DNA from: a virus
Taxonomy: Duplodnaviria > Caudoviricetes
Length of the DNA stretch: 56,903 nt
Strand: one strand, 5' to 3'
Virus record (IMG/VR): IMGVR_UViG_3300022540_000584
Span: 1-56,903 of that record
Positions 1 to 56,903 of the stretch are shown one piece after another. How positions within the stretch are numbered: position 1 is the first letter of the stretch; every line of letters starts with the position of its first letter. Made by a program: the position numbers and the translations under genes. The notes under the pieces are model-generated. The model saw only the letters and a program-made list of their open reading frames with translations, searched no databases and had not been told where the DNA came from.

Positions 1-177
1 CCTGATCCGACGTGTCCACCCCCTCATCCTGATCAGCCGACCCTCACGCCCCGGCCGACCCTCACGCCGGCCCCGATCCCGACCTGCCGCCCTACCAAAA
101 TCTGCCCGCCAACGCCCACGCCCCGGCCCACGGCGACGTATTACCCGACGTTTACACCCTACCCACCGCAGCCCTGA
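1..177 (+). CDS. C-terminal part of Pro/Thr-rich secreted protein (continues from 56579)
   Basis: Frame 1 reads PDPTCPPPHPDQPTLTPRPTLTPAPIPTCRPTKICPPTPTPRPTATYYPTFTPYPPQP*, same composition as the open ORF at the window end. Confidence 0.7.
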   Translation, partial: PDPTCPPPHPDQPTLTPRPTLTPAPIPTCRPTKICPPTPTPRPTATYYPTFTPYPPQP

Positions 178-190
178 ACAGGAGAGAGTA

Positions 191-478
191 ATGGTACAAC
201 TATCAGACACCGACCGCGCCCGCATCTGGCGCGGACTCATGCGCTACTGGAGTAATCTGCGGGAGGCGCTGGGTGCACTCTCAAAGCAGCAGTTAAGGGA
301 TGCCATTGACGCCACGGACACGTGGATTGATGACAACCAAGCCTCCTACAATTCTGCTCTGCCGGAGGCTGCACGCAACGCGCTCACCCAATCTCAAAAG
401 ACGATTTTATTCTGCGCTGTGGCACTGGCAAGGGTGAGCATTTCAATGCTGCGACGCGTATTCGGGGAGGTGAACTAA
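191..478 (+). CDS. Hypothetical phage protein
   Basis: AGGAGAG RBS, 95 aa, translationally coupled to next gene. Confidence 0.8.
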   Translation: MVQLSDTDRARIWRGLMRYWSNLREALGALSKQQLRDAIDATDTWIDDNQASYNSALPEAARNALTQSQKTILFCAVALARVSISMLRRVFGEVN

Positions 479-969
479 TGGCTTCAGGTGATACGTTATG
501 TGTATTCACGCCCTTGCATAATGAGCCGCCGGCATCCAATCCAATGACCTTGGATACAAGGAATGCACATCCGGTTCTAGATGCAGATGCCTCCACCAAC
601 GAGAGCGCCGTCTTCTCTGCCGTCATGCCCCGCAACTACGGCGGCGGCGGCGTCACGGCGTATCACCACTACGCCATGTCATCGGCGACGGCTAACACTG
701 TAGATCAGGACGGCTCCTTTGAGCGTATTGGGGACCAGCAACAGGACATCGACTCTGATGGCTTTGCAGCAGTGCAAAGCGTAGACAATATCACAGTGCC
801 AGGTACAAGTGGCCTAGTAGACATCGTCGCTATCACTTTCACTAACGGCGCACAGATGGATTCCATCGCAGTTGGCGAGGGATTTCGATACAAAGCCACG
901 CGTGATGCCGTCAATGATGACGCAACGGGAGATATGGAACTACTCTTAGTAGAGCTCAAGGAGACCTAA
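478..969 (+). CDS. Beta-sandwich virion/fibre-associated protein
   Basis: GGAGGTG RBS; beta-rich; resembles the C-terminal domain of 21429..22385. Confidence 0.65.
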   Translation: MASGDTLCVFTPLHNEPPASNPMTLDTRNAHPVLDADASTNESAVFSAVMPRNYGGGGVTAYHHYAMSSATANTVDQDGSFERIGDQQQDIDSDGFAAVQSVDNITVPGTSGLVDIVAITFTNGAQMDSIAVGEGFRYKATRDAVNDDATGDMELLLVELKET

Positions 970-972
970 CCG

Positions 973-2694
973 GTGGCCCGTCACTTCGCCTCTGGTTCAA
1001 GTGAATATCTGGAGATCGACACCCCTGTCGTTACTGCTGCACCATTTTCGGTAAGCATGTGGTGCTACAACCTGTCATACGCATGGCAGGTTCCGTTCTG
1101 GCTCGGCGACAAGGACCTGGACAACAACGAATACTGGCGATTACTGCTCTACAGTGACGGCTCGTCAGCAAACTGGACCGCGCGCGCCTCAGCAGCTCAA
1201 AGCACCGCCACCACGACGGCGGGTTTTAGCCTGAATACCTGGTATCACCTCCTGGTCGTGGAAGCAGCATCGAACAGCCGGGCAATCTATCTCAATGGAG
1301 GAAACAAGGGCACAAACTCCGGTTCCCGCTCGCCCACCGGGGTAGATCGAACGAGCATAGCGCGCACGGGAGACAGCACTCCTGGCGAGTATTTCAACGG
1401 CTACGTGACTGAAGTCGCTGTATGGGACACGGCCCTGGGTGATGCAGATGCGACTATCCTGGCCAACTATTTCTCACCATTGTTTATCAAGCCGCAAAGC
1501 CTGGTGTCCTATTGGTCCCTGATCCGAGACGAGGACCAGGATAGGATTGGCGGCCACGACATGACGGCCTATAATACGCCGAGCATCGCGGCGCATCCGC
1601 CGATGATCTACCCGGCACCGCCGCGTATCTGGCACGTGGCAGGAGGCGTGGCTGCCCTTGCCGCATCGGTATCTGATTCTATAGCGGCTACAGAAAGCAC
1701 GGCGGCAATTATCTCAACGGCATTGGCCAATGTCTCTGAGAATGTAACAGCAGCGGAATCTGTCATGCTGGCAATCGCCAATGCTCAGGCCGGCGCCAGT
1801 GACAATGTAAGTGTAGCAGAGAGCACAGCGGCGAATATTATCGCCGCCACCACACGCAGTGTTAGTGTTAGTGATGAGGCGGCTCTATCTGAATCTACAA
1901 TAGTCGCCGTAAGTACGCCGGCGATTGGCGTATCTGATAATGCATCCATTGCAGAGAGTGTCATCATAGCAGTAGTCATTGCACCGGCAGTGCAAGATAC
2001 TGTTTCCATTTCCGAGAACGTATCTCTGGCAATCTCAACTGTACAAGCCGACGCAAGTGATAATGTTTCAATCGCTGAGAGCGTGTCAGTTAGTGTTGCC
2101 GAGGTGGGCGCTTACAGCGTCAATATAAGTGAAACTGTCTCATTAACCGAATCTGTGGCCACCGCTACAGAGGCACTGGCCGCCGGTGTATCTGACAATA
2201 TATCGGTCAGCGAAAGCGTGACGGTCTACGTCGCCGTGGCCGGTGCGATGAACATCAGCGTGAGTGAAGTCGTCTCGTTATCTGAGAACGCGATCACGGC
2301 CACAGATACGCTGGTGATGAGTGTATCTGATTCTGTTTCAATCACCGAAACAGTTTTGCCTACATGGTCACTAGATGTTTCGGTGAGTGAGGCTATTGGC
2401 GTAGCAGAGGATGTTGACGCCGATCCGTTGCAGATAGCAGCCTCGGCATTAGATAATGTCACGCTCACGGAGAGTGTGTCAATCGGCGGCCTGCTTGACT
2501 ATTCCGTTACGGTAACTGAGGCTGTGGCAATCACTGAATTGATATCGGTAACGCTGCCAGGCAGGCTAGTAGATGTCGATATTTCCGATGCGGTAGTTTA
2601 CGGCGTTTTGATAACAGATGAGGCGGTCTATGGCGTTTCAATAGTCGATGAGATAGTCTACGGTGTTTCAATTACGGATGTGTCTAGAATATAA
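973..2694 (+). CDS. LamG/concanavalin A-like lectin domain plus ~14 Ser/Val-rich repeats (fibre-like)
   Basis: LamG motifs (NTWYHL, IYLNG, FNGYVTEVAVWDTAL) followed by repeated xVSDxVSxxES units. Confidence 0.8.
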   Translation: MARHFASGSSEYLEIDTPVVTAAPFSVSMWCYNLSYAWQVPFWLGDKDLDNNEYWRLLLYSDGSSANWTARASAAQSTATTTAGFSLNTWYHLLVVEAASNSRAIYLNGGNKGTNSGSRSPTGVDRTSIARTGDSTPGEYFNGYVTEVAVWDTALGDADATILANYFSPLFIKPQSLVSYWSLIRDEDQDRIGGHDMTAYNTPSIAAHPPMIYPAPPRIWHVAGGVAALAASVSDSIAATESTAAIISTALANVSENVTAAESVMLAIANAQAGASDNVSVAESTAANIIAATTRSVSVSDEAALSESTIVAVSTPAIGVSDNASIAESVIIAVVIAPAVQDTVSISENVSLAISTVQADASDNVSIAESVSVSVAEVGAYSVNISETVSLTESVATATEALAAGVSDNISVSESVTVYVAVAGAMNISVSEVVSLSENAITATDTLVMSVSDSVSITETVLPTWSLDVSVSEAIGVAEDVDADPLQIAASALDNVTLTESVSIGGLLDYSVTVTEAVAITELISVTLPGRLVDVDISDAVVYGVLITDEAVYGVSIVDEIVYGVSITDVSRI

Positions 2695-2712
2695 CATAGG
2701 CAGGAGGTAACG

Positions 2713-3195
2713 ATGCAAGCGCAGGCACAAAAGGTGGTAGAGCAAACAGTTGGGATACGCGGAATGTTTCGTATCCATCTCATGAAGAACGGACAATTGG
2801 TGGGCGACTCGGGCTGGGTGGGAAACACAATAGTCAATCTGGGTTTCAATCAATATCTGGTTAGTTTGATTGGGGCCATCGCCGGAAGCAAACAGGTAAC
2901 GCACATGGCCCTGGGCACGGGCTCACAGCCCGGCGCGGCAGACACAAGCTTGCAGGGCGAAACGGACAAGCGGACGACCATCACGGCGGCCACGTCCTCG
3001 GCCAGCAAGACCTGCCGATTCACGGCAACGTTTGGCAGTTCGGACAGTTTCGTGACCGCTACACGTAACATCTCTAACGTTGGATTGTTCAACACGTCGA
3101 GCGGCGGCACGATCTTCTCTGGTAACACGTTCGCGTCTAGTTCGTGTGCCACAAATCAGGACGTCAATGTAACTTACGATATTATCATGTCGTGA
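2713..3195 (+). CDS. Small beta-rich structural protein (tail-collar/fibre N-terminal-like)
   Basis: AGGAGG RBS; NTIVNLG...MALGTG...DTSLQGE...VGLF pattern typical of phage fibre-attachment domains. Confidence 0.65.
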   Translation: MQAQAQKVVEQTVGIRGMFRIHLMKNGQLVGDSGWVGNTIVNLGFNQYLVSLIGAIAGSKQVTHMALGTGSQPGAADTSLQGETDKRTTITAATSSASKTCRFTATFGSSDSFVTATRNISNVGLFNTSSGGTIFSGNTFASSSCATNQDVNVTYDIIMS

Positions 3196-3206
3196 ATATC
3201 CTGGTT

Positions 3207-3707
3207 ATGCCAATGGACATTGAGGCCTTACTGGCAGAGAAATCAGGTATCCGCCTGGACATCGGCGGCGGCGCGAATCCGCAGGATGGCTTTGTCAATC
3301 TAGATAAGCGCGACCTATCGGCGGTTGACATAGTTCACGATGTAGAGCAATATCCGTGGCCGTTGCCGGACGAGTGCGTGCTGGTGGCAATGGCCTCTCA
3401 TCTGGTAGAGCATATTAACCCGGCAGGCGGTGGCTTCATTCGCTTCATGGATGAGGCATGGCGCGTGATGAAGTCAGGCGGAGAGTTCGCTATCTCTTGT
3501 CCACACGGCAGCAGTCAGGGTTATCTACAAGACCCGACTCACTGTAATCAAATCAATGAAGCCACCTGGTCATATTTTGATCCTGAGTGCCCACGGGTGG
3601 GCGGTAGGCTCTACGAGATTTACCGGCCCAAGCCATGGCGCATCAAATACCTGGTCTGGTCGCCGAATGCGAATATTGAGGTTATACTGGTGAAGCGTAA
3701 TGAGTGA
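3207..3707 (+). CDS. Class I SAM-dependent methyltransferase
   Basis: LDIGGG motif I, VNLD, SHLVEH, DPTH; exact start uncertain (3192/3207/3213). Confidence 0.85.
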   Translation: MPMDIEALLAEKSGIRLDIGGGANPQDGFVNLDKRDLSAVDIVHDVEQYPWPLPDECVLVAMASHLVEHINPAGGGFIRFMDEAWRVMKSGGEFAISCPHGSSQGYLQDPTHCNQINEATWSYFDPECPRVGGRLYEIYRPKPWRIKYLVWSPNANIEVILVKRNE

Positions 3708-4590
3708 AGACATCCAGTCTGAACTAACCCAACTTCGTGAGCGCCTGGGCGAGTTAGAGCGTAAGGCAGGCGATCGCTATCGCGGGCCGCTTCTCAAAGA
3801 GCCACCGATCCGTCCCTACCGTACTATCATTAAGGACAGCGGAGATCCGGGCTATGTCAACCGGCTATTGATTGGCACGGCCACCACTGGCTTGGTACGT
3901 GTGGAGTGGGTGACGGGCCGATATGGTCAGGTCATCCCGCCGAATTGGAGTATGGTTCAGATGCTTCAATATCTCAATGCCTATATCCCGCTACGTTACC
4001 AGGTGGCCGATGCGCAGAATTTAATAGTCCGCGAGGCGGTCAAGGGTGATTTTGAATGGCTTCTGTTAATTGAGCATGATGTAATATTGCCGCCCGATAC
4101 GTTCAAGCGGTTGGATGATTACATTCGCGAGGCTCAGACGCCGGTTGTGAGCGGACTGTATTACACCCGTCACCGCCCTAGCGTCCCGCTAGTTTATCGG
4201 GGCCGTGGCACAAGTTTCTATGACGACTGGGAGTTCGGCGACTTGGTTTGGTGTGATGGCGTGCCGACCGGCTGTGTGCTCATACATTGTGCAATCCTGC
4301 GCGCAATGTGGGAAGATAGCGAGGGATATCTAATCCAGCATCCTGACGGAAGGCGCGATCTGACGCGCAAGGTATTCAACACGCCACGTGCCACCTGGTT
4401 CGATCCTGAGACGGAACAGTTCAATGTCACATCTGGCACAAGTGACCTGGCCTGGTGCACCCGTGTGATGGAGGGTGACTATCTGACAAAGGCAGGCTGG
4501 GACGAGCATCAGGCAATGGAGTTTCCATTCTTGGTGGACACGAATATCTTTTGTAAACATATTGATATGGACGGTACACAATACCCATGA
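3700..4590 (+). CDS. Glycosyltransferase, GT-A fold (family 2-like)
   Basis: AQNLIV...WLLLIEHD (DxD variant), VVSGLY, GVPTGCVLI, SDLAWC, VDTNIFCKH. Confidence 0.8.
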   Translation: MSEDIQSELTQLRERLGELERKAGDRYRGPLLKEPPIRPYRTIIKDSGDPGYVNRLLIGTATTGLVRVEWVTGRYGQVIPPNWSMVQMLQYLNAYIPLRYQVADAQNLIVREAVKGDFEWLLLIEHDVILPPDTFKRLDDYIREAQTPVVSGLYYTRHRPSVPLVYRGRGTSFYDDWEFGDLVWCDGVPTGCVLIHCAILRAMWEDSEGYLIQHPDGRRDLTRKVFNTPRATWFDPETEQFNVTSGTSDLAWCTRVMEGDYLTKAGWDEHQAMEFPFLVDTNIFCKHIDMDGTQYP

Positions 4591-4703
4591 ATGATGGACA
4601 GAAAAAGCGCAAACGCAAACGCAAGAAGCTGAAGAAGCCACCGGCGCTAGGCATCAAGGTGTCTGATGCGGTGATAACGCAGGACAAGGTAGGCAATGGC
4701 TAA
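4587..4703 (+). CDS. 38-aa basic peptide
   Basis: ATGA overlap with GT stop, overlaps next start; MNDGQKKRKRKRKKLKKPPALGIKVSDAVITQDKVGNG. Confidence 0.5.
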   Translation: MNDGQKKRKRKRKKLKKPPALGIKVSDAVITQDKVGNG

Positions 4704-4992
4704 TACTTATGACATAGGAGATGTCGTTCGTTGCTCCGCTGCGTTTACCGATGCCGACGGCGCAGCTGCCGACCCGACTACCCTCACCTTTCGCTGGCAG
4801 ACGCCGGCGGGCGTGGAGGCCAGCTACGTCTACGGCACTGATGATGAGCTGGTCAAGGACGGCACTGGCAATTATCACGTAGACTTGACGATCGATAACG
4901 ATGGCGTCTGGTATCATAGGTTCGAGGGCACCGGTACGAATGTAGCAGCGGCGGAGAGTTACTTTGTCATCCAGCAGTCGGAGTTTTATTAG
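4696..4992 (+). CDS. Ig-like small virion protein (BppU-like)
   Basis: YDIGDVV...DPT...TGNYHVD...GVWYHRFEGTG beta-sandwich pattern common in phages. Confidence 0.65.
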   Translation: MANTYDIGDVVRCSAAFTDADGAAADPTTLTFRWQTPAGVEASYVYGTDDELVKDGTGNYHVDLTIDNDGVWYHRFEGTGTNVAAAESYFVIQQSEFY

Positions 4993-5023
4993 AGGTGTGG
5001 GCCGACTTGCGCGGGGAGGTGTG

Positions 5024-5092
5024 ATGGACATTCGCAATCGCGTGATGGAGATGCGCATCATCCTTGCCACTTTTGTGACAATAGAAAAGTGA
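5024..5092 (+). pseudogene. N-terminal stub, possibly of a ParB-like/DNA-modification gene
   Basis: Strong GGAGGTG RBS, MDIRNRVMEMR.. then stop after 22 aa, directly before terS. Confidence 0.35.
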
Positions 5093-5093
5093 C

Positions 5094-5528
5094 ATGGCGA
5101 GACAGGGAAATACGAAAGGTGCGAGGGAGCGAGCGGCAGTGCGGCGAAAGCAGGCACTTGATTTACGCTGCGCTGGGGCTTCCTATCGCCTGATAGGTGA
5201 GACACTTGATGTATCAAGGCAACAGGCACATAGGGACGTCACGCGGGCGCTGCGTAATCTGGCAAAGCTATCTGAAGAAGATGCCGAGGCAATGCGCACT
5301 TTGGAGGAGTACCGCCTCAACAAGATGCTGCGCGGGCTGTGGCCCGCAGCACTCAAGGGCCACCAGGGAGCCGTTGATCGTGTGCTCAGGATAATGGATA
5401 GACGGGCGCGATACCTGGGCCTGGACGCACCGAAGGCACTGGATATAAAGAGTGGCGGGAAGCCGCTGGCAAACGTAATTGTGATTATAGAGCATGGAAC
5501 ACCAAGCGGTGACACTGATGGCAATTGA
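5094..5528 (+). CDS. terS: Terminase small subunit
   Basis: N-terminal HTH (ALDLRCAGASYRLIGETL), RRARYLGLDAP, immediately upstream of terL. Confidence 0.85.
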   Translation: MARQGNTKGARERAAVRRKQALDLRCAGASYRLIGETLDVSRQQAHRDVTRALRNLAKLSEEDAEAMRTLEEYRLNKMLRGLWPAALKGHQGAVDRVLRIMDRRARYLGLDAPKALDIKSGGKPLANVIVIIEHGTPSGDTDGN

Positions 5529-6927
5529 GCATCGTTTCCACCTGCCTATAACAGATGAGGACAGCCTGCGCGAGTTTGTGCGCGTGGCCTGGGGCGTGGA
5601 GATACCGGACGTGCAAGTATGCCCCAATCACAGCACGCCCTGGCGCGCTTTTGCCGATGCCTACTTCGCCCGCAATCGCGTGACAGTGTGGAAGGCCAGC
5701 CGCGGCTTTGGCGGCAAGTCGTTCTTGCTGGCCCTGCTGGGATTGACCGAGGCGGTCACTCTCAAGGCCGACGTAAACATACTCGGCGGCAGCGGTGAGC
5801 AGTCTGAGAACGTGCATAAGTATGCCCGCCAGTTTTGGAACTACAAGGGCGCGCCCTCCAATCTGCTGGCCTCCGACCCGCTGAAACGGGAGACGCGGCT
5901 GGCCTGGGGCAACGTCATCAAGGCACTGCTGGCGAGTCCGCGCAGTGTCAGAGGGCCTCATCCTCAGCGCCTTCGGCTGGACGAGGTGGATGAGATGGAA
6001 TTATCCATCTTTGACGCCGCGATGGGCCAGACGATGGGCAAGGACGGCATCCCGGCGCAGACGGTCGTTTCCAGCACTCACCAGCATGCCGATGGCACGA
6101 TGACGGAGGCGCTGAAACGAGCGGCGGAGAAGGGCTGGAAAGTTCACGAGTGGTGTTACAAAGAAACGGAGGCAGGCTGGCTTGACGCCGCAGAGGTCGA
6201 GGGCAAACGCCAGGACGTGACGGTTGCCATGTGGGACGTGGAATACGACTTGCAAGAGCCGTCGCCTGAATCCCGCGCCATCCAGCCCAAGTCGGTCGAG
6301 GCGATGTTCAAGAAGTCGCTCGGTGAGTTCATCGGGCGTAGCGGGGAATATATTGAGGCTGAGCCGCCGCTGATGCGATGCCTAGAGTGCGAGATAGTAG
6401 CAGAGATTGGCGACCGATGTCCTGAGTGCGACGGTGAAAAACTCCAGCCAGTATCATATTCTACCGGCGCAGATTGGGCCAAGAAGCAGGACTGGACGGT
6501 CATCGTCACGCTGAACGCGGACGTACAGCCGGCGCGCGTAGTAACCTTCGAGCGCATGGGACGCTTGCCCTGGCCGGTGATGGTCGGTAAGTTCGACAAG
6601 CGGCTGGAGCGGTATAGCGGCAGCGGTACGCACGATGGTACGGGCGTGGGTGATGTAGTGGGCGACCACCTGAACGCCGCCGCCACGGGATTCGTGATGA
6701 CAGGCGGGGTTCGCCGGGCTCGCTGGGACTTGCTCACTAACTACATCGCCGCTATTGAAAACAGCGAGGTCGAAGCGCCGATGATTGAGTTCATGTACAA
6801 CGAGCACAAGTACGCATCGGTGGATGATGTGTATGGCAGTGGCCACCTACCGGATAGCATCGCGGCTATGGCATTGGCCTGGCACGGCATAGATGCGGGC
6901 CAGGTGTTCCCTTTCGGCCACGCATAG
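5494..6927 (+). CDS. terL: Terminase large subunit
   Basis: Walker A SRGFGGKS, Walker B LRLDEVDE, RNase H-like GADWAKKQD, HDGTGVG, HLPDSIAA; start may be 5518. Confidence 0.95.
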   Translation: MEHQAVTLMAIEHRFHLPITDEDSLREFVRVAWGVEIPDVQVCPNHSTPWRAFADAYFARNRVTVWKASRGFGGKSFLLALLGLTEAVTLKADVNILGGSGEQSENVHKYARQFWNYKGAPSNLLASDPLKRETRLAWGNVIKALLASPRSVRGPHPQRLRLDEVDEMELSIFDAAMGQTMGKDGIPAQTVVSSTHQHADGTMTEALKRAAEKGWKVHEWCYKETEAGWLDAAEVEGKRQDVTVAMWDVEYDLQEPSPESRAIQPKSVEAMFKKSLGEFIGRSGEYIEAEPPLMRCLECEIVAEIGDRCPECDGEKLQPVSYSTGADWAKKQDWTVIVTLNADVQPARVVTFERMGRLPWPVMVGKFDKRLERYSGSGTHDGTGVGDVVGDHLNAAATGFVMTGGVRRARWDLLTNYIAAIENSEVEAPMIEFMYNEHKYASVDDVYGSGHLPDSIAAMALAWHGIDAGQVFPFGHA

Positions 6928-6936
6928 GACGAACTT

Positions 6937-8469
6937 ATGGGCGTGAGACAATGGATTGACAGGCAGATAGCCGGGATGGGCTATGCCAAGGCGGATGATC
7001 GGGGCAGCAGCGTATCTGTTTCCACGATACTGCGAGGCGAGGCTCCGCGCTTTGGGCCGCTGGACGTGCCGACGATGGACGACGAGGCCCAGCAGCGAAC
7101 GGAACGGCGGGCCGTCACGTCGCCGTGGGCCTTCTCGGACGCGCAATTGATCACGCGTGAATTCTCGCGCGCCGATTTCTACGTCGAGGAACAGGGGAGC
7201 GACGGCAAATGGGCGCGGGTAGAGGGGCACGAATATGAGACGTTGCAATCCCGCCCCAACCCCGACAGCCGCTTCATGGATCGCTCATTCGTGCTGCAAT
7301 ATACCGCCTGGTGGCTGCTGGTGCGCGGCGAGGCATACTGGTGGCAGGTGGAGGACAACGCTGGCGGCTTGATGCAGCTCCTGCCCATTCCTGCCAGTCG
7401 CATGAGGCCGATACCGGATCCGACGAAGTACATCGCGGGCTTCCTCTACACCCCGCGCCATGGACAGAAGCCAGAGCCCATCCCTGTCGAGAAGACGTGT
7501 TATTTCCGCACGCCGAACATCTTCGACTATCATCGTGGCTTGTCGGCGCTGTCGGCGGCGAAGCTGGAATTGGAGACAGATCATTCAGCGGCGACTTGGA
7601 ACAGGGATACTTTCATAAAAGAGGCCTCCCTGCGTCTCCTGTTGGGTCTGCCGAAAGAAATGGGGAGACGCGATTATGAGACGCGCAAAACTGAACTGGA
7701 GGAGTTGCTGGCCGAGAAGGGCCTGCGATACATCATCTCCCGCGCTGGCGACTTGACGGCGACGGTGCTGGATTCAACTCACAAGGACCTGGAGTACATG
7801 GAGGGGCGCATCCAGAACCGCGAGGCGATAGACCGTGTCTTTGGCGTCCCCGCCGGCTTCTGGGCGAAGGAAGCAAGCAGGGCCAACACCGAGTCGGCCA
7901 GGGCCACGCTCATCGAGTTCACCGTGTACCCGATGCACGTCGCAACAGCCGAAGCCATAACTTCACAGATCATCATACCGCGCTGGGGCGATGGCCTGCG
8001 CGGCAAGTTCGAGGACATTCGCCCGCGCGACCGGAAGCTGCTGGTCGTGGAGCGGCGGCAATACTGGCAGGTCAAGACGGTGGACGAGGCGCGGAAAGAT
8101 TTGGGCCTCGTAGAACTGGATGACGCACTGCTCGGCAACACGCTCGTCCCGCTGGCGACGAAGCCCGCGCAGGCAGGCAGCGGCCTACCGTTCATGTCCA
8201 TGCCGACGAAGGCCGAGCAAGACCGCTCGTGCCGTGAAGACCTGCGCCGCTGGCAGTCGGTGGCACTGCGGCGGCTGGGTAAGGGTGAGCAACCCGGCGG
8301 CTACGACTTCGTGAGCGAGCACATCCCGGCAGATGCGGCAGCAAACGTCAGGGCATTGCTGGTGGATGCCAGCACGAGTGAGGAGGTCAAGGCCATCTTC
8401 GCGGCCACGTTTCAAGATACTGAAACAGGTCACGATCACCGACGGCTCGACTGGGCGTCCTATCCGTGA
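6937..8469 (+). CDS. Portal protein (HK97 family)
   Basis: LLVRGEAYW, GLSAL, IDRVFGVP, SRAN, TVDEARKDLGL. Confidence 0.95.
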   Translation: MGVRQWIDRQIAGMGYAKADDRGSSVSVSTILRGEAPRFGPLDVPTMDDEAQQRTERRAVTSPWAFSDAQLITREFSRADFYVEEQGSDGKWARVEGHEYETLQSRPNPDSRFMDRSFVLQYTAWWLLVRGEAYWWQVEDNAGGLMQLLPIPASRMRPIPDPTKYIAGFLYTPRHGQKPEPIPVEKTCYFRTPNIFDYHRGLSALSAAKLELETDHSAATWNRDTFIKEASLRLLLGLPKEMGRRDYETRKTELEELLAEKGLRYIISRAGDLTATVLDSTHKDLEYMEGRIQNREAIDRVFGVPAGFWAKEASRANTESARATLIEFTVYPMHVATAEAITSQIIIPRWGDGLRGKFEDIRPRDRKLLVVERRQYWQVKTVDEARKDLGLVELDDALLGNTLVPLATKPAQAGSGLPFMSMPTKAEQDRSCREDLRRWQSVALRRLGKGEQPGGYDFVSEHIPADAAANVRALLVDASTSEEVKAIFAATFQDTETGHDHRRLDWASYP

Positions 8470-9316
8470 AACGAGGGATGGGTTGAAAGACCCATCGGGC
8501 GCGGCGAAGGACAAAGCCGAACGGGAGTGGGAAGCAGCACTTTTAAAATACTGGCGTGAGCAACGGGAACGAATAAAGAAGCGGCTCGCGCCCGGGATAC
8601 CAAAGAGCCGCAAGGCCATCGGCGACTTGCCCAAGCGGCTGGATGCCGACTTCTGGCGCAACGAGGATGAAGAGTTGATGGCGGTGCTCGTGCCGCTGTT
8701 CACCGCCGCCGCTACGGGTGGCATCACGATACTGGCCGCCACGGTCGAGGCCGAGTTTGGCATAGTAGTCGATTGGACGCTGGCAAACGCCGAAGCGATA
8801 GAGTGGGCGCGGAAGCATGCCGCCGAACTGGTGAAGGGCGTCAACAAGTCCACGAAGGAGACGTTGCGCCAAGTCATCTCTGCCTGGCTCGATACGCCAG
8901 GCTCCACGATGAATGACCTATTCAGGCAGATCGGGATAATCGAGGAGATACCGGGCAAGTTCGTGTTCAGCGCGGCGCGGGCAAAGATGATCGGCGTGAC
9001 AGAAGTAACGAACAGTTATCAGGCCGGACACGAAGCAGGATATGAGGCGGCGGGCTTTCCCTCTACGGCATTTGGGCCGACGGCTCATCCGAACGGAAGA
9101 TGTTGGACTAATGCCGATGTATTGCCGAACAATGAATTCGTGATCGTGTGGCGGACGAACCGTGACAGCTTGGTATGCACGCGACCACTGGCGACACCGT
9201 GGGGCGAGGTCGCGGGCTGTGCGGCGCTGGAAAACGTGATAGTCTCTGAGGGGCCGTGGCTGGGCTGGAATTTTAGAGACGCCGCGCGGGAAGCGAGGGC
9301 GAGGGAGAGGGGATAG
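8411..9316 (+). CDS. Head morphogenesis protein (Mu gpF/SPP1 gp7-like)
   Basis: RAKMIGVTEVT, AHPNGRC motif, position after portal; start unclear (frameshift from portal or TTG at 8483). Confidence 0.8.
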   Translation, partial: FKILKQVTITDGSTGRPIRETRDGLKDPSGAAKDKAEREWEAALLKYWREQRERIKKRLAPGIPKSRKAIGDLPKRLDADFWRNEDEELMAVLVPLFTAAATGGITILAATVEAEFGIVVDWTLANAEAIEWARKHAAELVKGVNKSTKETLRQVISAWLDTPGSTMNDLFRQIGIIEEIPGKFVFSAARAKMIGVTEVTNSYQAGHEAGYEAAGFPSTAFGPTAHPNGRCWTNADVLPNNEFVIVWRTNRDSLVCTRPLATPWGEVAGCAALENVIVSEGPWLGWNFRDAAREARARERG

Positions 9317-9318
9317 CA

Positions 9319-9585
9319 ATGGGCAAAAGAGCAGTCCAAGTATCTGGTGAACTCTGGCAACAGATATGCACCGTTGGGTGGACCGGCAACAGGCTGGAGT
9401 GCATTGAGGGCTTGCCGGAAGGGGTGACTTTCCACAGCGCCTTTTATATTCCCTCGGTGTGCCTGGGGACGCATATACTTACGTTTGTTTTTGAGCATCC
9501 CGACTGGCCGAAGCTTGAACTAGGCGAGGAGATACCGATGATTGAAGTAGTCTGGAAACAGACATACGATGACCTGGGATTGTAA
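9319..9585 (+). CDS. Hypothetical protein
   Basis: RBS plus ORF filling intergenic space. Confidence 0.7.
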   Translation: MGKRAVQVSGELWQQICTVGWTGNRLECIEGLPEGVTFHSAFYIPSVCLGTHILTFVFEHPDWPKLELGEEIPMIEVVWKQTYDDLGL

Positions 9586-10077
9586 ATGCCCGACGACGCC
9601 GGTTTCCACATAGAGAACCTGCCCGAACTCATAGCCGCGCTGAAACAGTTTCCCAAGGACGTTCAGCGGGGGCTTAGGGTCGCCATGCGCGTAGCGAGTG
9701 AGGTAGTGCGCTCAGGCGTGGCGGAGTACTCGGCGGCCACCGGCGCGAACATGCCGCCGGGGCTGAACGGCTATTCGTGGTACGAGCGCGGCTTTGGCAC
9801 GCGCACCGTGACGGGCAGGGCTTATGCCACCAGCGAGGTGCTGGGCAAGTCGTGGACCGTGAAGGTCAAACAGACGGCGCGGATGACGAGCGGTATCATC
9901 GGTACGAACGTCAGTTATGCCCAACTCGTGCAAGGCGCGAAGCAGGCGGGCTTCCACCGGGCGCGGGGAGGGTAGTCGGTGGAGCGGGTGCTGTGCTCCT
10001 GGCGCGGGCGCATCTGGGGGGCGTTCGGCGACGTGGTGAAACGGGCGCTGGCTAAGATAGCGGCGAAGGGGGCGTAG
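9586..10077 (+). CDS. HK97 gp10-like neck protein, interrupted by an in-frame TAG at 9973-9975
   Basis: LGKSW...GIIGTNVSYAQLVQG motif; frame continues SVERVL...VVKRALAKIAAKGA to TAG at 10077. Confidence 0.7.
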
Positions 10078-10080
10078 GCG

Positions 10081-10602
10081 GTGAATATATCTTTCAAGAT
10101 ATTAGAGGGTGAACCAGATGCATCGATCACGCTTCCTGGTGACATTGGCTGCAAAGACCTTGAGCGAATAGGGCGTGAGATACGGGCGGCACTAGACCAG
10201 GCCGAACTCAGAGGAGAACAAAAGGCGCTGGCGAAGATTGCGGCGCCGGGAGGGGAGATGAAAGTATCAGATGAACTTATGTATGGAGAGGCACTACTCA
10301 CAGAGTACTGGCAAGAGTTCAATCAGACAGTTGCCGAAAAGATGTTTATGGAGATAGACAAGGCGATAATGGGGCCAGAAGTCAGCGTCAAGGCGCGCTT
10401 CCTTGAACTGCTGGAACAACATCCAGAACTGGCGCGGGGCCAGGTGTATATACAGGCTGTGATGGAGATAGGGGATCGAGTCATTGCAGAGGTAGTGGAG
10501 GGAATGGAAACGGATGAGCCTATCATTACGAAGGCATGGATAGGGAACCTTGACGAATATCGGTACTGTATAATGCAGATTGCGGTGGGAGATGAGGAAT
10601 GA
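10081..10602 (+). CDS. Hypothetical protein
   Basis: 173-aa ORF in operon orientation. Confidence 0.65.
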   Translation: MNISFKILEGEPDASITLPGDIGCKDLERIGREIRAALDQAELRGEQKALAKIAAPGGEMKVSDELMYGEALLTEYWQEFNQTVAEKMFMEIDKAIMGPEVSVKARFLELLEQHPELARGQVYIQAVMEIGDRVIAEVVEGMETDEPIITKAWIGNLDEYRYCIMQIAVGDEE

Positions 10603-10910
10603 CTTGCGGGCCAGAGACAGTTTCTATACCGCCGGGCGAGCAGATCCGCTTTACCGGTTTATCTGGTACTATGGCTGCCTTGACAACGAAGACAGCAGAA
10701 GTAGTTGTATACGGCATTTGGAGCGACATCGATGAGAATTGGCTAACGCTGCCGTCAGGGGAGTTATTCCATACCGTGTTCCCGTCCGTTGCTCAGGCGC
10801 AGTTGCACAGCGTGACAGTGTATTATCCAGATGTTCAAGCAAAATTGCAGTTTTATGTTCGCGAGTTGCCACCACTGGAGACCAATGACACCCAAGCCAA
10901 CCTGGACTGA
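10599..10910 (+). CDS. Hypothetical protein (paralogue of 11277..11498)
   Basis: ATGA coupling; shared GExFHT...AxAQL motif. Confidence 0.65.
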   Translation: MTCGPETVSIPPGEQIRFTGLSGTMAALTTKTAEVVVYGIWSDIDENWLTLPSGELFHTVFPSVAQAQLHSVTVYYPDVQAKLQFYVRELPPLETNDTQANLD

Positions 10911-11154
10911 CGAGGAGCAGTTCTGGCGCAGCGTCCGCCGCGCGATGCTGGAACTGGTGAACGCCATAGAGGTGGGCAAGCTGAGCGAGCACATTGACGT
11001 TCCTACCTCCAAGATGCGGGGATATCTAAAATCGTATCGGCTGGCCTATGCCTTCCCGCCCATCGCCGCCGAGCGCGTGCGCGAGCGCATTGCAGAATTG
11101 ACGGCGGAAAAGGTCGTGGAGTTGACAACGAAGGCGGAATGTGATAAACTGTAG
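10885..11154 (+). CDS. Hypothetical helical protein
   Basis: GGAG RBS; FWRSVRRAMLELVNAIE...PTSKMR. Confidence 0.65.
   Translation: MTPKPTWTDEEQFWRSVRRAMLELVNAIEVGKLSEHIDVPTSKMRGYLKSYRLAYAFPPIAAERVRERIAELTAEKVVELTTKAECDKL
11122..11150 (+). promoter_or_regulatory. Sigma70-type promoter for capsid module
   Basis: TTGACA-N17-TAAACT with extended TG. Confidence 0.7.
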
Positions 11155-11276
11155 GGGATAACAATCAAATAACTGGCCGTTCTTAATTGAAACGCCGCTG
11201 ACTTTTTAGCAGCCGTCTGCCACAGGCAGAACGCCGCTGAGAGACTAGCGGCGTTTTTTGCGTGTAAGAGCATGGC

Positions 11277-11498
11277 ATGAGTGATAAACAAACGATATAC
11301 GGCATTCAGGCTATAGAGAAAAAACTGTGGTACGTCCTAGATACTGGTGAAGTATTCCACACGCCCCATCGTGCTGTTGCCATGGCGCAATTGCAGCACG
11401 TAAAGTATCACTGTATACCAGAATATACATATGCTGTGCGTGAGTTTACCCCATCAAATGAATGTTCAGGAGGCGACTTATGCCATACGATAAACTGA
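11277..11498 (+). CDS. Hypothetical protein
   Basis: Shares WxxLxxGExFHT...AxAQLxxV with 10599..10910. Confidence 0.6.
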   Translation: MSDKQTIYGIQAIEKKLWYVLDTGEVFHTPHRAVAMAQLQHVKYHCIPEYTYAVREFTPSNECSGGDLCHTIN

Positions 11499-12391
11499 GC
11501 GACGCGCCCGCCTCGTTACGAGGCATAAAGCCGCCATTGACGTTGGCACAGATAAACGGCATTGCCCGGTGCGCTGATGCGCTGGAAGACGAGGGCGAAG
11601 TTGAGAGTCCTCATGCCGTATGTATCTCGTCTTTCAAGAAATCACACCAGATTGAGGATGGCAAGTGGGTCAAGCGCGAGGGAGGCAAATCAATGGACAC
11701 GGTAGAGATTGACGGTGTAAAAGTGCGCTTGGAAGAGTTAGTAGCAGCCTATAAAGCAATAATGGAACGTGAAGCAGCGCTGGAGGACAAGCCGCTTGCC
11801 GTCAAGACCCTGCGCGAGGAAAACGGCGGCATCGTCGTGGGCGGCCCCTTGCTGCTATTTGGCGATGCCCGGCACCGCGATCTGCAAAAAGAATATTTCA
11901 CGCCTGAAACGTGGCTGGGGCTGGACGAATACAAGTCTGTCCCAGCCCTGTTCCATCACGGGCTCGACCAGGACATCGGCCTGGCCGTGATGGGACATCG
12001 CGTCAAGGCAGAGGTGCGCGATACCGGCGTGTGGGTAGAGGATTGGCTTGACACATCCGGAAAATACTGGCAGATGGTCAAGCCGCTGCTGGATGCCGAG
12101 GCGCTATATTACTCACCCGGCAGCGCGCCACATCTCGTAAAACGCCACAGTGACGGGCGGCTGGAATCTTTCCCCGTCATCGAGGATACGTTGACACCCA
12201 TTCCGGCACAGTTCCGGCTGTTGCCGGTTGACCAGGTGAAGGCGGCGTACAAAGCCGCCGGCCTAGACCTCCCGCAACTGGATGAAGGCGGAGAACCGGC
12301 GGGGGCCGGTTGCCAGAAGGCAGAGGCGGAGAAGATGCAGGCCGAGATTGAGTTAGCATTACAAGAGATTGAACTAGCGGAGGTAAACTAA
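11480..12391 (+). CDS. Prohead protease / scaffold
   Basis: AGGAGG RBS; RDLQKEYF, LFHHG, GVWV, YSPGS, TLTPIPA; precedes major capsid gene. Confidence 0.85.
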   Translation: MPYDKLSDAPASLRGIKPPLTLAQINGIARCADALEDEGEVESPHAVCISSFKKSHQIEDGKWVKREGGKSMDTVEIDGVKVRLEELVAAYKAIMEREAALEDKPLAVKTLREENGGIVVGGPLLLFGDARHRDLQKEYFTPETWLGLDEYKSVPALFHHGLDQDIGLAVMGHRVKAEVRDTGVWVEDWLDTSGKYWQMVKPLLDAEALYYSPGSAPHLVKRHSDGRLESFPVIEDTLTPIPAQFRLLPVDQVKAAYKAAGLDLPQLDEGGEPAGAGCQKAEAEKMQAEIELALQEIELAEVN

Positions 12392-13788
12392 TGAACGAGT
12401 GGGAAAAGTTTTTCAAACAAGCAAAAGAGAAGCTGATTGCCGCCAAGGCGTTGCTTGAGGGCGACGCGCCGGACATGGAGCAGATCAAAGCGCTTCAGGC
12501 TGACGCGGCACAGTTGCAAGAGCGGGCCGAGGCGATGAAGGCCGTGGCGAGTAGCCTCGGCGCGATCGCAGAGCCGCAGTTGCCCGCCGCCCTGCCGACC
12601 GGCCCGGATCCGGCGCCGACGCCCGCGCCGACGCAGGCAGAGCACGATGCCGCTGTAGTGAAGGCTGTAACTATCTTGCGCTTTGGCGTCACCGATGAGC
12701 CGACGTCGCTGGTGATGCGCGAGATTTACGGCGATGACTACCGGCAGAAGTTCTGGGAGCAGGAACAGGGCCTCAAGGCCTACATGCGCGATCCCTATGG
12801 TATGATAGCGCGCGGGCAGCGGCAGATGTGGAGTTCCACCGACGTAGTGGACATGCTCAAGAGCGGCCTAAGCGTCGCCGAGATCAAGGCCACGATGGTT
12901 GAGGGGACTGACATCCTGGGCGGCTTCGCAGTGCCACCGCACGTGATGAGTAACATCATCGCACGGATGAGGGGTCTCACCGCCGTGCGAGAGGGCGGCG
13001 CGCTGATCATCCAGTCTGCGAGCAACATGGTCAAATGGCTGCGGTTAACCGGAGGTGGGAGCCAATATCCAACTGCCATGCGCGGCCTGTGGGGAACCGA
13101 GACTCAGTCGCCGACGGCGGACGACTTCAAGCTCGGAGAATTGGACATCCCGGTGAACGTCTATACCTATAAGGTGAATTTTAGCGTATCATTGCTAGAG
13201 GACGCCGTGAACCTGGTACAGGTGTTCACCAGCCTGGTCGCCGACACGATGGCGATCGACGAGGACACGGTTTGCCTGACCGGGGACGGCGCAGGGAAGC
13301 CGCGCGGCCTCCTGCCCGGCACGGCAGGGAGCGGTGCGAACGCCGACGCGCTGACAGAGGTAGTCTCGGGCCATGCATCGGAAATAGCGATGGACGGCCT
13401 GAAACTGCTCAAGCGCGGCATCCAGTCACAGTACCGCGCAGCCGGCAGGGCTACCCTGATCGGCAACTCTGATACCGGCGCGGATATTGAGACGATGACC
13501 GATGGGATGGGTCGCTACTTCGTAGACGACCTGAATGTAGGCGAGAAGTTCTTGGGCGCTACGTGGCGTGAGAGCGAGAGTATGCCCGACGTGACTGCCG
13601 GGTATTTCCCTCTCATTTATGGCGATATGTCAGGATACGCAATCGTCGAACGCCTGGGTATGGCTATCCAGCGCTATAACGATAGCAATACCGGGATCAA
13701 CCTGGTGCAATTCCACATCCGCCGCCGGTTGGGCGGACGTGTGATTGAGCCGTGGAAATTCGCGGTCCAAGAAGTTGCTGCGAGCTAG
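12391..13788 (+). CDS. Major capsid protein (HK97 fold)
   Basis: GGFAVPP, SVSLLEDA, LTGDGAGKPRGLL, YGDMSGYAIVERLG, RRRLGG. Confidence 0.95.
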   Translation: MNEWEKFFKQAKEKLIAAKALLEGDAPDMEQIKALQADAAQLQERAEAMKAVASSLGAIAEPQLPAALPTGPDPAPTPAPTQAEHDAAVVKAVTILRFGVTDEPTSLVMREIYGDDYRQKFWEQEQGLKAYMRDPYGMIARGQRQMWSSTDVVDMLKSGLSVAEIKATMVEGTDILGGFAVPPHVMSNIIARMRGLTAVREGGALIIQSASNMVKWLRLTGGGSQYPTAMRGLWGTETQSPTADDFKLGELDIPVNVYTYKVNFSVSLLEDAVNLVQVFTSLVADTMAIDEDTVCLTGDGAGKPRGLLPGTAGSGANADALTEVVSGHASEIAMDGLKLLKRGIQSQYRAAGRATLIGNSDTGADIETMTDGMGRYFVDDLNVGEKFLGATWRESESMPDVTAGYFPLIYGDMSGYAIVERLGMAIQRYNDSNTGINLVQFHIRRRLGGRVIEPWKFAVQEVAAS

Positions 13789-13814
13789 GTTAGAGTAAGT
13801 TAGGTTAGGAGGAA

Positions 13815-14303
13815 ATGACAATGAGCGGAAGTTTACTGAGTTCCAAGTACAAGTTTGTCAGCGGGCACACCGAAGCCGCCGACAGCGCCAGCCACGACCT
13901 GGAGGATGTGCTCGTCAATGACGAGTATTATCCTGCGTCGGGCTCTTACATCGATGTTTCGGGTGCTGAGCGGGTGCACGTTCTGCTTCACATCGGCACG
14001 CTGGCGGACGCCATCACATTCCAGTTGTATGAGGCGGAGGCGGTAGATGGCACAGAGGACGCGCTGAGCAGCTCGTACTACAAGCATACCTGCACCGCCA
14101 CCGACGAGGGCGAGTTCGTCGTCATCACGATCGAGGTGTCACGGATGAGCCTTGACCACCACTTCCTCACCACGAAAGTGGGGGCCGTGAGCGGCAGCGA
14201 CTATGCCACGATCGTCTACTTGCTGGAGATGTACGGGGAATTGCCGCCGACGCAGAGCACCGACTACTTCCCCAGCGGCAACCAATACTACTTCACCGGA
14301 TAG
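13815..14303 (+). CDS. Head decoration-like protein
   Basis: AGGAGG RBS, follows MCP, beta-rich. Confidence 0.65.
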   Translation: MTMSGSLLSSKYKFVSGHTEAADSASHDLEDVLVNDEYYPASGSYIDVSGAERVHVLLHIGTLADAITFQLYEAEAVDGTEDALSSSYYKHTCTATDEGEFVVITIEVSRMSLDHHFLTTKVGAVSGSDYATIVYLLEMYGELPPTQSTDYFPSGNQYYFTG

Positions 14304-14328
14304 CCGGTGTGGAAACAACTACGGGCGG

Positions 14329-14387
14329 GGGGGGGGGGGCGGGGGGCAAAAAAAGTCGGGGGGGGGGGGCCCCACGCCCGCCCCGCC
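14329..14387 (+). terminator. GC-rich hairpin (probably corrupted by G miscalls)
   Basis: 3' arm GCCCCACGCCCGCCCCGCC matches the 5' G-run except at three X-to-G positions. Confidence 0.4.
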
Positions 14388-14400
14388 ATAGGGGGTACAA

Positions 14401-15081
14401 ATGAATCAGAAACAATGGACGAAACCGTGGAGGTTTGTCGCCGCCGTCGCGCTGGCAGTGAGCACGCTCGCCGCCACACTAGCCGGCATCGCAATCTGGG
14501 CTCCGGCGGAAGAGGCCGTACCGCGCGCGCCTCAATGCAATGTATACACCGAACAGGGATGTGATAAGTACGTCGTGGCTTCTGGCGGCGAATTGGAATT
14601 GAGCGGCGAACTGGAGGTGCAGTCTGCCGGCGAGGTGGAGATACTGTCGGGCGGCATCTTGGATGTACAGAGCGGCGCGACGTTCGCGCCGGCGCTGAGC
14701 GGCGACGTCACTTTCGAGAACGGCACCACGCTCGGCGAGGCAGTCGATACGGTACTCGACCTCTCTGAATTCCTCGCGTTCACCGCGCAGACCGCCATAA
14801 GCATCACGGAAGGGGCAACAATCACGCCGACGGGCACTTATCAGCCGTTGACCTCCGCTGCGGCCGTGACTACCAGTACATCTTGCGCTGTCTACAGCGG
14901 GACTGTCAAGGGGCAGATTCTTGTCTTGACGAACGAAAATGCCTCCGACGCGATTATAATCGACGACGGGGCCAACACTGCCCTGGGCGGAAACAAGACG
15001 CTCACTGGCGGCCAGGGCGATGCGCTGTACTTGATGTGGGACGAGACGGATTGGTTCTGCATTGGTTATAACGATAACTGA
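14401..15081 (+). CDS. Head-fibre-like protein with N-terminal signal/TM segment
   Basis: Hydrophobic residues ~12-33, then NVYTEQGCDKYVVASGG resembling phage head-fibre N-termini. Confidence 0.65.
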   Translation: MNQKQWTKPWRFVAAVALAVSTLAATLAGIAIWAPAEEAVPRAPQCNVYTEQGCDKYVVASGGELELSGELEVQSAGEVEILSGGILDVQSGATFAPALSGDVTFENGTTLGEAVDTVLDLSEFLAFTAQTAISITEGATITPTGTYQPLTSAAAVTTSTSCAVYSGTVKGQILVLTNENASDAIIIDDGANTALGGNKTLTGGQGDALYLMWDETDWFCIGYNDN

Positions 15082-15176
15082 TGGGCATCGCTTTCTGTCT
15101 GCTATGTGCGATCTTTGCCCTCGGCGGACTCGTCCAGGCTGTCTTGGTCATCGTCCGGCGAGCGCGACGAGGATGA
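15081..15176 (+). CDS. 31-aa single-TM peptide
   Basis: MGIAFCLLCAIFALGGLVQAVLVIVRRARRG, coupled to both neighbours. Confidence 0.5.
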   Translation: MGIAFCLLCAIFALGGLVQAVLVIVRRARRG

Positions 15177-15177
15177 G

Positions 15178-15723
15178 ATGCGAGTATTCGCGTACTGTTG
15201 CGCGAGCTTCGCAGATGTGACGAGGAAGGCAGCGGGCGTTGAGCCTTTGATCTCGCCGCCGGCTTCAGTCTATAATCTCGACCCACAACGGCTGAGCGGA
15301 CGTGACTTACTGTACTTCGACTTACACGGCTTGCCGGGCGAATCGTTCTGGCTGGGTGACGACCGCACCTTAGCAATGACAGCAACTGCATTGAGGACAG
15401 TCAACCTGGCCGGCACCGTCGTCTTTGCCTTAAGTTGCTTTCTCGCCGATCCTAATAGCCCGATGCTGGACGCCTTGCTCGACGCCGGGGCACGCTACGT
15501 CGTCGGCGGCGACGGCCAGAACTGGGCGGGCGGGAAGCGAGCAATGATGGGGGCTGGACTGCTGGGCCTATGGTTCCGGCGGCTGCTGACCTGGGGGATC
15601 CCGCCGCTCGAGGCGCTGGCCTGGGCGAAGCGACGGGTTGGCTTGTCGGCGATAAAACGGGGTAAGCGCCTGGCGGCGAAGGACACGCTTGGCTTTCGGG
15701 CATACTATCGGGAGGCGACATGA
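15178..15723 (+). CDS. Caspase/CHAT (clan CD)-like cysteine protease domain
   Basis: LLYFDLHG (His) and VVFALSCF (Cys), then LLDAGARYVVG. Confidence 0.65.
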   Translation: MRVFAYCCASFADVTRKAAGVEPLISPPASVYNLDPQRLSGRDLLYFDLHGLPGESFWLGDDRTLAMTATALRTVNLAGTVVFALSCFLADPNSPMLDALLDAGARYVVGGDGQNWAGGKRAMMGAGLLGLWFRRLLTWGIPPLEALAWAKRRVGLSAIKRGKRLAAKDTLGFRAYYREAT

Positions 15724-16061
15724 GCTCTATTCAATTAGCGGTAGATGTTTGTTACCGCGCTGCGATACGTTGTAATACCAGCGGCAACAATACTATCGTC
15801 GCCGCTACCAGCGGCAAGAAGATCAAAGTGCTCGGCGTATTCTTGGTAGCCGCTGGTAGCGTAGACGTGCGCTTCGAATCTGGCGCGAGCGGCACAGCAC
15901 TAACCGGCCAAATGAGCCTGGCCGCCGACGGTGACGGTTTTGTGCTTCCCGTCGCCCCCGCTGGCTACCATTGGTTCGAGACCGCATCTGGAGCACTGCT
16001 GAACCTGGAGTTGTCCGGGGCGGTATACGTAGACGGGTGTATAGTATATTACGTGGAGTAG
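15720..16061 (+). CDS. Small jelly-roll virion protein
   Basis: GGAGG RBS; IVAATSGKKIKV...ALLNLELSGAVYVDG. Confidence 0.65.
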   Translation: MSSIQLAVDVCYRAAIRCNTSGNNTIVAATSGKKIKVLGVFLVAAGSVDVRFESGASGTALTGQMSLAADGDGFVLPVAPAGYHWFETASGALLNLELSGAVYVDGCIVYYVE

Positions 16062-16073
16062 CGCGGAGGTTAG

Positions 16074-16388
16074 ATGATAAAGGTGCAGATTCTACGAGAT
16101 GGAAAGTTCTCTGATTTTAACATCCCTGGTCTACGCCACAGGGTCGGCAAGCAGCAACTGGTCGCCGGCGACGTGATGGACTATCCCGACTGGTACGCCG
16201 AGAGTATCATCGAGGACGGATTGGCCGTAGCCTATGTAGCGCCAGGGCCACGGGCCGAGCAACTCATTGATGCTACTAGCGCGGCGTTCAAGCTAGCAGG
16301 CGCACTCGAAGTTGATCTATTCACTGTTACAGGCAGCGGCGCGGGCGGCCGCATCACTGCGGGGGATGTGAGAAAGGCAGTGCAGTGA
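16074..16388 (+). CDS. Protein with C-terminal E3-binding (PSBD) domain
   Basis: ATSAAFKLAGALEVDLFTVTGSGAGGRITAGDV matches the 2-oxoacid dehydrogenase PSBD consensus. Confidence 0.8.
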   Translation: MIKVQILRDGKFSDFNIPGLRHRVGKQQLVAGDVMDYPDWYAESIIEDGLAVAYVAPGPRAEQLIDATSAAFKLAGALEVDLFTVTGSGAGGRITAGDVRKAVQ

Positions 16389-17257
16389 CAAATGAATATT
16401 GCAGTTTTGAGACGTTGGACGAGTACCAGGACCTGGAGACGGGTGAGAGCGGCACGCCCGATGACGTGCGCGACCTGCGCAACTTCTGCACCGTCGCATC
16501 CAGGATGTGGGACGGCTCGACGCGCCGCAAGTTCTATCCGCGCTCTGAGATACGTTACTTCGATCACCCAGACGATGCCACCCGGCTGAAAGTAGACGAT
16601 GACCTCCTAGAGATCACTGCGTTTACTACACAGAACGGTGCCGAGGCCGTATCCGCCGCTGACTACTATCTCATGTGTGGTACGTCCTATAACCTCCAGC
16701 CGTATGACAGGCTGGTGATGAAGACAGACGGCGACATGCCGGTACTATTGTACTCCGACAGACTACAGAAAGCTAACGCCGTGACCGGCATCTGGGGTTA
16801 CCACGAGGACTGGGCCGACGCCTGGCAGGATAGCAACGATACGGTGCAAGACGATTCGCTAACCGCCGCCGCCACCACGCTGACCGTAGCCGACGTGAAC
16901 GGCAAGGGCGTCTATGGCCTGAAGCCACGGTTCAAGATACAAATGTTGCTGAAAATCGAGGATGAATACGTCTACGCCATTGGCAGGGACAAGTCCACCG
17001 AAACGTTGACACTGATGCGCGGCGTCAACGGCACGACGGCGGCGGAGCATGCCAAGGACACGACTGTCTATGTCTACCGACCGATGGAGGAAGTGGCCCA
17101 CGCCGTCAGGCGGCTGGCGGCCTGGCTCTACGCGCAACGTAATACGCCGTTTACTGAACAGATGGCAACGGTAGAGGTAGGTGGTGTCGTCATCATACCG
17201 CAGGCCGCGCCCGTCGATGTCCAGGCATTGGCGGCGATGTACCGGAGGCGATGGTGA
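16385..17257 (+). CDS. Head-tail connector/adaptor (gp6-like)
   Basis: YCS...ASRMWDGSTRRKFY, VTGIWGY, AVRRLAAWLY, YRR C-terminus. Confidence 0.8.
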   Translation: MTNEYCSFETLDEYQDLETGESGTPDDVRDLRNFCTVASRMWDGSTRRKFYPRSEIRYFDHPDDATRLKVDDDLLEITAFTTQNGAEAVSAADYYLMCGTSYNLQPYDRLVMKTDGDMPVLLYSDRLQKANAVTGIWGYHEDWADAWQDSNDTVQDDSLTAAATTLTVADVNGKGVYGLKPRFKIQMLLKIEDEYVYAIGRDKSTETLTLMRGVNGTTAAEHAKDTTVYVYRPMEEVAHAVRRLAAWLYAQRNTPFTEQMATVEVGGVVIIPQAAPVDVQALAAMYRRRW

Positions 17258-17697
17258 CTATCGCTGCGGTAGCGACGCGATTGGCGCTCATCCAGAGTGC
17301 CATAGCAGGTGTGAGGAAAGCCTACGACCTGGACAGCATGCCGAACAAGTTGGGGCGGCTGCCCGCTGTCACGAACCACCCTGGCCCGGCGACTTACGAG
17401 GGTTACGGCAGCGGGGATATTACGGAAACGCGCACTTGGTGGATGAGGCTCTACGTCACGCCGGCGCAGCGCCCGATCGACGTATCAAAGAAGGCGGCAC
17501 GGGTCGAGCCGTTCTTTCGCCGGTTCATGGCAGCATTCGCCGACGCGCAGCAACTCAATGATTTAGACGACATACAATGGGCCTGGATTGGCGAGGACGA
17601 TGGAGTGATGGGGCTAGAATATGAAGGCGAGTGGTTCGCCGGAATTCAATTCAGTTTGACGGTCAAGGAAACTTGGAACACGACAGTTAGCACGTAG
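17251..17697 (+). CDS. Tail completion/terminator protein
   Basis: Size, position before tail tube, C-terminal FSLTVKE strand. Confidence 0.65.
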   Translation: MVTIAAVATRLALIQSAIAGVRKAYDLDSMPNKLGRLPAVTNHPGPATYEGYGSGDITETRTWWMRLYVTPAQRPIDVSKKAARVEPFFRRFMAAFADAQQLNDLDDIQWAWIGEDDGVMGLEYEGEWFAGIQFSLTVKETWNTTVST

Positions 17698-17703
17698 GAG
17701 GTA

Positions 17704-18729
17704 ATGATGGCTACAGGAATAAAACGACTTCGGAAGATTTACCTGGGCGATGAAGGGACTCCTGGAAGTGCCGTCGCAGCAGATACCATTTGGCGCGGTG
17801 TCGGCGCGGGGCCGGAAATCCTGGACGATATCCAGTTCGTCGAGGAGGATACGGGCACCTTCGGCGGCAGCAATCGCAGCGTCAAGGTGAGCGTGGGCGC
17901 TCAAATCGCGCTCGCCGCCACGCCGTTAACGTTCGAGCAATTTCCGCTGTTGTGCCAGATGGGTATTGAGGCACAGCAGACCGGCGTGGCCGACGGCGGT
18001 GGCAGCGGGCTGATCTATACCTTTGACCTCCCCCTCACCTCAGCCAATACTATCAGGACGTACACTGTTGAGGCCGGAAATAATGAGGAGTGCTGGGACA
18101 TCGAGTATTGCTTCTGTCCCGAGTTCACCGTAACGGGCGGGCCTAGCGCCGCTGTCACGATGGCCGGGCTCCTGCGCGGGCGGCAGGCCACGCCGGGGCA
18201 GTCTTTTGCCTCATTGACTGTCTCGGCAGTAGACGAGGCCGTGTTCAACCCGAGCAAGCTCTACCTAGACGCCGCCGGTGGCACGATGGGCAACACAGCA
18301 GTGGAGGGTTCCTTCCTGGGCTTCACGTTCAAGGTCACCACTGGCTTGATACCGATGTTCACTGGTGACGGTCAACTGTACTTTTACAACGTTGAGCAAA
18401 TAGGCTGGGTGGGAAATATCACCTGCGACGTAGTGTTTAAGCATGTGGCAGGTACAGACACTGGGCACGCCAACTGGCTGGCCCAGACTGCGCGACTGCT
18501 GGAGATCAAGCTAGAGGGGCCAGACCTGGGCACGGAGGGCACGGACTATGCCAAGAAGACCGTGCGCTTCCAATTGCCGGGTAAGTGGCAGTCATTCGCC
18601 GCGCTAAGCGACATAGACGGCGTGGATGTTCTCACCGGCACGTTTCGGGTAGCGAAAGAAACTACGCCCGATCCCGATCTGGGGCCTAAGATTGTGGTAG
18701 TCAATGAGACAGCAAATTACTGGGCCTAA
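17704..18729 (+). CDS. Major tail tube protein
   Basis: GDEGTPG start, YTFD, TYTVEAG, VVVNET end; precedes chaperones and tape measure. Confidence 0.8.
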   Translation: MMATGIKRLRKIYLGDEGTPGSAVAADTIWRGVGAGPEILDDIQFVEEDTGTFGGSNRSVKVSVGAQIALAATPLTFEQFPLLCQMGIEAQQTGVADGGGSGLIYTFDLPLTSANTIRTYTVEAGNNEECWDIEYCFCPEFTVTGGPSAAVTMAGLLRGRQATPGQSFASLTVSAVDEAVFNPSKLYLDAAGGTMGNTAVEGSFLGFTFKVTTGLIPMFTGDGQLYFYNVEQIGWVGNITCDVVFKHVAGTDTGHANWLAQTARLLEIKLEGPDLGTEGTDYAKKTVRFQLPGKWQSFAALSDIDGVDVLTGTFRVAKETTPDPDLGPKIVVVNETANYWA

Positions 18730-18754
18730 GCCCAACTATAGGAGGCGTGACGAA

Positions 18755-19129
18755 ATGTCAACCCTGAGCATCATCAACGAGTTCCCGATACTGCGTCATA
18801 GGCTAGACCTGGGCGACTATCATCCCGACCTGGAGGGTAACGAGGTCGAGATATGGCTCAACCTGAGCGACGACTTTCAAGAGCGCTGGCGGGCATACAA
18901 TGCAGGGGTGGGAGCGCTGGCAAAAAAGAAGCCAGATGCCGACTTGACCGATGCGCTCAAGCGAGCTCGCGCCGAACTGTTTGCCGAACTGTGGGACTTG
19001 GCCGTGGTCGACACGGCAGCGCTGTTTGACAAGACAGAGGCAGTGGGGCTGCGGGCCTGGATGCGCCGCCGCACCTGGGAACTAATCGAGGAGTACGCAA
19101 CCGGGCGGGGGGAAGCCGGCGGGGATTGA
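18755..19129 (+). CDS. Tail assembly chaperone (G-like)
   Basis: AGGAGG RBS; between tail tube and tape measure. Confidence 0.7.
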   Translation: MSTLSIINEFPILRHRLDLGDYHPDLEGNEVEIWLNLSDDFQERWRAYNAGVGALAKKKPDADLTDALKRARAELFAELWDLAVVDTAALFDKTEAVGLRAWMRRRTWELIEEYATGRGEAGGD

Positions 19130-19320
19130 TCCTGTGGCTCAAGGGGATTGATCCCGCACCTTCCGAGTTCATCCGCCGCGTGCTCCTTGCGCGGCGGCTC
19201 AACGAAGTGATGGGCACGACAAAGTACACGGCCTGGAACGTCGGCGGCATACCAGATGCCGACCTGAAAGAACTGGACGCCTGGGTTACGTGGTCGAGGG
19301 AACTGAGTGATGGCAGCTAA
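19126..19320 (+). CDS. Tail assembly chaperone extension (T-like, -1 frame)
   Basis: Overlapping -1 frame open from at least 19081, weak own start. Confidence 0.6.
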   Translation: MILWLKGIDPAPSEFIRRVLLARRLNEVMGTTKYTAWNVGGIPDADLKELDAWVTWSRELSDGS

Positions 19321-21418
19321 GTTCAAATTAGCGGCGGTGCTAGAGTTCATCAATAAAGCAGGACCGGGCACTAAGTCCGCTGGGAAGGATCTGGATAAGC
19401 TTGCCAAGATCGCCAAGGCTCTCGGTATTGGCCTCTCGGTCGCCGGTGTCAAGATAGCTGCCAAGGCGACCTATGAACTGGGCGTGCTCGGCGCTCAATC
19501 CCTGCGCACCAAGCGAGCGTTTGAGGCCATCTCTGGCGGCGCACTGAGTGCTGCTGACAACCTGAACGCCATGCGCCGCGCCACTCGCGGCGCGATGAGC
19601 GAACAGGCCATGATGGCGAGCGCCAACCAGCTGTTGCAGATGGGGCTTGCCACCAACGCTGCCGAACTGGAGAAGGTTACCACGATGGCGACGCGCCTGG
19701 GCTCGGCGATGGGCAAGGAGGCCGGGCCGGCGGTAGCCGAATTTTCCTTGATGCTCGCAAATCAATCCATCCCGCGCCTGGACACTTTCGGCATCTCGGC
19801 AAGCAAGGTGCGCGCCCGCATCTTGGAATTGCAAGCCGCAACGCCAGGCCTGAGCCGCGAAATGGCCTTCATGACCGCCACGATGGAGGAAGGCGAGGCG
19901 GCGATGGGGCGGCTGGGCGATGCTGTGGACGACGAGCTGCTGGCGAACGAGCGGCTGGCCGCATCTTGGGCTGATCTGAAAGCGATGGCTGGCGAGGCGC
20001 TGGCCCCGGCGATGGCCGACGTGGCAGAGGCGGCGACGGGGGTTACAAGCGCGGTGCTGGAGGCGCGCCGCGAGATGGAGGGGCTGCGGGCGGAATTCGG
20101 TGACGCCGCCGTGGAAGCAGCCCAAACTGAGGATATACTGGGCACGCTCGCCGACGCCTCGGCGATATTGGACGGCGAACTCAACGCCGTCACAGGCGAG
20201 CTCTACGATGCCGGCAGTGCGATGGAAAGCCTGCGACAGCAAATGCATGACGTTGAAAGCATTGCGCTGGGGCGTGCTTTCCAAGAGGTACGCGCCGAGG
20301 CAGAGGGCATGACACCGGCCCTCGATGCAGCGGCGGGCGCGATGGGCGGCCTCGCCACCAGCGCCAAGACAGTCGCCGGCTCGTTCGGAGAGATGGAATT
20401 TGACGACGCGCAGATATGGAAAATGGCGATGGCGAGCGGAGCCAGTACAGAGGCGCTCGCTGCACTGGCCCAACACCTGGATATAGCCACAGAAGCAGAG
20501 ATACAACGTACCCTAGAGGGCTATCGCCTGGTTGAGCAACTCGGTAAGGATGCAATTACTATTGAGCAATATGCTGCTGGTATGTCGGCGCTAGAGACCG
20601 CCACCATAGACGCGGCGGGCGGCTTCGAGGGACTGGGCGCGGACGCCGCCATCGCCGAGAAGGGGCTGGGCGCGATGCGAACCGCGCAGGAGCAGGCCGT
20701 CGCTGCCACGCGAGACATGAGCGCCAAATATGGCGATAGCGAAGCCGACTTCGCCGCCGCCGAGGACGCGCGCCTGGACGCGATCAAATCGGCACGCGAC
20801 ATGAGGACGGCGGAGGAAGAGGCCGCCAAGGCGACGCAGGAATTGAAAGACGCGCAGGAGAAAGCGACGTCGCAGACGCATGACCTGAGCGACGAGATCA
20901 GGGAAGTGGCGGACGTGAGCCTGTACAGGATGTCCGAGGCGGCAGTCGACGCCGAACTCAGGACGCTGGGGCTGCGGGAGGAGATGGGGCTCGCCACCAC
21001 CGAGGCTTACGAGTTGAGTGAACATCTCACATCAGTTAATGACGTGTTGAACCAGATGCAGGGTGAATATCACGTCTGGGTATATTATCACTACCCGAGC
21101 GGGCTGCCCTCATTGCCGCCCGGCGGCGGCGGGCCGCCCTCATCATCGCCGCCGCCCGGCACTCCAGGCCACCAAGCCGGCACGATGTTCCACCGCGGCG
21201 GCCTGGCCATCATCGGCGAGGCCGGCCCGGAACTGGTGGCCCCGCCGCGCGGCAGCCGGGTGTGGCCCACCAGCGCGCCCGAGACGCGGGCGGCGGTGAA
21301 CAACCGCTATAATTACGGCGGGGATACATATAACTACATTATCAATGACCGACTGGCTATGGCGCTGGCGCTAGAGCAGAATCGGCGTAGGCGCATCCAG
21401 CGCATAGAACGAATGTGA
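19310..21418 (+). CDS. Tape measure protein
   Basis: ~700 aa Ala-rich helical; LDTFGI, C-terminal GLAIIGEAGPELV. Confidence 0.92.
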   Translation: MAAKFKLAAVLEFINKAGPGTKSAGKDLDKLAKIAKALGIGLSVAGVKIAAKATYELGVLGAQSLRTKRAFEAISGGALSAADNLNAMRRATRGAMSEQAMMASANQLLQMGLATNAAELEKVTTMATRLGSAMGKEAGPAVAEFSLMLANQSIPRLDTFGISASKVRARILELQAATPGLSREMAFMTATMEEGEAAMGRLGDAVDDELLANERLAASWADLKAMAGEALAPAMADVAEAATGVTSAVLEARREMEGLRAEFGDAAVEAAQTEDILGTLADASAILDGELNAVTGELYDAGSAMESLRQQMHDVESIALGRAFQEVRAEAEGMTPALDAAAGAMGGLATSAKTVAGSFGEMEFDDAQIWKMAMASGASTEALAALAQHLDIATEAEIQRTLEGYRLVEQLGKDAITIEQYAAGMSALETATIDAAGGFEGLGADAAIAEKGLGAMRTAQEQAVAATRDMSAKYGDSEADFAAAEDARLDAIKSARDMRTAEEEAAKATQELKDAQEKATSQTHDLSDEIREVADVSLYRMSEAAVDAELRTLGLREEMGLATTEAYELSEHLTSVNDVLNQMQGEYHVWVYYHYPSGLPSLPPGGGGPPSSSPPPGTPGHQAGTMFHRGGLAIIGEAGPELVAPPRGSRVWPTSAPETRAAVNNRYNYGGDTYNYIINDRLAMALALEQNRRRRIQRIERM

Positions 21419-21428
21419 GGAGGTTACG

Positions 21429-22385
21429 ATGGCATTGAACGAAGCGAATCATCTGATGACGCCGCTTGAGTTGATTAAGACGCTCGGCACCTCATCCGAC
21501 CTGGTGATCATCGTCAGTTCTGGCGCGCCGGACGGCAACAGCTCGCCGCAGAGCGACGCGGCGAAGGGCTCCATTTACGTCAGGGACGATGCCGGCACAG
21601 ACGAGACGTCACTGTACATCAAGGTAGACAGCGCAGGCTCTGACGACGACTGGGCGGCCGTGCTAATCGCGGGCGAGATCGTATCAGGCGGGCGCACGTG
21701 GGGGACAAGTCTCACCTTTGACACGGACAAGAAATTGCACTTTCGCGACACCGGTATCTATCTGCACTCCAGCGGCGAAGGCGTGCTGCACCTGGTGGCC
21801 GATGGCTCAGTACGCATTGGTGACGGTACGAACGAAGTCATCTTCGCACCTGACGGAGAGTTGACGTTGGCCGGCACGGCGAAGGTGACGCTGGCTATCC
21901 CGCTGGCGCTGGACAGCCAGCACGGCACGGCCACCAGTGAGGCGTTCAAGGGCGCGCCGTCGATCAATCTGGACACCGACGGCGAAACCTGGTTCGCGTC
22001 TTTCGAGGCTCCCAACGACTGGGACGGGGCCTCGGATCTGACGCTGGTCTACATGGTTGCCAATGAGATCGCTGAAGATGATGGCGACGACATCAGTTTC
22101 ACCGGCCAGGCATGTGGCTATGCCGATGGCGAGACAGTAGCCGACGCAGGGCAAGCGGTAGCAGTGGCGCTCAACCTGACAGGCGGGGATGAGGCGATCG
22201 ACATCGTGAATCGTGCGACGGGCGTGATTGACTGGAACGAGGCGACCTATCCCATCGCCGCCGGTGACACCGTAGTAGTCAAGATGACGGTCAACCTGGG
22301 TGACGGTACAGAGTGCACCGGGCCGCTCCATGTCATAGCGCAGTTTGTGGAGTATACGGCGTCAAAGCTAGGAACCGCAACTTAA
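21429..22385 (+). CDS. Tail-associated structural protein
   Basis: GAPDG...AAKGSIYVR...LYIK motif and C-terminal beta-sandwich. Confidence 0.7.
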   Translation: MALNEANHLMTPLELIKTLGTSSDLVIIVSSGAPDGNSSPQSDAAKGSIYVRDDAGTDETSLYIKVDSAGSDDDWAAVLIAGEIVSGGRTWGTSLTFDTDKKLHFRDTGIYLHSSGEGVLHLVADGSVRIGDGTNEVIFAPDGELTLAGTAKVTLAIPLALDSQHGTATSEAFKGAPSINLDTDGETWFASFEAPNDWDGASDLTLVYMVANEIAEDDGDDISFTGQACGYADGETVADAGQAVAVALNLTGGDEAIDIVNRATGVIDWNEATYPIAAGDTVVVKMTVNLGDGTECTGPLHVIAQFVEYTASKLGTAT

Positions 22386-22394
22386 GGATAACCT

Positions 22395-23786
22395 ATGGCG
22401 GCGCAGGTCAAATTGGTGAGGCGCGGGGATTTCAGCGGCGATATTTCCTCGCTATCTCTATTCAACTACGAGCAGGGCTTCAGCCTGGTACGTGACGGCT
22501 GGGTGCAGGCCGCCGCCGGGGGCGACGCTAGAGTCCCCGAGGCAATGACGCTGCACGTCAAGGGCTCCAGCCACGACGACCTGGCGGCCAAGTTACAACT
22601 GCTGGACGACAAGATGCGGGAAGTCGGCTGGCATGGCGATGCCGCCGAACGTTACGGCGTCTGGCTACGGGCGCAGATGCCAGACGAGAGCGAGGCGCGG
22701 CAGGCACTCGTCACTGGCATGCGAGGTGAGCCTGGCGTCTCATTCTACGCACCGCCGGCGGCACCCGGCGGTTGGCTACAGGCAGGCTACAACCTGGCAC
22801 TAGAGCGGACGCCGTGGTGGGAAGCAACATCCCTCTATATGCACATCGCAACGTCCTTGAATTGTCACGGCGCGATGAAAAGCTACGGTAACGTCTACGG
22901 TGATGTGCCATCGCGGATAGCCAAAACGGTGATCAGTGGCGCGCCCGGGGGCGACGTACACGGCGACGTACATGAATTCTGGCTCGGCTTCCGCACCGAT
23001 CGCTTCGGCAACCGGGCAAACTTCAAGCCGGTATGGGACTTGGGGCAACCGGTAAACGGTGGCGTTGGATATAACGATACAGATACACAGATTGACGACG
23101 ATACGGCCTATGGCCTGTATAGAGCGGAATGTACATTTACTACTGACGAGACGGAACTAAACCGCCTTCAGATTTCATTGCAGAACGCGACGACCGATTA
23201 CGAAGACCAGCGCGGTTCCTACATCGTGCTGCTGCGCGCCAAAGTGGGAGCCGGCACTACCTGCCACGTCCGGCTCAAAGACGGCTTCCTTTACACGTCG
23301 GCGATTCGCAGCCAGCAGCGCGTTGAGGTCACCGCGACCAGTTGGTTCCTCCATGCGCTCGGCACAGTGAACATACCGCCCTCGCACGGCATCCTGTCTG
23401 CTAATTTCCTGAGACAATACGGTTTTGAGATTCACGCCTCACGTACATCTGGCAGCGGCTACCTATGCCTGGATTGTCTCATCCTCATCCCCTGCGCCGA
23501 GGGTTCCTTGCACGTCACGGGCGCGGCCGTGAAGTATTGGCTAGGCGATACGCGGCCGTCCACGATTGTAATGACCGCTGACGGCAAGATGGCCGGCTGG
23601 TCGTACATGGACAACCTCCCACGCGCCGCGCTCACCGTCGAGCCAGATAAGTATGCGCTTCCGGTGGGTGCAGGCTCAATCGTCTTGGCCGGACAGAGAG
23701 AGACAGAACATACGCTCACCGATTACGTCACTGTGATGTTGAGTTCTTATAATCGCTACCGCACATTGCGAGGCACGCAGCCATGA
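22395..23786 (+). CDS. Distal tail/baseplate protein
   Basis: Position after tape measure; ERTPWW, GDVPS. Confidence 0.65.
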   Translation: MAAQVKLVRRGDFSGDISSLSLFNYEQGFSLVRDGWVQAAAGGDARVPEAMTLHVKGSSHDDLAAKLQLLDDKMREVGWHGDAAERYGVWLRAQMPDESEARQALVTGMRGEPGVSFYAPPAAPGGWLQAGYNLALERTPWWEATSLYMHIATSLNCHGAMKSYGNVYGDVPSRIAKTVISGAPGGDVHGDVHEFWLGFRTDRFGNRANFKPVWDLGQPVNGGVGYNDTDTQIDDDTAYGLYRAECTFTTDETELNRLQISLQNATTDYEDQRGSYIVLLRAKVGAGTTCHVRLKDGFLYTSAIRSQQRVEVTATSWFLHALGTVNIPPSHGILSANFLRQYGFEIHASRTSGSGYLCLDCLILIPCAEGSLHVTGAAVKYWLGDTRPSTIVMTADGKMAGWSYMDNLPRAALTVEPDKYALPVGAGSIVLAGQRETEHTLTDYVTVMLSSYNRYRTLRGTQP

Positions 23787-25258
23787 TCGCCCTCAACCTC
23801 TTCGACAACGTCAAGCAGGGCAACGCCCTGATCGCCGAACTCGGCGACGGTGTCAAGGGCACGCTGCGCAACTGGCGGCACGTCGTCAAGGACCTCGGCG
23901 GCTTCTGGATCGCCACCGGGAACTGGCACGGCTCGCGCTCCTCGATGACGGAGATGTACCTCAATGGCATGGCCCGGCGCATCGTGGAGAGCGCGGGCGG
24001 CCCCACGACCTGGGAGGGTTTCGCCGCCGACCTGGAGTTGACGCTGGACGGGCAGACGTACATTCGCTCGCTGCCAGCCTGCGCCAACGCCGTCAGGTGC
24101 ATCTACTCGACCATCGGCGACAACGTATTCAGCGACGGCTCGGCGGAGAGCGCGGCCTGGGCCGCCGTCGGCACGCCGTCGCCCCGCGAGCGCGTGACGA
24201 CCTGGTGCACGCAGGGAGCCTACGGCATGCACGTTGTCACGGACGCGGGCAGCGAAGGCGTAGAGATTGAAAACGGCCTGACCATCACCGCCGCTGTAGC
24301 GTACCAGTGCTATGTCACAGTAGAGGTCGTGAGCGGAACTTGGACGCTGGCCGTGCGCAACACCGCCGATAATTCCATCATAGCCTCACGCGAGACCGTC
24401 GGCACCGGCAAGGACGTCATCTTGGTACAGATTGGTGACAACAACACGGCGACGGGCGTCTACGTCCGCTTGACCGCCGCCGCGAGTGGCGGCGAGATTT
24501 ACGCCGACGCCGCCGTGTTGCAGACCGCGCCGACCAGGGCAGAGACAGAATGGTTCACCGACGACGAGGCGATAGCCGAATACGGCAGGATGGAGGCGAT
24601 TCTGTTGGAGGCAGGGATGACCGACGCCTCAGCAGAGGCAGCGGTCAAGACTAAATTGGCGGAGCACGCCTGGCCGCGCGGGTTTCCGCCCGAGCAGTTT
24701 TCGATCATGGAGACGAACAAAGACGATGGCCTGTCTATCCTATTCACCGGCTATTCTCACACGCTAAAATGGTTACACGCGGTGGTCACCGGTAGCGGCG
24801 GTATCAGCAGCGTGATAATTCCTGCCGCGATGAGCGAAGCGGAGTTTGTCTCCGCCGGCGTCATCGAGGCCAACGCAGTGGCATACCAGGTCGAGGACGG
24901 TGACCCGGTGACGCTGTGGGAGGTGCTGGAGAAAGCCACGCGGGTGGGGAGTGATGCCGGCGCGCGCTATCAGTGCGGCGTCTACGGCGGCCGGGCGCTC
25001 GACTACGGCCCGCGCCCGACGACGCTCAGTTATCACTACCGGAGCGGGCGCTTGCTGAACGTGCACGGCGGCGAAGTGGAGCCGTGGGCGGTGCGGCCGG
25101 GGCTGGCGCATCTAGACGACATGCCGGTCGGGCCGGGCCAGATCACCGGCGACATCGCCGACGACCCGCGCAACTCCTGGCTGTGCGAGATCGAGTATTC
25201 CGCGCCAGACGGCCTGCAATTCAAGCGCGAACCGCTGCCGGGAGAGGAGCCGACATGA
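23783..25258 (+). CDS. Baseplate hub/Tal-like protein with CBM-like insertion
   Basis: GGFWIA, TWEGF, AIAEYGRME; internal FSDGSAES...YADAAVL jelly-roll. Confidence 0.65.
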   Translation: MIALNLFDNVKQGNALIAELGDGVKGTLRNWRHVVKDLGGFWIATGNWHGSRSSMTEMYLNGMARRIVESAGGPTTWEGFAADLELTLDGQTYIRSLPACANAVRCIYSTIGDNVFSDGSAESAAWAAVGTPSPRERVTTWCTQGAYGMHVVTDAGSEGVEIENGLTITAAVAYQCYVTVEVVSGTWTLAVRNTADNSIIASRETVGTGKDVILVQIGDNNTATGVYVRLTAAASGGEIYADAAVLQTAPTRAETEWFTDDEAIAEYGRMEAILLEAGMTDASAEAAVKTKLAEHAWPRGFPPEQFSIMETNKDDGLSILFTGYSHTLKWLHAVVTGSGGISSVIIPAAMSEAEFVSAGVIEANAVAYQVEDGDPVTLWEVLEKATRVGSDAGARYQCGVYGGRALDYGPRPTTLSYHYRSGRLLNVHGGEVEPWAVRPGLAHLDDMPVGPGQITGDIADDPRNSWLCEIEYSAPDGLQFKREPLPGEEPT

Positions 25259-26892
25259 GGAAACTCTCCGACAGCGGCGCGATGAGCGAGGCCAGGCGGT
25301 TCAAGACATTGACGCTGAGCCGCAGCGCTGGCAGCGGCGGCGGCGTCGCCATGCCGCAGCCGATGGCGCAGAACCAGATGATCATCGCCAACCCCACGCC
25401 TGCGTGGTCGCTGCTGGCTGCGCCCTCGGCGGAGGGGCAGGCACTCATCGCCGGGGCCGATCCGCATACGCCCGCCTGGGGCACGGTGTTCCCGGCGGAG
25501 ATGCAGTTCCAGGCCAACGTCGGTTTTGGCGGCATCTCCGACCCTGATTACTCCATCCATACCGACGGCGTCATCATGGTCGGTGATTACATTCTCTCGC
25601 GCAACGAAGGTACTTGCGGCTATCTAAGTTATAGATATACTGACGATGCGACTGGGCCATACTGGTCGAGCCGGAAGGCGCGCGGGGACATAGCCGGTCC
25701 TACGATCGTCAGCGACGGTGACACGCTTTGGGACTTGGCCGTGATGGGCCACGACGGCGTGGCGTGGGCACCGGCGGCGAGCATACAGGTAAAAGTTGAT
25801 GGCACGCCGGACACTGACGACATGCCGGGGATGATATTGTTCAGGACTTCACCCGCTGGCTCCGACACTCCACTGACCAGAGTGAGGATCAGGAGCACCG
25901 GCGTAACTGAATTTTACGCCGGCATCACTTTCAGCGGCGCGACCGGCGTCAACGTCGTCACCGTGCCAGACAACGCGGCGCAGGCGATGCACCTGGTGGA
26001 CGCGGGCGGCATCGAATACATGCGCGTCGTGAGCACGAACGCCCAGCCCGTCGTCGTGTTCAATGAAGGCGGCGCGGACGTAGACCACCGCTGGGAGGCC
26101 GTCGGGCAGCCCAATGCGTTGTTCGTGCGGGGCAGCGACGGGAAGATAGGTATTTGGACGACTACGATCAATGCAGCCAGGGTCGAGATCGGCGGCGCGA
26201 CTGGCCCGGCGATAGTAAACTTGCCCACGAATCTTTCCACCATTGACGCCGGCCTCAGTACCAGAGATATTGCCAATGAATGCATCATCGTATTTGGTGC
26301 TAATGTCCACTCTGCTTACACTGGTCGAATCGCCCAGGGGGAAGCCGGAGCTTGTATCCGAGTCGACACGAGAGATCACGATGGAGGGACAACTGATAAG
26401 TATACTGTCTTCCAGGTGTTGACGAGGGCGGCCGAGGTCGCAGAGGGATCTTATACCGTCCCCTTCCAAATCGCAGGCGGCGCACCCACAGCCTCGCTTT
26501 GGATCACTCGTGCCGGTGCAGTCAATACCCGCGAGAACAGCGCCACGGTACGCCTCAGCGGCACAAGAGCGTTTGCGGCTACCATCTTGAGCCCAGAAGT
26601 GGGAACTTATTGTCAAATCCGTATTCCCCTGGCTTGCACTGTGATAGGAGTCTATGGCAATACCGTCGGAGGCACATCTTGCACGTTGAATATTGAGGAG
26701 CGCAGTTCGCTTGGTGACGCGGGCACCAATATACTGTCATCTGATATGGTGGCAGATGCCAATGGCGAGAGCGTGACCAGCGGCTTCAACAACTCATCAC
26801 TGGCGGCGGGGAACCACCTCACATTTGACGTGTCCGCCGTCTCCGGCGCGGTAAGTGAGGTGAACATTTCAGTGACGGTTATACTGACATAG
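25255..26892 (+). CDS. Tail fibre / receptor-binding protein
   Basis: GAGG RBS before ATG 25255; KARG...DGDTL, DMPG, DGKIGI fibre motifs; C-terminal jelly-roll. Confidence 0.8.
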   Translation: MRKLSDSGAMSEARRFKTLTLSRSAGSGGGVAMPQPMAQNQMIIANPTPAWSLLAAPSAEGQALIAGADPHTPAWGTVFPAEMQFQANVGFGGISDPDYSIHTDGVIMVGDYILSRNEGTCGYLSYRYTDDATGPYWSSRKARGDIAGPTIVSDGDTLWDLAVMGHDGVAWAPAASIQVKVDGTPDTDDMPGMILFRTSPAGSDTPLTRVRIRSTGVTEFYAGITFSGATGVNVVTVPDNAAQAMHLVDAGGIEYMRVVSTNAQPVVVFNEGGADVDHRWEAVGQPNALFVRGSDGKIGIWTTTINAARVEIGGATGPAIVNLPTNLSTIDAGLSTRDIANECIIVFGANVHSAYTGRIAQGEAGACIRVDTRDHDGGTTDKYTVFQVLTRAAEVAEGSYTVPFQIAGGAPTASLWITRAGAVNTRENSATVRLSGTRAFAATILSPEVGTYCQIRIPLACTVIGVYGNTVGGTSCTLNIEERSSLGDAGTNILSSDMVADANGESVTSGFNNSSLAAGNHLTFDVSAVSGAVSEVNISVTVILT

Positions 26893-26901
26893 GGGGTTAG
26901 A

Positions 26902-27132
26902 ATGAGCGGAGTAGCGACGGTCACAGAGGCGAAGCAATTCATCGAGGGCGAGCGCCGGCAGCGCGCCGCCGCGTTTTGGCAGGCGCTGCAGTCTATCCAG
27001 GCGCAATACAATTGCACCCTGACGGCGATGCCGACGTGGATGCCGCTGGCGGGCGGCACGTTTACGCTGGCCTGCGAGGTGCAGGTCGTGATAGGCGATG
27101 CGCCGCCAGAACAAGAGCGGGGCGAGAATTGA
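26902..27132 (+). CDS. Small fibre-chaperone-like protein
   Basis: Follows fibre gene; 76 aa. Confidence 0.6.
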   Translation: MSGVATVTEAKQFIEGERRQRAAAFWQALQSIQAQYNCTLTAMPTWMPLAGGTFTLACEVQVVIGDAPPEQERGEN

Positions 27133-27133
27133 C

Positions 27134-27979
27134 ATGCCGCGAACAGGCATCGTGCACGGCAGTGGGCATTTCGAGGATAATGACCTCCGGGGTCTTTATA
27201 GCGAAGGCAACGCTCCAGAAACCGTCTCTTCTGGTCATCCCGTTCGCTTCGGCACTTACTCAATGCGGGCATATTTACACAGAACCGAGTCGCCAACTGC
27301 TTATAGAACTATGGTCGTCGTCCGAGCCGATGACCAGACACCATTCCTGCCGCGCATTCCGCACACAGACTTTCATTTTGACATCTTCGGCGAATACTGG
27401 ATCGGCTTCTCCATACATGTCCAATCCGACTTAGTAAGTGATCCACCCGAACTAACAGACGTCGTCTTTCAGGTCCAGCGGACGCCCGACGCTGGGCCAT
27501 ACTACCGCCAGCCGTGCGTTGCCCTGGCGATCGACACGCTCGAAGAGGGTGGGGAGTTGGTGGATTATTGGCGCATCTGGAGATTGTGGGATACGCGCCA
27601 GTCTGATCCTGGCAAGCCTTATGAGTACACGGAATGGTTTCAGATGATGTTGCCGATGGATCCTGCGGATATCGGCGGCTGGACAGACTGGGTCTTTCAC
27701 ATCATTTGGGATTGGCATAATAATGGCGATGGGCTACTCCAAGCCTGGCGCAACGGCGTGGAAGTGCTCAATGTGGAGGGCGGGAACTGCTCTAATGAAA
27801 TCATCAAAGGTCCTTATATGTCGTTCGGCGAGTACAAATGGGCTTGGCGCGATGAGACAGAGACTAATTCCGAATCGCGACTGTTTTACTTCGACCAGTT
27901 CCGCATCGGCGACAGCACGGCATCCTATGATGACGTAAAACCAGGCCCGCAGGCTGGCGTGATCGTGATGGTGGTGTAA
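27134..27979 (+). CDS. Polysaccharide lyase-like jelly-roll protein (putative depolymerase)
   Basis: YWIGFS, VVFQ, GGWTDWVFHIIW, GLLQAWRNG, PYMSFGEYK, YFDQFRIG. Confidence 0.75.
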   Translation: MPRTGIVHGSGHFEDNDLRGLYSEGNAPETVSSGHPVRFGTYSMRAYLHRTESPTAYRTMVVVRADDQTPFLPRIPHTDFHFDIFGEYWIGFSIHVQSDLVSDPPELTDVVFQVQRTPDAGPYYRQPCVALAIDTLEEGGELVDYWRIWRLWDTRQSDPGKPYEYTEWFQMMLPMDPADIGGWTDWVFHIIWDWHNNGDGLLQAWRNGVEVLNVEGGNCSNEIIKGPYMSFGEYKWAWRDETETNSESRLFYFDQFRIGDSTASYDDVKPGPQAGVIVMVV

Positions 27980-27980
27980 A

Positions 27981-28739
27981 ATGAAGAGAAAACTCTTGCT
28001 CCTGATCATCGCGACATTGGCACTGACGGTACGGCCCACTCCTACGCCCGGCGAGGCATTGTTAGCTAACGGCAACTTCGAAGGCGGCTGGCACCTGGAA
28101 ACGGCGTATTGGACGCCCGAGGGAGGGCCATTCCACAATCAATATCAGGAGATCACCCCGCCGGAGGGCTGGACGGCCTGGTGGCGTGAGGGGTTTCTTT
28201 GTTCTGGCACTGATGACTGGCGCACCGGGCGACCAGAGGCGAGGGTAATCTCAACTGTCCCTGATCCTGGGCGCGTCCATAGCGGCGAAAAGGCGACTCA
28301 GTTTTTTACGTACTGGAGATGTCACGAGGGGGGCTTGTTACAACAAGTAGCCGTTGAACCGGGTCATTACTACGCCTTCAGCGTCTACGGCCATGCCTGG
28401 TACAGTCGGTGCTCTACTAAGCCGCATGATCCGCCGCTGGACATTGATTGCGCGACGCCAATCACCTGGGCGCAGGACTGGCTCAGCGTGGGGATTGACC
28501 CGACTGGCGGCATAGACCCACTGGGGCCAGCAGTCGTGTGGGGCGAGGCGCGAGAGATTTACGGTGTCTATGATATGGCGCTGACGGCGGGGTGCGTTCA
28601 GGCGCAGGTGGAGACGCTGACGGTGTTCGTGAAGAGCGAGGCGTCCCATCCATTAAAGCACGTAGATTTTTACATTGACGACGCTGTGCTACGTGACGTG
28701 ACGTATCAGGCATTCTTGCCAGCGGTAAGGTTAGAATAA
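27981..28739 (+). CDS. Secreted CBM-like protein with C-terminal FLPxVR motif
   Basis: Sec signal MKRKLLLLIIATLAL, LANGNFEGG, VGIDPTGG, YIDDA, ends YQAFLPAVRLE. Confidence 0.75.
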   Translation: MKRKLLLLIIATLALTVRPTPTPGEALLANGNFEGGWHLETAYWTPEGGPFHNQYQEITPPEGWTAWWREGFLCSGTDDWRTGRPEARVISTVPDPGRVHSGEKATQFFTYWRCHEGGLLQQVAVEPGHYYAFSVYGHAWYSRCSTKPHDPPLDIDCATPITWAQDWLSVGIDPTGGIDPLGPAVVWGEAREIYGVYDMALTAGCVQAQVETLTVFVKSEASHPLKHVDFYIDDAVLRDVTYQAFLPAVRLE

Positions 28740-28808
28740 GGTAAGAACGAGGTTAGAATAGGTTAGAAGGTTAGAGTTAAGTTAGAATTGGGTTAGAGCG
28801 AGGTTAGA
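28724..28808 (+). repeat. Array of GTTAGA repeats with ~10-11 bp spacing
   Basis: GTTAGA at 28730, 28752, 28762, 28770, 28781, 28792, 28803; variant GTAAGA at 28741. Confidence 0.9.
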
Positions 28809-29543
28809 ATGAACGCCATCAAGGAACTTTTTAACGACTTTAATGGTGGGCCGGTGTATCTCAAAACAGGGCACTTTGGACTCCGTGCGAACGTGCAGCG
28901 AGTAGGTGGCACGCCTGGCCCTGATATCTTCCGGCTCAACCAAACGGGAGCCGATATTCTCCTTATATCCCTCGTAGGCACTGCATACTTGAAAGTGCCA
29001 GATGACATGCCTTGGAATAAGGACATCATCAGCGAATTGGCGACTAATGACAACTGCCCCGGCTCACTGTCTAATGGTTGGTGGCAGCGCCCGCTAAGCC
29101 AGATTGCCGGATTGACATTCCATCACACGCTGAGCGATAGCCCGCATGCCACGGCTCAGTGGTATGTCAGGAAGGACGGCGGACGGCCCAGTATTCCCTA
29201 CACGATTTGGATAACTCAGACTGGTGAGGTGCTGCTGTGCAATGCGCTGGAGGAAGGATGCTGGCACGATCATACCGGTTTCGAGAGCCGCAATCTAAGT
29301 GTAGGTCTCGCCGGTCGTCTCCACGAGTACCATCCCGCCGCCGTGCAACTGCAAGCCGCCGCGCGGGTGGCGGTGTGGGCAGTTCACGATAGAAGAATGA
29401 GCATCACACTGGAGACGGTACGGGGCCACATGGACGTGGGCACTTTTGCAGGCAAAACGGAATGTCCGGGCTGGGCATCAGCAGTGTCAGGAAATTGGAA
29501 ACCAGAACTTTACGAAATGATTGAGGCACTGCTGGGATATTGA
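28809..29543 (+). CDS. Endolysin, N-acetylmuramoyl-L-alanine amidase (amidase_2)
   Basis: TFHHT, IPYT, WH, VRGH, TECPG zinc-amidase motifs. Confidence 0.88.
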   Translation: MNAIKELFNDFNGGPVYLKTGHFGLRANVQRVGGTPGPDIFRLNQTGADILLISLVGTAYLKVPDDMPWNKDIISELATNDNCPGSLSNGWWQRPLSQIAGLTFHHTLSDSPHATAQWYVRKDGGRPSIPYTIWITQTGEVLLCNALEEGCWHDHTGFESRNLSVGLAGRLHEYHPAAVQLQAAARVAVWAVHDRRMSITLETVRGHMDVGTFAGKTECPGWASAVSGNWKPELYEMIEALLGY

Positions 29544-29554
29544 GGAGAATCGCC

Positions 29555-29836
29555 ATGGCCGTCACGAATCAAATGCTCCTTGACGAATTACAGCGCCTCC
29601 AGTTCCGCGTCAACGAGCTGGCCGCCGGGATCGCGCTGCTGTGCGAGCGAGCAGCGGGGCTGGAGACTTGGCGCGACGGGCACGACAAGAACGTGCACAC
29701 TAGTCTCCGTGAACAGATCAAGGCAATGGCAAATGTACAAGTGCGGCAGGGAGAGCGGCTGTGGAAAGTGGCGCTACAGGTTGCGCAGGTCGCCACGCTG
29801 TTGGCAGTGCTGGCAAAGTTGACAGGCGCATGGTAA
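29555..29836 (+). CDS. Coiled-coil protein with C-terminal TM (lysis-associated)
   Basis: GAGGAG RBS; follows amidase. Confidence 0.6.
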   Translation: MAVTNQMLLDELQRLQFRVNELAAGIALLCERAAGLETWRDGHDKNVHTSLREQIKAMANVQVRQGERLWKVALQVAQVATLLAVLAKLTGAW

Positions 29837-30294
29837 ATCTCTGCCTCGCCGCTGGCCTCGCCGCCGGCATCTGCTACGCACTGCCCGGCGACTTTCACCC
29901 GCCCGCGCCGCCGCCGTTGCCAGAGTGGGCCACGCAGCAGTGGCTCTACGTCGCCGCCGGGATAGTGGCCGGTGAGACGGTGCACGATTGCGCCACGTGC
30001 GATTTGTGGATCGCGTGCACTGTCGTCGGCGACGTGGAGCGACGCGGCTACCATCCGTGGCGGCTGCGGCCTGGGCGCTGGCACGGGTGGCGGGAGCCGG
30101 GGGAGCGGCATTATGAGGCTATCAGGCAAGCGCTAAGGGGTCTCTGCGATGCTGCGCCGAAATGTGCGTATCTGGGCTCGCTCTCAGATTATGCCGGGAA
30201 TTGGCGTTTCAATCTGGCGCACGAGCAACGTGTGACGGCTATTGGCAATCGGCATGGTGTCCTCACCTGCATCCCGCCACGTGATGATGATTGA
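29830..30294 (+). CDS. Secreted Cys-rich protein, possible cell-wall hydrolase-like
   Basis: Hydrophobic N-terminus, AGIVAGE, WHGW; last late-arm gene. Confidence 0.5.
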   Translation: MVNLCLAAGLAAGICYALPGDFHPPAPPPLPEWATQQWLYVAAGIVAGETVHDCATCDLWIACTVVGDVERRGYHPWRLRPGRWHGWREPGERHYEAIRQALRGLCDAAPKCAYLGSLSDYAGNWRFNLAHEQRVTAIGNRHGVLTCIPPRDDD

Positions 30295-30636
30295 CTTCCC
30301 CTCGTGCCCGAATTCGTCACGGTGCGGGCCGTCGTGGCCTGCCTCCAGCATGCAGACGAATGAACATTCTCTACCGTTCACGATAGCGCCTGAGAGATGC
30401 AATATATCACCGCATATCACGTCAATTCTCCTTTGCGAGTCTCAATCTGCGAGCCTCGACCTCTAGCAGCGCCTCGTCAATCCAGGCAAGATGTCCTGAA
30501 ATTGCCGTCTTGATCGACAATACCCCCGCCATGCTGTGCGGTCGATAACATCTATGTGAAAGCATATCCTCAATGCCGTCAAGCCACATCTCAACCTCTT
30601 TCCACAGTTCGTCAACGGTCATTTTATCCATATCTG

Positions 30637-31110
30637 TCATGGGCATATCTCCCACTTTTCACGCGGCACTCGCTTAACCCAGTACCCCGATCCGGCACGT
30701 TCATAGAATCCGGTTGTTATTTCATCACCAACCTGTAGAATAGCGCCAACTATACCAGTTATCGGATCTACGCAGAAATAAGCGAACTCGCTCTCACTGC
30801 CGCCGCAAAATTTAGCAACTTCCGTGCACTTGCTCTCCAGGAGCATCTGATAAATCTTCTCAGTCTCCTCATTATGCTTGGCAGAATGCATGCTGATTGC
30901 CAAGCCGCTAGGAACGTGCACCTGATCGGGCCGCAGCCAGTCTATCGCCACCTCGCTGGCTTGGCGCATCGCCGGGACAGTCGCCACTTGCGCCGAACCC
31001 AACAGCGCCAGCGCGCCTAGGCCGACGAGCAACATCGTGCCGAACAGCAGTATCATGGTTTCCAGTGAACTCGTCCTCGTCATCATGTTATACCTCCTGT
31101 ATTCAACCAC
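30637..31110 (-). CDS. Membrane-anchored hypothetical protein
   Basis: AGGAGG RBS near 31092, N-terminal TM, HSAKH and ITTGF motifs. Confidence 0.65.
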   Translation of the reverse strand: MVEYRRYNMMTRTSSLETMILLFGTMLLVGLGALALLGSAQVATVPAMRQASEVAIDWLRPDQVHVPSGLAISMHSAKHNEETEKIYQMLLESKCTEVAKFCGGSESEFAYFCVDPITGIVGAILQVGDEITTGFYERAGSGYWVKRVPREKWEICP

Positions 31111-31144
31111 TCAAACAGCTTCCCATCACAACGCGCCAGCAAGA

Positions 31145-31384
31145 TCAGCGAGGCGTGCTCCTGCCCCTTACCTCACGGAATGCTGCCTCAATGTCCCTTT
31201 CTATCTCCTCAGATGTGGCCCTTGAGAGCCTTGCTGTAATCCTCTGAAACAGCGCCTCGGCCAGTTGCCCGATGTCGAAGTCGCGGATCTCACCGCCCGG
31301 ACCGCCCTCGAGCGCCGGGCAGCGGTCGTGCTGGCGCAGCGAGAAGACGAGCAGGCCGCCGGTTTGCCCGGGTGTCAGGAACAT
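31145..31384 (-). CDS. Hypothetical protein
   Basis: GAGGAG RBS, operon orientation. Confidence 0.55.
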   Translation of the reverse strand: MFLTPGQTGGLLVFSLRQHDRCPALEGGPGGEIRDFDIGQLAEALFQRITARLSRATSEEIERDIEAAFREVRGRSTPR

Positions 31385-32283
31385 TGCGGCTCCTCTATCA
31401 CGTCCGCGCTGCTAGGCTGCGGGAACTCTTGCCAGGTGCGACCATCTAGCAAGTGGCCGGCGGCTTTCTTGCCGACGCGGGCCATTGGCGGCCAGCCCAT
31501 GCTATGCCGAACATTTGCATAGTAAGTCTCTGGTAGATCGTCTCCGCAGTCAACAGGCATCCAAGCCCCCCATTGCTTCATGAAATAAGCGATCTCATTC
31601 TCTTGACAAAAGTCCCGCGTTACCCTGTGCCAGTCGGGGTGTGACGGCCTAGCGCCTGGCCCACTCTCACCACCAGATATTATTTGCGACACAAATTCCC
31701 AGCCCGTCCAGTCCACGGGGCCGAGGGCGGGCTCATAGGAGACAAACTTGACGGCGGCGGGGCATTGCTCCAGGTATCCACGCCGCTCGTCGGCTGCGGC
31801 CTGGTTCTCGACGCTGACGCCGAGCCAGAGATTGGGCAGTGGTTTATGCCACTTGCTCTGGCGTGCCTCCGGGCGATTGAACCAATCCAACATCCGCCGT
31901 GGTCTCTTAGTAAGCATCTGGAATTTATGCTGCGGTGCCTGATACACTGTATAGAGCACATCACAGATGAAATCGTCAGGTACGCTTGGATGGAACAGAT
32001 CGCCCATTGAGGCGATGAAGATTCGACGTGGCTTTTTCCAATGTAGTGGTTGATCTAGCACATCACGGTTGAATCTTATCTCACCCGTCCACCTGGCCCT
32101 GCCGTTCTCGATAGTCGCCAGTCCCTTGTAGCGCGGGTGATGTTTCAACCTGGTGGCCGCCATTCGCGCGGCATAGCATTTATCGCAGCCTGGGCTCCCA
32201 GCGTGTGAGCAGCCTGTCACGACAGGCCATGTTTCACCTTTTGATCCATCTGGGTTACGAGTCCACTCGATATTCGTGGTCAT
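31375..32283 (-). CDS. Phage Gp37/Gp68 family (DUF5131) radical-SAM-like protein
   Basis: IEWT, TGC...GCDKCYA, SMGDLFH, LTKRP, WLGVSVE, SYEP, GGESGPGARP. Confidence 0.93.
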   Translation of the reverse strand: MTTNIEWTRNPDGSKGETWPVVTGCSHAGSPGCDKCYAARMAATRLKHHPRYKGLATIENGRARWTGEIRFNRDVLDQPLHWKKPRRIFIASMGDLFHPSVPDDFICDVLYTVYQAPQHKFQMLTKRPRRMLDWFNRPEARQSKWHKPLPNLWLGVSVENQAAADERRGYLEQCPAAVKFVSYEPALGPVDWTGWEFVSQIISGGESGPGARPSHPDWHRVTRDFCQENEIAYFMKQWGAWMPVDCGDDLPETYYANVRHSMGWPPMARVGKKAAGHLLDGRTWQEFPQPSSADVIEEPQCS

Positions 32284-32338
32284 TTGCTATTCTCCTTTCG
32301 TGTGGTATAATTATACCACACAATCAAATGGAGGTCAA
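32284..32338. promoter_or_regulatory. Overlapping opposed sigma70 promoters on a 22-bp palindrome
   Basis: GTGTGGTATAATTATACCACAC (32300-32321); plus TTGCTA-N16-TATAAT, minus TTGACC-N17-TATAAT. Confidence 0.8.
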
Positions 32339-32339
32339 C

Positions 32340-32780
32340 ATGGGTTCTAAGATGGGCGTCTTGAAAGTCGCTGCTGGGAGAATTGGGGTTGAGTTTGATG
32401 AATACATGTCAAATCTTGAAAATGGATTAAAGTGGTGTCATCAATGCAGAAACTGGAAGAGTAAGTTTAGATTTGGCAATGACATAACAAGAGGAGATGG
32501 CCTGGACGCAGTCTGTCTTGAATGCAGACGTGTCAAAGTAAGAAGGCGCAGAAAGATTGCAACACCATCCATAAAAGTTCAATCTCAAGCCTCCAGTGCA
32601 GTAAGCAATGAGGTGAAGAGGGGCAGAATGATGAAAGCAACCGCCCTGGTCTGTTGTGATTGCGGAGAAGACGCCGAGCATTACCATCACCATCTAGGTT
32701 ATGCCAAGAGTCATTGGCTCGACGTAATTCCACTTTGCATGAAATGCCATGCTAAAAGACACTGGACTGGAGAGGCTTGA
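32340..32780 (+). CDS. HNH homing endonuclease
   Basis: KWCHQC...RGDGLDAVCLEC zinc motif; CCDCG..AEHYHH...LCMKCH. Confidence 0.85.
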   Translation: MGSKMGVLKVAAGRIGVEFDEYMSNLENGLKWCHQCRNWKSKFRFGNDITRGDGLDAVCLECRRVKVRRRRKIATPSIKVQSQASSAVSNEVKRGRMMKATALVCCDCGEDAEHYHHHLGYAKSHWLDVIPLCMKCHAKRHWTGEA

Positions 32781-32806
32781 TTCCTCTAATGCTTCTTGCG
32801 TCCATT

Positions 32807-33055
32807 CTATCCTTGATTTTGACATTTCCCCAGCCCCTCCTCTACTCTCATCAACTTCACCCGCATCGTCTCGCCGCCCGCTACCTGCGCCCGCCACGTC
32901 AACGAGTCGCCAACCCCCATGCCGCCCAGCAACCGCGCCAGCGGCGCCTTGAGGCTCAGGCGCTCCTTGCCGTCGCCGCCGGCGTAAACGATGAGGAATT
33001 GTAACTCCTCATCATCAAGCCTGACCGTCACTGTCATACCTGCTTTGAGTTTCAT
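32807..33055 (-). CDS. Stand-alone GreA/GreB C-terminal domain
   Basis: GMTVTV...FLIV...LSLKAPLARLLGGMGVGD resembles ISxxSPLGxALLGxxxGD. Confidence 0.65.
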   Translation of the reverse strand: MKLKAGMTVTVRLDDEELQFLIVYAGGDGKERLSLKAPLARLLGGMGVGDSLTWRAQVAGGETMRVKLMRVEEGLGKCQNQG

Positions 33056-33308
33056 CTATCTCCTCCAAATATTCCTTACTTACAATGATGCAAGCGGGCG
33101 GCTGCGTTTCACCGCATAATAGCGCCAGCCATACCCGGCCAAAAATCAGCGCAGATAGCCGCTCTTTAAGTGTCATTTTCCAGCACGAGACACATTGCTC
33201 CCCGTCCGTCCAGACGGGCAGCGAAGCAACGTCCGTGACACTATCTGAGTATTCCTGCCCGCTTGGTGTCAAGGTCTTATTTGAATAGTTAAAATGTATA
33301 GGCTTCAT
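33015..33308 (-). CDS. Conserved phage hypothetical protein
   Basis: MKPIHF...LPV...VSCWK...GRVWL...QPP. Confidence 0.75.
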   Translation of the reverse strand: MKPIHFNYSNKTLTPSGQEYSDSVTDVASLPVWTDGEQCVSCWKMTLKERLSALIFGRVWLALLCGETQPPACIIVSKEYLEEIDETQSRYDSDGQA

Positions 33309-33619
33309 CTCTGTCTCTCCTCTCTCTCGTGAGCGTACCACATCAACACGTCCTGCGTGCATTGCGCCACTATCGCCGGCACATCGGGCCACCTCTCAAA
33401 GAATTCTTTCTGCTTGACGGTGAGCCTACCGGCGAGCGTCTTAATCTCCACGGCCAGCCAGAGCCACTCGCCGCCGCCGACGTGGCCGCAGACGAACAGG
33501 TCGAGCACTTTCCCGCCGACGTCGGCCAGGTTGAGGACGTAGAAGCCTAAGCCTTCCAGGTCTTCTACAATCTCCGATTGGTTTGCATCGCGCTTCGTAT
33601 AGCGCGGGCGCCCTACCAT
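33305..33619 (-). CDS. VRR-NUC family endonuclease
   Basis: KRDANQSEIV, DLFV, VEIK, GRLTVKQKEF. Confidence 0.88.
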   Translation of the reverse strand: MVGRPRYTKRDANQSEIVEDLEGLGFYVLNLADVGGKVLDLFVCGHVGGGEWLWLAVEIKTLAGRLTVKQKEFFERWPDVPAIVAQCTQDVLMWYAHEREERQR

Positions 33620-33770
33620 CTCATCGTCTCCTCACTGGCAAATCCAGCACGGCCACTGCCATACGTCGCACAGCAGCACCGGCACGTAGATGCCGATGAT
33701 GAAGGCGATGATAGCGTACAGAATATAGGTCAGTAGCGTTTTGATGCACCGACGTAACATTGGTCACTCC

Positions 33771-33838
33771 TTGTTCTTTGCAGGAACTTGTGGTATAATA
33801 GTACCATCTCATTATAACGGGAAAAGTCAAAATGTCAA
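33771..33838. promoter_or_regulatory. Opposed sigma70 promoters at LAGLIDADG 5' end
   Basis: Plus TTGTTC-N17-TATAAT (33771-33799); minus TTGACA-N16-TATAAT (33838-33811). Confidence 0.75.
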
Positions 33839-34815
33839 GAGTAGTAAAAAACCTCAAACACGCTAATGTTGAATTAACAGAGTTTCAATACCAAGTTTGT
33901 CTTGGAACCCTCTTGGGCGATTCATCCCTAAGCAGGCCCAAGAATGGCAGGACTTACCATCTAGCATGTTACCATACTGAGCGTCAATCTGACTGGCTCA
34001 AAATCAAGTGGGATTGGCTGCAACCTTTTAGCAGGCCAATCCAAGTGTGCGAATATCTTGATAAGCGCAACGGCAAGACCTATCGAGGAAGCCGCTTTCA
34101 TACGATCTCCGCTCCTTGTTTCAATGAATTGCATCGGCTGATCTATCCTGATATGAAACGAATCACACATGAACTAATGCAGCAGTTTGTGCATCCTGTG
34201 GCGCTAGCCTGTCTTATTTGTGATGACGGCACTTGGGACAAGGCAGGTATAAGCATTGCAAGTAAACAATTTACCATAGGGGGAAATGAAGTCTTGGCTA
34301 CTACCCTTAGTAATAATTTTGACATTCATGTTACTATGATGGCTAATCAAAAGTATCCATTTGTCAGGATTACAGCCCGATCTGTTGAGAGAACATTCAA
34401 TCTGTGCTCAAAGTACATTCCTGATACAATGTTATATAAGTTTGGTGGAGGCAATTACAAATCTTGTCTAGTTGGAAAGATCACCCAAATATGCCCTACC
34501 TGTGGGAAGCCTTTCCAAGTCTATGCCTCACTCGGCCAAATCTATTGCTCACGTCCTTGTGCACAGATCGGAAGACCCAAAGGATATGAAACAAGAACTG
34601 AAACGGATACCTGCCCTGTATGTGGCAAGACCTTTCTGCGTTATACCAAGCGCCAGCGAACTTGCCCTGATTGCTTTAGAAAGCCATCGCCTGATGAAGT
34701 CTGCCAAATTTGCGGTAAACCTGTTAAGGCCCATGGGCGCAAGCATTGCTCTAAGCGTTGTGGTACTATCGCTGGTCATCTTACCCGTGGGCATAAAGTC
34801 ACACTTCCTATCTAG
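33832..34815 (+). CDS. LAGLIDADG homing endonuclease with C-terminal zinc-finger repeats
   Basis: LGTLLGDSSL and LACLICDDG motifs; repeated CPxCGK. Confidence 0.9.
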   Translation: MSRVVKNLKHANVELTEFQYQVCLGTLLGDSSLSRPKNGRTYHLACYHTERQSDWLKIKWDWLQPFSRPIQVCEYLDKRNGKTYRGSRFHTISAPCFNELHRLIYPDMKRITHELMQQFVHPVALACLICDDGTWDKAGISIASKQFTIGGNEVLATTLSNNFDIHVTMMANQKYPFVRITARSVERTFNLCSKYIPDTMLYKFGGGNYKSCLVGKITQICPTCGKPFQVYASLGQIYCSRPCAQIGRPKGYETRTETDTCPVCGKTFLRYTKRQRTCPDCFRKPSPDEVCQICGKPVKAHGRKHCSKRCGTIAGHLTRGHKVTLPI

Positions 34816-34870
34816 GGCATAGTCGGGAGCCCCAGCCCTCGCGGTACAGTCCTGTCCAGTTATCGATCAT
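34808..34870 (-). pseudogene. 20-aa N-terminal stub truncated at the LAGLIDADG junction
   Basis: MIDNWTGLYREGWGSRLCPR*, reminiscent of N-termini of some phage DNA methyltransferases. Confidence 0.35.
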
Positions 34871-35279
34871 ATTAATTAGCACCTTCGATTTGCTCTCTGA
34901 TTGATCTTGCCATGACCCCTCTAGCGTCGTCATGCGACTGTCGGTTACAGACAGCCGCTATCTCCCTGAGCAGGGACGCCGATAGATATACCGATACCAA
35001 GTCATCATCGCGCAGGCTTTTACGCAAGTGACCGCCCTGCGCCTGGGCGTCGACTCTCCGTAGCAATTCCAGCGGTGTCTTCATTCTTGTCTCCTCTTTG
35101 TCTCTGATGACGGTTTCCATCCCAGCCGCCTGGCCCAGCGCTCCAACTTCTCCCGGGTGATCGTCACGCCCCAGGTGTACCACGGTTCCAGGCGGCGCAT
35201 CCTATTGTTCAGGAAATCTATCATCTCGACGGTATCACTGTAATTCATCTGTCTCTCCTTTCATTGCCTGCGCCGGCGG

Positions 35280-35729
35280 CTATGCTTCAATTTTCTCTTG
35301 AAATTCAGAACGTATTCTGGAATATCTATCCCATGCCTTTTTGGTGATCCTGAGCAATTTGTGATTCTTATGTAATCTGCCTGCCTTATCTGCCTGTGCC
35401 GTCAAACCAGTGAGATGCAAAGCCAAGAAAAGAGCATCTACTAATAGACTTATATCGGATTTCAATTTCTCTTGACAATCCCAGGCCATTGTTTCTCCTT
35501 TCATTGCCCGCGCCCCGGCGGCTACAGGCTCAGGGACGCTGCCGGCTATCTTCTTCAGGCCGTCAGGATCGCTGAGCAATGCTGAATCGTCATAAATCAT
35601 GCTGCCGTCGCCGGGCGACAATGGCCTGGCCAGCAACTCTCTCGCGGCTTTCTCGTCCAACAAGCCTTGCTCAAAGACATTCGTCACGGCAGCAAGCCGA
35701 AGTTGCCTGGCAAGTGTCGTTATATTCAT
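35280..35729 (-). CDS. Hypothetical protein(s), probably two fused cassettes (second start ~35489)
   Basis: Internal AAGGAG RBS plus ATG and composition shift. Confidence 0.55.
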   Translation of the reverse strand: MNITTLARQLRLAAVTNVFEQGLLDEKAARELLARPLSPGDGSMIYDDSALLSDPDGLKKIAGSVPEPVAAGARAMKGETMAWDCQEKLKSDISLLVDALFLALHLTGLTAQADKAGRLHKNHKLLRITKKAWDRYSRIRSEFQEKIEA

Positions 35730-35784
35730 CTCATTCTCTCCTTGCGGCTACAGGCTCAGGGGCGGCGGGGTTCTCACGTCGCCG

Positions 35785-36750
35785 CTAAAACTGCACCGCC
35801 TTAGATAGTTCCAGTTCCGCCAGTTTCAAGTAAGCCGGATGAAAGTACATAGCCCAGGTGCGGCGGCCCCGCTCACCACGCTGTTTTAGCATCCGTATGA
35901 TGAGCAACTGGTCATTGATCGTGTGCATTCCAGGCGTACCGGTGATGCTCAATGTCCCGCCTGCTTCCTCTGTGATGACCGGACGCCACAGGCCAAAGAC
36001 CTTGTCACTCGTCTGCTCAATGCTGCTGGCCCACTGCGCATCGGCCATCCCCGGTATCTTCTCTTGGCGCTTGTCCACGTCACGACTGGCCTGGACTCCC
36101 ACCAGTGCCGGGCAACCGATGCGCAGGGCCAGTTCCTTGACGCGGATCGGGACTTCTGTCACCCGCTGCACGCGGTCTCGAATATTCGGCACAGGTATGA
36201 GTTGCATGTAGTCAAACAGCATCAAGACTGGCTTAATGTGAAAGTCCATCTCCATCGTCTCAATCGCTGATAGCACGGCATCGGGTGTCATTCGCGGGGT
36301 CTTAATCCCAGCCCGCCCTATGCCATGGCCGATGATCCATATTGGCACGCCGGCCCGTTTCAGCGCTTGCCGCTTCACTGTCTCCAGATCCGCACGGCCC
36401 CAGGCTATGTCGGCGATTGAGTGCTTTCCGTCGGCTTGAAAGAACGCTTCCAACTCCTCAGCGCTCTGCTCCCAGGTTACGTATACTACTGCCTCACGTT
36501 CTGAATTGTCAGCCGCCATGATGCGCTTGGCCTGCTCGCGGGCGAAGTAAGCCAAGAGTGAGGTCTTGCCGTGGCCCGGGCGGGCTATGATGCTCACCAG
36601 TTCGCCGGGACGCATCGGGATAACATATTTGTCTATTGTCTGAACGCCGAATTGAATACCCGGATCAGCTTTGATGCGCTCGGCCCAGGCTACATATTCG
36701 GTAGCCAGTTCAGCAGGTGTGTGAATGAGGACGCGAAAGTCCTTCGACAT
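35785..36750 (-). CDS. dnaB: DnaB-like replicative helicase
   Basis: ARPGHGKT, FDYMQL, KELA, SIEQTSDKV, KQRG. Confidence 0.93.
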   Translation of the reverse strand: MSKDFRVLIHTPAELATEYVAWAERIKADPGIQFGVQTIDKYVIPMRPGELVSIIARPGHGKTSLLAYFAREQAKRIMAADNSEREAVVYVTWEQSAEELEAFFQADGKHSIADIAWGRADLETVKRQALKRAGVPIWIIGHGIGRAGIKTPRMTPDAVLSAIETMEMDFHIKPVLMLFDYMQLIPVPNIRDRVQRVTEVPIRVKELALRIGCPALVGVQASRDVDKRQEKIPGMADAQWASSIEQTSDKVFGLWRPVITEEAGGTLSITGTPGMHTINDQLLIIRMLKQRGERGRRTWAMYFHPAYLKLAELELSKAVQF

Positions 36751-37499
36751 TAGGCTCCTACTTTGAGGTGGCGGGGTTTGAGGTTAGCGGCCCATTTTGA
36801 GATGTAGTTAGTTACACCGGTTACTGAGGTTATGCCTTGCTCTAGCGCGGCCTTCAGCGCCTTGTCAAATTCACTGTTCACTGCTTTGGCGGCTCTCTCA
36901 AATTTGTCCATGCATTCCAGCGAGGGAAATCGCTTGGGGCCACGTCTTCCTTTCGCTCTTGCATTTGCTGTCAATCGCGTGAACATCTTTGACGCTGTAG
37001 GTGTCTTTGGTGCAAGAGGGGAATCAGCAGGGGCAGCGGTAGCCGTTGAAACGTCTTTCGTTTCAACCTTTATAGTATTCTCTGCTGTAATCTCTGTAAG
37101 AGTCTTTGTGGATTCGCAAGAACGTTCTTGTGATTTCGCAAGAACCATTTGTGAAATCCACGCTTCCCACTGCTTCTGTAACTCGTTCAGGTTGAGGCGA
37201 TAGTGAACGGTGGGGCTACCTGCGAATTTTCTTATGGTAGTTTGGAGTATCTTTCGGTCTTCTAGTGCCCTGCGGGCCTTCCTCACTGCATAACTGGACA
37301 GACACAACTCATCTGAAAAGTCAGCATCAGTCTTGGCAATCCACTGTCCGGGGATACTAGCCCGTGGCGTCCAGTATAGCAACTGGCCCAGGAGCAACCC
37401 GGCTTCTAGGCTCCCTGTGAATTGCACGAATGACTTACGGATGACTACGGTACTCTTTTGTCCGCTGAGCGCTATGAGGCTTTCAATTAGTTGGTTCAT
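36750..37499 (-). CDS. Replication initiator (wHTH, lambda O-like role)
   Basis: AGLLLGQLLYW...WIAKT...ELCLS...HYRLN; upstream of helicase; internal iterons. Confidence 0.8.
   Translation of the reverse strand: MNQLIESLIALSGQKSTVVIRKSFVQFTGSLEAGLLLGQLLYWTPRASIPGQWIAKTDADFSDELCLSSYAVRKARRALEDRKILQTTIRKFAGSPTVHYRLNLNELQKQWEAWISQMVLAKSQERSCESTKTLTEITAENTIKVETKDVSTATAAPADSPLAPKTPTASKMFTRLTANARAKGRRGPKRFPSLECMDKFERAAKAVNSEFDKALKAALEQGITSVTGVTNYISKWAANLKPRHLKVGA
37100..37157. repeat. Probable replication origin iterons inside initiator gene
   Basis: TTCGCAAGAAC at 37113 and 37135, palindrome CAAGAACGTTCTTG, TTGTG at ~22-bp period. Confidence 0.6.
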
Positions 37500-38125
37500 C
37501 TTGCTCCCTTCTCAAATCGTGCCTGGCGGGCGGCGGTATAGGCTTTTCTTAAATCTTTTGAGCGCCCATTCTTTTTAGTCATTGGCGCTAGAATATCTAT
37601 GCCGTGCTCATCATCAAAAAAGAAGGTAAGGATAGGCGTTTCTCCTTTGCGTGCTGGCTCTAATGCTGGGAACGGCCAAATAACAAAACTGCCGTCTTCT
37701 CTCCTTTGTTGCCATATCCACGGGCGCGGGTCAAGAGATACTTGACCTATAGGCTCTCCGTTTGTTTTATTGACAAGGGGCAAGAATGCACGAGCAAAAG
37801 AGCCCGATTCTAATGTCCAATTTGGAAGATGGTATATCGGTATTTCTACTGAGCCACAAAAGGTAAATAGCGGCTTTTCTGTTCCTAATGCCAAGTACTT
37901 TGCCCATTCCTCTTGTAGTAAATTCTTACGCCCTTTGATTTCAATCCAACACTTTTGCTCTGGTAGCCAGAAGTCAGGTAGATACCAGCCTGCTTCCCCC
38001 AGGTCAAACCCTTCTGGCTCATATTGGTATTCAATCCCCAGGGTATCAAAGAACACCGCCCACCTGGCCTCGAGGCGGCTGCGGAACCGGTAGCCATTGT
38101 AGACTGTCTCAATTGCTTTGATCAC
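37496..38125 (-). CDS. PD-(D/E)XK nuclease-like protein
   Basis: FRSRLEARWAVFFD...YEPEG...YLPDF...IEIKG. Confidence 0.85.
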   Translation of the reverse strand: MIKAIETVYNGYRFRSRLEARWAVFFDTLGIEYQYEPEGFDLGEAGWYLPDFWLPEQKCWIEIKGRKNLLQEEWAKYLALGTEKPLFTFCGSVEIPIYHLPNWTLESGSFARAFLPLVNKTNGEPIGQVSLDPRPWIWQQRREDGSFVIWPFPALEPARKGETPILTFFFDDEHGIDILAPMTKKNGRSKDLRKAYTAARQARFEKGAR

Positions 38126-39066
38126 TGCGCTCTCCTTGCCAACCTCAAAAAGTTCTCTATGTCAAAAGACGACGCCCCGTATCTCACGATGGCGTCGTCT
38201 ATCTTAACAGGCATCTCTACTACCTGCCCGCGCCGCCCAAACAGCGCTGCCAGCCTGTAGGCCGATTGCGTAGCGTCCGGGTCTAACACTATGTACACCT
38301 GGCCGATGTGGGTAAACCAATCCAGCCACTCACGCTTGAAAGACTTCTTGCCCGTTATGCCGACGTTTGGGAAGCCAGATTGAGACACTACCAATGACTT
38401 TTTCTCTCCCTCGACTATGAGGATGCGCTTGTCGGCCTGGTCGAGCAGATCAACGTTGAACAGTGATAACCCCAGTCCGGCCCGGTGCGGGCGATACTTG
38501 CCCGTGCCGTTCGGCGCAATGAGGCGGTGGCGAATGTTCTCTAGTTTGCCACGGTTGATGATGGGGATAGTGTACGAGGGACTTTCGCGGTAGATGGGGC
38601 AACTGGTGCAATATCCGAGCATGTAGTGGTCAATTGTCTCTGTGGTCATTCCCTCTATCCACCAGTATTCGAATGCCCGCTCATCAAGCGCCTCATGATA
38701 GGTGAAATGGTCTTTGCACTTGTGCATCTGTTCTAGCGCCGTGAGGCGGCGCTCCATTTCTGCCTGTTGCCGCGCTTGCCGTCGCTGCTCGGCCTCAATA
38801 CGGAATATGCGTTTTTGTTCTGGCGTGAGGGGGTCTTGTTTCTCCAGTGTGTCGAGGAAGCCCTGTGCGGCGCACTGCCGACACCAATAACGCGGGGAAT
38901 TATCGAGGAAGATTCGGAATCTATTTGACTTCTCACCTTTGCCAGAATCGCCGCAGAATGGACATCCATTTAGGCTGTAGTACTCGTCTCGACTTGCGCG
39001 CTTGAGGCTTATGCCCCAGTGTCGTTCGGCTAGTCCTACGGGGTCAATAACTGTGTGCATCTGCAT
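38122..39066 (-). CDS. DNA primase (zinc-binding plus Toprim)
   Basis: CPFCG...YWCRQC; IVEGEKK; LDPD; GGAGG RBS before 39066. Confidence 0.9.
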   Translation of the reverse strand: MQMHTVIDPVGLAERHWGISLKRASRDEYYSLNGCPFCGDSGKGEKSNRFRIFLDNSPRYWCRQCAAQGFLDTLEKQDPLTPEQKRIFRIEAEQRRQARQQAEMERRLTALEQMHKCKDHFTYHEALDERAFEYWWIEGMTTETIDHYMLGYCTSCPIYRESPSYTIPIINRGKLENIRHRLIAPNGTGKYRPHRAGLGLSLFNVDLLDQADKRILIVEGEKKSLVVSQSGFPNVGITGKKSFKREWLDWFTHIGQVYIVLDPDATQSAYRLAALFGRRGQVVEMPVKIDDAIVRYGASSFDIENFLRLARRAQ

Positions 39067-39074
39067 TATACCTC

Positions 39075-39260
39075 CAAAGCAAAAGACCACCGCTTTGTGT
39101 GAGCCGGTTCCCAGGTCGGCCAGGCGAGCAGATGCGGACACCATGCACGACACTCCGACCCACACAAAGTTGTGGTCTTGCATCTGCTCGTTATTGCGCC
39201 TTGGGACAGACGACTGTTTGTTAATCATCTATATTATATACCTTTTGCAGAATTTGTCAA
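39075..39260 (-). promoter_or_regulatory. Promoter and structured leader of replication operon
   Basis: TTGACA-N16-TATAAT (39260-39233) followed by two interleaved inverted repeats. Confidence 0.75.
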
Positions 39261-39263
39261 ATC

Positions 39264-39680
39264 CTATCTCTTCACCAACGGCAAAAATAGATAACCAAGA
39301 ACAGCCCGATAGTCCTGGCTCCAATATATCACGACGGCTTCCGGTTGGCAAGTCCAGTTGATGCAGGCTTCCATTCCCGGCTCCGGGTCCTCATCATAGA
39401 AGTTGGACCATGGCAGGGCGTAGAGGCCAGGCGGGAACCTCTCGCGGACGACCCAATTCTGCTCATGTCCGTTCCAGGGGCAGCAGGAAGCGCGAGCGTA
39501 ATTGATGTCTACTGAATATGAAGTGGCCTGGGAAGTCGACCACAACTCCAGGGTTAATTCATCGGGCGTCGCCCGCCTGATCGCTATGCCGCACCAGTGA
39601 TAGGCCGGTCTGGCGCTGACGGTGACGACGCTCGACAGAAGCAAGATGACGGCAACCGTTGGTTTAACATGAGACTTCAT
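39264..39680 (-). CDS. Secreted protein with C-terminal FLPLVKR motif
   Basis: Signal peptide, ends YLFLPLVKR. Confidence 0.7.
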   Translation of the reverse strand: MKSHVKPTVAVILLLSSVVTVSARPAYHWCGIAIRRATPDELTLELWSTSQATSYSVDINYARASCCPWNGHEQNWVVRERFPPGLYALPWSNFYDEDPEPGMEACINWTCQPEAVVIYWSQDYRAVLGYLFLPLVKR

Positions 39681-39698
39681 TATCCCTCTCCCGATTTA

Positions 39699-41734
39699 TC
39701 AAGGCGTCGCCTCTTTGCACTCCGGGCAACAGCCCAACACGACGCCGTCGTCATCGGCCTCGACGTCCCTGGCCCTGCCCGGGACGTCCCACCCCTCGCG
39801 CGTCAAGGCGTCAAAGAATTCTTGCTGGTAGTCGTAGGTGTCCAGCCCGTGGTCAAAAACGGACATGCTTTTGCCGCATTCCAGACACACAATGCAAACG
39901 ATAGGCCACAGGCTCATCAAGGCCCCGCCATCATCAACTCAATTATCACCGCGTTCTGCTGCGCGACAGCCTGCAGCAAGAGTATCTGGTACTCAGCGGC
40001 AATCAACTGTTGCTCGGCGATGCGCTCAATGCCAGGGGCGTAAGCGTCAGTGTGGTAACTGTCGGCGGCGCCGGCGACTATCCACTGTTGCCGGTCGAGC
40101 AACGCCTGTACCTGCCCCGCGTGCTCCTCGATGCGTGCCGCTTGCGCCCGGCGGTCTTGCAGCACTGACGTGGCGAAATAGACGTTGTTGACTAGTAAGG
40201 CCATCAGGGTGATGAGTAAATACGCGAAATCGCCTTTGCCTTTCATTGTCCTTTCCTCCTGTCGTTCTATGGTTGATTTGTCAACTTGCCCATTCTCAAT
40301 ACTTTCAGCAAATGTCGCCTGCGCCTGGCTTTCGTCTTGTCCCGCTCGTATACCCCCGGCCCGACAATTACAGTTGCCAGCCACGGCGTTGCGTTGCGTG
40401 AGATATAGAAATACCACGGCCATTTCCGGCCATAGAATTTAATCGTGGGATGAAAACAGAGCCACTCCCGCCGCGTCCTGATATTCAATGCGATGTGCAT
40501 GGCATTGAATCCGTATATGATAACTGGCCCGACTCGAATATATCCCCCGAGATGAGATTCGAGCCAATTCTCAACATGCCTTCGTGTTTTGCCAATATCA
40601 AACTGTTCTTGTGTTGCCGTTCCCATGTGATATTCCCCTTCTCGCTGCCCGCCTCAATGCGTCAAAGACGGGCGGTAGGTCCCCATCATTAAGCTGCACT
40701 TGCTAAAACTTCGCGTACCTCATTTAGTGTCATCTGTCCTTTCCTCCTTGATTTATCACTTCACTACATCCTGCGATCAATTCATCCAGCATCTTTCCCA
40801 GCGCCGCTCGGTATTCCCGTTCTTTCGCCGCCGCCGCGCGCCTGGCCTCGATCGCCACTTGCCACAGGCGCTCGGCTTCTATGCGCAGAGCCTTGACTGT
40901 TTGTCGATCTGCCATGCCTCTCCTTTATTCGGTCAGCATCCTAAACAGCATCCAGAGCCAGAACGCCAACTCCAGCGCCACCAGCACCCAGACGGCGACA
41001 AGTAGTATCTCTCTCAGGATGCGCAATGGCCTCATTTGTCAAATCTCTCTGCCGCCCGCTCTGCCTACCTGCGCCTGGGCATCAACGCCAGCGCCATCGC
41101 CAGCGGAGACCAAAGCGGCGACGTGATGAACAGCAGCCCGAGGCCCACCTCGAGCGCGCTGTATCCGTCGAGTTCTGCCGGCCTGTCGCCCGCCGCCGAG
41201 GATAGCACTATCAGCGTCACCAGAATTACTATAGCAATCATTGCGATCACTCGCTTAGTGTTCATGGTTCCCTCTCCTTGCCGCCCGCCACCGGTGCGCT
41301 GGAGACGGGCGGCGGTTACTATGTCTGCTCGTATTTCACTCCAATACAATGAATGTATAGCGGAATAATGCCGAAAAGGAACCATCCGCGCCATTGCGCA
41401 ACTGTGTATTTCAGCATTGGGAATGGCATATGTTCATGTTTCTTTGGTTGTCTTCGCTTCCTTCTGGTTGTCCAGTATCTATGGATGATCATTTTGCCTC
41501 CTCTTGCTCCTCGTCTCTCACCCGCTCAGCCTCGGCCGCCAGCCGCTCGGCATGCTTTTGCTCTCCGGCGCGCATCGCGTCCACGAGTTTCTGCCATATC
41601 CTTTGTTCCCTGGCAATTCGTTTCTCCTCTTCGCTCATTACGCTTGCTCCTTATCTAGTTGCGGCTCCAGCAGTTCCCAGATCCCGCTCCGCGCCAGGTA
41701 GAAGCGCATCCGCCTCAGCGCCTTAACCTCGACC
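39699..41734 (-). other. Cluster of small early ORFs (Zn-ribbon 39699..39920, TM proteins, 40267..40626, 40730..40915, 41065..41265)
   Basis: Tightly coupled minus-strand ORFs with AGGAG RBSs; no family recognised. Confidence 0.6.
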
Positions 41735-42120
41735 TGATGCGCCCGCTGTCGGTTGACGCCGAAGACGGTGCCGGTTTCCCGCAATGTATAGCGTGGCCCG
41801 TTTAGCCCGAATCGGCGCGTGATGACTTGTGCACCGCGCTCGTCCAGCGCGGCGACCGCTTCCACCAACAGCACTTTGACCTCAGTAGTGAGCACTAAGC
41901 GCTCACTACCGAACAAGCCGCGCAGCAGGGACGTCCACGCCTCTGTCTGCCAGTTCGGTAGCGCCGGTGGCCGGTAGGGTTCCTGCCCCCCAATTGCGCG
42001 GTGCAATAGCAGGCGCGCCGCCTCTGAGCGGTTGAGGCCATACTCGGCGGCCCAGGCATTTAGCGCCTCCAGCAGTTTGGTGGGCAGGCAGAAGTTCAGG
42101 CGGTCATCCATCGTCATCAT
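41638..42120 (-). CDS. Ribbon-helix-helix plus sigma70 region 4 fusion
   Basis: RLNFCLP..LLEALNAWA..GLNRSEAARLLL (RHH); LDERGAQVITRRFGL..TLRETG..FGVNRQRAHQVEVKALRRMR (sigma4). Confidence 0.85.
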   Translation of the reverse strand: MMTMDDRLNFCLPTKLLEALNAWAAEYGLNRSEAARLLLHRAIGGQEPYRPPALPNWQTEAWTSLLRGLFGSERLVLTTEVKVLLVEAVAALDERGAQVITRRFGLNGPRYTLRETGTVFGVNRQRAHQVEVKALRRMRFYLARSGIWELLEPQLDKEQA

Positions 42121-42225
42121 TCGCGCTCCTCTCTGTCTAGCGCTGCGACGACACATATTCCCCAGGCAATGCCCGTCAGACAGGCGAAGATGAAGACGAT
42201 GACGAGGCCGGGGCAGCATAGTTGC

Positions 42226-43060
42226 TTAAGTTCCCGCATTGCCCGTCTTCTCTTCGTGGATTTGGCTTGGTTCTGGATAATCTATGACACCACGCCCTGG
42301 ACTTTCCCAAGTGGCGGCGTAGGCGATGGCTTGATTATACATTCTTACCCGTTCATCATAGCGGATCGTCATGTCATGAAGCTCTCGTTGCAGCCGCTCA
42401 ACCTTCGCCACCAGCGCATCGACAATCTCAGTCGGCATAGTCTGCGACGAAAGCCAACTGCTTGCGGCCTGCCGTTTGACCTGCTCCAGAACTAGGCTAT
42501 TCAGTTTTCGCTTGAAATGAACTAGAGTGCTCATTCTGCATCCCCCTCTGGCTCCAGTTCTGCCAGGCGCTTATTGATTTCAATGATAGCATCCGCAGCA
42601 GTGCACCAGCACTGCTTACTAGGATTGTGTTCCCACCATATTTTCCTTAATGTTACTATTGCAATCCCCAGGCACTCATCCCTGACGCGGTTCTCGTGTA
42701 GTGCCCGCGTTAGCATCCGCCGTGAGGCTGCTTCGAGGCGCTCCAGATGGGCAGTCGCTGCCTCCAGTTCCTCAATGCGCTGTGCAGCATAGGCCATCAA
42801 TGGGTTACCGGTGTCCCAGCGCAAGAGTTCGGTGATCTTCGCGTTCATTTCAGGATATGTCTTTATTGTCATTCCGTGTCCTTTCGTCTCTCTCGTGCCA
42901 GCACTATGCTTTTCAAGCCAATCTCAAATAACCCGGTATGCTCACGGTATGTTGTTTTGTATCCCAGTTGTTCGGCTTGCTCAGCACTACCCGGCATAAC
43001 CAATGCCGTCGGCGGCGGCCCAGCGCAACAACCCGCCGTCTCAACGCCTTGTGAGTTCAA
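42226..43060 (-). other. Small coiled-coil hypothetical ORFs (42226..42534, 42531..42872)
   Basis: Coupled minus-strand ORFs. Confidence 0.6.
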
Positions 43061-43324
43061 TCATACAATCTCTGGGGCAATTGCAGCATCTATCATCACG
43101 TGGCGGACAAGCGTCACGCGAATCTGCCCGTGTGGCCCGTCGCAGAGATTGAGAATGCGTTGAGCCACGGCAAACGATAAGTTGCTCGATTTGCCACGCT
43201 CAATCTGTGATATGTAGTTGCGCGATAGTTGCAGATGCTCAGCGATTTGCTGCTGGCTCAGATTATGCTGTTTGCGGTAGGAACATAGCAATAGGCCGAA
43301 GTCAGGATAGGTTATGTTACTCAT
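43061..43324 (-). CDS. XRE-family HTH regulator
   Basis: RKQHNLSQQQIAEHLQLSRNYISQIERGK. Confidence 0.9.
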   Translation of the reverse strand: MSNITYPDFGLLLCSYRKQHNLSQQQIAEHLQLSRNYISQIERGKSSNLSFAVAQRILNLCDGPHGQIRVTLVRHVMIDAAIAPEIV

Positions 43325-43676
43325 CTTTTTGCCTCACCCGCGCCAACACCCCGCCGCCAGTTCTCAGTATCTCAACATGCTCCTCTGGCACATCCAGTTT
43401 CACGGCGGCCAGTTTGCGTGCCTCCTCGTCAGTTGTCGACGGCCAGAAGCAGGACCACCAGCCATGAGGTCTCTTCATTTTATCACTCCAATTGAGACAG
43501 CATTAGATGCATGCGGTGTAATTTTGAGCTTGCTCATAAAGCTGCTTATATACAATTCACTGTTTTCAATCCTGACAGTGACGCTATGCTTGTCATCCAG
43601 CATAAATTCAATACTGAGAAACAGAGTAGTGTCCAGTTGCTCACGGATAAGTTCATTATCTTGTAATCTGATTATG

Positions 43677-44045
43677 TTAACCTTCATCGCTTGCCTCCAG
43701 CGCCAGCGCCTCCCTGATGCGCTTGGCCTGCTCGCGGGCATCGTCGATCATTCTGAGCATTGGCCCGCGCAGAAGCACCGGCACTTGTACATCTGTACTT
43801 TTGGCGAGAGCGATTAATCCGTCTAGTAGTGACGCCAGTTCCGGTGTCATCAGTTCTGCCAGCCTCGCATTGCGGATATACCGATCGCGAATCTGCTTGG
43901 TAGATTCCTTTGAACGCCATAGTCCCTGGTTGGTGAACGCCCCATCCCAATCGTCAGGCACTTGGGCGTATAACATCTCGTCAAACAAATTTTCACTGCT
44001 TAATGCCATGAGGCGATCTCTGTATTCCTGTTGCCACTTAAGCAT
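43677..44045 (-). CDS. Hypothetical protein with shared C-terminal domain
   Basis: RNARLAELMTPELASLL...REQAKRIREAL. Confidence 0.7.
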   Translation of the reverse strand: MLKWQQEYRDRLMALSSENLFDEMLYAQVPDDWDGAFTNQGLWRSKESTKQIRDRYIRNARLAELMTPELASLLDGLIALAKSTDVQVPVLLRGPMLRMIDDAREQAKRIREALALEASDEG

Positions 44046-44418
44046 TTAATGCTTCCTTAATCTTCGTAACCAATTCGCGGGCACTCTTACGATCCTTGGC
44101 GCCTTGTCGCACGTCAGGAGCGACGCCGTACTCACTCGGAAAGGTACTGTTAGCTAGTCGTCTCAGCAGCGCCGCCGTCTCCTCGTCCACCAGCGCGGCC
44201 AGCCTTGCATTGCGGGCGATGCGGGCGTACTTGGCGTCCTCCCTGTCCATCTTGGCTTGCCAGGCCGTTCGGCGCTTTTCAGCCTCGGCCCTCACGCGCC
44301 GAGGATCGTGTTGCCAGCAGTACCATTGGTCGTCATGCTGTACTGTGGCATTGCGAAAACAGCGATGCCAACCCGTAACATCGTATGCTTCTTCTGAGCA
44401 TTCATGTTTGGCTGTCAT
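44038..44418 (-). CDS. Cys/His zinc-finger protein with shared C-terminal domain
   Basis: C..HRC..WYCWQHDP; RNARLAALV...RELVTKIKEAL. Confidence 0.7.
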   Translation of the reverse strand: MTAKHECSEEAYDVTGWHRCFRNATVQHDDQWYCWQHDPRRVRAEAEKRRTAWQAKMDREDAKYARIARNARLAALVDEETAALLRRLANSTFPSEYGVAPDVRQGAKDRKSARELVTKIKEALNA

Positions 44419-45304
44419 CTAGTGCCTCCCTGATCTTGGCGGCATATTCGCGGCCATGCTCAGCTGCTACGGGATACCCTCCTGTTTCGGTGCACCAAGC
44501 CAGTCTCTCTAATAGTTCGCCCAGTCTTGGCGTCACCAGTTGCGCCAGCGCCTCGGCGCCTAGCAGCTTTGACGTGATGTCCTCCCAATCGCTTCGCCGC
44601 TTATCACATTCCTGTTCTAGTAGCTCGGCGCGTTTATTCATGCGGCCAAGCTCATTCCGCGACCACTCATTGAGTTCAACCATGTACCTGAGATTATTCT
44701 CCGCTTCCTGTCGCAACTGGCGCTCGGCCTGTAGCGCTTGCACCATCTCCTTTCCCGTGATTTCCACCACTACTGGCTCTTCCAGTTCTGCTTCTAGCGA
44801 GAGGCACTTTTTAAACCAATAACTGCGCCCATTCATTGCTTCTTCTAGCCGCTCTCGCAAGTCTTTTAGCGCAGCCTCGGCGGCGTCCAGGGTTGCCAGG
44901 TGTTCCTTGGAGTTCAATAATTCCGCTGTGGCGCTTTCCCAGTCCTTGCGCCATTTATCGCGTTCGGCCTCGGCGTCCTGCGCCTCCTTGTACCAGAACT
45001 CACGGTTGTCTGTCACCGCTTTCAGTTGCCGCCCATACTCTCGATTTGCACCTCGTAGGTGCTCCAATTCGGTGCGGATCCGTGTTAATGTCTCTGCCAA
45101 TCTATCATTAGTCTCTCTCAGTATTTCAGTGCTGTATTCATTATTCTCGTGAATCTGCACCAGTTGTTGCCGCAATTCCTTTGTCTCCGTTTGTGCCGAT
45201 ACTCGTGCCTCAACCTCGCGATCAAATGCTGCTTTCAAGACTTGGAGTGAAACAGTCCTTTGCTCTAATTCCTCTTGTGTCTGCGCTAGTTCAATTTTGC
45301 TCAT
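44402..45304 (-). CDS. Long coiled-coil protein with shared C-terminal domain
   Basis: Heptad-rich; LAQLVTPRLGELLERLA...REYAAKIREAL. Confidence 0.75.
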   Translation of the reverse strand: MSKIELAQTQEELEQRTVSLQVLKAAFDREVEARVSAQTETKELRQQLVQIHENNEYSTEILRETNDRLAETLTRIRTELEHLRGANREYGRQLKAVTDNREFWYKEAQDAEAERDKWRKDWESATAELLNSKEHLATLDAAEAALKDLRERLEEAMNGRSYWFKKCLSLEAELEEPVVVEITGKEMVQALQAERQLRQEAENNLRYMVELNEWSRNELGRMNKRAELLEQECDKRRSDWEDITSKLLGAEALAQLVTPRLGELLERLAWCTETGGYPVAAEHGREYAAKIREALDDSQT

Positions 45305-45453
45305 ATCTCTCCTTTCCTTTGTGCGCCGGGACGGGACTTAGGCTAGCGATCCCGTCCCGCCCCGGCTACCAAGCCGCTTGTGTCCAAACCTCGGCGGCCC
45401 GGGCCAGGATACCCATATTTTAGGCTGCCTTAAAAGACGCAAGTGAATGGTTC

Positions 45454-45891
45454 CTACAGAAAGTCCAGGCTGTGAATTCCCAAGCCGGACACTCCTTTGC
45501 CCAGTACGAAGACCATTGAAAAAGCATATCCTGTTTCGATGAATTTGCTTGATGTCTTCTCCGAGAAGCCTCGTTTTATGAGCCAGGCATACATTTCATC
45601 CAGTGACATGAATATCGGGGAGACCGGTGTACCCTCTGTCACGTTCTCATATATCTGATAGCAGGAAGGCTCCCTTGACCATTCTGGCCGGTAGCCCCCG
45701 GGATTAGGCCGTGCGCCAACCCACTCCTCGAATGAAAAGCCACCTCGCGGTTGTACCTGCCATGCAACAAGTTCCTTATACCAATCCCATATTGCATCGG
45801 CAAAGGTTTGATCAAATAGTGGTACATAGTTGCTCCTGATATCCTTCGGGTGTTCCCAGCTGGAAGGCACTCGTCTAATTTCGCGTCCCAT
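45454..45891 (-). CDS. Conserved phage hypothetical protein
   Basis: MGREIRRVP..WEHP...YQIYENVTEGTPVSP. Confidence 0.8.
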   Translation of the reverse strand: MGREIRRVPSSWEHPKDIRSNYVPLFDQTFADAIWDWYKELVAWQVQPRGGFSFEEWVGARPNPGGYRPEWSREPSCYQIYENVTEGTPVSPIFMSLDEMYAWLIKRGFSEKTSSKFIETGYAFSMVFVLGKGVSGLGIHSLDFL

Positions 45892-45917
45892 TTTGTTCTC
45901 CTTTTTTGATCATGCTA

Positions 45918-46457
45918 CTATTCCCGCAACACCTCGCGCACCGTCACTCGCGCCCGCTCCGGCGAGATGCCGGAGAGCGGCATGCCGGTGACGGCGAGGG
46001 TTCCTGTCGGCACGTCCCACGTCGTCACCGGGACGTCAGCCTCGAATCTGATGTCAGAGTAATGGCGGCCCTTTGCCAGCCCGGCCACGTCCTTCACTTG
46101 CCGGGGAGACCATTCCCACTCCAGCGCCTGTTCCAGCCAGTCCAGCGCCTCCGCCGCATCGACAGTCCCGTCTTCGTTTCTGGCTATGTCCAGCACGGCA
46201 TTGTAGAGCGGCAGCGGCACGTCTGGCGTGATGTCGTCATGCGGGAATGTGTCCCACACCTGCGCCAGTCGCTTGACGGTCTGCGCGGAGACGGCCCACA
46301 GGTGCGCCAGCCAGCGTTTTGTTTCAGGCCCGGCGTTCACCGCCACCCAGGCGATCTCGGCGCGGCGGCGGAAAAGCTCTGTCTCGTCCTCTTTGGCGAG
46401 GAGCGCCTGAGCCTCAAATTCGCTTGCTTCCATCATTGCTCTTTGGTAGATATTCAT
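45918..46457 (-). CDS. Hypothetical protein (start probably ~46436-46457)
   Basis: Operon orientation, coding-like composition. Confidence 0.65.
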   Translation of the reverse strand: MNIYQRAMMEASEFEAQALLAKEDETELFRRRAEIAWVAVNAGPETKRWLAHLWAVSAQTVKRLAQVWDTFPHDDITPDVPLPLYNAVLDIARNEDGTVDAAEALDWLEQALEWEWSPRQVKDVAGLAKGRHYSDIRFEADVPVTTWDVPTGTLAVTGMPLSGISPERARVTVREVLRE

Positions 46458-46875
46458 TCAGGTCGCGGGCGATGGTTATGCGAGGTTCCTGCCAGATGGT
46501 CACGAAGTCCGGTTCGAGAACTTTTGCTGCCTTCTCGAAAGCGCGCTTATCCAGTTTTACCGCCCTCGGTACATATACGCGGGCATAATCCAATGCATCA
46601 CCGTCATCGTAGTCCAGCGCCGTGTACATCTTGACCTTGACGGCGGGGTGAGGCGTTTTGTCACCTGTCTCTGTGAAGACCTTCATGGCTTCTTGGCGTA
46701 CTGCAACTTCTGCATCGGTTTGTCTACTCTTTGCCCGGTTGAGGCTTTCGCGCCTGTCTCCTACTTGTTGCCATAGCGGTGAGGCATGCAGTTTTGCCTC
46801 CGCCTCTACAAGTAGCGCCTTCCGCTCTGCTACAACGCTGCGGCGGTATGCCAGGCGTGCGACTTCGTCTTTCAT
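46414..46875 (-). CDS. Gp157/Gam-like coiled-coil protein
   Basis: Coiled-coil N-terminus, KLDKRAFEK; recombination-region position. Confidence 0.5.
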   Translation of the reverse strand: MKDEVARLAYRRSVVAERKALLVEAEAKLHASPLWQQVGDRRESLNRAKSRQTDAEVAVRQEAMKVFTETGDKTPHPAVKVKMYTALDYDDGDALDYARVYVPRAVKLDKRAFEKAAKVLEPDFVTIWQEPRITIARDLNEYLPKSNDGSKRI

Positions 46876-47072
46876 TCCTCGTCCTCCTCGTCTGGCTTGT
46901 CATAATTTGCCAGCGCTGCCAGTAGTATGCCGCCGAACAGCGGGCTAGGGTCAAGGTCCTCCAGCATCGAGCGCGGAACTTGTATCTTCATCTCCGCCTC
47001 GCCGCGCTGGCCTTGATACAGATACTCGCTATTGCCAACTTCTATCTTGAACGTTACGTACAGGTTTTCCAT
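46872..47072 (-). CDS. Hypothetical protein
   Basis: AAAGGAGAG RBS. Confidence 0.65.
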   Translation of the reverse strand: MENLYVTFKIEVGNSEYLYQGQRGEAEMKIQVPRSMLEDLDPSPLFGGILLAALANYDKPDEEDEE

Positions 47073-47123
47073 TGCTATTCTCTCCTTTCAGGCCGCCGCA
47101 GCGGGCCGGCCGCCCGGCTGCTG

Positions 47124-47996
47124 TTACCGCAATTCCACCAACGTGATGTCCTTGTACTTGCCATCTGGCTGCGACGGCGTCCAATGCACGTTAACAGCCA
47201 GCTTATACTCCTCGCCAACGGCATCGAAGTGTGCCGCTTCCCAGCCCGTCGCTGCCAATGTGGGCGCGATTGCTATCAACTTTTCACCGCCCAGTGACCA
47301 GGGGACTTCGCGGAATTTCCGGTTAGGCCGCCAGAACTCAACTACCGGCTTACCCTTCGGCGCGGTAATCTTGATGATCTCCGTCTGGATGACGCCGCCC
47401 GAGGCCTGCCCGCGCCCCGGCAGGCGGGCCTGCCCGTTTCCGGCGGGCGGCAATGCGGATGCTGCGGGATGAGAATGGCTGGCGGGTGGCGGTGGCGGTG
47501 CATGCTTGCCACTGTCCGGTGCAGGTGGCGGGGTGGGACGTCCATCAAATGGCTTGGGAGGCTTGGTGGCCGGTTGCTTATTCGGTGTATGCCTTTGCGC
47601 AGCCGCACCAAAGTTGAATATGTTTACCAGTGACATGGCTGCATCCATCAGTGCCAGTGCGGTTGCCACCAGGTCATCGGGCTTAGCCCCTTCCCGCGCG
47701 GTCAGGCCGATCCGCGTACCGCCGGGGGTATAGAGGTCGCAGAAGGCGATCACTCGCGCCTCTACATGCTCCGGTTTCTGCAAAGTCAACGCAGCGCGTG
47801 CGCGGCGGGGCACGATGCCAGCGGCGTAGTTCTGGAGCAGGGCCATGGCCGCCGCCTTGTCGCCGTCAAAGTCCCTGGTAGATTTGACGCCAAGTGCCTG
47901 GTGCACCTCATCCTCAGTCAGGCCCAGGTCGCCCTTGGCATAGGCCCAGAACTTCTTGCGGGTGGCATCATCCTCAATCCAGTGCTTCTTGCTCAT
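47124..47996 (-). CDS. Putative ssDNA-binding/recombination protein with Pro-rich linker
   Basis: First long gene after promoter; OB-like C-terminus GKYKDITLVELR. Confidence 0.5.
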   Translation of the reverse strand: MSKKHWIEDDATRKKFWAYAKGDLGLTEDEVHQALGVKSTRDFDGDKAAAMALLQNYAAGIVPRRARAALTLQKPEHVEARVIAFCDLYTPGGTRIGLTAREGAKPDDLVATALALMDAAMSLVNIFNFGAAAQRHTPNKQPATKPPKPFDGRPTPPPAPDSGKHAPPPPPASHSHPAASALPPAGNGQARLPGRGQASGGVIQTEIIKITAPKGKPVVEFWRPNRKFREVPWSLGGEKLIAIAPTLAATGWEAAHFDAVGEEYKLAVNVHWTPSQPDGKYKDITLVELR

Positions 47997-48156
47997 TTCC
48001 TATCTCTCCTTTTTGTGATATTTGGCACAGCCGCCGGGAAGCCCGCCCTGCCGCCGTGCCTACTTGCTTACCTGATTCATTTGAGTTGTCATCTGTGACT
48101 GCATCCTCCTTTTGTCAATGCGTTTTTGCGTTTTGGACCAACACCTATCTTGACTT

Positions 48157-48185
48157 ATTGTAACATAAAACTTACATCTTGTCAA
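48157..48185 (-). promoter_or_regulatory. Sigma70 promoter
   Basis: TTGACA-N17-TACAAT with extended TG. Confidence 0.8.
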
Positions 48186-48211
48186 GTTTTAGTTTTGTCA
48201 GAACCAGGCGT

Positions 48212-48493
48212 TTAAACCAAGTTCTCTTCATCGCCCTCTCCTTTCACCGCCGCTATGGCGGCGATTGTGCGATCTCTTACGGCTTCCCATCTCGTTCGTG
48301 ATACACCGACGGCGCGGAGGGGTTGTAAGTAACACTCTGCTTGGTCGCGAATAGCCTCCAGCGCCTCCAGCATCTGCGGCGCGGCGGCGGCAAGTTGCGC
48401 CTGGCGCTCATCTTGGCAACTCATTAGATACCATCCCTCGTCATCATAGATATTATACATGCCATTTGGATGCAATTCAACTTTCCAGATCAT
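48212..48493 (-). CDS. Hypothetical phage protein
   Basis: AQLAAAAPQMLEALE motif common in phage early proteins. Confidence 0.7.
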   Translation of the reverse strand: MIWKVELHPNGMYNIYDDEGWYLMSCQDERQAQLAAAAPQMLEALEAIRDQAECYLQPLRAVGVSRTRWEAVRDRTIAAIAAVKGEGDEENLV

Positions 48494-48879
48494 CGCCCTC
48501 TCCTTTCCGCCAGCGCATCCAGCGCCAACCGTGGGATGCGCCACGATCCGCCCTGGCCAGCGCCCCCCTTCCCGGTTATCTTCATCGATCCGGGTAGCAG
48601 GCCATTGCGTGCCCACAGGCAGATGTCGTGTGCCGACACCTTGTCAAAGTTGCCCATCTTCTCCACCAGGTAGTCGGCGGCTTCTGCGGCGGTGCACCAA
48701 TCGCCCAGGTTATCGGCAACAATCCTCAATGCATCTTCGAGTGTATCCCATGCGCTGGTCATGCGCGGTACAAATACAACCCATTCGCTCGCTCCTGTTT
48801 TTCTGACATGCGCAGCACTGACAACGCCATTGACGCTAACGTGGATGCTGTCACCGATATGTACTATCTCAAAGTTCAT
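48490..48879 (-). CDS. Excisionase/MerR-like HTH DNA-binding protein
   Basis: TAAEAADYL...ICLWARNGLLPGSMK...WRIP. Confidence 0.8.
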   Translation of the reverse strand: MNFEIVHIGDSIHVSVNGVVSAAHVRKTGASEWVVFVPRMTSAWDTLEDALRIVADNLGDWCTAAEAADYLVEKMGNFDKVSAHDICLWARNGLLPGSMKITGKGGAGQGGSWRIPRLALDALAERRGR

Positions 48880-49097
48880 CGCTATCTTCTCCTTGCTCTC
48901 GCTTGCGATCGGCCTCACGCACCTGCGTAACTCGCACGCTTGGCGGCTCTGCGGGCAGCGGTAGCCGCTCTGCTATCGCAATCAGCGCGTGGGCGATGGC
49001 GAGCAATGCATTGAACTGTGAGCGCTCGCTATTGCCATACATGGCACGTTCGATGTGTCTCTCCGCATCCCGTAGATGATGCTTCATCGTTCCCTCC

Positions 49098-49502
49098 TCA
49101 TATTCCCGCGCTTTCGCGGCTGTCTGTGATCCGACTCCGCGGCTTAGGCTCAGCGGCCAGCGCCTCGTAGTCGGGGGCCATCGGGTCGATCAATGTGCCG
49201 CGCCACTCCAGCACGTCACCCAGCAGCATCAACATGAAACCATCTGGGATAGTCCAGTACCGGTTGCATTCTGAGCATGGATAGAATAAGTACTCTGCGT
49301 TGCCCCGCTCCCGATACCACGCCAACGGCGCTATCGCTGCCACTTCCATCACTTCCAGCGTCTCACGGTGCACCGACTTCATCCCGTCTGGCCGCCCACA
49401 CCAGTGACAAAACTCGAACTTGAGCCTGCCGCCGAGGCGGGCCTGGGTGGACTCGTGGCGGCGGTCGTCGCGCTCCAGGTCGAGTCTTTCATCTATGCTC
49501 AT
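49098..49502 (-). CDS. Zinc-ribbon hypothetical protein
   Basis: CHWCG...PCSECN. Confidence 0.65.
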   Translation of the reverse strand: MSIDERLDLERDDRRHESTQARLGGRLKFEFCHWCGRPDGMKSVHRETLEVMEVAAIAPLAWYRERGNAEYLFYPCSECNRYWTIPDGFMLMLLGDVLEWRGTLIDPMAPDYEALAAEPKPRSRITDSRESAGI

Positions 49503-50010
49503 TCTGTTTCTCCCTCCAGTGCGTAGTGCAGTACACTGGATAGTGGTATTTACATTTTTCGTCTGGGGCAGTGCCACAGGCAGAGAAAGTCCACCAGTGG
49601 TCAACCAATTTACCATGCATGCCCCGCAGCCGTGGTGGCAGATGTGTCTTGCCGCAGGTATGCGGAGCGTGCGGTACATACTCTTGACAATATTGGCAAC
49701 TCATTTTTCTCTCCTTATTACTAGCGGGGCGCTGCCGCTGAGGCGGGCCTGGGTACTCTTTAAGTCGCGGTATTGGCGCTCTATGTCAAATCTTTTCTCT
49801 ACACTCATTATATCACCTCCAGATTTCTATCCCCGAAGTCTATATAGAAAACTGCTTCGGTTTCAGTGCATAATGTCCGCTCTGCCTCGTAGCCGTCCAA
49901 TGACGTAAATGGCTCTAGGCTGACCACAGCGGTCGTGCAATTGTCCAAGCTACATCCCCGCCGGTGCACCTTGCTGCAGTGCGGGCATGTCAGTTCATGA
50001 TAATGGTAAG

Positions 50011-50283
50011 TCATCCTATTTCCTCCTTATGCTGTTGCGCTCCTGCCTCAGCGCCGGGGTTGGATCGGGATGTGATCTGTGTGATGAAATGAGCAATATC
50101 ATTTAGACAGCTAATGTTGTAGATTGCCCGTGCAACTGGAAAGTAGCAGTACTGTCTCCAGCGTGAATACCATCGGACCTGCCCCAACTCATCACCACTA
50201 TTATTATTGTAACAACTCCACACAGATGTTTTGTGCTGTGTAGATATCTTGACAAAATGAATGTACTTGTATCTTGTTTTCAT
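50011..50283 (-). CDS. Conserved phage hypothetical protein
   Basis: KT.VW...LGQVRWY..WRQYCYFP...CL.DI. Confidence 0.7.
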   Translation of the reverse strand: MKTRYKYIHFVKISTQHKTSVWSCYNNNSGDELGQVRWYSRWRQYCYFPVARAIYNISCLNDIAHFITQITSRSNPGAEAGAQQHKEEIG

Positions 50284-50683
50284 TTGCTATCCATGACTGC
50301 ATCTACAGCATTCCAAAACCGGTTATGCGGCCATTCCGGATCATGTTCATCTATGAGGTCATCGCGCATCGCCCGCGCCTTCTCCCACGCCGCCATGTGC
50401 CAGAAGCAGCAGTGTATCATTGCGGCCTTGTGGACAGGGTCGGATTGCATCTGGATGTCCTTGATGATCATCTTTTTCTCCTTTTTTTGCTAGTTCGGTC
50501 ACCGTCTCTCGGTCGCCGTCACGTCGGCGCAATTGCCGGATGAACTTATACGTTACTGCTGGCTTAACCGCTATTGCTCTCCCTCCAACCTCCCCGGTGG
50601 CGCTTGCGTATCTGCCACCGGCAGACGGGCTCCCGTCGGGGCGGCTGCCGCGCGTCGATAGCGCGGTGGCGAGGGGCGGGCTA

Positions 50684-51127
50684 CTATGGGAACACCCGCG
50701 CAAACGCTTCCTCGGCCGTCGTGTCATAGACGCTGGTGCTCCAGGTTGCCCGGTGCACCCGGCCGCAAAACGCCTCGCTGTTCGCTATCCCCACCGGCGT
50801 CATGTCGGCGAGATAAGGGTTGAGCTCGCCGCCCAGCACTTCGGGCACCGGGACGTTATAGCGCCTGGCGCAGGCTTCTGCCGCTGCTATCATTACGGCA
50901 CGGGAGATGCGGCGATGCGTGCCGATGTATTCGTTGAGATACTCGCCGCCTTTGAGGTGTGCAGTTTTATTGGCTACTTCCGTTTCCGTTGGGCCGTCTG
51001 TCCAGATGATGTCAACGGATGAGCCCATGCTGAAGCGTTTCACCCGCACCGAGAACTTGGCATTTGGGTACTCTGCTTTGAGAACTTTGCGGACTTCTTT
51101 TGCTGATACCGTTGCGTCTTTATACAT
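50684..51127 (-). CDS. LPD29-like domain protein
   Basis: AKEVRKVLKAEYPNAKFSVR...SVDIIWTDGPT. Confidence 0.75.
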   Translation of the reverse strand: MYKDATVSAKEVRKVLKAEYPNAKFSVRVKRFSMGSSVDIIWTDGPTETEVANKTAHLKGGEYLNEYIGTHRRISRAVMIAAAEACARRYNVPVPEVLGGELNPYLADMTPVGIANSEAFCGRVHRATWSTSVYDTTAEEAFARVFP

Positions 51128-51550
51128 TACTCTCCTCCGTTCCTGCGCCAGCGCGAGCGCGCGGGGCTGCGCTGACCATGGCATCAAATTAGTCTATTAT
51201 CTACGAGGAAGCCATTGCGCCGTAGTAAATCAGCATCTCCCTTCACGCCAATGGCATATTGCCCATCCTGCTGATGAAATATGTAGTAGCCTGTTGGCTT
51301 CCTAGCCACGTTAGTATCTACCTCAACCATCACGGCCAGGTCTCTATCTAAAGCGCCAAGTGCTACTCGCTCACTGAGTATTAAAGTATTCACTGTTCTC
51401 TCCTTTTCAATTGGCTTGAATTTACCCTCAGTCCCTCCTGGCCGCCTCGGAGTATTACAGCGATCCTCCGACTACTCTCCGACTTTCGCCGTTTTTGATG
51501 TCGCTGTCGAGATAGCGGCCAGCAGGGGCCGAAGCCCGCTGCCTGCGCGT

Positions 51551-51706
51551 TTATGCGCTGTATTCGCAGCCAATTTCCTCCCATTCGGCGATGAGCTCAT
51601 TTAGGCCCATCACGTCACCGTCACCGTCGTTGAGCCAATCTTCGCAATCCTGAATGTTCCCGCTAGTGCGTGCTACAATTTCCTGTGCCTTTTCTTGATT
51701 TGTCAT
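51551..51706 (-). CDS. Small acidic protein (51 aa)
   Basis: AAAAGGAG RBS; MTNQEKAQEIVARTSGNIQDCEDWLNDGDGDVMGLNELIAEWEEIGCEYSA. Confidence 0.6.
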   Translation of the reverse strand: MTNQEKAQEIVARTSGNIQDCEDWLNDGDGDVMGLNELIAEWEEIGCEYSA

Positions 51707-51720
51707 TTTATTCTCCTTTT

Positions 51721-51767
51721 GGGTTTCTCATCTTGGTTATCAAAGCAGGACTTCTGCCCGCTGACCC
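51721..51767 (-). ncRNA. Hammerhead-ribozyme-like element, copy 1
   Basis: GGGUC-AGCGGG/CCUGCU stem-UUGAUAA-N9-GAAACCC. Confidence 0.5.
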
Positions 51768-51801
51768 TGCGCGTTTTCGCCAGACGCGCTAACTGGTGGG
51801 C

Positions 51802-52173
51802 CTAGCAGTCACTCATCCTGTCATAGCAATTCACGCAGGAACTGCCATGTGAAGCGTTCATAACCTCGACTGCGTTGAAAACGGTATGCCCGCAGTCCAG
51901 TTTCCGCCCGCTGGGATAGTCAGGTTGTCGTGTCTTGCGCGGCTTCCTGGCATCAGCATCGCGGATTTTAGCGTACCAATACTGTCCGTCATATTTGATT
52001 TCCTTGCCTGCTGCCAGTGCGTCGAATATGCCCTGCGCCGTCCTGGGTTCGCGTTTCTGTATAGGTGCGAGCCACTGTTCCACTTCTACGGCGAGTCCAA
52101 TGAATCTGTCTATCCTGACCTGTTTAGTCTCGTCAGCCCAACTACCATTGCTCAACTGTCGTTGGAATTTCAT
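51802..52173 (-). CDS. First early gene, C-terminal Cys/His motif
   Basis: AAAAGGAGAG RBS; LDCGH...SCVNCYD. Confidence 0.75.
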   Translation of the reverse strand: MKFQRQLSNGSWADETKQVRIDRFIGLAVEVEQWLAPIQKREPRTAQGIFDALAAGKEIKYDGQYWYAKIRDADARKPRKTRQPDYPSGRKLDCGHTVFNAVEVMNASHGSSCVNCYDRMSDC

Positions 52174-52190
52174 TTCTCTTCTCTCCTTTT

Positions 52191-52237
52191 GGGTTTCTCG
52201 TCCTGGTTATCAAAGCGGGACTCTTACCCGCCGACCC
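52191..52237 (-). ncRNA. Hammerhead-ribozyme-like element, copy 2
   Basis: GGGUC-GGCGGG/CCCGCU stem-UUGAUAA-N9-GAAACCC. Confidence 0.5.
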
Positions 52238-52430
52238 TGCCCGTCCGCCTCCGCCGGCGCTTGGGCTATTTTCCGATCCTCTGAGCCTTTAACCTCGGTT
52301 AGTCTCTTCCGCTCCGCTTGCGGTACTATTCGCTGTGTGCTGTTCTTTGTCTACCGCTGCGCTTTCGGCTAGTTCCCTAGTCTTTGGCTCTTTGGTCTTC
52401 TTGCTTTTTAATGTTCCTTAATCTGCTATT

Positions 52431-52459
52431 ATTATACCATACCGCGCGAGTAAAGTCAA
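52431..52459 (-). promoter_or_regulatory. Strong early sigma70 promoter
   Basis: TTGACT-N17-TATAAT with extended TG. Confidence 0.85.
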
Positions 52460-52463
52460 TAGG

Positions 52464-52600
52464 TTAAGTTAGAATTGGGTTTTGTTTTTGTGAAGGTTTT
52501 GCAACACAAATGTTCTTTTTTACATTTCGATAGTCGATCATCTTTGTATGCTTCTTTGAATTACATCGCTTACATAATGGTTGGCAGTTTTTGATGAGAA
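52464..52600 (-). pseudogene. HNH endonuclease C-terminal remnant
   Basis: IKNCQPLCKRCNSKKHTKMIDYR with no intact N-terminus. Confidence 0.6.
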
Positions 52601-53149
52601 TCACGTTTCCCTCGATGCGCTGAGGACTTCCTCTAAATCTGCGATTTTGATAAGTGTTTCTTCTGCCCAATAAACCATCCCCGATCTTCCCCAGTTTGGA
52701 CTATGATGATTTATGCACTCTTTTAAGCGAGCAAGATTCCCGCCATATAACCCCGTGGGGCCAGCCTTGTCGGGCGGCGTATCCTTTGCCCTTCCTTCCC
52801 GCTGTAGGAATAATAGCCAGATGGGCCAGGGTGATAATTCTTGGACTCGTAGATAATCCTCATAGTGTCTGAGATCGATGCCCGTTACCCAGCGGCTCGA
52901 TATTCTATGCCAACTGAACGCGCTTTTGTGCTTTGCCTCAATCCACCATACCTTGTCACTTTTACAGCCAAAGGCAAGCAAGTCGGGTGCAATGAGATTG
53001 CTTTGCACAGTGAATATTTGCGGCCCCTTCCCCTCACTAATTTCCTTCTCATAGACTGGCAGGACAGAGTGGCCTTTTCGTTTCAGCCAGTTCGCTATTA
53101 GACTTTCTCCCGCCTTGCCAAAGGCGAGTTGGCGCTCAAAGGTATTCAT
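52601..53149 (-). CDS. PD-(D/E)XK nuclease-like protein
   Basis: GKAGE, APDLL, WIEAKHK; coupled to methyltransferase. Confidence 0.75.
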   Translation of the reverse strand: MNTFERQLAFGKAGESLIANWLKRKGHSVLPVYEKEISEGKGPQIFTVQSNLIAPDLLAFGCKSDKVWWIEAKHKSAFSWHRISSRWVTGIDLRHYEDYLRVQELSPWPIWLLFLQREGRAKDTPPDKAGPTGLYGGNLARLKECINHHSPNWGRSGMVYWAEETLIKIADLEEVLSASRET

Positions 53150-54059
53150 CTACTCGCTCCATTATTGGCCCCAACTCCTTAAAGATATTTATGAAGCCGA
53201 TCCTATTGCTACCCAGGTAGACGATGACGGAGGGGAATGGTGCGGAGTGTGGCGAGTTCTGGAATTGCAACCGCCCGCGCACCATGCATATCGGGTGCGC
53301 ATAGAGCGGCTGGAACCAGCGCGTATCCGTGCGTCCTGGCAGCAAGGCGATAGCTTCTCTTAGTTCGCCGCTTTCGTATTTGGAGACTAAGGCATCAATC
53401 CATTGTGGTATCTCTGAGCCATAAGGCGGATTCATATATACTGCGCCGTGCCATATTTGCGTTAATCCATCATCTTGCTTGGTATACAAGAAGGTGGCTG
53501 GAACCGCCGGGTTCGTCTTGCTGTTAGAGCAAGGATCGGTGTCAATTGTGCCGTTGAATAATTCCAGCGTCAAATCTATGATGCGCTGAGGGGTATACCA
53601 TTCGGGACTTTCACTGCTACCCATCACAGTCATGGTACCCAATCTTTTTGCTATTCGTAGTAAGCCAGCACTAGTCAGTTCTTTTCCCTCTGTCTTTGTT
53701 TTAGTTACATATTGTTCAAATCTTTCCGGGGGCACCTTGATTTCCAATCCCCAATGATGAGATTGATCTTTGGTGAGGCCAATATCTTTCAACGTCAACA
53801 TCGCATCATGCGATCTTGATCCACCGTGTGAAGCCAGCTCGCCCCTTTCGCGCATCTCTTGTAGTATCTTGCCCGCCCGCCGCTCAGCACGCAACTTCAC
53901 CTCGGCAGCATCGTTCTGCATCTCTAGGCCGTACTCTGCCAGACGAAAGCATTGCCGCATTGCCTCTGCCTGATTGCGGATGTTTTTGACTTCGGCTATC
54001 GTCTTTGCCTCTGCCAGTGCGGTTTCAATAGCGTTCAGTTGAACTAATGCGTTTGACAT
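53136..54059 (-). CDS. Phage DNA N6-adenine methyltransferase
   Basis: EWYTP, DTDPC, DDGL, MNPPY, RTDTRWF, APFPS. Confidence 0.92.
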   Translation of the reverse strand: MSNALVQLNAIETALAEAKTIAEVKNIRNQAEAMRQCFRLAEYGLEMQNDAAEVKLRAERRAGKILQEMRERGELASHGGSRSHDAMLTLKDIGLTKDQSHHWGLEIKVPPERFEQYVTKTKTEGKELTSAGLLRIAKRLGTMTVMGSSESPEWYTPQRIIDLTLELFNGTIDTDPCSNSKTNPAVPATFLYTKQDDGLTQIWHGAVYMNPPYGSEIPQWIDALVSKYESGELREAIALLPGRTDTRWFQPLYAHPICMVRGRLQFQNSPHSAPFPSVIVYLGSNRIGFINIFKELGPIMERVDEYL

Positions 54060-54191
54060 TTTACCTCCATAAAAGGCGACTCCCGCAATCCGGGCGCTTG
54101 TCTGTGTCAAGAGGCAAACGGCTTTAGACTGCGGGAGTCATGTTGGCACAAAAAAAGCCACCACTGCCGTTGTGTGCCTCTTGACGATTTT

Positions 54192-54255
54192 AGTATATAC
54201 CCGTTTAGGTAATTTGTCAAGCAGACTTGACAAAGCCTATCAAATTTGGTACAAT
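54192..54255. promoter_or_regulatory. Back-to-back divergent promoters separating the two genome arms
   Basis: Minus TTGACA-N17-TATACT (54220-54192); plus TTGACA-N17-TACAAT (54227-54255). Confidence 0.85.
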
Positions 54256-54535
54256 GGTACTATGAGCCTGACTGCGAGTACGCTCAGGCAGGTATGAAGC
54301 GCACGGCTGCCGGCGGTCGCAAAGCGGCCCCGGCGGGAAACTTAAATTAGGTCGGCATTATGGCGAACTGGCGCGCAGACGACAGCACAAATATTCGCCC
54401 GGCCTGGGCAGAAACGTTGATTGCGTGGTGTGATGTGCGCGGTCACGACACTACAGATGCAAGTCGCGTGTGCCTGAGCAACGCGCCTGAGTGGCACTTG
54501 ATACGCAGGCCAGCGACATGGGCAGTTATTCCTAA

Positions 54536-54595
54536 AGCAGAGGCCACGAGTCGAATCAGTCAAACAGCAGAGGTCACGAGTCGAATTAGTCAAAC
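54536..54595 (+). repeat. 30-bp tandem duplication
   Basis: AGCAGAGGYCACGAGTCGAATYAGTCAAAC x2, two mismatches. Confidence 0.9.
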
Positions 54596-54613
54596 TTAAA
54601 ATTGGAGGTTGTG

Positions 54614-54748
54614 ATGAAACAGGAAACAGAAGAGGCGCGCGAGATAGAGAGACAGGGGGCGCTGGATCTGCTCGAACTGAAGTGGCTCAGGGCCGAGTAC
54701 GCATTGACAGCAGCATTGGCGCGGATTGACGAACTGACGAAGAAATAA
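54614..54748 (+). CDS. 44-aa coiled-coil protein
   Basis: GGAGG RBS. Confidence 0.55.
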   Translation: MKQETEEAREIERQGALDLLELKWLRAEYALTAALARIDELTKK

Positions 54749-54785
54749 GTAATACAGCAAGCTTAAAACTCAACAGGAGGCTCAA

Positions 54786-55061
54786 ATGTCTGTGAATGCA
54801 GGATTACTGGCAACGGCGGCGTTCTTGGCGACCGTCACGAACCGGCTGGTCGAGGGGCTCGTCAAGCCGGTTTTCGTTAAATACAAGTGGGACACCTTCT
54901 GGCTCATGTACGTCGCCTGGGCCGTCGGCGCGGGGCTGGTGTTCGCCGCGGGCATCAACCTGTTTCCCGGCGTCTTCGTCCATCCCGCCATCGGCCTGGT
55001 GCTGACGGCGCTGGTGGCGGGTGGTGGAGCAAATTTACTTAACGATATTTTTCAACGCTAA
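54786..55061 (+). CDS. Holin-like membrane protein
   Basis: AGGAGG RBS, three hydrophobic segments, LTALVAGGGANLLND. Confidence 0.7.
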   Translation: MSVNAGLLATAAFLATVTNRLVEGLVKPVFVKYKWDTFWLMYVAWAVGAGLVFAAGINLFPGVFVHPAIGLVLTALVAGGGANLLNDIFQR

Positions 55062-55970
55062 TTGCTTGGGAACGCTAAAGAAGCGCCCGCGTTTTCTCTC
55101 TAAGCAGAGCGGTGTTTTAGCGTACATAAATTGCGCCACAGCCATCACCTTACTCAGTGCATGTATTCTGAGGCGATAGGTTTTATGACCTTTTGCAAGG
55201 ATTGTCTCTATACCTGTTAAGCGGAAGAGTCTGACAGACGCATCTTCTAAAAGAGATATGTTTTTTGAGACGAGGTTGAATTGAGGGCGATGTCGTTTAT
55301 TGTTCTTGAACCAAACGCTACCATCCGCATCGAACCAACCACATAGGAATGAATTGAAAAATTCGTCTGGTATTGCGGGTAGGCATCTCATACTATTCTT
55401 GATTGGGAGCATGCCGATGGAAGTGAGGAAATTGTGGAAAGTCTTGGAACCTAAAATGATACGGTGGCAACTTTCAACTCTAATAATAGTCCGTCCTTGC
55501 CACAATTTTGATAAATGATCTAAATGAGATTTGTCGGAACTGATTAGGCTAACTGAAACTTGATATTGATTAGGATGTTTTTGATCTTTGGGATTGGACA
55601 TAGCACCATCGCCAAGTATTAATCCAACAGTATAGGCCAATAGATGATTCCATTCATTGAAAACAAACTTTGTTTTTTCAACACGCTTCCCGCCCTTGAT
55701 TGGGAAATTGAGTCGATTTGCCTTTCGCTGAATGGCAGAACTATCGCATCCAACCTGGGTTGCAATTTCAGCACAGGTCATACCAGATTTCAGCAACGAT
55801 AATACCTTTTCATCACTGATGACACGGCGGAATATAGCCTGTTCGTTTTGGGTGCGAATCTTTAGACCATAACTTAACAACATGGCTTTTGCAGCCCGCC
55901 AGGAGATACCTAGCCGATTAGCAATGGAGTTTACGCTTTCACCAGAAGAATAGTCATCAATTAAGCTCAT
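55035..55970 (-). CDS. LAGLIDADG homing endonuclease (two motifs) with N-terminal HTHs
   Basis: LAYTVGLILGDG and FLCGWFDADGSV, LERK; AT-rich. Confidence 0.92.
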   Translation of the reverse strand: MSLIDDYSSGESVNSIANRLGISWRAAKAMLLSYGLKIRTQNEQAIFRRVISDEKVLSLLKSGMTCAEIATQVGCDSSAIQRKANRLNFPIKGGKRVEKTKFVFNEWNHLLAYTVGLILGDGAMSNPKDQKHPNQYQVSVSLISSDKSHLDHLSKLWQGRTIIRVESCHRIILGSKTFHNFLTSIGMLPIKNSMRCLPAIPDEFFNSFLCGWFDADGSVWFKNNKRHRPQFNLVSKNISLLEDASVRLFRLTGIETILAKGHKTYRLRIHALSKVMAVAQFMYAKTPLCLERKRGRFFSVPKQLALKNIVK

Positions 55971-55976
55971 AGGGAC

Positions 55977-56005
55977 ATTATATCATAGAAGTTAACCTTT
56001 AGCAA
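55977..56005 (-). promoter_or_regulatory. Promoter giving a leaderless LAGLIDADG mRNA
   Basis: TTGCTA-N17-TATAAT, ATG 6 nt after the -10. Confidence 0.75.
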
Positions 56006-56275
56006 GATGTCTTTTCCTACAAGGGAAGTGAGGTTTGTTTCACATAATGGAGCCACTTGTCAAGTTCGGCACCGTTGAATCAGGCGCTGTTGCATCTCTA
56101 TTTGACAGCGGATCTGTCTCTGCGATAGAGTTCCATGTTCATTCAACTCAAAGTAGGTTAGAAATTGCGGACGGCAGTCTTCGCTTTGGACTGTCTAGGC
56201 CACTGCCTTGTCGTTGGTGGCGCTTTTGGCAATGGGCACTTTTAGGCTGGCGCTGGGTCGACTTACGAGAAGTGG

Positions 56276-56530
56276 ATGAATAAAATAAGCGCGGGACTTG
56301 CCATGATGACAGTGAGGGCCATCAGCTCACGACGAGTCACTTCTAGTTGTTCTTATTGTGGCATGGACACGGCAGGGCGACATCAGCCGTGGTGTCCTAA
56401 CGCCAGTCGCCCTTGGAGTCTCGTCAATGTGGGAGGGACGAATCCCCCGCCCCGTGAGCGGATGGGTTGGATTTGCCCGCGCTGCGGTAAGTCGCTCGCG
56501 CCGTGGGTGAGGGAGTGCGGTTGTGAGTGA
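56276..56530 (+). CDS. Small zinc-finger protein
   Basis: CSYCG..HQPWC; GWICPRCG..APWV..CGC. Confidence 0.65.
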   Translation: MNKISAGLAMMTVRAISSRRVTSSCSYCGMDTAGRHQPWCPNASRPWSLVNVGGTNPPPRERMGWICPRCGKSLAPWVRECGCE

Positions 56531-56578
56531 CGGCCCGTGAACGGCGGCCTGGGAGTAAACCATGAGGAGTGAGACGAG

Positions 56579-56903
56579 ATGAAGGTTCTACGCAAGTACT
56601 GGCCGGCCGCGCTCCTGGCGGCAGCCGTCGTCATTGCGCTCGCAGCCACGCCATGGGCCGCCACGATTATTCTCTGGCCGCAACAGCCCACCCCGACCTC
56701 CGACTCGCCCCTTGCCACCCCCACCGCCGACTCGCCGCTGCCCACGCCCACCCGGAACCCGACAGACCTGCCTACGCAGACAGGTACACCATCGCCCACG
56801 CCGTCGCCCGCGCCCACGCAAACGGGCACGCCGACCGCGACCAGTTCGCCCGCGCCGACCGTCACGCCCGCCCCTGAGGCCCCATGGTGGCGGGCCTGCC
56901 CGC
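56579..56903 (+). CDS. Secreted/membrane-anchored Pro/Thr-rich protein (runs off window end)
   Basis: GAGGAG RBS; MKVLRKYWPAALLAAAVVIALAATPWAATIILWPQQPTPTSDSPLATPT... Confidence 0.75.
   Translation, partial: MKVLRKYWPAALLAAAVVIALAATPWAATIILWPQQPTPTSDSPLATPTADSPLPTPTRNPTDLPTQTGTPSPTPSPAPTQTGTPTATSSPAPTVTPAPEAPWWRACP

Follow-up and report, generated by a model that had tools for sequence, protein, structure and literature searches.

The primase gene of the phage studied here is preceded by a leader in which two long stems interleave, and this locus raises the question of whether the leader works as an RNA and whether its stems could switch the replication genes behind it. The window, which is the whole stretch of 56,903 nucleotides that we analysed, is a linear IMG/VR virus record, a 56.9-kb partial genome that is 69% complete. 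The operon behind the leader encodes a primase, an endonuclease-like protein, a DnaD/O-like protein and a DnaB-like helicase on the minus strand, and these genes bear out the first-pass annotation of the region as the leader of a primase/replication operon. A blastn search of a phage GenBank collection returned three records, none of which covers more than 8% of the query; they match the 3′ end of the primase gene and not the leader. Viral contigs searched with the single primase gave no match. In the genome collection, relatives of the primase are confined to three contigs in Chloroflexota/Anaerolineae MAGs. The hosts are probably Chloroflexota and not enterobacteria, and the phages are probably uncultured ones from sediments. 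No integrase or repressor family was found among the 35 ORFs scanned in this 69% complete record. The phage also encodes a protein with a sigma-70 region 4 domain (PF04545, 9e-11; 41638-42219, minus strand), which may redirect or modify the host RNA polymerase and may bear on read-through of the leader cassette.

Interleaved stems between promoter and primase

All elements of the leader lie on the minus strand (Table 1). The leader extends for about 150 nt, from approximately 39226 to the ribosome-binding site (RBS). The sigma-70-type promoter ahead of it, which was absent from the first-pass annotation and was found in this analysis, matches the consensus perfectly, and its position places the predicted transcript start at about 39227-39225. 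No plus-strand promoter-like site was found within 38000-40500.

Table 1. Features of the primase leader and of the leader of the Dam-like methyltransferase gene (window coordinates)
Feature	Position	Strand	Basis
Sigma-70-type promoter, TTGACA (39260-39255), 16-nt spacer, TATAAT (39238-39233)	39233-39260	-	12/12 consensus matches
a1 (UCCCAAGG), upstream partner of a′	39199-39206	-	5 contiguous pairs + 2 past a bulged A; weak alone
b1 (CGAGCAGAUGC), helix A 5′ strand; abuts stem B directly (linker 0)	39180-39190	-	11/11 repeat
Stem B 5′ arm	39155-39179	-	Repeat search, MFE fold, family covariation
Hairpin B apical region, 47 nt; b′ (39135-39125) at tip, a′ (39115-39109)	39108-39154	-
Stem B 3′ arm	39083-39107	-	Repeat search, family covariation
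U run UUUUGCUUU behind stem B, intrinsic-terminator-like tail	39076-39084	-	Read from sequence
GGAGG RBS (39075-39071) and primase ATG (39066-39064)	39064-39075	-	Homologue N-termini start here
Possible third site b2 (GCAGAUGC), overlapping primase start codon by one base	39057-39064	-	Complement of b′ 39135-39128; + 4 bp after 2-nt bulge
DNA primase gene, first in operon	38122-39066	-	phrog_47 profile, 1.3e-31; 231 homologues
Dam-like leader promoter, TTGACA-17-TATACT	54192-54220	-	11/12
Dam-like leader A1 / A2	54185-54175 / 54116-54106	-	11/11
Dam-like leader B1 / B2	54139-54130 / 54087-54078	-	10/10

Two interleaved stems had been proposed in this leader, and the repeat search, folding and shuffles confirm both of them together with their coordinates. 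Stem B (25 nt, 84% complementary) and the b1-b′ core of stem A, or helix A (11 nt, 100% complementary), follow the strand order A1-B1-A2-B2. The fold of the 191-nt stretch has an energy of −75.2 kcal/mol (z = −4.15), which none of 200 dinucleotide shuffles equalled, and the 11-nt complement to the 5′ leader was found in none of 1000 shuffles of the hairpin tip. The proposed extension of stem A holds in part: 39206-39199 does pair with 39115-39109, but only as UCCCA with UGGGA plus GG with CC, with one bulged A. Regarding the claim that the two folds are mutually exclusive, this is not borne out: helix A and stem B have no nucleotide in common, and exclusion would thus be steric only. In the window, A and B each measure about 25-27 nt and lie end to end with linkers of 0-1 nt.

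The U-rich tract and the GGAGG RBS described behind stem B are both present. With its G+C-rich duplex and the U run next to it on the transcribed strand, stem B has the layout of an intrinsic terminator; a simple terminator scanner (loop of 3-8 nt) misses it because its 'loop' is 47 nt. The earlier suggestion of an attenuator fits this arrangement, with stem B and the U run being terminator-like and helix A predicted to form first.

Several other sites of the phage concern promoters and leaders. An imperfect inverted repeat surrounds the leader promoter (39218-39235 and 39284-39301, 18 nt, 72%; TTATCTAT ... ATAGATGATTAA) and may be an operator pair. A second sigma-70 promoter with 12/12 consensus matches, on the minus strand (33838-33811), shares sequence with the beginning of a LAGLIDADG/HNH homing-endonuclease gene of the plus strand (33832-34815); a short leader and a small ORF lie behind this promoter, without interleaved structure. 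A second interleaved leader, with the same design and unrelated sequence, is found at 54220-54059 on the minus strand, where a U run, GGAGG and the start codon (ATG, 54059) of a Dam-like methyltransferase come after B2. Two viral contigs (L121 and L122) conserve this leader, B having one compensatory change; neither keeps the apparent downstream targets of 9 and 8 nt (1/3000 shuffles). The promoter of this leader stands back to back with a divergent strong promoter on the plus strand (54227-54255; both 11/12), and this stretch (54192-54255) looks like a switch region; no repressor was identified in the phage.

A leader family with covarying stems

The leader is nearly invariant among close relatives. 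We compared contigs from four sequencing runs with the window at a likeness of at least 80%, and 38 of the 40 differences listed fall within 38845-39054, the 5′ coding part of the primase gene. No listed difference falls within 39055-39182, and the other two are in b1 (39183 and 39189; two runs), where one yields a G·U pair and the other an A·C mismatch; b′ is unchanged among the differences listed, which include no informative variant for the window's own helix A. One contig is identical across 39075-39188, and another has at most one of its six differences within 39053-39178. In a relative with an 85%-identical primase, 26 of 26 residues are the same across the leader reading. Finally, a low-depth contig matches 39075-39104 and then switches to unrelated sequence opening with an RBS and an ATG, which is a weak hint that the cassette may be portable.

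When the leader was searched by blastn against 112 loci, it matched nothing except itself. When the 200 nt ahead of primase were folded for the window and for 24 other loci, several of these 25 regions formed a long hairpin followed by a U run just ahead of the RBS (z ≤ −3 in 8 of 25). A covariance model from the window's stem B alone (R1) matched L059, L114 and L115. The model built from these three loci, with the window excluded (R2), recovers the window at 58.8 bits (E = 1.3e-12, a rough value, as for all our home-made models) and adds L071, a second copy in L059, L045, L075, L049, L035, L005 and L036. Model R3 adds L034, L037 and L003, gives the window 70.3 bits and has 13 sense-strand matches with E ≤ 1e-3. 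Altogether, the stem B models recover about 15 leaders adjoining related primase genes, each of which has its strong promoter, long hairpin and U run; the family alignment was grown iteratively from stem B, and a T-rich tail partly guided the choice of the first loci.

The common layout consists of a strong promoter, a 5′ part of 40-90 nt, the basal stem, the U run, the RBS and the gene. The basal stem has 16-30 bp around 23-50 nt (about 35 nt in 7 of 10 leaders). Strong promoters, often with an extended −10, precede all 11 related leaders examined and likewise six later matches. The six newly found places all have the promoter, stem, U-rich tail (weaker in L005) and RBS when read by eye, and in five of them a stretch of at least 7 nt in the transcribed 5′ leader is complementary to the tip, with 11 nt in L045, 11 nt in L035 and 12 nt in L005. 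L075 has no such complement inside the predicted transcript; its sole 7-nt match lies upstream of the predicted promoter. Some motifs are partly conserved, namely CGC-U6 / A4GG-GCG-U6 with U·G pairs in the basal stem and an a1 resembling GUGGCWG. Stem B of L115 is recognisably like that of the window, with the same G·U pair, and its inner part carries compensatory changes.

The cassettes are not confined to primase genes. Copies lie downstream of primase and before another gene in L059 (1680-1791), L071 (577-685), L045 (962-1075) and L075 (580-698); L059 therefore has two cassettes, whose b segments differ. The product behind the cassette starts MTMG(I/V)YGL... in L071 and L045 and is GIY-YIG-like by eye, and small ORFs follow the cassettes in L066 and L115. 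Since the same cassette stands ahead of other genes, it is not specific to replication control. Model R1 stays below threshold in the genome containing L115, and R3 matches two of 151 genomes of the class to which that genome belongs, one of them being that genome itself. A pattern search for stem B in viral contigs gave four loci, of which one is the phage of L115 and three are chance matches. L037 also has a match to the type-P1 twister ribozyme some 200 nt ahead of its leader (400-470), but at 37 bits (E = 1e-4) this falls short of the gathering score of 67.2. The leader family has no Rfam entry and by these sequence searches is previously uncatalogued, and the literature searched contains no description of such a leader before primase genes or in Chloroflexota phages.

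Both stems are conserved by pairing. In a seven-sequence alignment of stem B that was fitted to the structure, 98.7% of cells pair and 20 of 23 pairs have changed on both sides; none of 500 shuffles matches this, and slid alignments pair at 42-55%. MAFFT alignments of the leaders (A3, A4 and A7) placed the stems out of register and were excluded from the counts. For helix A, we took 15 leaders defined by stem B only and determined the longest perfect complement that the tip has in the 100 nt upstream; these counts replaced RNAduplex energy matrices, which long loops made noisy. The complement is 7-12 nt long in all 15 leaders (mean 9.0), compared with means of 5.76 for non-cognate pairs and 5.60 for each leader's own downstream 100 nt. 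The upstream match exceeds the downstream match in 14 of the 15, with one tie. Non-cognate matches of at least 7 nt occur in 45 of 210 pairs, partly via the shared GUGGCWG-like a1 motif. In an earlier hand-picked set of 10 the lengths are 11, 9, 10, 10, 8, 7, 8, 11, 14 and 5 nt against a non-cognate mean of 5.26, and L066, whose longest match is 5 nt, is without helix A.

Closely related pairs of leaders show the same feature directly. L036 and L037 differ by one compensatory change in helix A and three in stem B and are 97.9% paired. L053 and L057, in which helix A is 20-21 bp long, differ by three consecutive compensatory changes in helix A and two in stem B and are 100% paired; all five one-sided changes in their stem B yield G·U pairs. 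The first-pass annotation had made its switch depend in part on covariation in homologues, and on inspection the interleaved stems are kept with covariation in the relatives. We are highly confident that the leader is a real, conserved structured RNA.

Comparison with known leader RNAs

To our knowledge, phage replication-gene leader RNAs are known in detail only from enterobacterial P1/P4-type elements. We compared the leader with these systems. Rfam 15 finds nothing at gathering score in the whole window (the C4 cut-off is 45 bits). At E ≤ 10, region 38900-39400 gives only noise (sR11, MIR169_2 and sR60) and no C4, c4-a1b1 or isrK, and the C4 model has no match at E ≤ 1 in 10 related loci. 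In the positive control, phage P4, the CI RNA scores 74.9 bits with C4 (RF01695), and the isrK-like model (RF01394) scores 60.8 bits. Our complement search also recovers the P4 triad, in which 8464-8456 matches 8651-8644 upstream (8 nt) and 8384-8376 downstream on the RBS. The likeness to P1 c4 and P4 CI RNA that had been drawn for this leader is apt as an analogy, but not as membership of the Rfam families C4, c4-a1b1 and isrK, for which the scan gave no match.

The c4 antisense RNA of P1 and P7 follows an a1 b1 / a′ b′ / a2 b2 scheme. Our leader shares the two-part (a, b) complementarity between the upstream leader and the structured RNA of the same transcript, and its specificity segments likewise change with compensation between related phages. 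In contrast, it has no Rfam match to this class (the c4-a1b1 motif is listed in PMC2864571), an a2b2-like site is suggested in the window only, and RNase P processing is not indicated here.

The P4 CI RNA, as described in PMC4825925, exerts antisense control over the leader of the primase (alpha) operon via premature transcription termination, and both RNA elements lie in the untranslated leader of a primase/replication operon. In both, a long basal stem carries an apical antisense segment (a 17-bp stem around two small hairpins in C4; a 25-bp stem around 47 nt in the window), and the leader itself contains, further upstream, a site complementary to that segment (seqA in P4; b1/a1 here). However, the antisense segment here sits within the terminator hairpin itself, and the C4 consensus ends in ...CCaCCcuu, a CCA-like tail, where our leader has the U run UUUUGCUUU. 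A seqC-like target on the RBS is no feature of the leader family, no isrK/SeqA-type RNA lies upstream, and the hosts are probably Chloroflexota.

Two further comparisons concern the decision between termination and read-through. In pT181, pIP501 and pAMbeta1, as described in PMC2879508, the leader of the replication gene either reads through or forms an intrinsic terminator and an RNA decides between the two, which resembles the arrangement here. In the pT181 type described there, the countertranscripts come from the opposite strand, whereas no opposite-strand promoter is seen here (38000-40500), and the pre-emptor shares bases with the terminator, whereas A and B are disjoint. According to PMC4825925, a single promoter in the Gifsy-1 prophage gives rise both to a terminated short transcript, IsrK, and to a read-through mRNA, the former acting in trans on the latter. 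Such a short/read-through pair with proposed trans action is similar to our leader; however, in that account IsrK activates translation of the read-through form, and it has no sequence or Rfam relation to our leader.

Proposed attenuation and alternative readings

For the nascent RNA up to the tip, at a stage that precedes the 3′ arm of stem B, the MFE fold contains all helix A pairs in 9 of 10 leaders. For the full leader, in a nested model that cannot separate exclusion from a pseudoknot, the B form is favoured by 7-27 kcal/mol in 7 of 10 leaders (14.4 in the window), and the A and B forms are about equal in energy in L034, L053 and L057. Helix A and the 3′ arm of stem B are separated by a linker of 0-2 nt in 7 of 10 leaders. 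The upstream segments pair in nested order in six leaders and in crossing order in four (L036, L037, L053 and L057).

We tentatively favour, at not quite an even chance, a transcription attenuator in which the early helix A modulates terminator B. Stem B and the U run would act as an intrinsic terminator a few bases before the RBS of the primase operon. Transcription reaches b1/a1 and b′/a′ earlier than the 3′ arm of stem B, so helix A is predicted to be the first to form, and it would interfere with, or at least modulate, closure of the terminator hairpin. The interplay of A and B would then set the share of polymerases that reach the primase, endonuclease, DnaD-like and DnaB-like genes. The regulatory input would most likely be RNA, namely terminated leaders, whose tip would be free once B forms. 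By pairing in trans with a1/b1 of a nascent leader, a terminated leader could keep helix A from forming in cis and favour termination, and this would amount to negative feedback of the P4 CI type. Such feedback would be the most economical input.

Some features fit the attenuator less well. The crossing order in the four leaders named above is not explained by a simple nested antiterminator, and with disjoint stems and linkers of 0-1 nt in the window a side-by-side coexistence is conceivable. L066 is without helix A, the 7-nt match of L075 lies outside the predicted transcript, and the A·C mismatch that b1 carries in two relatives is accompanied by an unchanged b′ among the differences listed.

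A second reading, which we consider rather improbable, is a static structured cassette. Here, A and B would coexist as a pseudoknotted terminator, an RNase III site or a stabiliser, and the cassette would yield a constitutive short RNA. Either a phage or host protein would switch read-through, or the duplex would just be a processing or stability element. The pR′-6S RNA-tR′ region of lambda with Q is the model for such protein-switched read-through. Consistent with this, the same promoter-leader-hairpin unit stands ahead of different genes (L071, L045, the second copy of L059, L066 and L115), and the Dam-like gene of the same phage has a differently sequenced and equally interleaved leader. 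The partly conserved basal-stem and a1 motifs, the helix lengths and short linkers of the window, which suit two side-by-side helices, and the phage-encoded sigma-like protein also fit. However, no candidate antiterminator was identified, and the helix A sequence varies freely while its pairing is kept, which argues for pairing and not for sequence recognition. The three leaders that are isoenergetic for A and B in the nested model also suggest competition, against a fixed structure.

Next, the hairpin could be a true c4/CI-type antisense RNA acting in trans, which is unlikely. It would be released, its tip would pair at the primase start, block translation and cause polarity, and b1/a1 would be an upstream decoy or target. 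In the window, b′ is indeed complementary to GCAGAUGC, and the repeat search gives a third pairing (39128-39140 with 39052-39064) that spans the primase start codon. A second 8-mer (39025-39018) matches 39154-39147 in the 5′ part of the tip, and two such 8-mers occur in 13 of 3000 shuffles. The layout also resembles the C4 consensus, with its 17-bp basal stem enclosing about 44 nt, and the complement search is able to recover the seqA/seqB/seqC triad of P4. On the other hand, the downstream complement of the other members is at background in the hand-picked set (cognate 5.9, non-cognate 5.78) and in the 15 leaders (cognate 5.60, non-cognate 5.54), and no locus among them falls below 89/1000 in the shuffles. 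Relatives at 80-84% identity begin MQAH, MTVT and LHTI, so b2 is not kept. A locus-wide search for other targets of the tip gave chance-level matches only. The C4 model has no match, a U run and not a CCA-like tail follows the basal stem, and the 56.9-kb partial genome yielded neither an integrase nor a repressor. In the window of this phage only, a c4-like downstream target is suggested as a possibility.

It is very improbable that the repeats act as DNA, whether as inverted sites for a protein, as an origin or as a cruciform beside the replication genes. The site does adjoin these genes, and operator or iteron pairs would likewise be expected to have copies co-varying between phages. However, in 11 of 12 cases the sense strand gives the more stable hairpin B, with 37 G·U pairs against 15, and the one-sided changes between L053 and L057 all give G·U. 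The U run is on the sense strand only, the placement between promoter and RBS is constant, and helix A reaches 20-21 bp in L053 and L057. The compensatory changes and sense-strand G·U pairs indicate, at the level of sequence, that the element works as RNA. As to the type of RNA, an HDV-like ribozyme topology was considered and rejected on the reasoning that helix A is too long for P1 and that the stretch from a′ to the 3′ arm of stem B leaves no space for P4; no Rfam ribozyme matched.

Lastly, it is hardly credible that the leader is coding, whether as a leaderless N-terminal extension of primase from the ATG at 39228, as the first-pass annotation had it, or as a leader ORF kept open as around P4 CI: the frame is indeed open for 54 codons (368 aa in all), one relative keeps it over the first 10 codons despite several base changes (match end 39206), and 5 of 10 leaders have one frame without internal stops, but the best 120 of 231 homologues are 286-340 aa long, bar one 201-aa partial, and five of the six closest start at or beside 39066/39060, the sixth (340 aa) having its called frame run into the leader. 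Homologues thus align from 39066/39060 and extensions are not conserved; in most of 24 related loci a stop in the same frame is found 10-80 nt ahead of the start, we estimate that about 1 in 10 frames would be open in this way by chance at this G+C, and a coding extension would not be expected to stay nearly invariant beside a coding region that has diverged. From the homologue lengths and starts and the short upstream frames, the 368-aa frame is best read as chance.

Returning to the attenuator, the leaders form a separate, covariation-supported family in which the antisense segment lies within the terminator hairpin and its conserved partner lies upstream and not on the RBS. The family is a compact, testable case of long-range pairing that would control an intrinsic terminator, and model R3 can be used to annotate such cassettes in viral metagenomes; the cassettes are also possible orthogonal RNA parts. 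In a more speculative extension, which we regard as doubtful, the cassette would be a self-addressed switch, whose terminator tip serves as an 'address' that recognises the nascent 5′ ends of the same leader and forces termination. Only if this trans reading holds would the cassette represent a new kind of biology. In that case, each operon (primase, endonuclease, methylase) would have an orthogonal, protein-free and dose-dependent shut-off, the phage would time gene blocks or limit them by copy number via RNA addresses, and the addresses would diverge by compensatory change, like immunity specificities.

Follow-up and report, generated by a model that had tools for sequence, protein, structure and literature searches.

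Hammerhead ribozymes have been known between phage genes since 2011. A repeated element in a viral sequence of 56,903 nucleotides, analysed as a whole and called the window below, raises two questions. Are its two copies hammerheads that still cut the phage transcript, and what would they do so close to the ribosome-binding sites of two genes?

Position of the repeats

A repeat search of the window gave one direct-repeat family with two copies of 63 nt, at 51712-51774 and 52182-52244 (87% identity, 8 mismatches). Read on the minus strand, each copy consists of GGGUC, a 6-bp stem closed by a 7-nt loop, UUGAUAA, 9 nt, GAAACCC and AAAAGGAG. A 34-nt degenerate pattern from the 3′ half of the repeat matched only these two copies in the window and had no match in 100 shuffles. 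The search and the scan bear out the original prediction of a 63-nt minus-strand repeat with 8 mismatches. The copies had also been placed directly 5′ of ribosome-binding sites, and AAGGAG is indeed found at 52188-52183 and 51718-51713. Each copy stops 3 nt short of this site, and the spacing from the hammerhead element to AAGGAG is 3-4 nt. The features of the transcript are as follows.

52431-52459, minus strand: sigma-70-type promoter, TTGACT (52459-52454), 17-nt spacer with TG, TATAAT (52436-52431)
52183-52188, minus strand: Shine-Dalgarno AAGGAG serving the 123-aa ORF
52173-51802, minus strand: 123-aa ORF, ATG at 52173
51713-51718, minus strand: Shine-Dalgarno AAGGAG serving the 51-aa ORF
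51706-51551, minus strand: 51-aa ORF, ATG at 51706, 63% identical to L004:9445-9600

The promoter is strong, with 11 of 12 hexamer matches and an extended TG before the −10, and we infer a transcription start near 52424. Similar promoters stand in front of the leaders of the related phages L003 and L004. The two ORFs had been described as the first two early genes. "Early" is a presumed property, and two more genes with their own promoter (54220-54192) lie upstream on the same strand. A family match was sought for the neighbouring small ORFs and none was found. Blastn against the annotated phage records of INPHARED gave no match, and ARAGORN detected neither a tRNA nor a tmRNA in the window or in L002-L004. 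A search of sequencing runs located the stretch in DNA contigs only, with no RNA run among them.

Anatomy of the two copies

The two elements can be divided into the parts of a hammerhead.

52191-52237, minus strand: hammerhead variant, copy A
52237-52234 and 52194-52191, minus strand: copy A stem III, GGGU (5′ strand) and ACCC (3′ strand)
52233, minus strand: copy A C17, predicted cut on its 3′ side
52232-52227 and 52219-52214, minus strand: copy A stem I, GGCGGG and CCCGCU
52226-52220, minus strand: copy A loop 1, UAAGAGU
52213-52207, minus strand: copy A core, UUGAUAA (U3 to A9)
52206-52198, minus strand: copy A stem II remnant, CCAGGACGA
52197-52195, minus strand: copy A G12-A14
51721-51767, minus strand: hammerhead variant, copy B
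51767-51764 and 51724-51721, minus strand: copy B stem III, GGGU (5′ strand) and ACCC (3′ strand)
51763, minus strand: copy B C17, predicted cut on its 3′ side
51762-51757 and 51749-51744, minus strand: copy B stem I, AGCGGG and CCUGCU
51756-51750, minus strand: copy B loop 1, CAGAAGU
51743-51737, minus strand: copy B core, UUGAUAA
51736-51728, minus strand: copy B stem II remnant, CCAAGAUGA
51727-51725, minus strand: copy B G12-A14

All catalytic positions (U4, G5, A6, A9, G12, A13, A14, A15.1-U16.1 and C17) are present in both copies. GAA is followed by an A paired with the U of GUC, and C17 stands at the cut site. Stems I and III come in the type III order, with a closed stem I loop and an open stem III, and both stems form in minimum free energy folds of the 55-nt elements. 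The cut positions named earlier agree with ours, 3′ of C52233 and C51763. The stem I differences between the copies had been read as preserving pairing. Pairing is kept, but the changes are one-sided (G.U to A-U and G-C to G.U), with no double compensatory change.

The core strand of both copies is U3 U4 G5 A6 U7 A8 A9, compared with the consensus C3 U4 G5 A6 N7 G8 A9. The two deviations together make a U3-A8 pair; positions 3 and 8 have changed jointly from C-G to U-A. This swap, correctly named in the original prediction as a known variant, occurs in nature as a covariation whose activity has been demonstrated in vitro (Perreault et al. 2011, PMC3088659).

By folding energy, the elements do no better than shuffled sequences (z −0.44 to +0.79), and other folds come close to them in energy. 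A small hairpin, YUUG-AUAAC-CARG, appears in the minimum free energy folds and tolerates the observed changes by wobbles. It was considered as the functional structure and is read instead as a competing fold: part of it lies on the conserved core strand, and the canonical L004 element described below is predicted to form a similar hairpin.

Structures on the 5′ side

Each copy is preceded by a structure of its own, and a third module lies downstream of the 51-aa ORF.

52238-52424, minus strand: purine-rich, U-poor leader (A74 G58 C40 U15)
52239-52266, minus strand: leader hairpin GCCC-AAG-CGCC-GGCGGA-GGCG-GAC-GGGC, −15.0 kcal/mol in RNAfold
51769-51796, minus strand: predicted H-type pseudoknot, S1 CCAG (51796-51793) with CUGG (51783-51780)
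51789-51785 and 51773-51769, minus strand: pseudoknot S2, GCGCG with CGCGC, and an A-rich loop 3, CGAAAA
51405-51550, minus strand: third intergenic module, a 3′ remnant of the pseudoknot (ACGCGCAGG) followed by a long, very stable structure without a hammerhead core

The leader has no ATG, GTG or TTG. Over the 93 nt at its 3′ end, identity is 85% with L002 and L054 and 67% with L004. The leader hairpin stops 1 nt before stem III of copy A, and it recurs with pairing-preserving changes 5′ of the leader hammerheads in L002, L004, L044 and L054.

From its start, 5 nt past the 123-aa ORF's stop codon, the predicted pseudoknot extends to 1 nt short of stem III of copy B. It is of a kind that the folding tools used cannot predict. 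L064 has UGGU/ACCA where the window has CCAG/CUGG, L003 has a matched deletion that shortens S2 to GCGC/GCGC, and L011/L012 have a G.U in S2. A pseudoknot-pattern scan of metagenomes gave at least 117 loci, most of them chance matches in GC-rich DNA. Among the matches listed in the metagenome and viral scans, at least 24 (3 of them duplicates) carry the upstream CCAG.

The third module folds at −58.6 kcal/mol (z=−3.1), and none of 200 shuffles was as stable. The homologous regions of L004 and L003 also fold strongly, and CUGGCCGC/GCGGCCAG in the window is replaced by CUGGCCCC/GGGGCCAG in L003.

Homology to canonical hammerheads

Two covariance models were applied. R2 is based on 31 type III hammerheads with canonical cores from other viral contigs; neither the window nor L002-L004 contributed to it. 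In the 56.9 kb window it matched the two copies only, at full length (copy A, 37.7 bits, E=1.1e-8; copy B, 35.4 bits, E=5e-8), and flagged as non-standard only 10.1-11.1 and the outermost stem III pair. We call the variant of the window, with U-A at 3-8 and C.A at 10.1-11.1, type A. R1, built from 8 relatives that are not type A, ranked the two copies first (25.9 bits, E=1.3e-4) and second (E=0.016). By these models, the two repeats are homologous to canonical type III hammerheads.

A textbook hammerhead is found at the orthologous site in L004. L004:9372-9428 reads GGGUC-GCGGG..CCCGC-CUGAUGA-GUUC..GAAC-GAAACCC, with a 4-bp stem II, and scores 31.8 bits (E=0.0032) against Rfam RF00008. It occupies the place of copy B, with the same pseudoknot on its 5′ side and the orthologue of the 51-aa ORF (63% identity, E=3e-23) on its 3′ side. 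The assignment of the repeats to the hammerhead family thus stands; their description as "stem-II-less" goes too far.

In rRNA operons, boxB is followed by boxA. The alternative first offered for this locus was a boxB hairpin with a boxA-like site, at which RNA polymerase would be loaded with an antitermination complex. The promoter-proximal leader does have a hairpin and then CUUUGAUAAC, in the rRNA-operon order. However, the same columns read C-UGAUGA-GC, the hammerhead core, in canonical members and at the L004 site, so that the supposed boxA is the strand reading C-UGAUGA-G in canonical class members. In L002, L003 and L004 the motif is CCUUGAUAAC or UCUUGAUAAC, and other cassette types have no boxA-like string at the same leader position. 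The second copy, moreover, has a short ORF on either side, and a search for terminator-like sites found none there. We regard antitermination as a highly improbable function of these repeats.

Stems I and III also covary, both in relatives and in the class, and so the covariation analysis that had been proposed supports the two stems. In an alignment of relatives fitted to the model, 94.2% of the stem I and III cells are paired and 9 of 11 pairs have double changes (0 of 500 shuffles as high). An ungapped alignment of the canonical class is 97.0% paired, with a covariation score of 0.473 compared with at most 0.137 in slid controls.

A search with the Rfam hammerhead models, also proposed earlier, gave no match at E≤10 in 50500-53500 or at E≤1 in the whole window, and the RF00008 gathering threshold (48.5 bits) was not reached. 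At permissive thresholds, Rfam found no ribozyme of any kind in the window. This null result is weak to the point of being uninformative, because the Rfam models also miss most canonical members of the subclass; canonical relatives score 25.9-37.2 bits or go unmatched. The subclass is a large, loop-defined group of type III hammerheads that is common in viral contigs, so the gap matters for the annotation of such contigs. We place both repeats in this subclass, whose hallmarks are loop 1 GGYARRAGUCC and a 2-bp stem II, GC-AAGA-GC. Particular loop 1 types go with particular loop 2 types across different cores, and L156 has two copies with one common core strand in which both loops are swapped together.

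Stem II of the type A variant

The 9-nt linker of the original prediction aligns with the 2-bp stem II and tetraloop (GC-AAGA-GC) of canonical relatives and reads CC-ARGA-YGA in the window. The closing pair 10.1-11.1 is C.A in both copies instead of G-C, and neither copy has a stem II free of a mispair at this position. The Watson-Crick pairing left is C10.2-G11.2, to which copy B adds an A-U. Rather than an unpaired linker, the region is a degenerate minimal stem II (C.A, C-G and loop) derived from GC-AAGA-GC.

Pair 10.1-11.1 is the best conserved stem pair of hammerheads. Among 60 distinct class members that passed the stem tests, G-C closes stem II in 54 (42 directly, 12 after one extra nucleotide), and C.A occurs only in the 6 type A copies, from 4 phages. 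Pattern scans of viral and genome contigs gave no type A copies beyond L002, L003 and L004, the other matches being due to chance.

The closest canonical relative, L053:2356-2405, has the same loop 1 (UAAGAGU) and loop 2 (AAGA), with CUGAUGA and GC/GC. Compared with it, type A (as in L003 and L004) has four core-adjacent differences, which make up two pairs, 3/8 and 10.1/11.1. MAFFT aligns AGAUGAGAA in type A and the L004-like element, as if by a 7-nt deletion. We rejected this origin because it is less parsimonious than four substitutions from an L053-like form with the same two loops.

Short stems II have been described before. A stem II of 2 bp is common, and one of 1 bp was found once, in a case that depended on a loop-loop pseudoknot (PMC3088659). 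A U.U mismatch at 10.1-11.1 is present in an active natural ribozyme, and the published search rules exclude any mispair there (PMC3088659). Each single type A deviation has a published active precedent of similar kind. In contrast to those precedents, type A combines deviations, its mismatch is C.A and not U.U, and no loop-loop pseudoknot was seen. No compensating Watson-Crick pairing between loop 1 and loop 2 is evident in type A. Rescue of the stem II remnant (CCAGG) by CCUGG of the upstream pseudoknot was also considered; it was rejected because leader copies have no pseudoknot and the complementarity is not kept in copy B and L003. The cutting reaction would probably run more slowly than that of canonical members.

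In types B, d and e (L002, L003, L044, L053, L060, L084 and L156), stem I is separated from the core UGA by 1-2 additional nucleotides or by an entire hairpin. These relatives can be likened to the saltern hammerheads with 2a/2b insertions next to C3, which are described as active only at very high Mg2+ (PMC3088659). The window's own copies have no insertion.

Conservation, and relic or exapted alternatives

Compared with L004, 42 of 46 positions of the element and 27 of 29 of the pseudoknot are identical, whereas the figures are 104 of 156 for ORF2 DNA (23 of 52 at third codon positions) and 64 of 95 for the adjacent leader. The element is conserved much better than the surrounding DNA. In the six type A copies, the 11 variable columns (of 47) all fall outside the 15 core and core-adjacent columns (hypergeometric estimate ∼0.007, for copies that are not independent). 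The conservation argument has little phylogenetic depth: all six copies belong to 4 related phages and are ∼90% alike, and a recent exchange between phages might look like selection.

The main rival to a self-cleaving hammerhead is an inactive relic, which would be hammerhead-derived and no longer cleave. It could be kept as a structured 5′ UTR spacer, for example one that leaves the ribosome-binding site free of upstream pairing, or as a conserved joint for early-gene exchange between related phages. The C.A pair, unique to type A among the 60 members, and the near loss of stem II speak for it, and both copies in the window are type A, which leaves no canonical hammerhead there. The genes between the same cassettes differ among the window, L002, L003 and L004, as would fit recombination joints. 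Elsewhere in the class, uncompensated or truncated copies are found (L263, L287, L297, L321, L286 and the L011/L012 leader copy). C3/A8 is uncompensated in 4 valid members, and the L286 copy has lost GUC. Dead copies within the class are therefore probable, and because of them persistence alone is no proof of activity. Under neutral decay, however, the element should be about as diverged as the third codon positions, yet its identity is 42/46 against their 23/52. The core has no variable columns, the 3-8 change is compensatory, and the hairpin or pseudoknot directly 5′ of the cleavage site is kept before type A copies just as before canonical ones. We consider an inactive relic somewhat unlikely.

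Conservation at the sequence level takes in loop 1, the core strand and the stem II remnant, which exceeds the need of a plain hairpin spacer. With the ribosome-binding site only 3-4 nt away, such conservation might also reflect an exapted element, in which a phage or host protein binds the hammerhead-derived fold and sets downstream translation or stability, or switches cleavage on. Yet we have no candidate protein, the neighbouring small ORFs being without a family match, and the conserved positions are the catalytic ones of the hammerhead, for which catalysis is the simpler account. Exaptation seems quite improbable.

Proposed processing of the transcript

From the homology, architecture, conservation and covariation of the copies, a variant, probably attenuated, self-cleaving hammerhead appears to be the best reading, and we lean towards it. 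Both copies probably still cut the phage transcript into single-gene messages. The copies sit in an intergenic cassette that comprises a stable 5′ structure (the hairpin after the leader, the predicted H-type pseudoknot after an ORF), the hammerhead, 3-4 nt, and AAGGAG with the start codon. While RNA is being made from the promoter at 52459-52431, each element would fold and cut itself, 3′ of C52233 and of C51763. The two cuts would yield three RNAs: a purine-rich leader RNA, a monocistronic message for the 123-aa ORF, and a downstream message starting with the 51-aa ORF. Each downstream product would begin with a 5′-OH and the stem I hairpin, ∼45 nt before the ribosome-binding site. Each upstream product would end in a 2′,3′-cyclic phosphate just past the hairpin or pseudoknot. 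This 5′ structure may shield the upstream end from 3′ exonucleases, or it may insulate ribozyme folding from the coding sequence.

A more detailed version of self-cleavage is speculative and, taken with all its parts, unlikely. Type A would be an active hammerhead with a stem II of 1-2 pairs closed by an A+.C wobble, and its slow cleavage would be tunable by pH or Mg2+. It would form the middle of a natural three-part "processing cassette", between the H-type pseudoknot or hairpin, which would cap the 3′ end, and the ribosome-binding site. The expression of each early gene would be timed and insulated in this way, and the U-poor leader RNA thus set free would have a function of its own.

RiboJ-type insulators are engineered hammerheads placed between promoter and ribosome-binding site, which strip a variable 5′ leader and leave a message that starts with a defined hairpin. 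In contrast, the arrangement in the window is natural and repeated between genes, and the upstream fragment would be capped by its own structure.

Compared with intergenic type III hammerheads of phages and prophages (RF00008; Perreault et al. 2011, PMC3088659), the window copies have the same order of parts: stem III, N-U-H cut site, stem I hairpin, 7-nt core strand, stem II, GAAA and stem III. They likewise have all catalytic nucleotides, and a short stem II is typical of the class. They differ by C.A at 10.1-11.1, U-A at 3-8 and the lack of an Rfam score. Single genes flanked by several hammerheads have been described in prophages (PMC3088659), and the window too has several copies in the same orientation around single genes in one transcript. 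Unlike those examples, the window element has a fixed place in a cassette, where a hairpin or pseudoknot stands on its 5′ side and a ribosome-binding site follows after 3-4 nt.

The locus is a compact test case, with one promoter and two ribozyme copies at a fixed distance of a few nucleotides from ribosome-binding sites, each with a dedicated stable 5′ structure. Cleavage by type A would mean that nature allows C.A in place of the hammerhead's best conserved stem pair, and it would provide a natural slow variant for comparison with the canonical copies that sister phages have at these sites. An inactive type A would be a clear example of a ribozyme that selection has kept for a different role. 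Elsewhere, other members of the class adjoin Pistol and Twister-P5 ribozymes that score above Rfam thresholds.

Results

A repeat search of the window bore out the direct repeat, with two 63-nt copies (51712-51774 and 52182-52244) of 87% identity. A degenerate 34-nt pattern from the 3′ half of the repeat matched the window at these two sites alone and had no match in 100 shuffles. Read on the minus strand, both copies run GGGUC, a 6-bp hairpin with a 7-nt loop, UUGAUAA, 9 nt, GAAACCC and AAAAGGAG. They lie on the coding strand of two short ORFs.

Features around the repeats
52459..52431, minus: strong sigma-70-type promoter, upstream of both repeat copies
52238-52424, minus: leader, about 187-190 nt, 8% U (A74 G58 C40 U15), no ATG, GTG or TTG
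52173..51802, minus: 123-aa ORF, its AAGGAG 3 nt after the end of the first (copy A) repeat
51769-51796, minus: predicted H-type pseudoknot, conserved 28-nt motif with CCAG/CUGG and GCGCG/CGCGC and an A-rich loop 3
51706..51551, minus: 51-aa ORF, its AAGGAG 3 nt after the end of the second (copy B) repeat
51405-51550, minus: third intergenic module, after the 51-aa ORF; long, very stable structure (-58.6 kcal/mol, z=-3.1)

The window is an entire IMG/VR virus record of 56.9 kb, with a rated completeness of 69%, and belongs to a tailed phage. Its plus strand encodes portal and capsid proteins and its minus strand a DnaB-type helicase, which places the repeats near the head of a leftward non-structural gene block. 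We infer that the genes behind them are early. Back-to-back strong promoter-like sites at 54192-54255, TTGACA-17-TATACT (minus) and TTGACA-17-TACAAT (plus), are probably a divergent control region of the phage.

No relative was found in annotated phage records. Among other viral contigs, the close relatives L002, L003 and L004 came from pattern scans of IMG/VR, L011 and L012 from a protein search, and more distant ones from scans with the conserved upstream motif. All repeat the same cassette between short, mostly unrelated ORFs: a stable structure, an element bounded by G-U-C and GAAAC, and a ribosome-binding site. We regard L004 as the decisive case. Its element, GGGUC-GCGGG..CCCGC-CUGAUGA-GUUC..GAAC-GAAACCC, is a letter-perfect type III hammerhead, which follows the same upstream motif and precedes the orthologue of the 51-aa ORF (63% identity, E=3e-23). 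The Rfam type III model RF00008 aligned with it over its full length (31.8 bits, E=0.0032). Canonical cores were also found in L064 and L084 (35.4 and 37.2 bits with Rfam) and in two copies in L053; L054 and L002 belong with these relatives and carry U4C. Other relatives have non-canonical cores, with one or two nucleotides, or a hairpin, inserted ahead of UGA, or with G3/C8 (L156). The two hammerhead-like L156 copies (1113-1163 and 1475-1527, minus) have a common unusual core strand, AUGUGAUCA, in which G3/C8 is joined by two extra nucleotides; their loops 1 and 2 both differ together, as if swapped as a matched pair. Just upstream of the L004 leader promoter (8420-8545, plus), several copies of CTACTGAG / CTCAGTAG look like repressor operator sites.

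The closest canonical relative of the window copies is L053:2356-2405 (GAGGU-U-GGCCGG-UAAGAGU-CCGGCC-CUGAUGA-GC-AAGA-GC-GAA-ACCUC), which has loop 1 and loop 2 in common with them. We scanned viral contigs with the L053-type loop 1 fixed and positions 3, 7 and 8 and stem II left free. The scan gave at least 117 loci, with 73 distinct sequences among the matches listed. Sixty of these passed when U16.1, H17 and stems I and III were checked; the other 13 are a mixture of chance matches and members misread by the fixed-register parser. Among these 60 listed members, positions 3/8 are C/G in 50, U/A in 6 and C/A in 4, and the A9-G12 stretch is G...C in 42, an extra nucleotide then G...C in 12, and C...A in 6. 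The six U/A members are the six C...A members (two each from the window and L002, one each from L003 and L004), here called type A.

The wider subclass of type III hammerheads is large (L229-L342, more than 117 loci) and is marked by loop 1 GGUAARAGUCC with a stem II of 2 bp, GC-AAGA-GC, or alternatively GGC-AUGA-GCC after one extra nucleotide. Rfam hammerhead models mostly miss it, and some members lie near Pistol (L249) and Twister-P5 (L289) ribozymes. In L233 (3040-3090, minus; GAAAC-GGAGG), L249, L253, L256 and L266, the stem III 3′ strand is ACGGAG(G) and includes the next gene's ribosome-binding site, so an uncleaved ribozyme would hide the site and cleavage could unmask it. In the window, by comparison, this site is just outside stem III.

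A covariance model, R2, was built from 31 of the 60 members (5-nt stem I 3′ strand, C3, G8 and GC-N4-GC), none of them from the window or L002-L004. Its alignment is ungapped, and 97.0% of cells are paired in stems I and III, with a covariation score of 0.473 versus 0.136 when shuffled and at most 0.137 with partners slid. Covariation in stems I and III of these canonical members is clear. R2 had exactly two matches in the window, the two repeats at full length (37.7 bits, E=1.1e-8; 35.4 bits, E=5e-8). A second, independent model (R1) came from eight non-canonical relatives (types B and d), with canonical, type A and two hairpin-insertion copies omitted; the repeats were its two best matches (E=1.3e-4 and 0.016). 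Given both models, homology of the window sequences to hammerheads is not in doubt. The Rfam models first suggested for the search left the window elements unscored. Most canonical members of the class escape Rfam as well; in the loci searched, L004, L064, L084 and L303 held the only canonical-core elements with any match, all under the gathering score.

R2 aligns CC-AGGA-c-GA of the window on GC-AAGA-GC. The original prediction had stem II replaced by an unpaired 9-nt linker; this alignment and the class comparison make the stretch a degenerate minimal stem II rather than an unrelated spacer. The hammerhead assignment holds as to family, through R2 and the L004 orthologue, with the window elements a distinct variant; the original interpretation is supported in part. 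The rival boxB hairpin and boxA antitermination site is very improbable: the putative boxA is the hammerhead core strand, no terminator-like site is nearby, and cassettes of other types at this site have no boxA-like sequence.

Type A, in the form seen in L003 and L004, has four core-adjacent departures from the consensus of the class, which form two pairs: C3-G8 becomes U3-A8, and G10.1-C11.1 becomes C10.1.A11.1. The window copies have one further nucleotide in loop 2. The U3-A8 swap was rightly called a known variant, being a natural covariation with activity (PMC3088659). The second change disrupts the stem pair that hammerheads conserve best. The same paper describes stem II as often 2 bp, one active ribozyme in which it is 1 bp, and another active one whose stem II begins with a U.U mismatch; its search rules reject any mispair at 10.1-11.1. 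The mismatch of type A, unlike these, is C.A.

Among the 60 listed members, the C.A closing pair occurs in type A only. Probable dead copies occur elsewhere in the class: four have uncompensated C3/A8 (among the matches listed), one lacks GUC, and L011/L012 have a leader copy that is truncated. Both points favor the main rival, an inactive hammerhead relic that persists as a spacer or as a joint for recombination, which we consider rather unlikely though still a serious candidate. Folding energies of the elements are unremarkable, with competing alternative folds, and none of the RNA sequencing runs searched contains the sequence. Against a neutral relic, the leader-site element is identical between the window and L004 at 42/46 positions, versus 23/52 third codon positions of the 51-aa ORF (104/156 over its DNA). 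The pseudoknot is identical at 27/29 positions and the adjoining 93 nt of leader at 64/95. Variation across the six type A copies touches 11 of 47 columns. These belong to stem I, to loops 1 and 2 or to the outer pair of stem III; the 15 core or core-adjacent columns are invariant. The hypergeometric estimate for this is about 0.007, which is no clean probability since the copies are related. All six would have turned up through the pseudoknot scan or their neighbors, which means that the search did not predetermine the core. This conservation argues against a neutral relic; catalysis is a separate matter. Exaptation as a protein-binding element has a small probability.

Upstream of the post-ORF hammerheads by 1-3 nt lies CCAG-N2-3-GCGCG-N1-2-CUGG-N2-AAAA-CGCGC, whose four strands follow one another as in an H-type pseudoknot, with loop 3 rich in A. 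The 28-nt motif also lies between stop codon and next hammerhead in L002, L003, L004, L044, L053, L060, L064, L084 and L156. With the upstream CCAG it was found in at least 24 rows (3 duplicates), and among the matches listed a hammerhead-like element directly follows in 14 of 24 (12 without duplicates). Thin but consistent changes support the predicted pairing: UGGU/ACCA in place of CCAG/CUGG in L064, the matched loss of one pair from the second stem in L003, and G.U in L011/L012. Sites without the motif have a plain stable hairpin instead (leader copies of the window, L002, L004, L044 and L054; also L053 and L156).

Discussion

What matters most is whether cleavage is possible for a hammerhead whose stem II has one or two pairs and whose closing pair is C.A. 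If so, co-transcriptional self-scission after C52233 and C51763 would give three RNAs: a U-poor leader RNA released at copy A, a monocistronic mRNA that carries the 123-aa ORF, with a 5′-OH hairpin at one end and a 3′ pseudoknot at the other, and a downstream message. The pseudoknot or hairpin would cap the 3′ end of the upstream product, or shield ribozyme folding from the ORF. The 3′ half of the leader is conserved in L002 and L054 (85%).

In L011 and L012, two early genes are separated by about 700 nt that contain no ORF (about 4200-4890, plus). Within this stretch, complementary long-range arms, CUCUUUGACAGAUAGAUGAC ... GUCAUCUAUCUGUCAAAGAG, surround about 250 nt. This region may be a large structured RNA; an Rfam search of it gave no match. 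The third intergenic module of the window has counterparts in L004 (9608-9752), L003 (6985-7125, minus) and L044 (about 800-920, minus). Its interior in L003 and L044 resembles a tRNA acceptor/T-arm minihelix (GGUUCGACUCC), in which ARAGORN found no tRNA. The long-range stem CUGGCCGC/GCGGCCAG of the module covaries, with CUGGCCCC/GGGGCCAG in L003.
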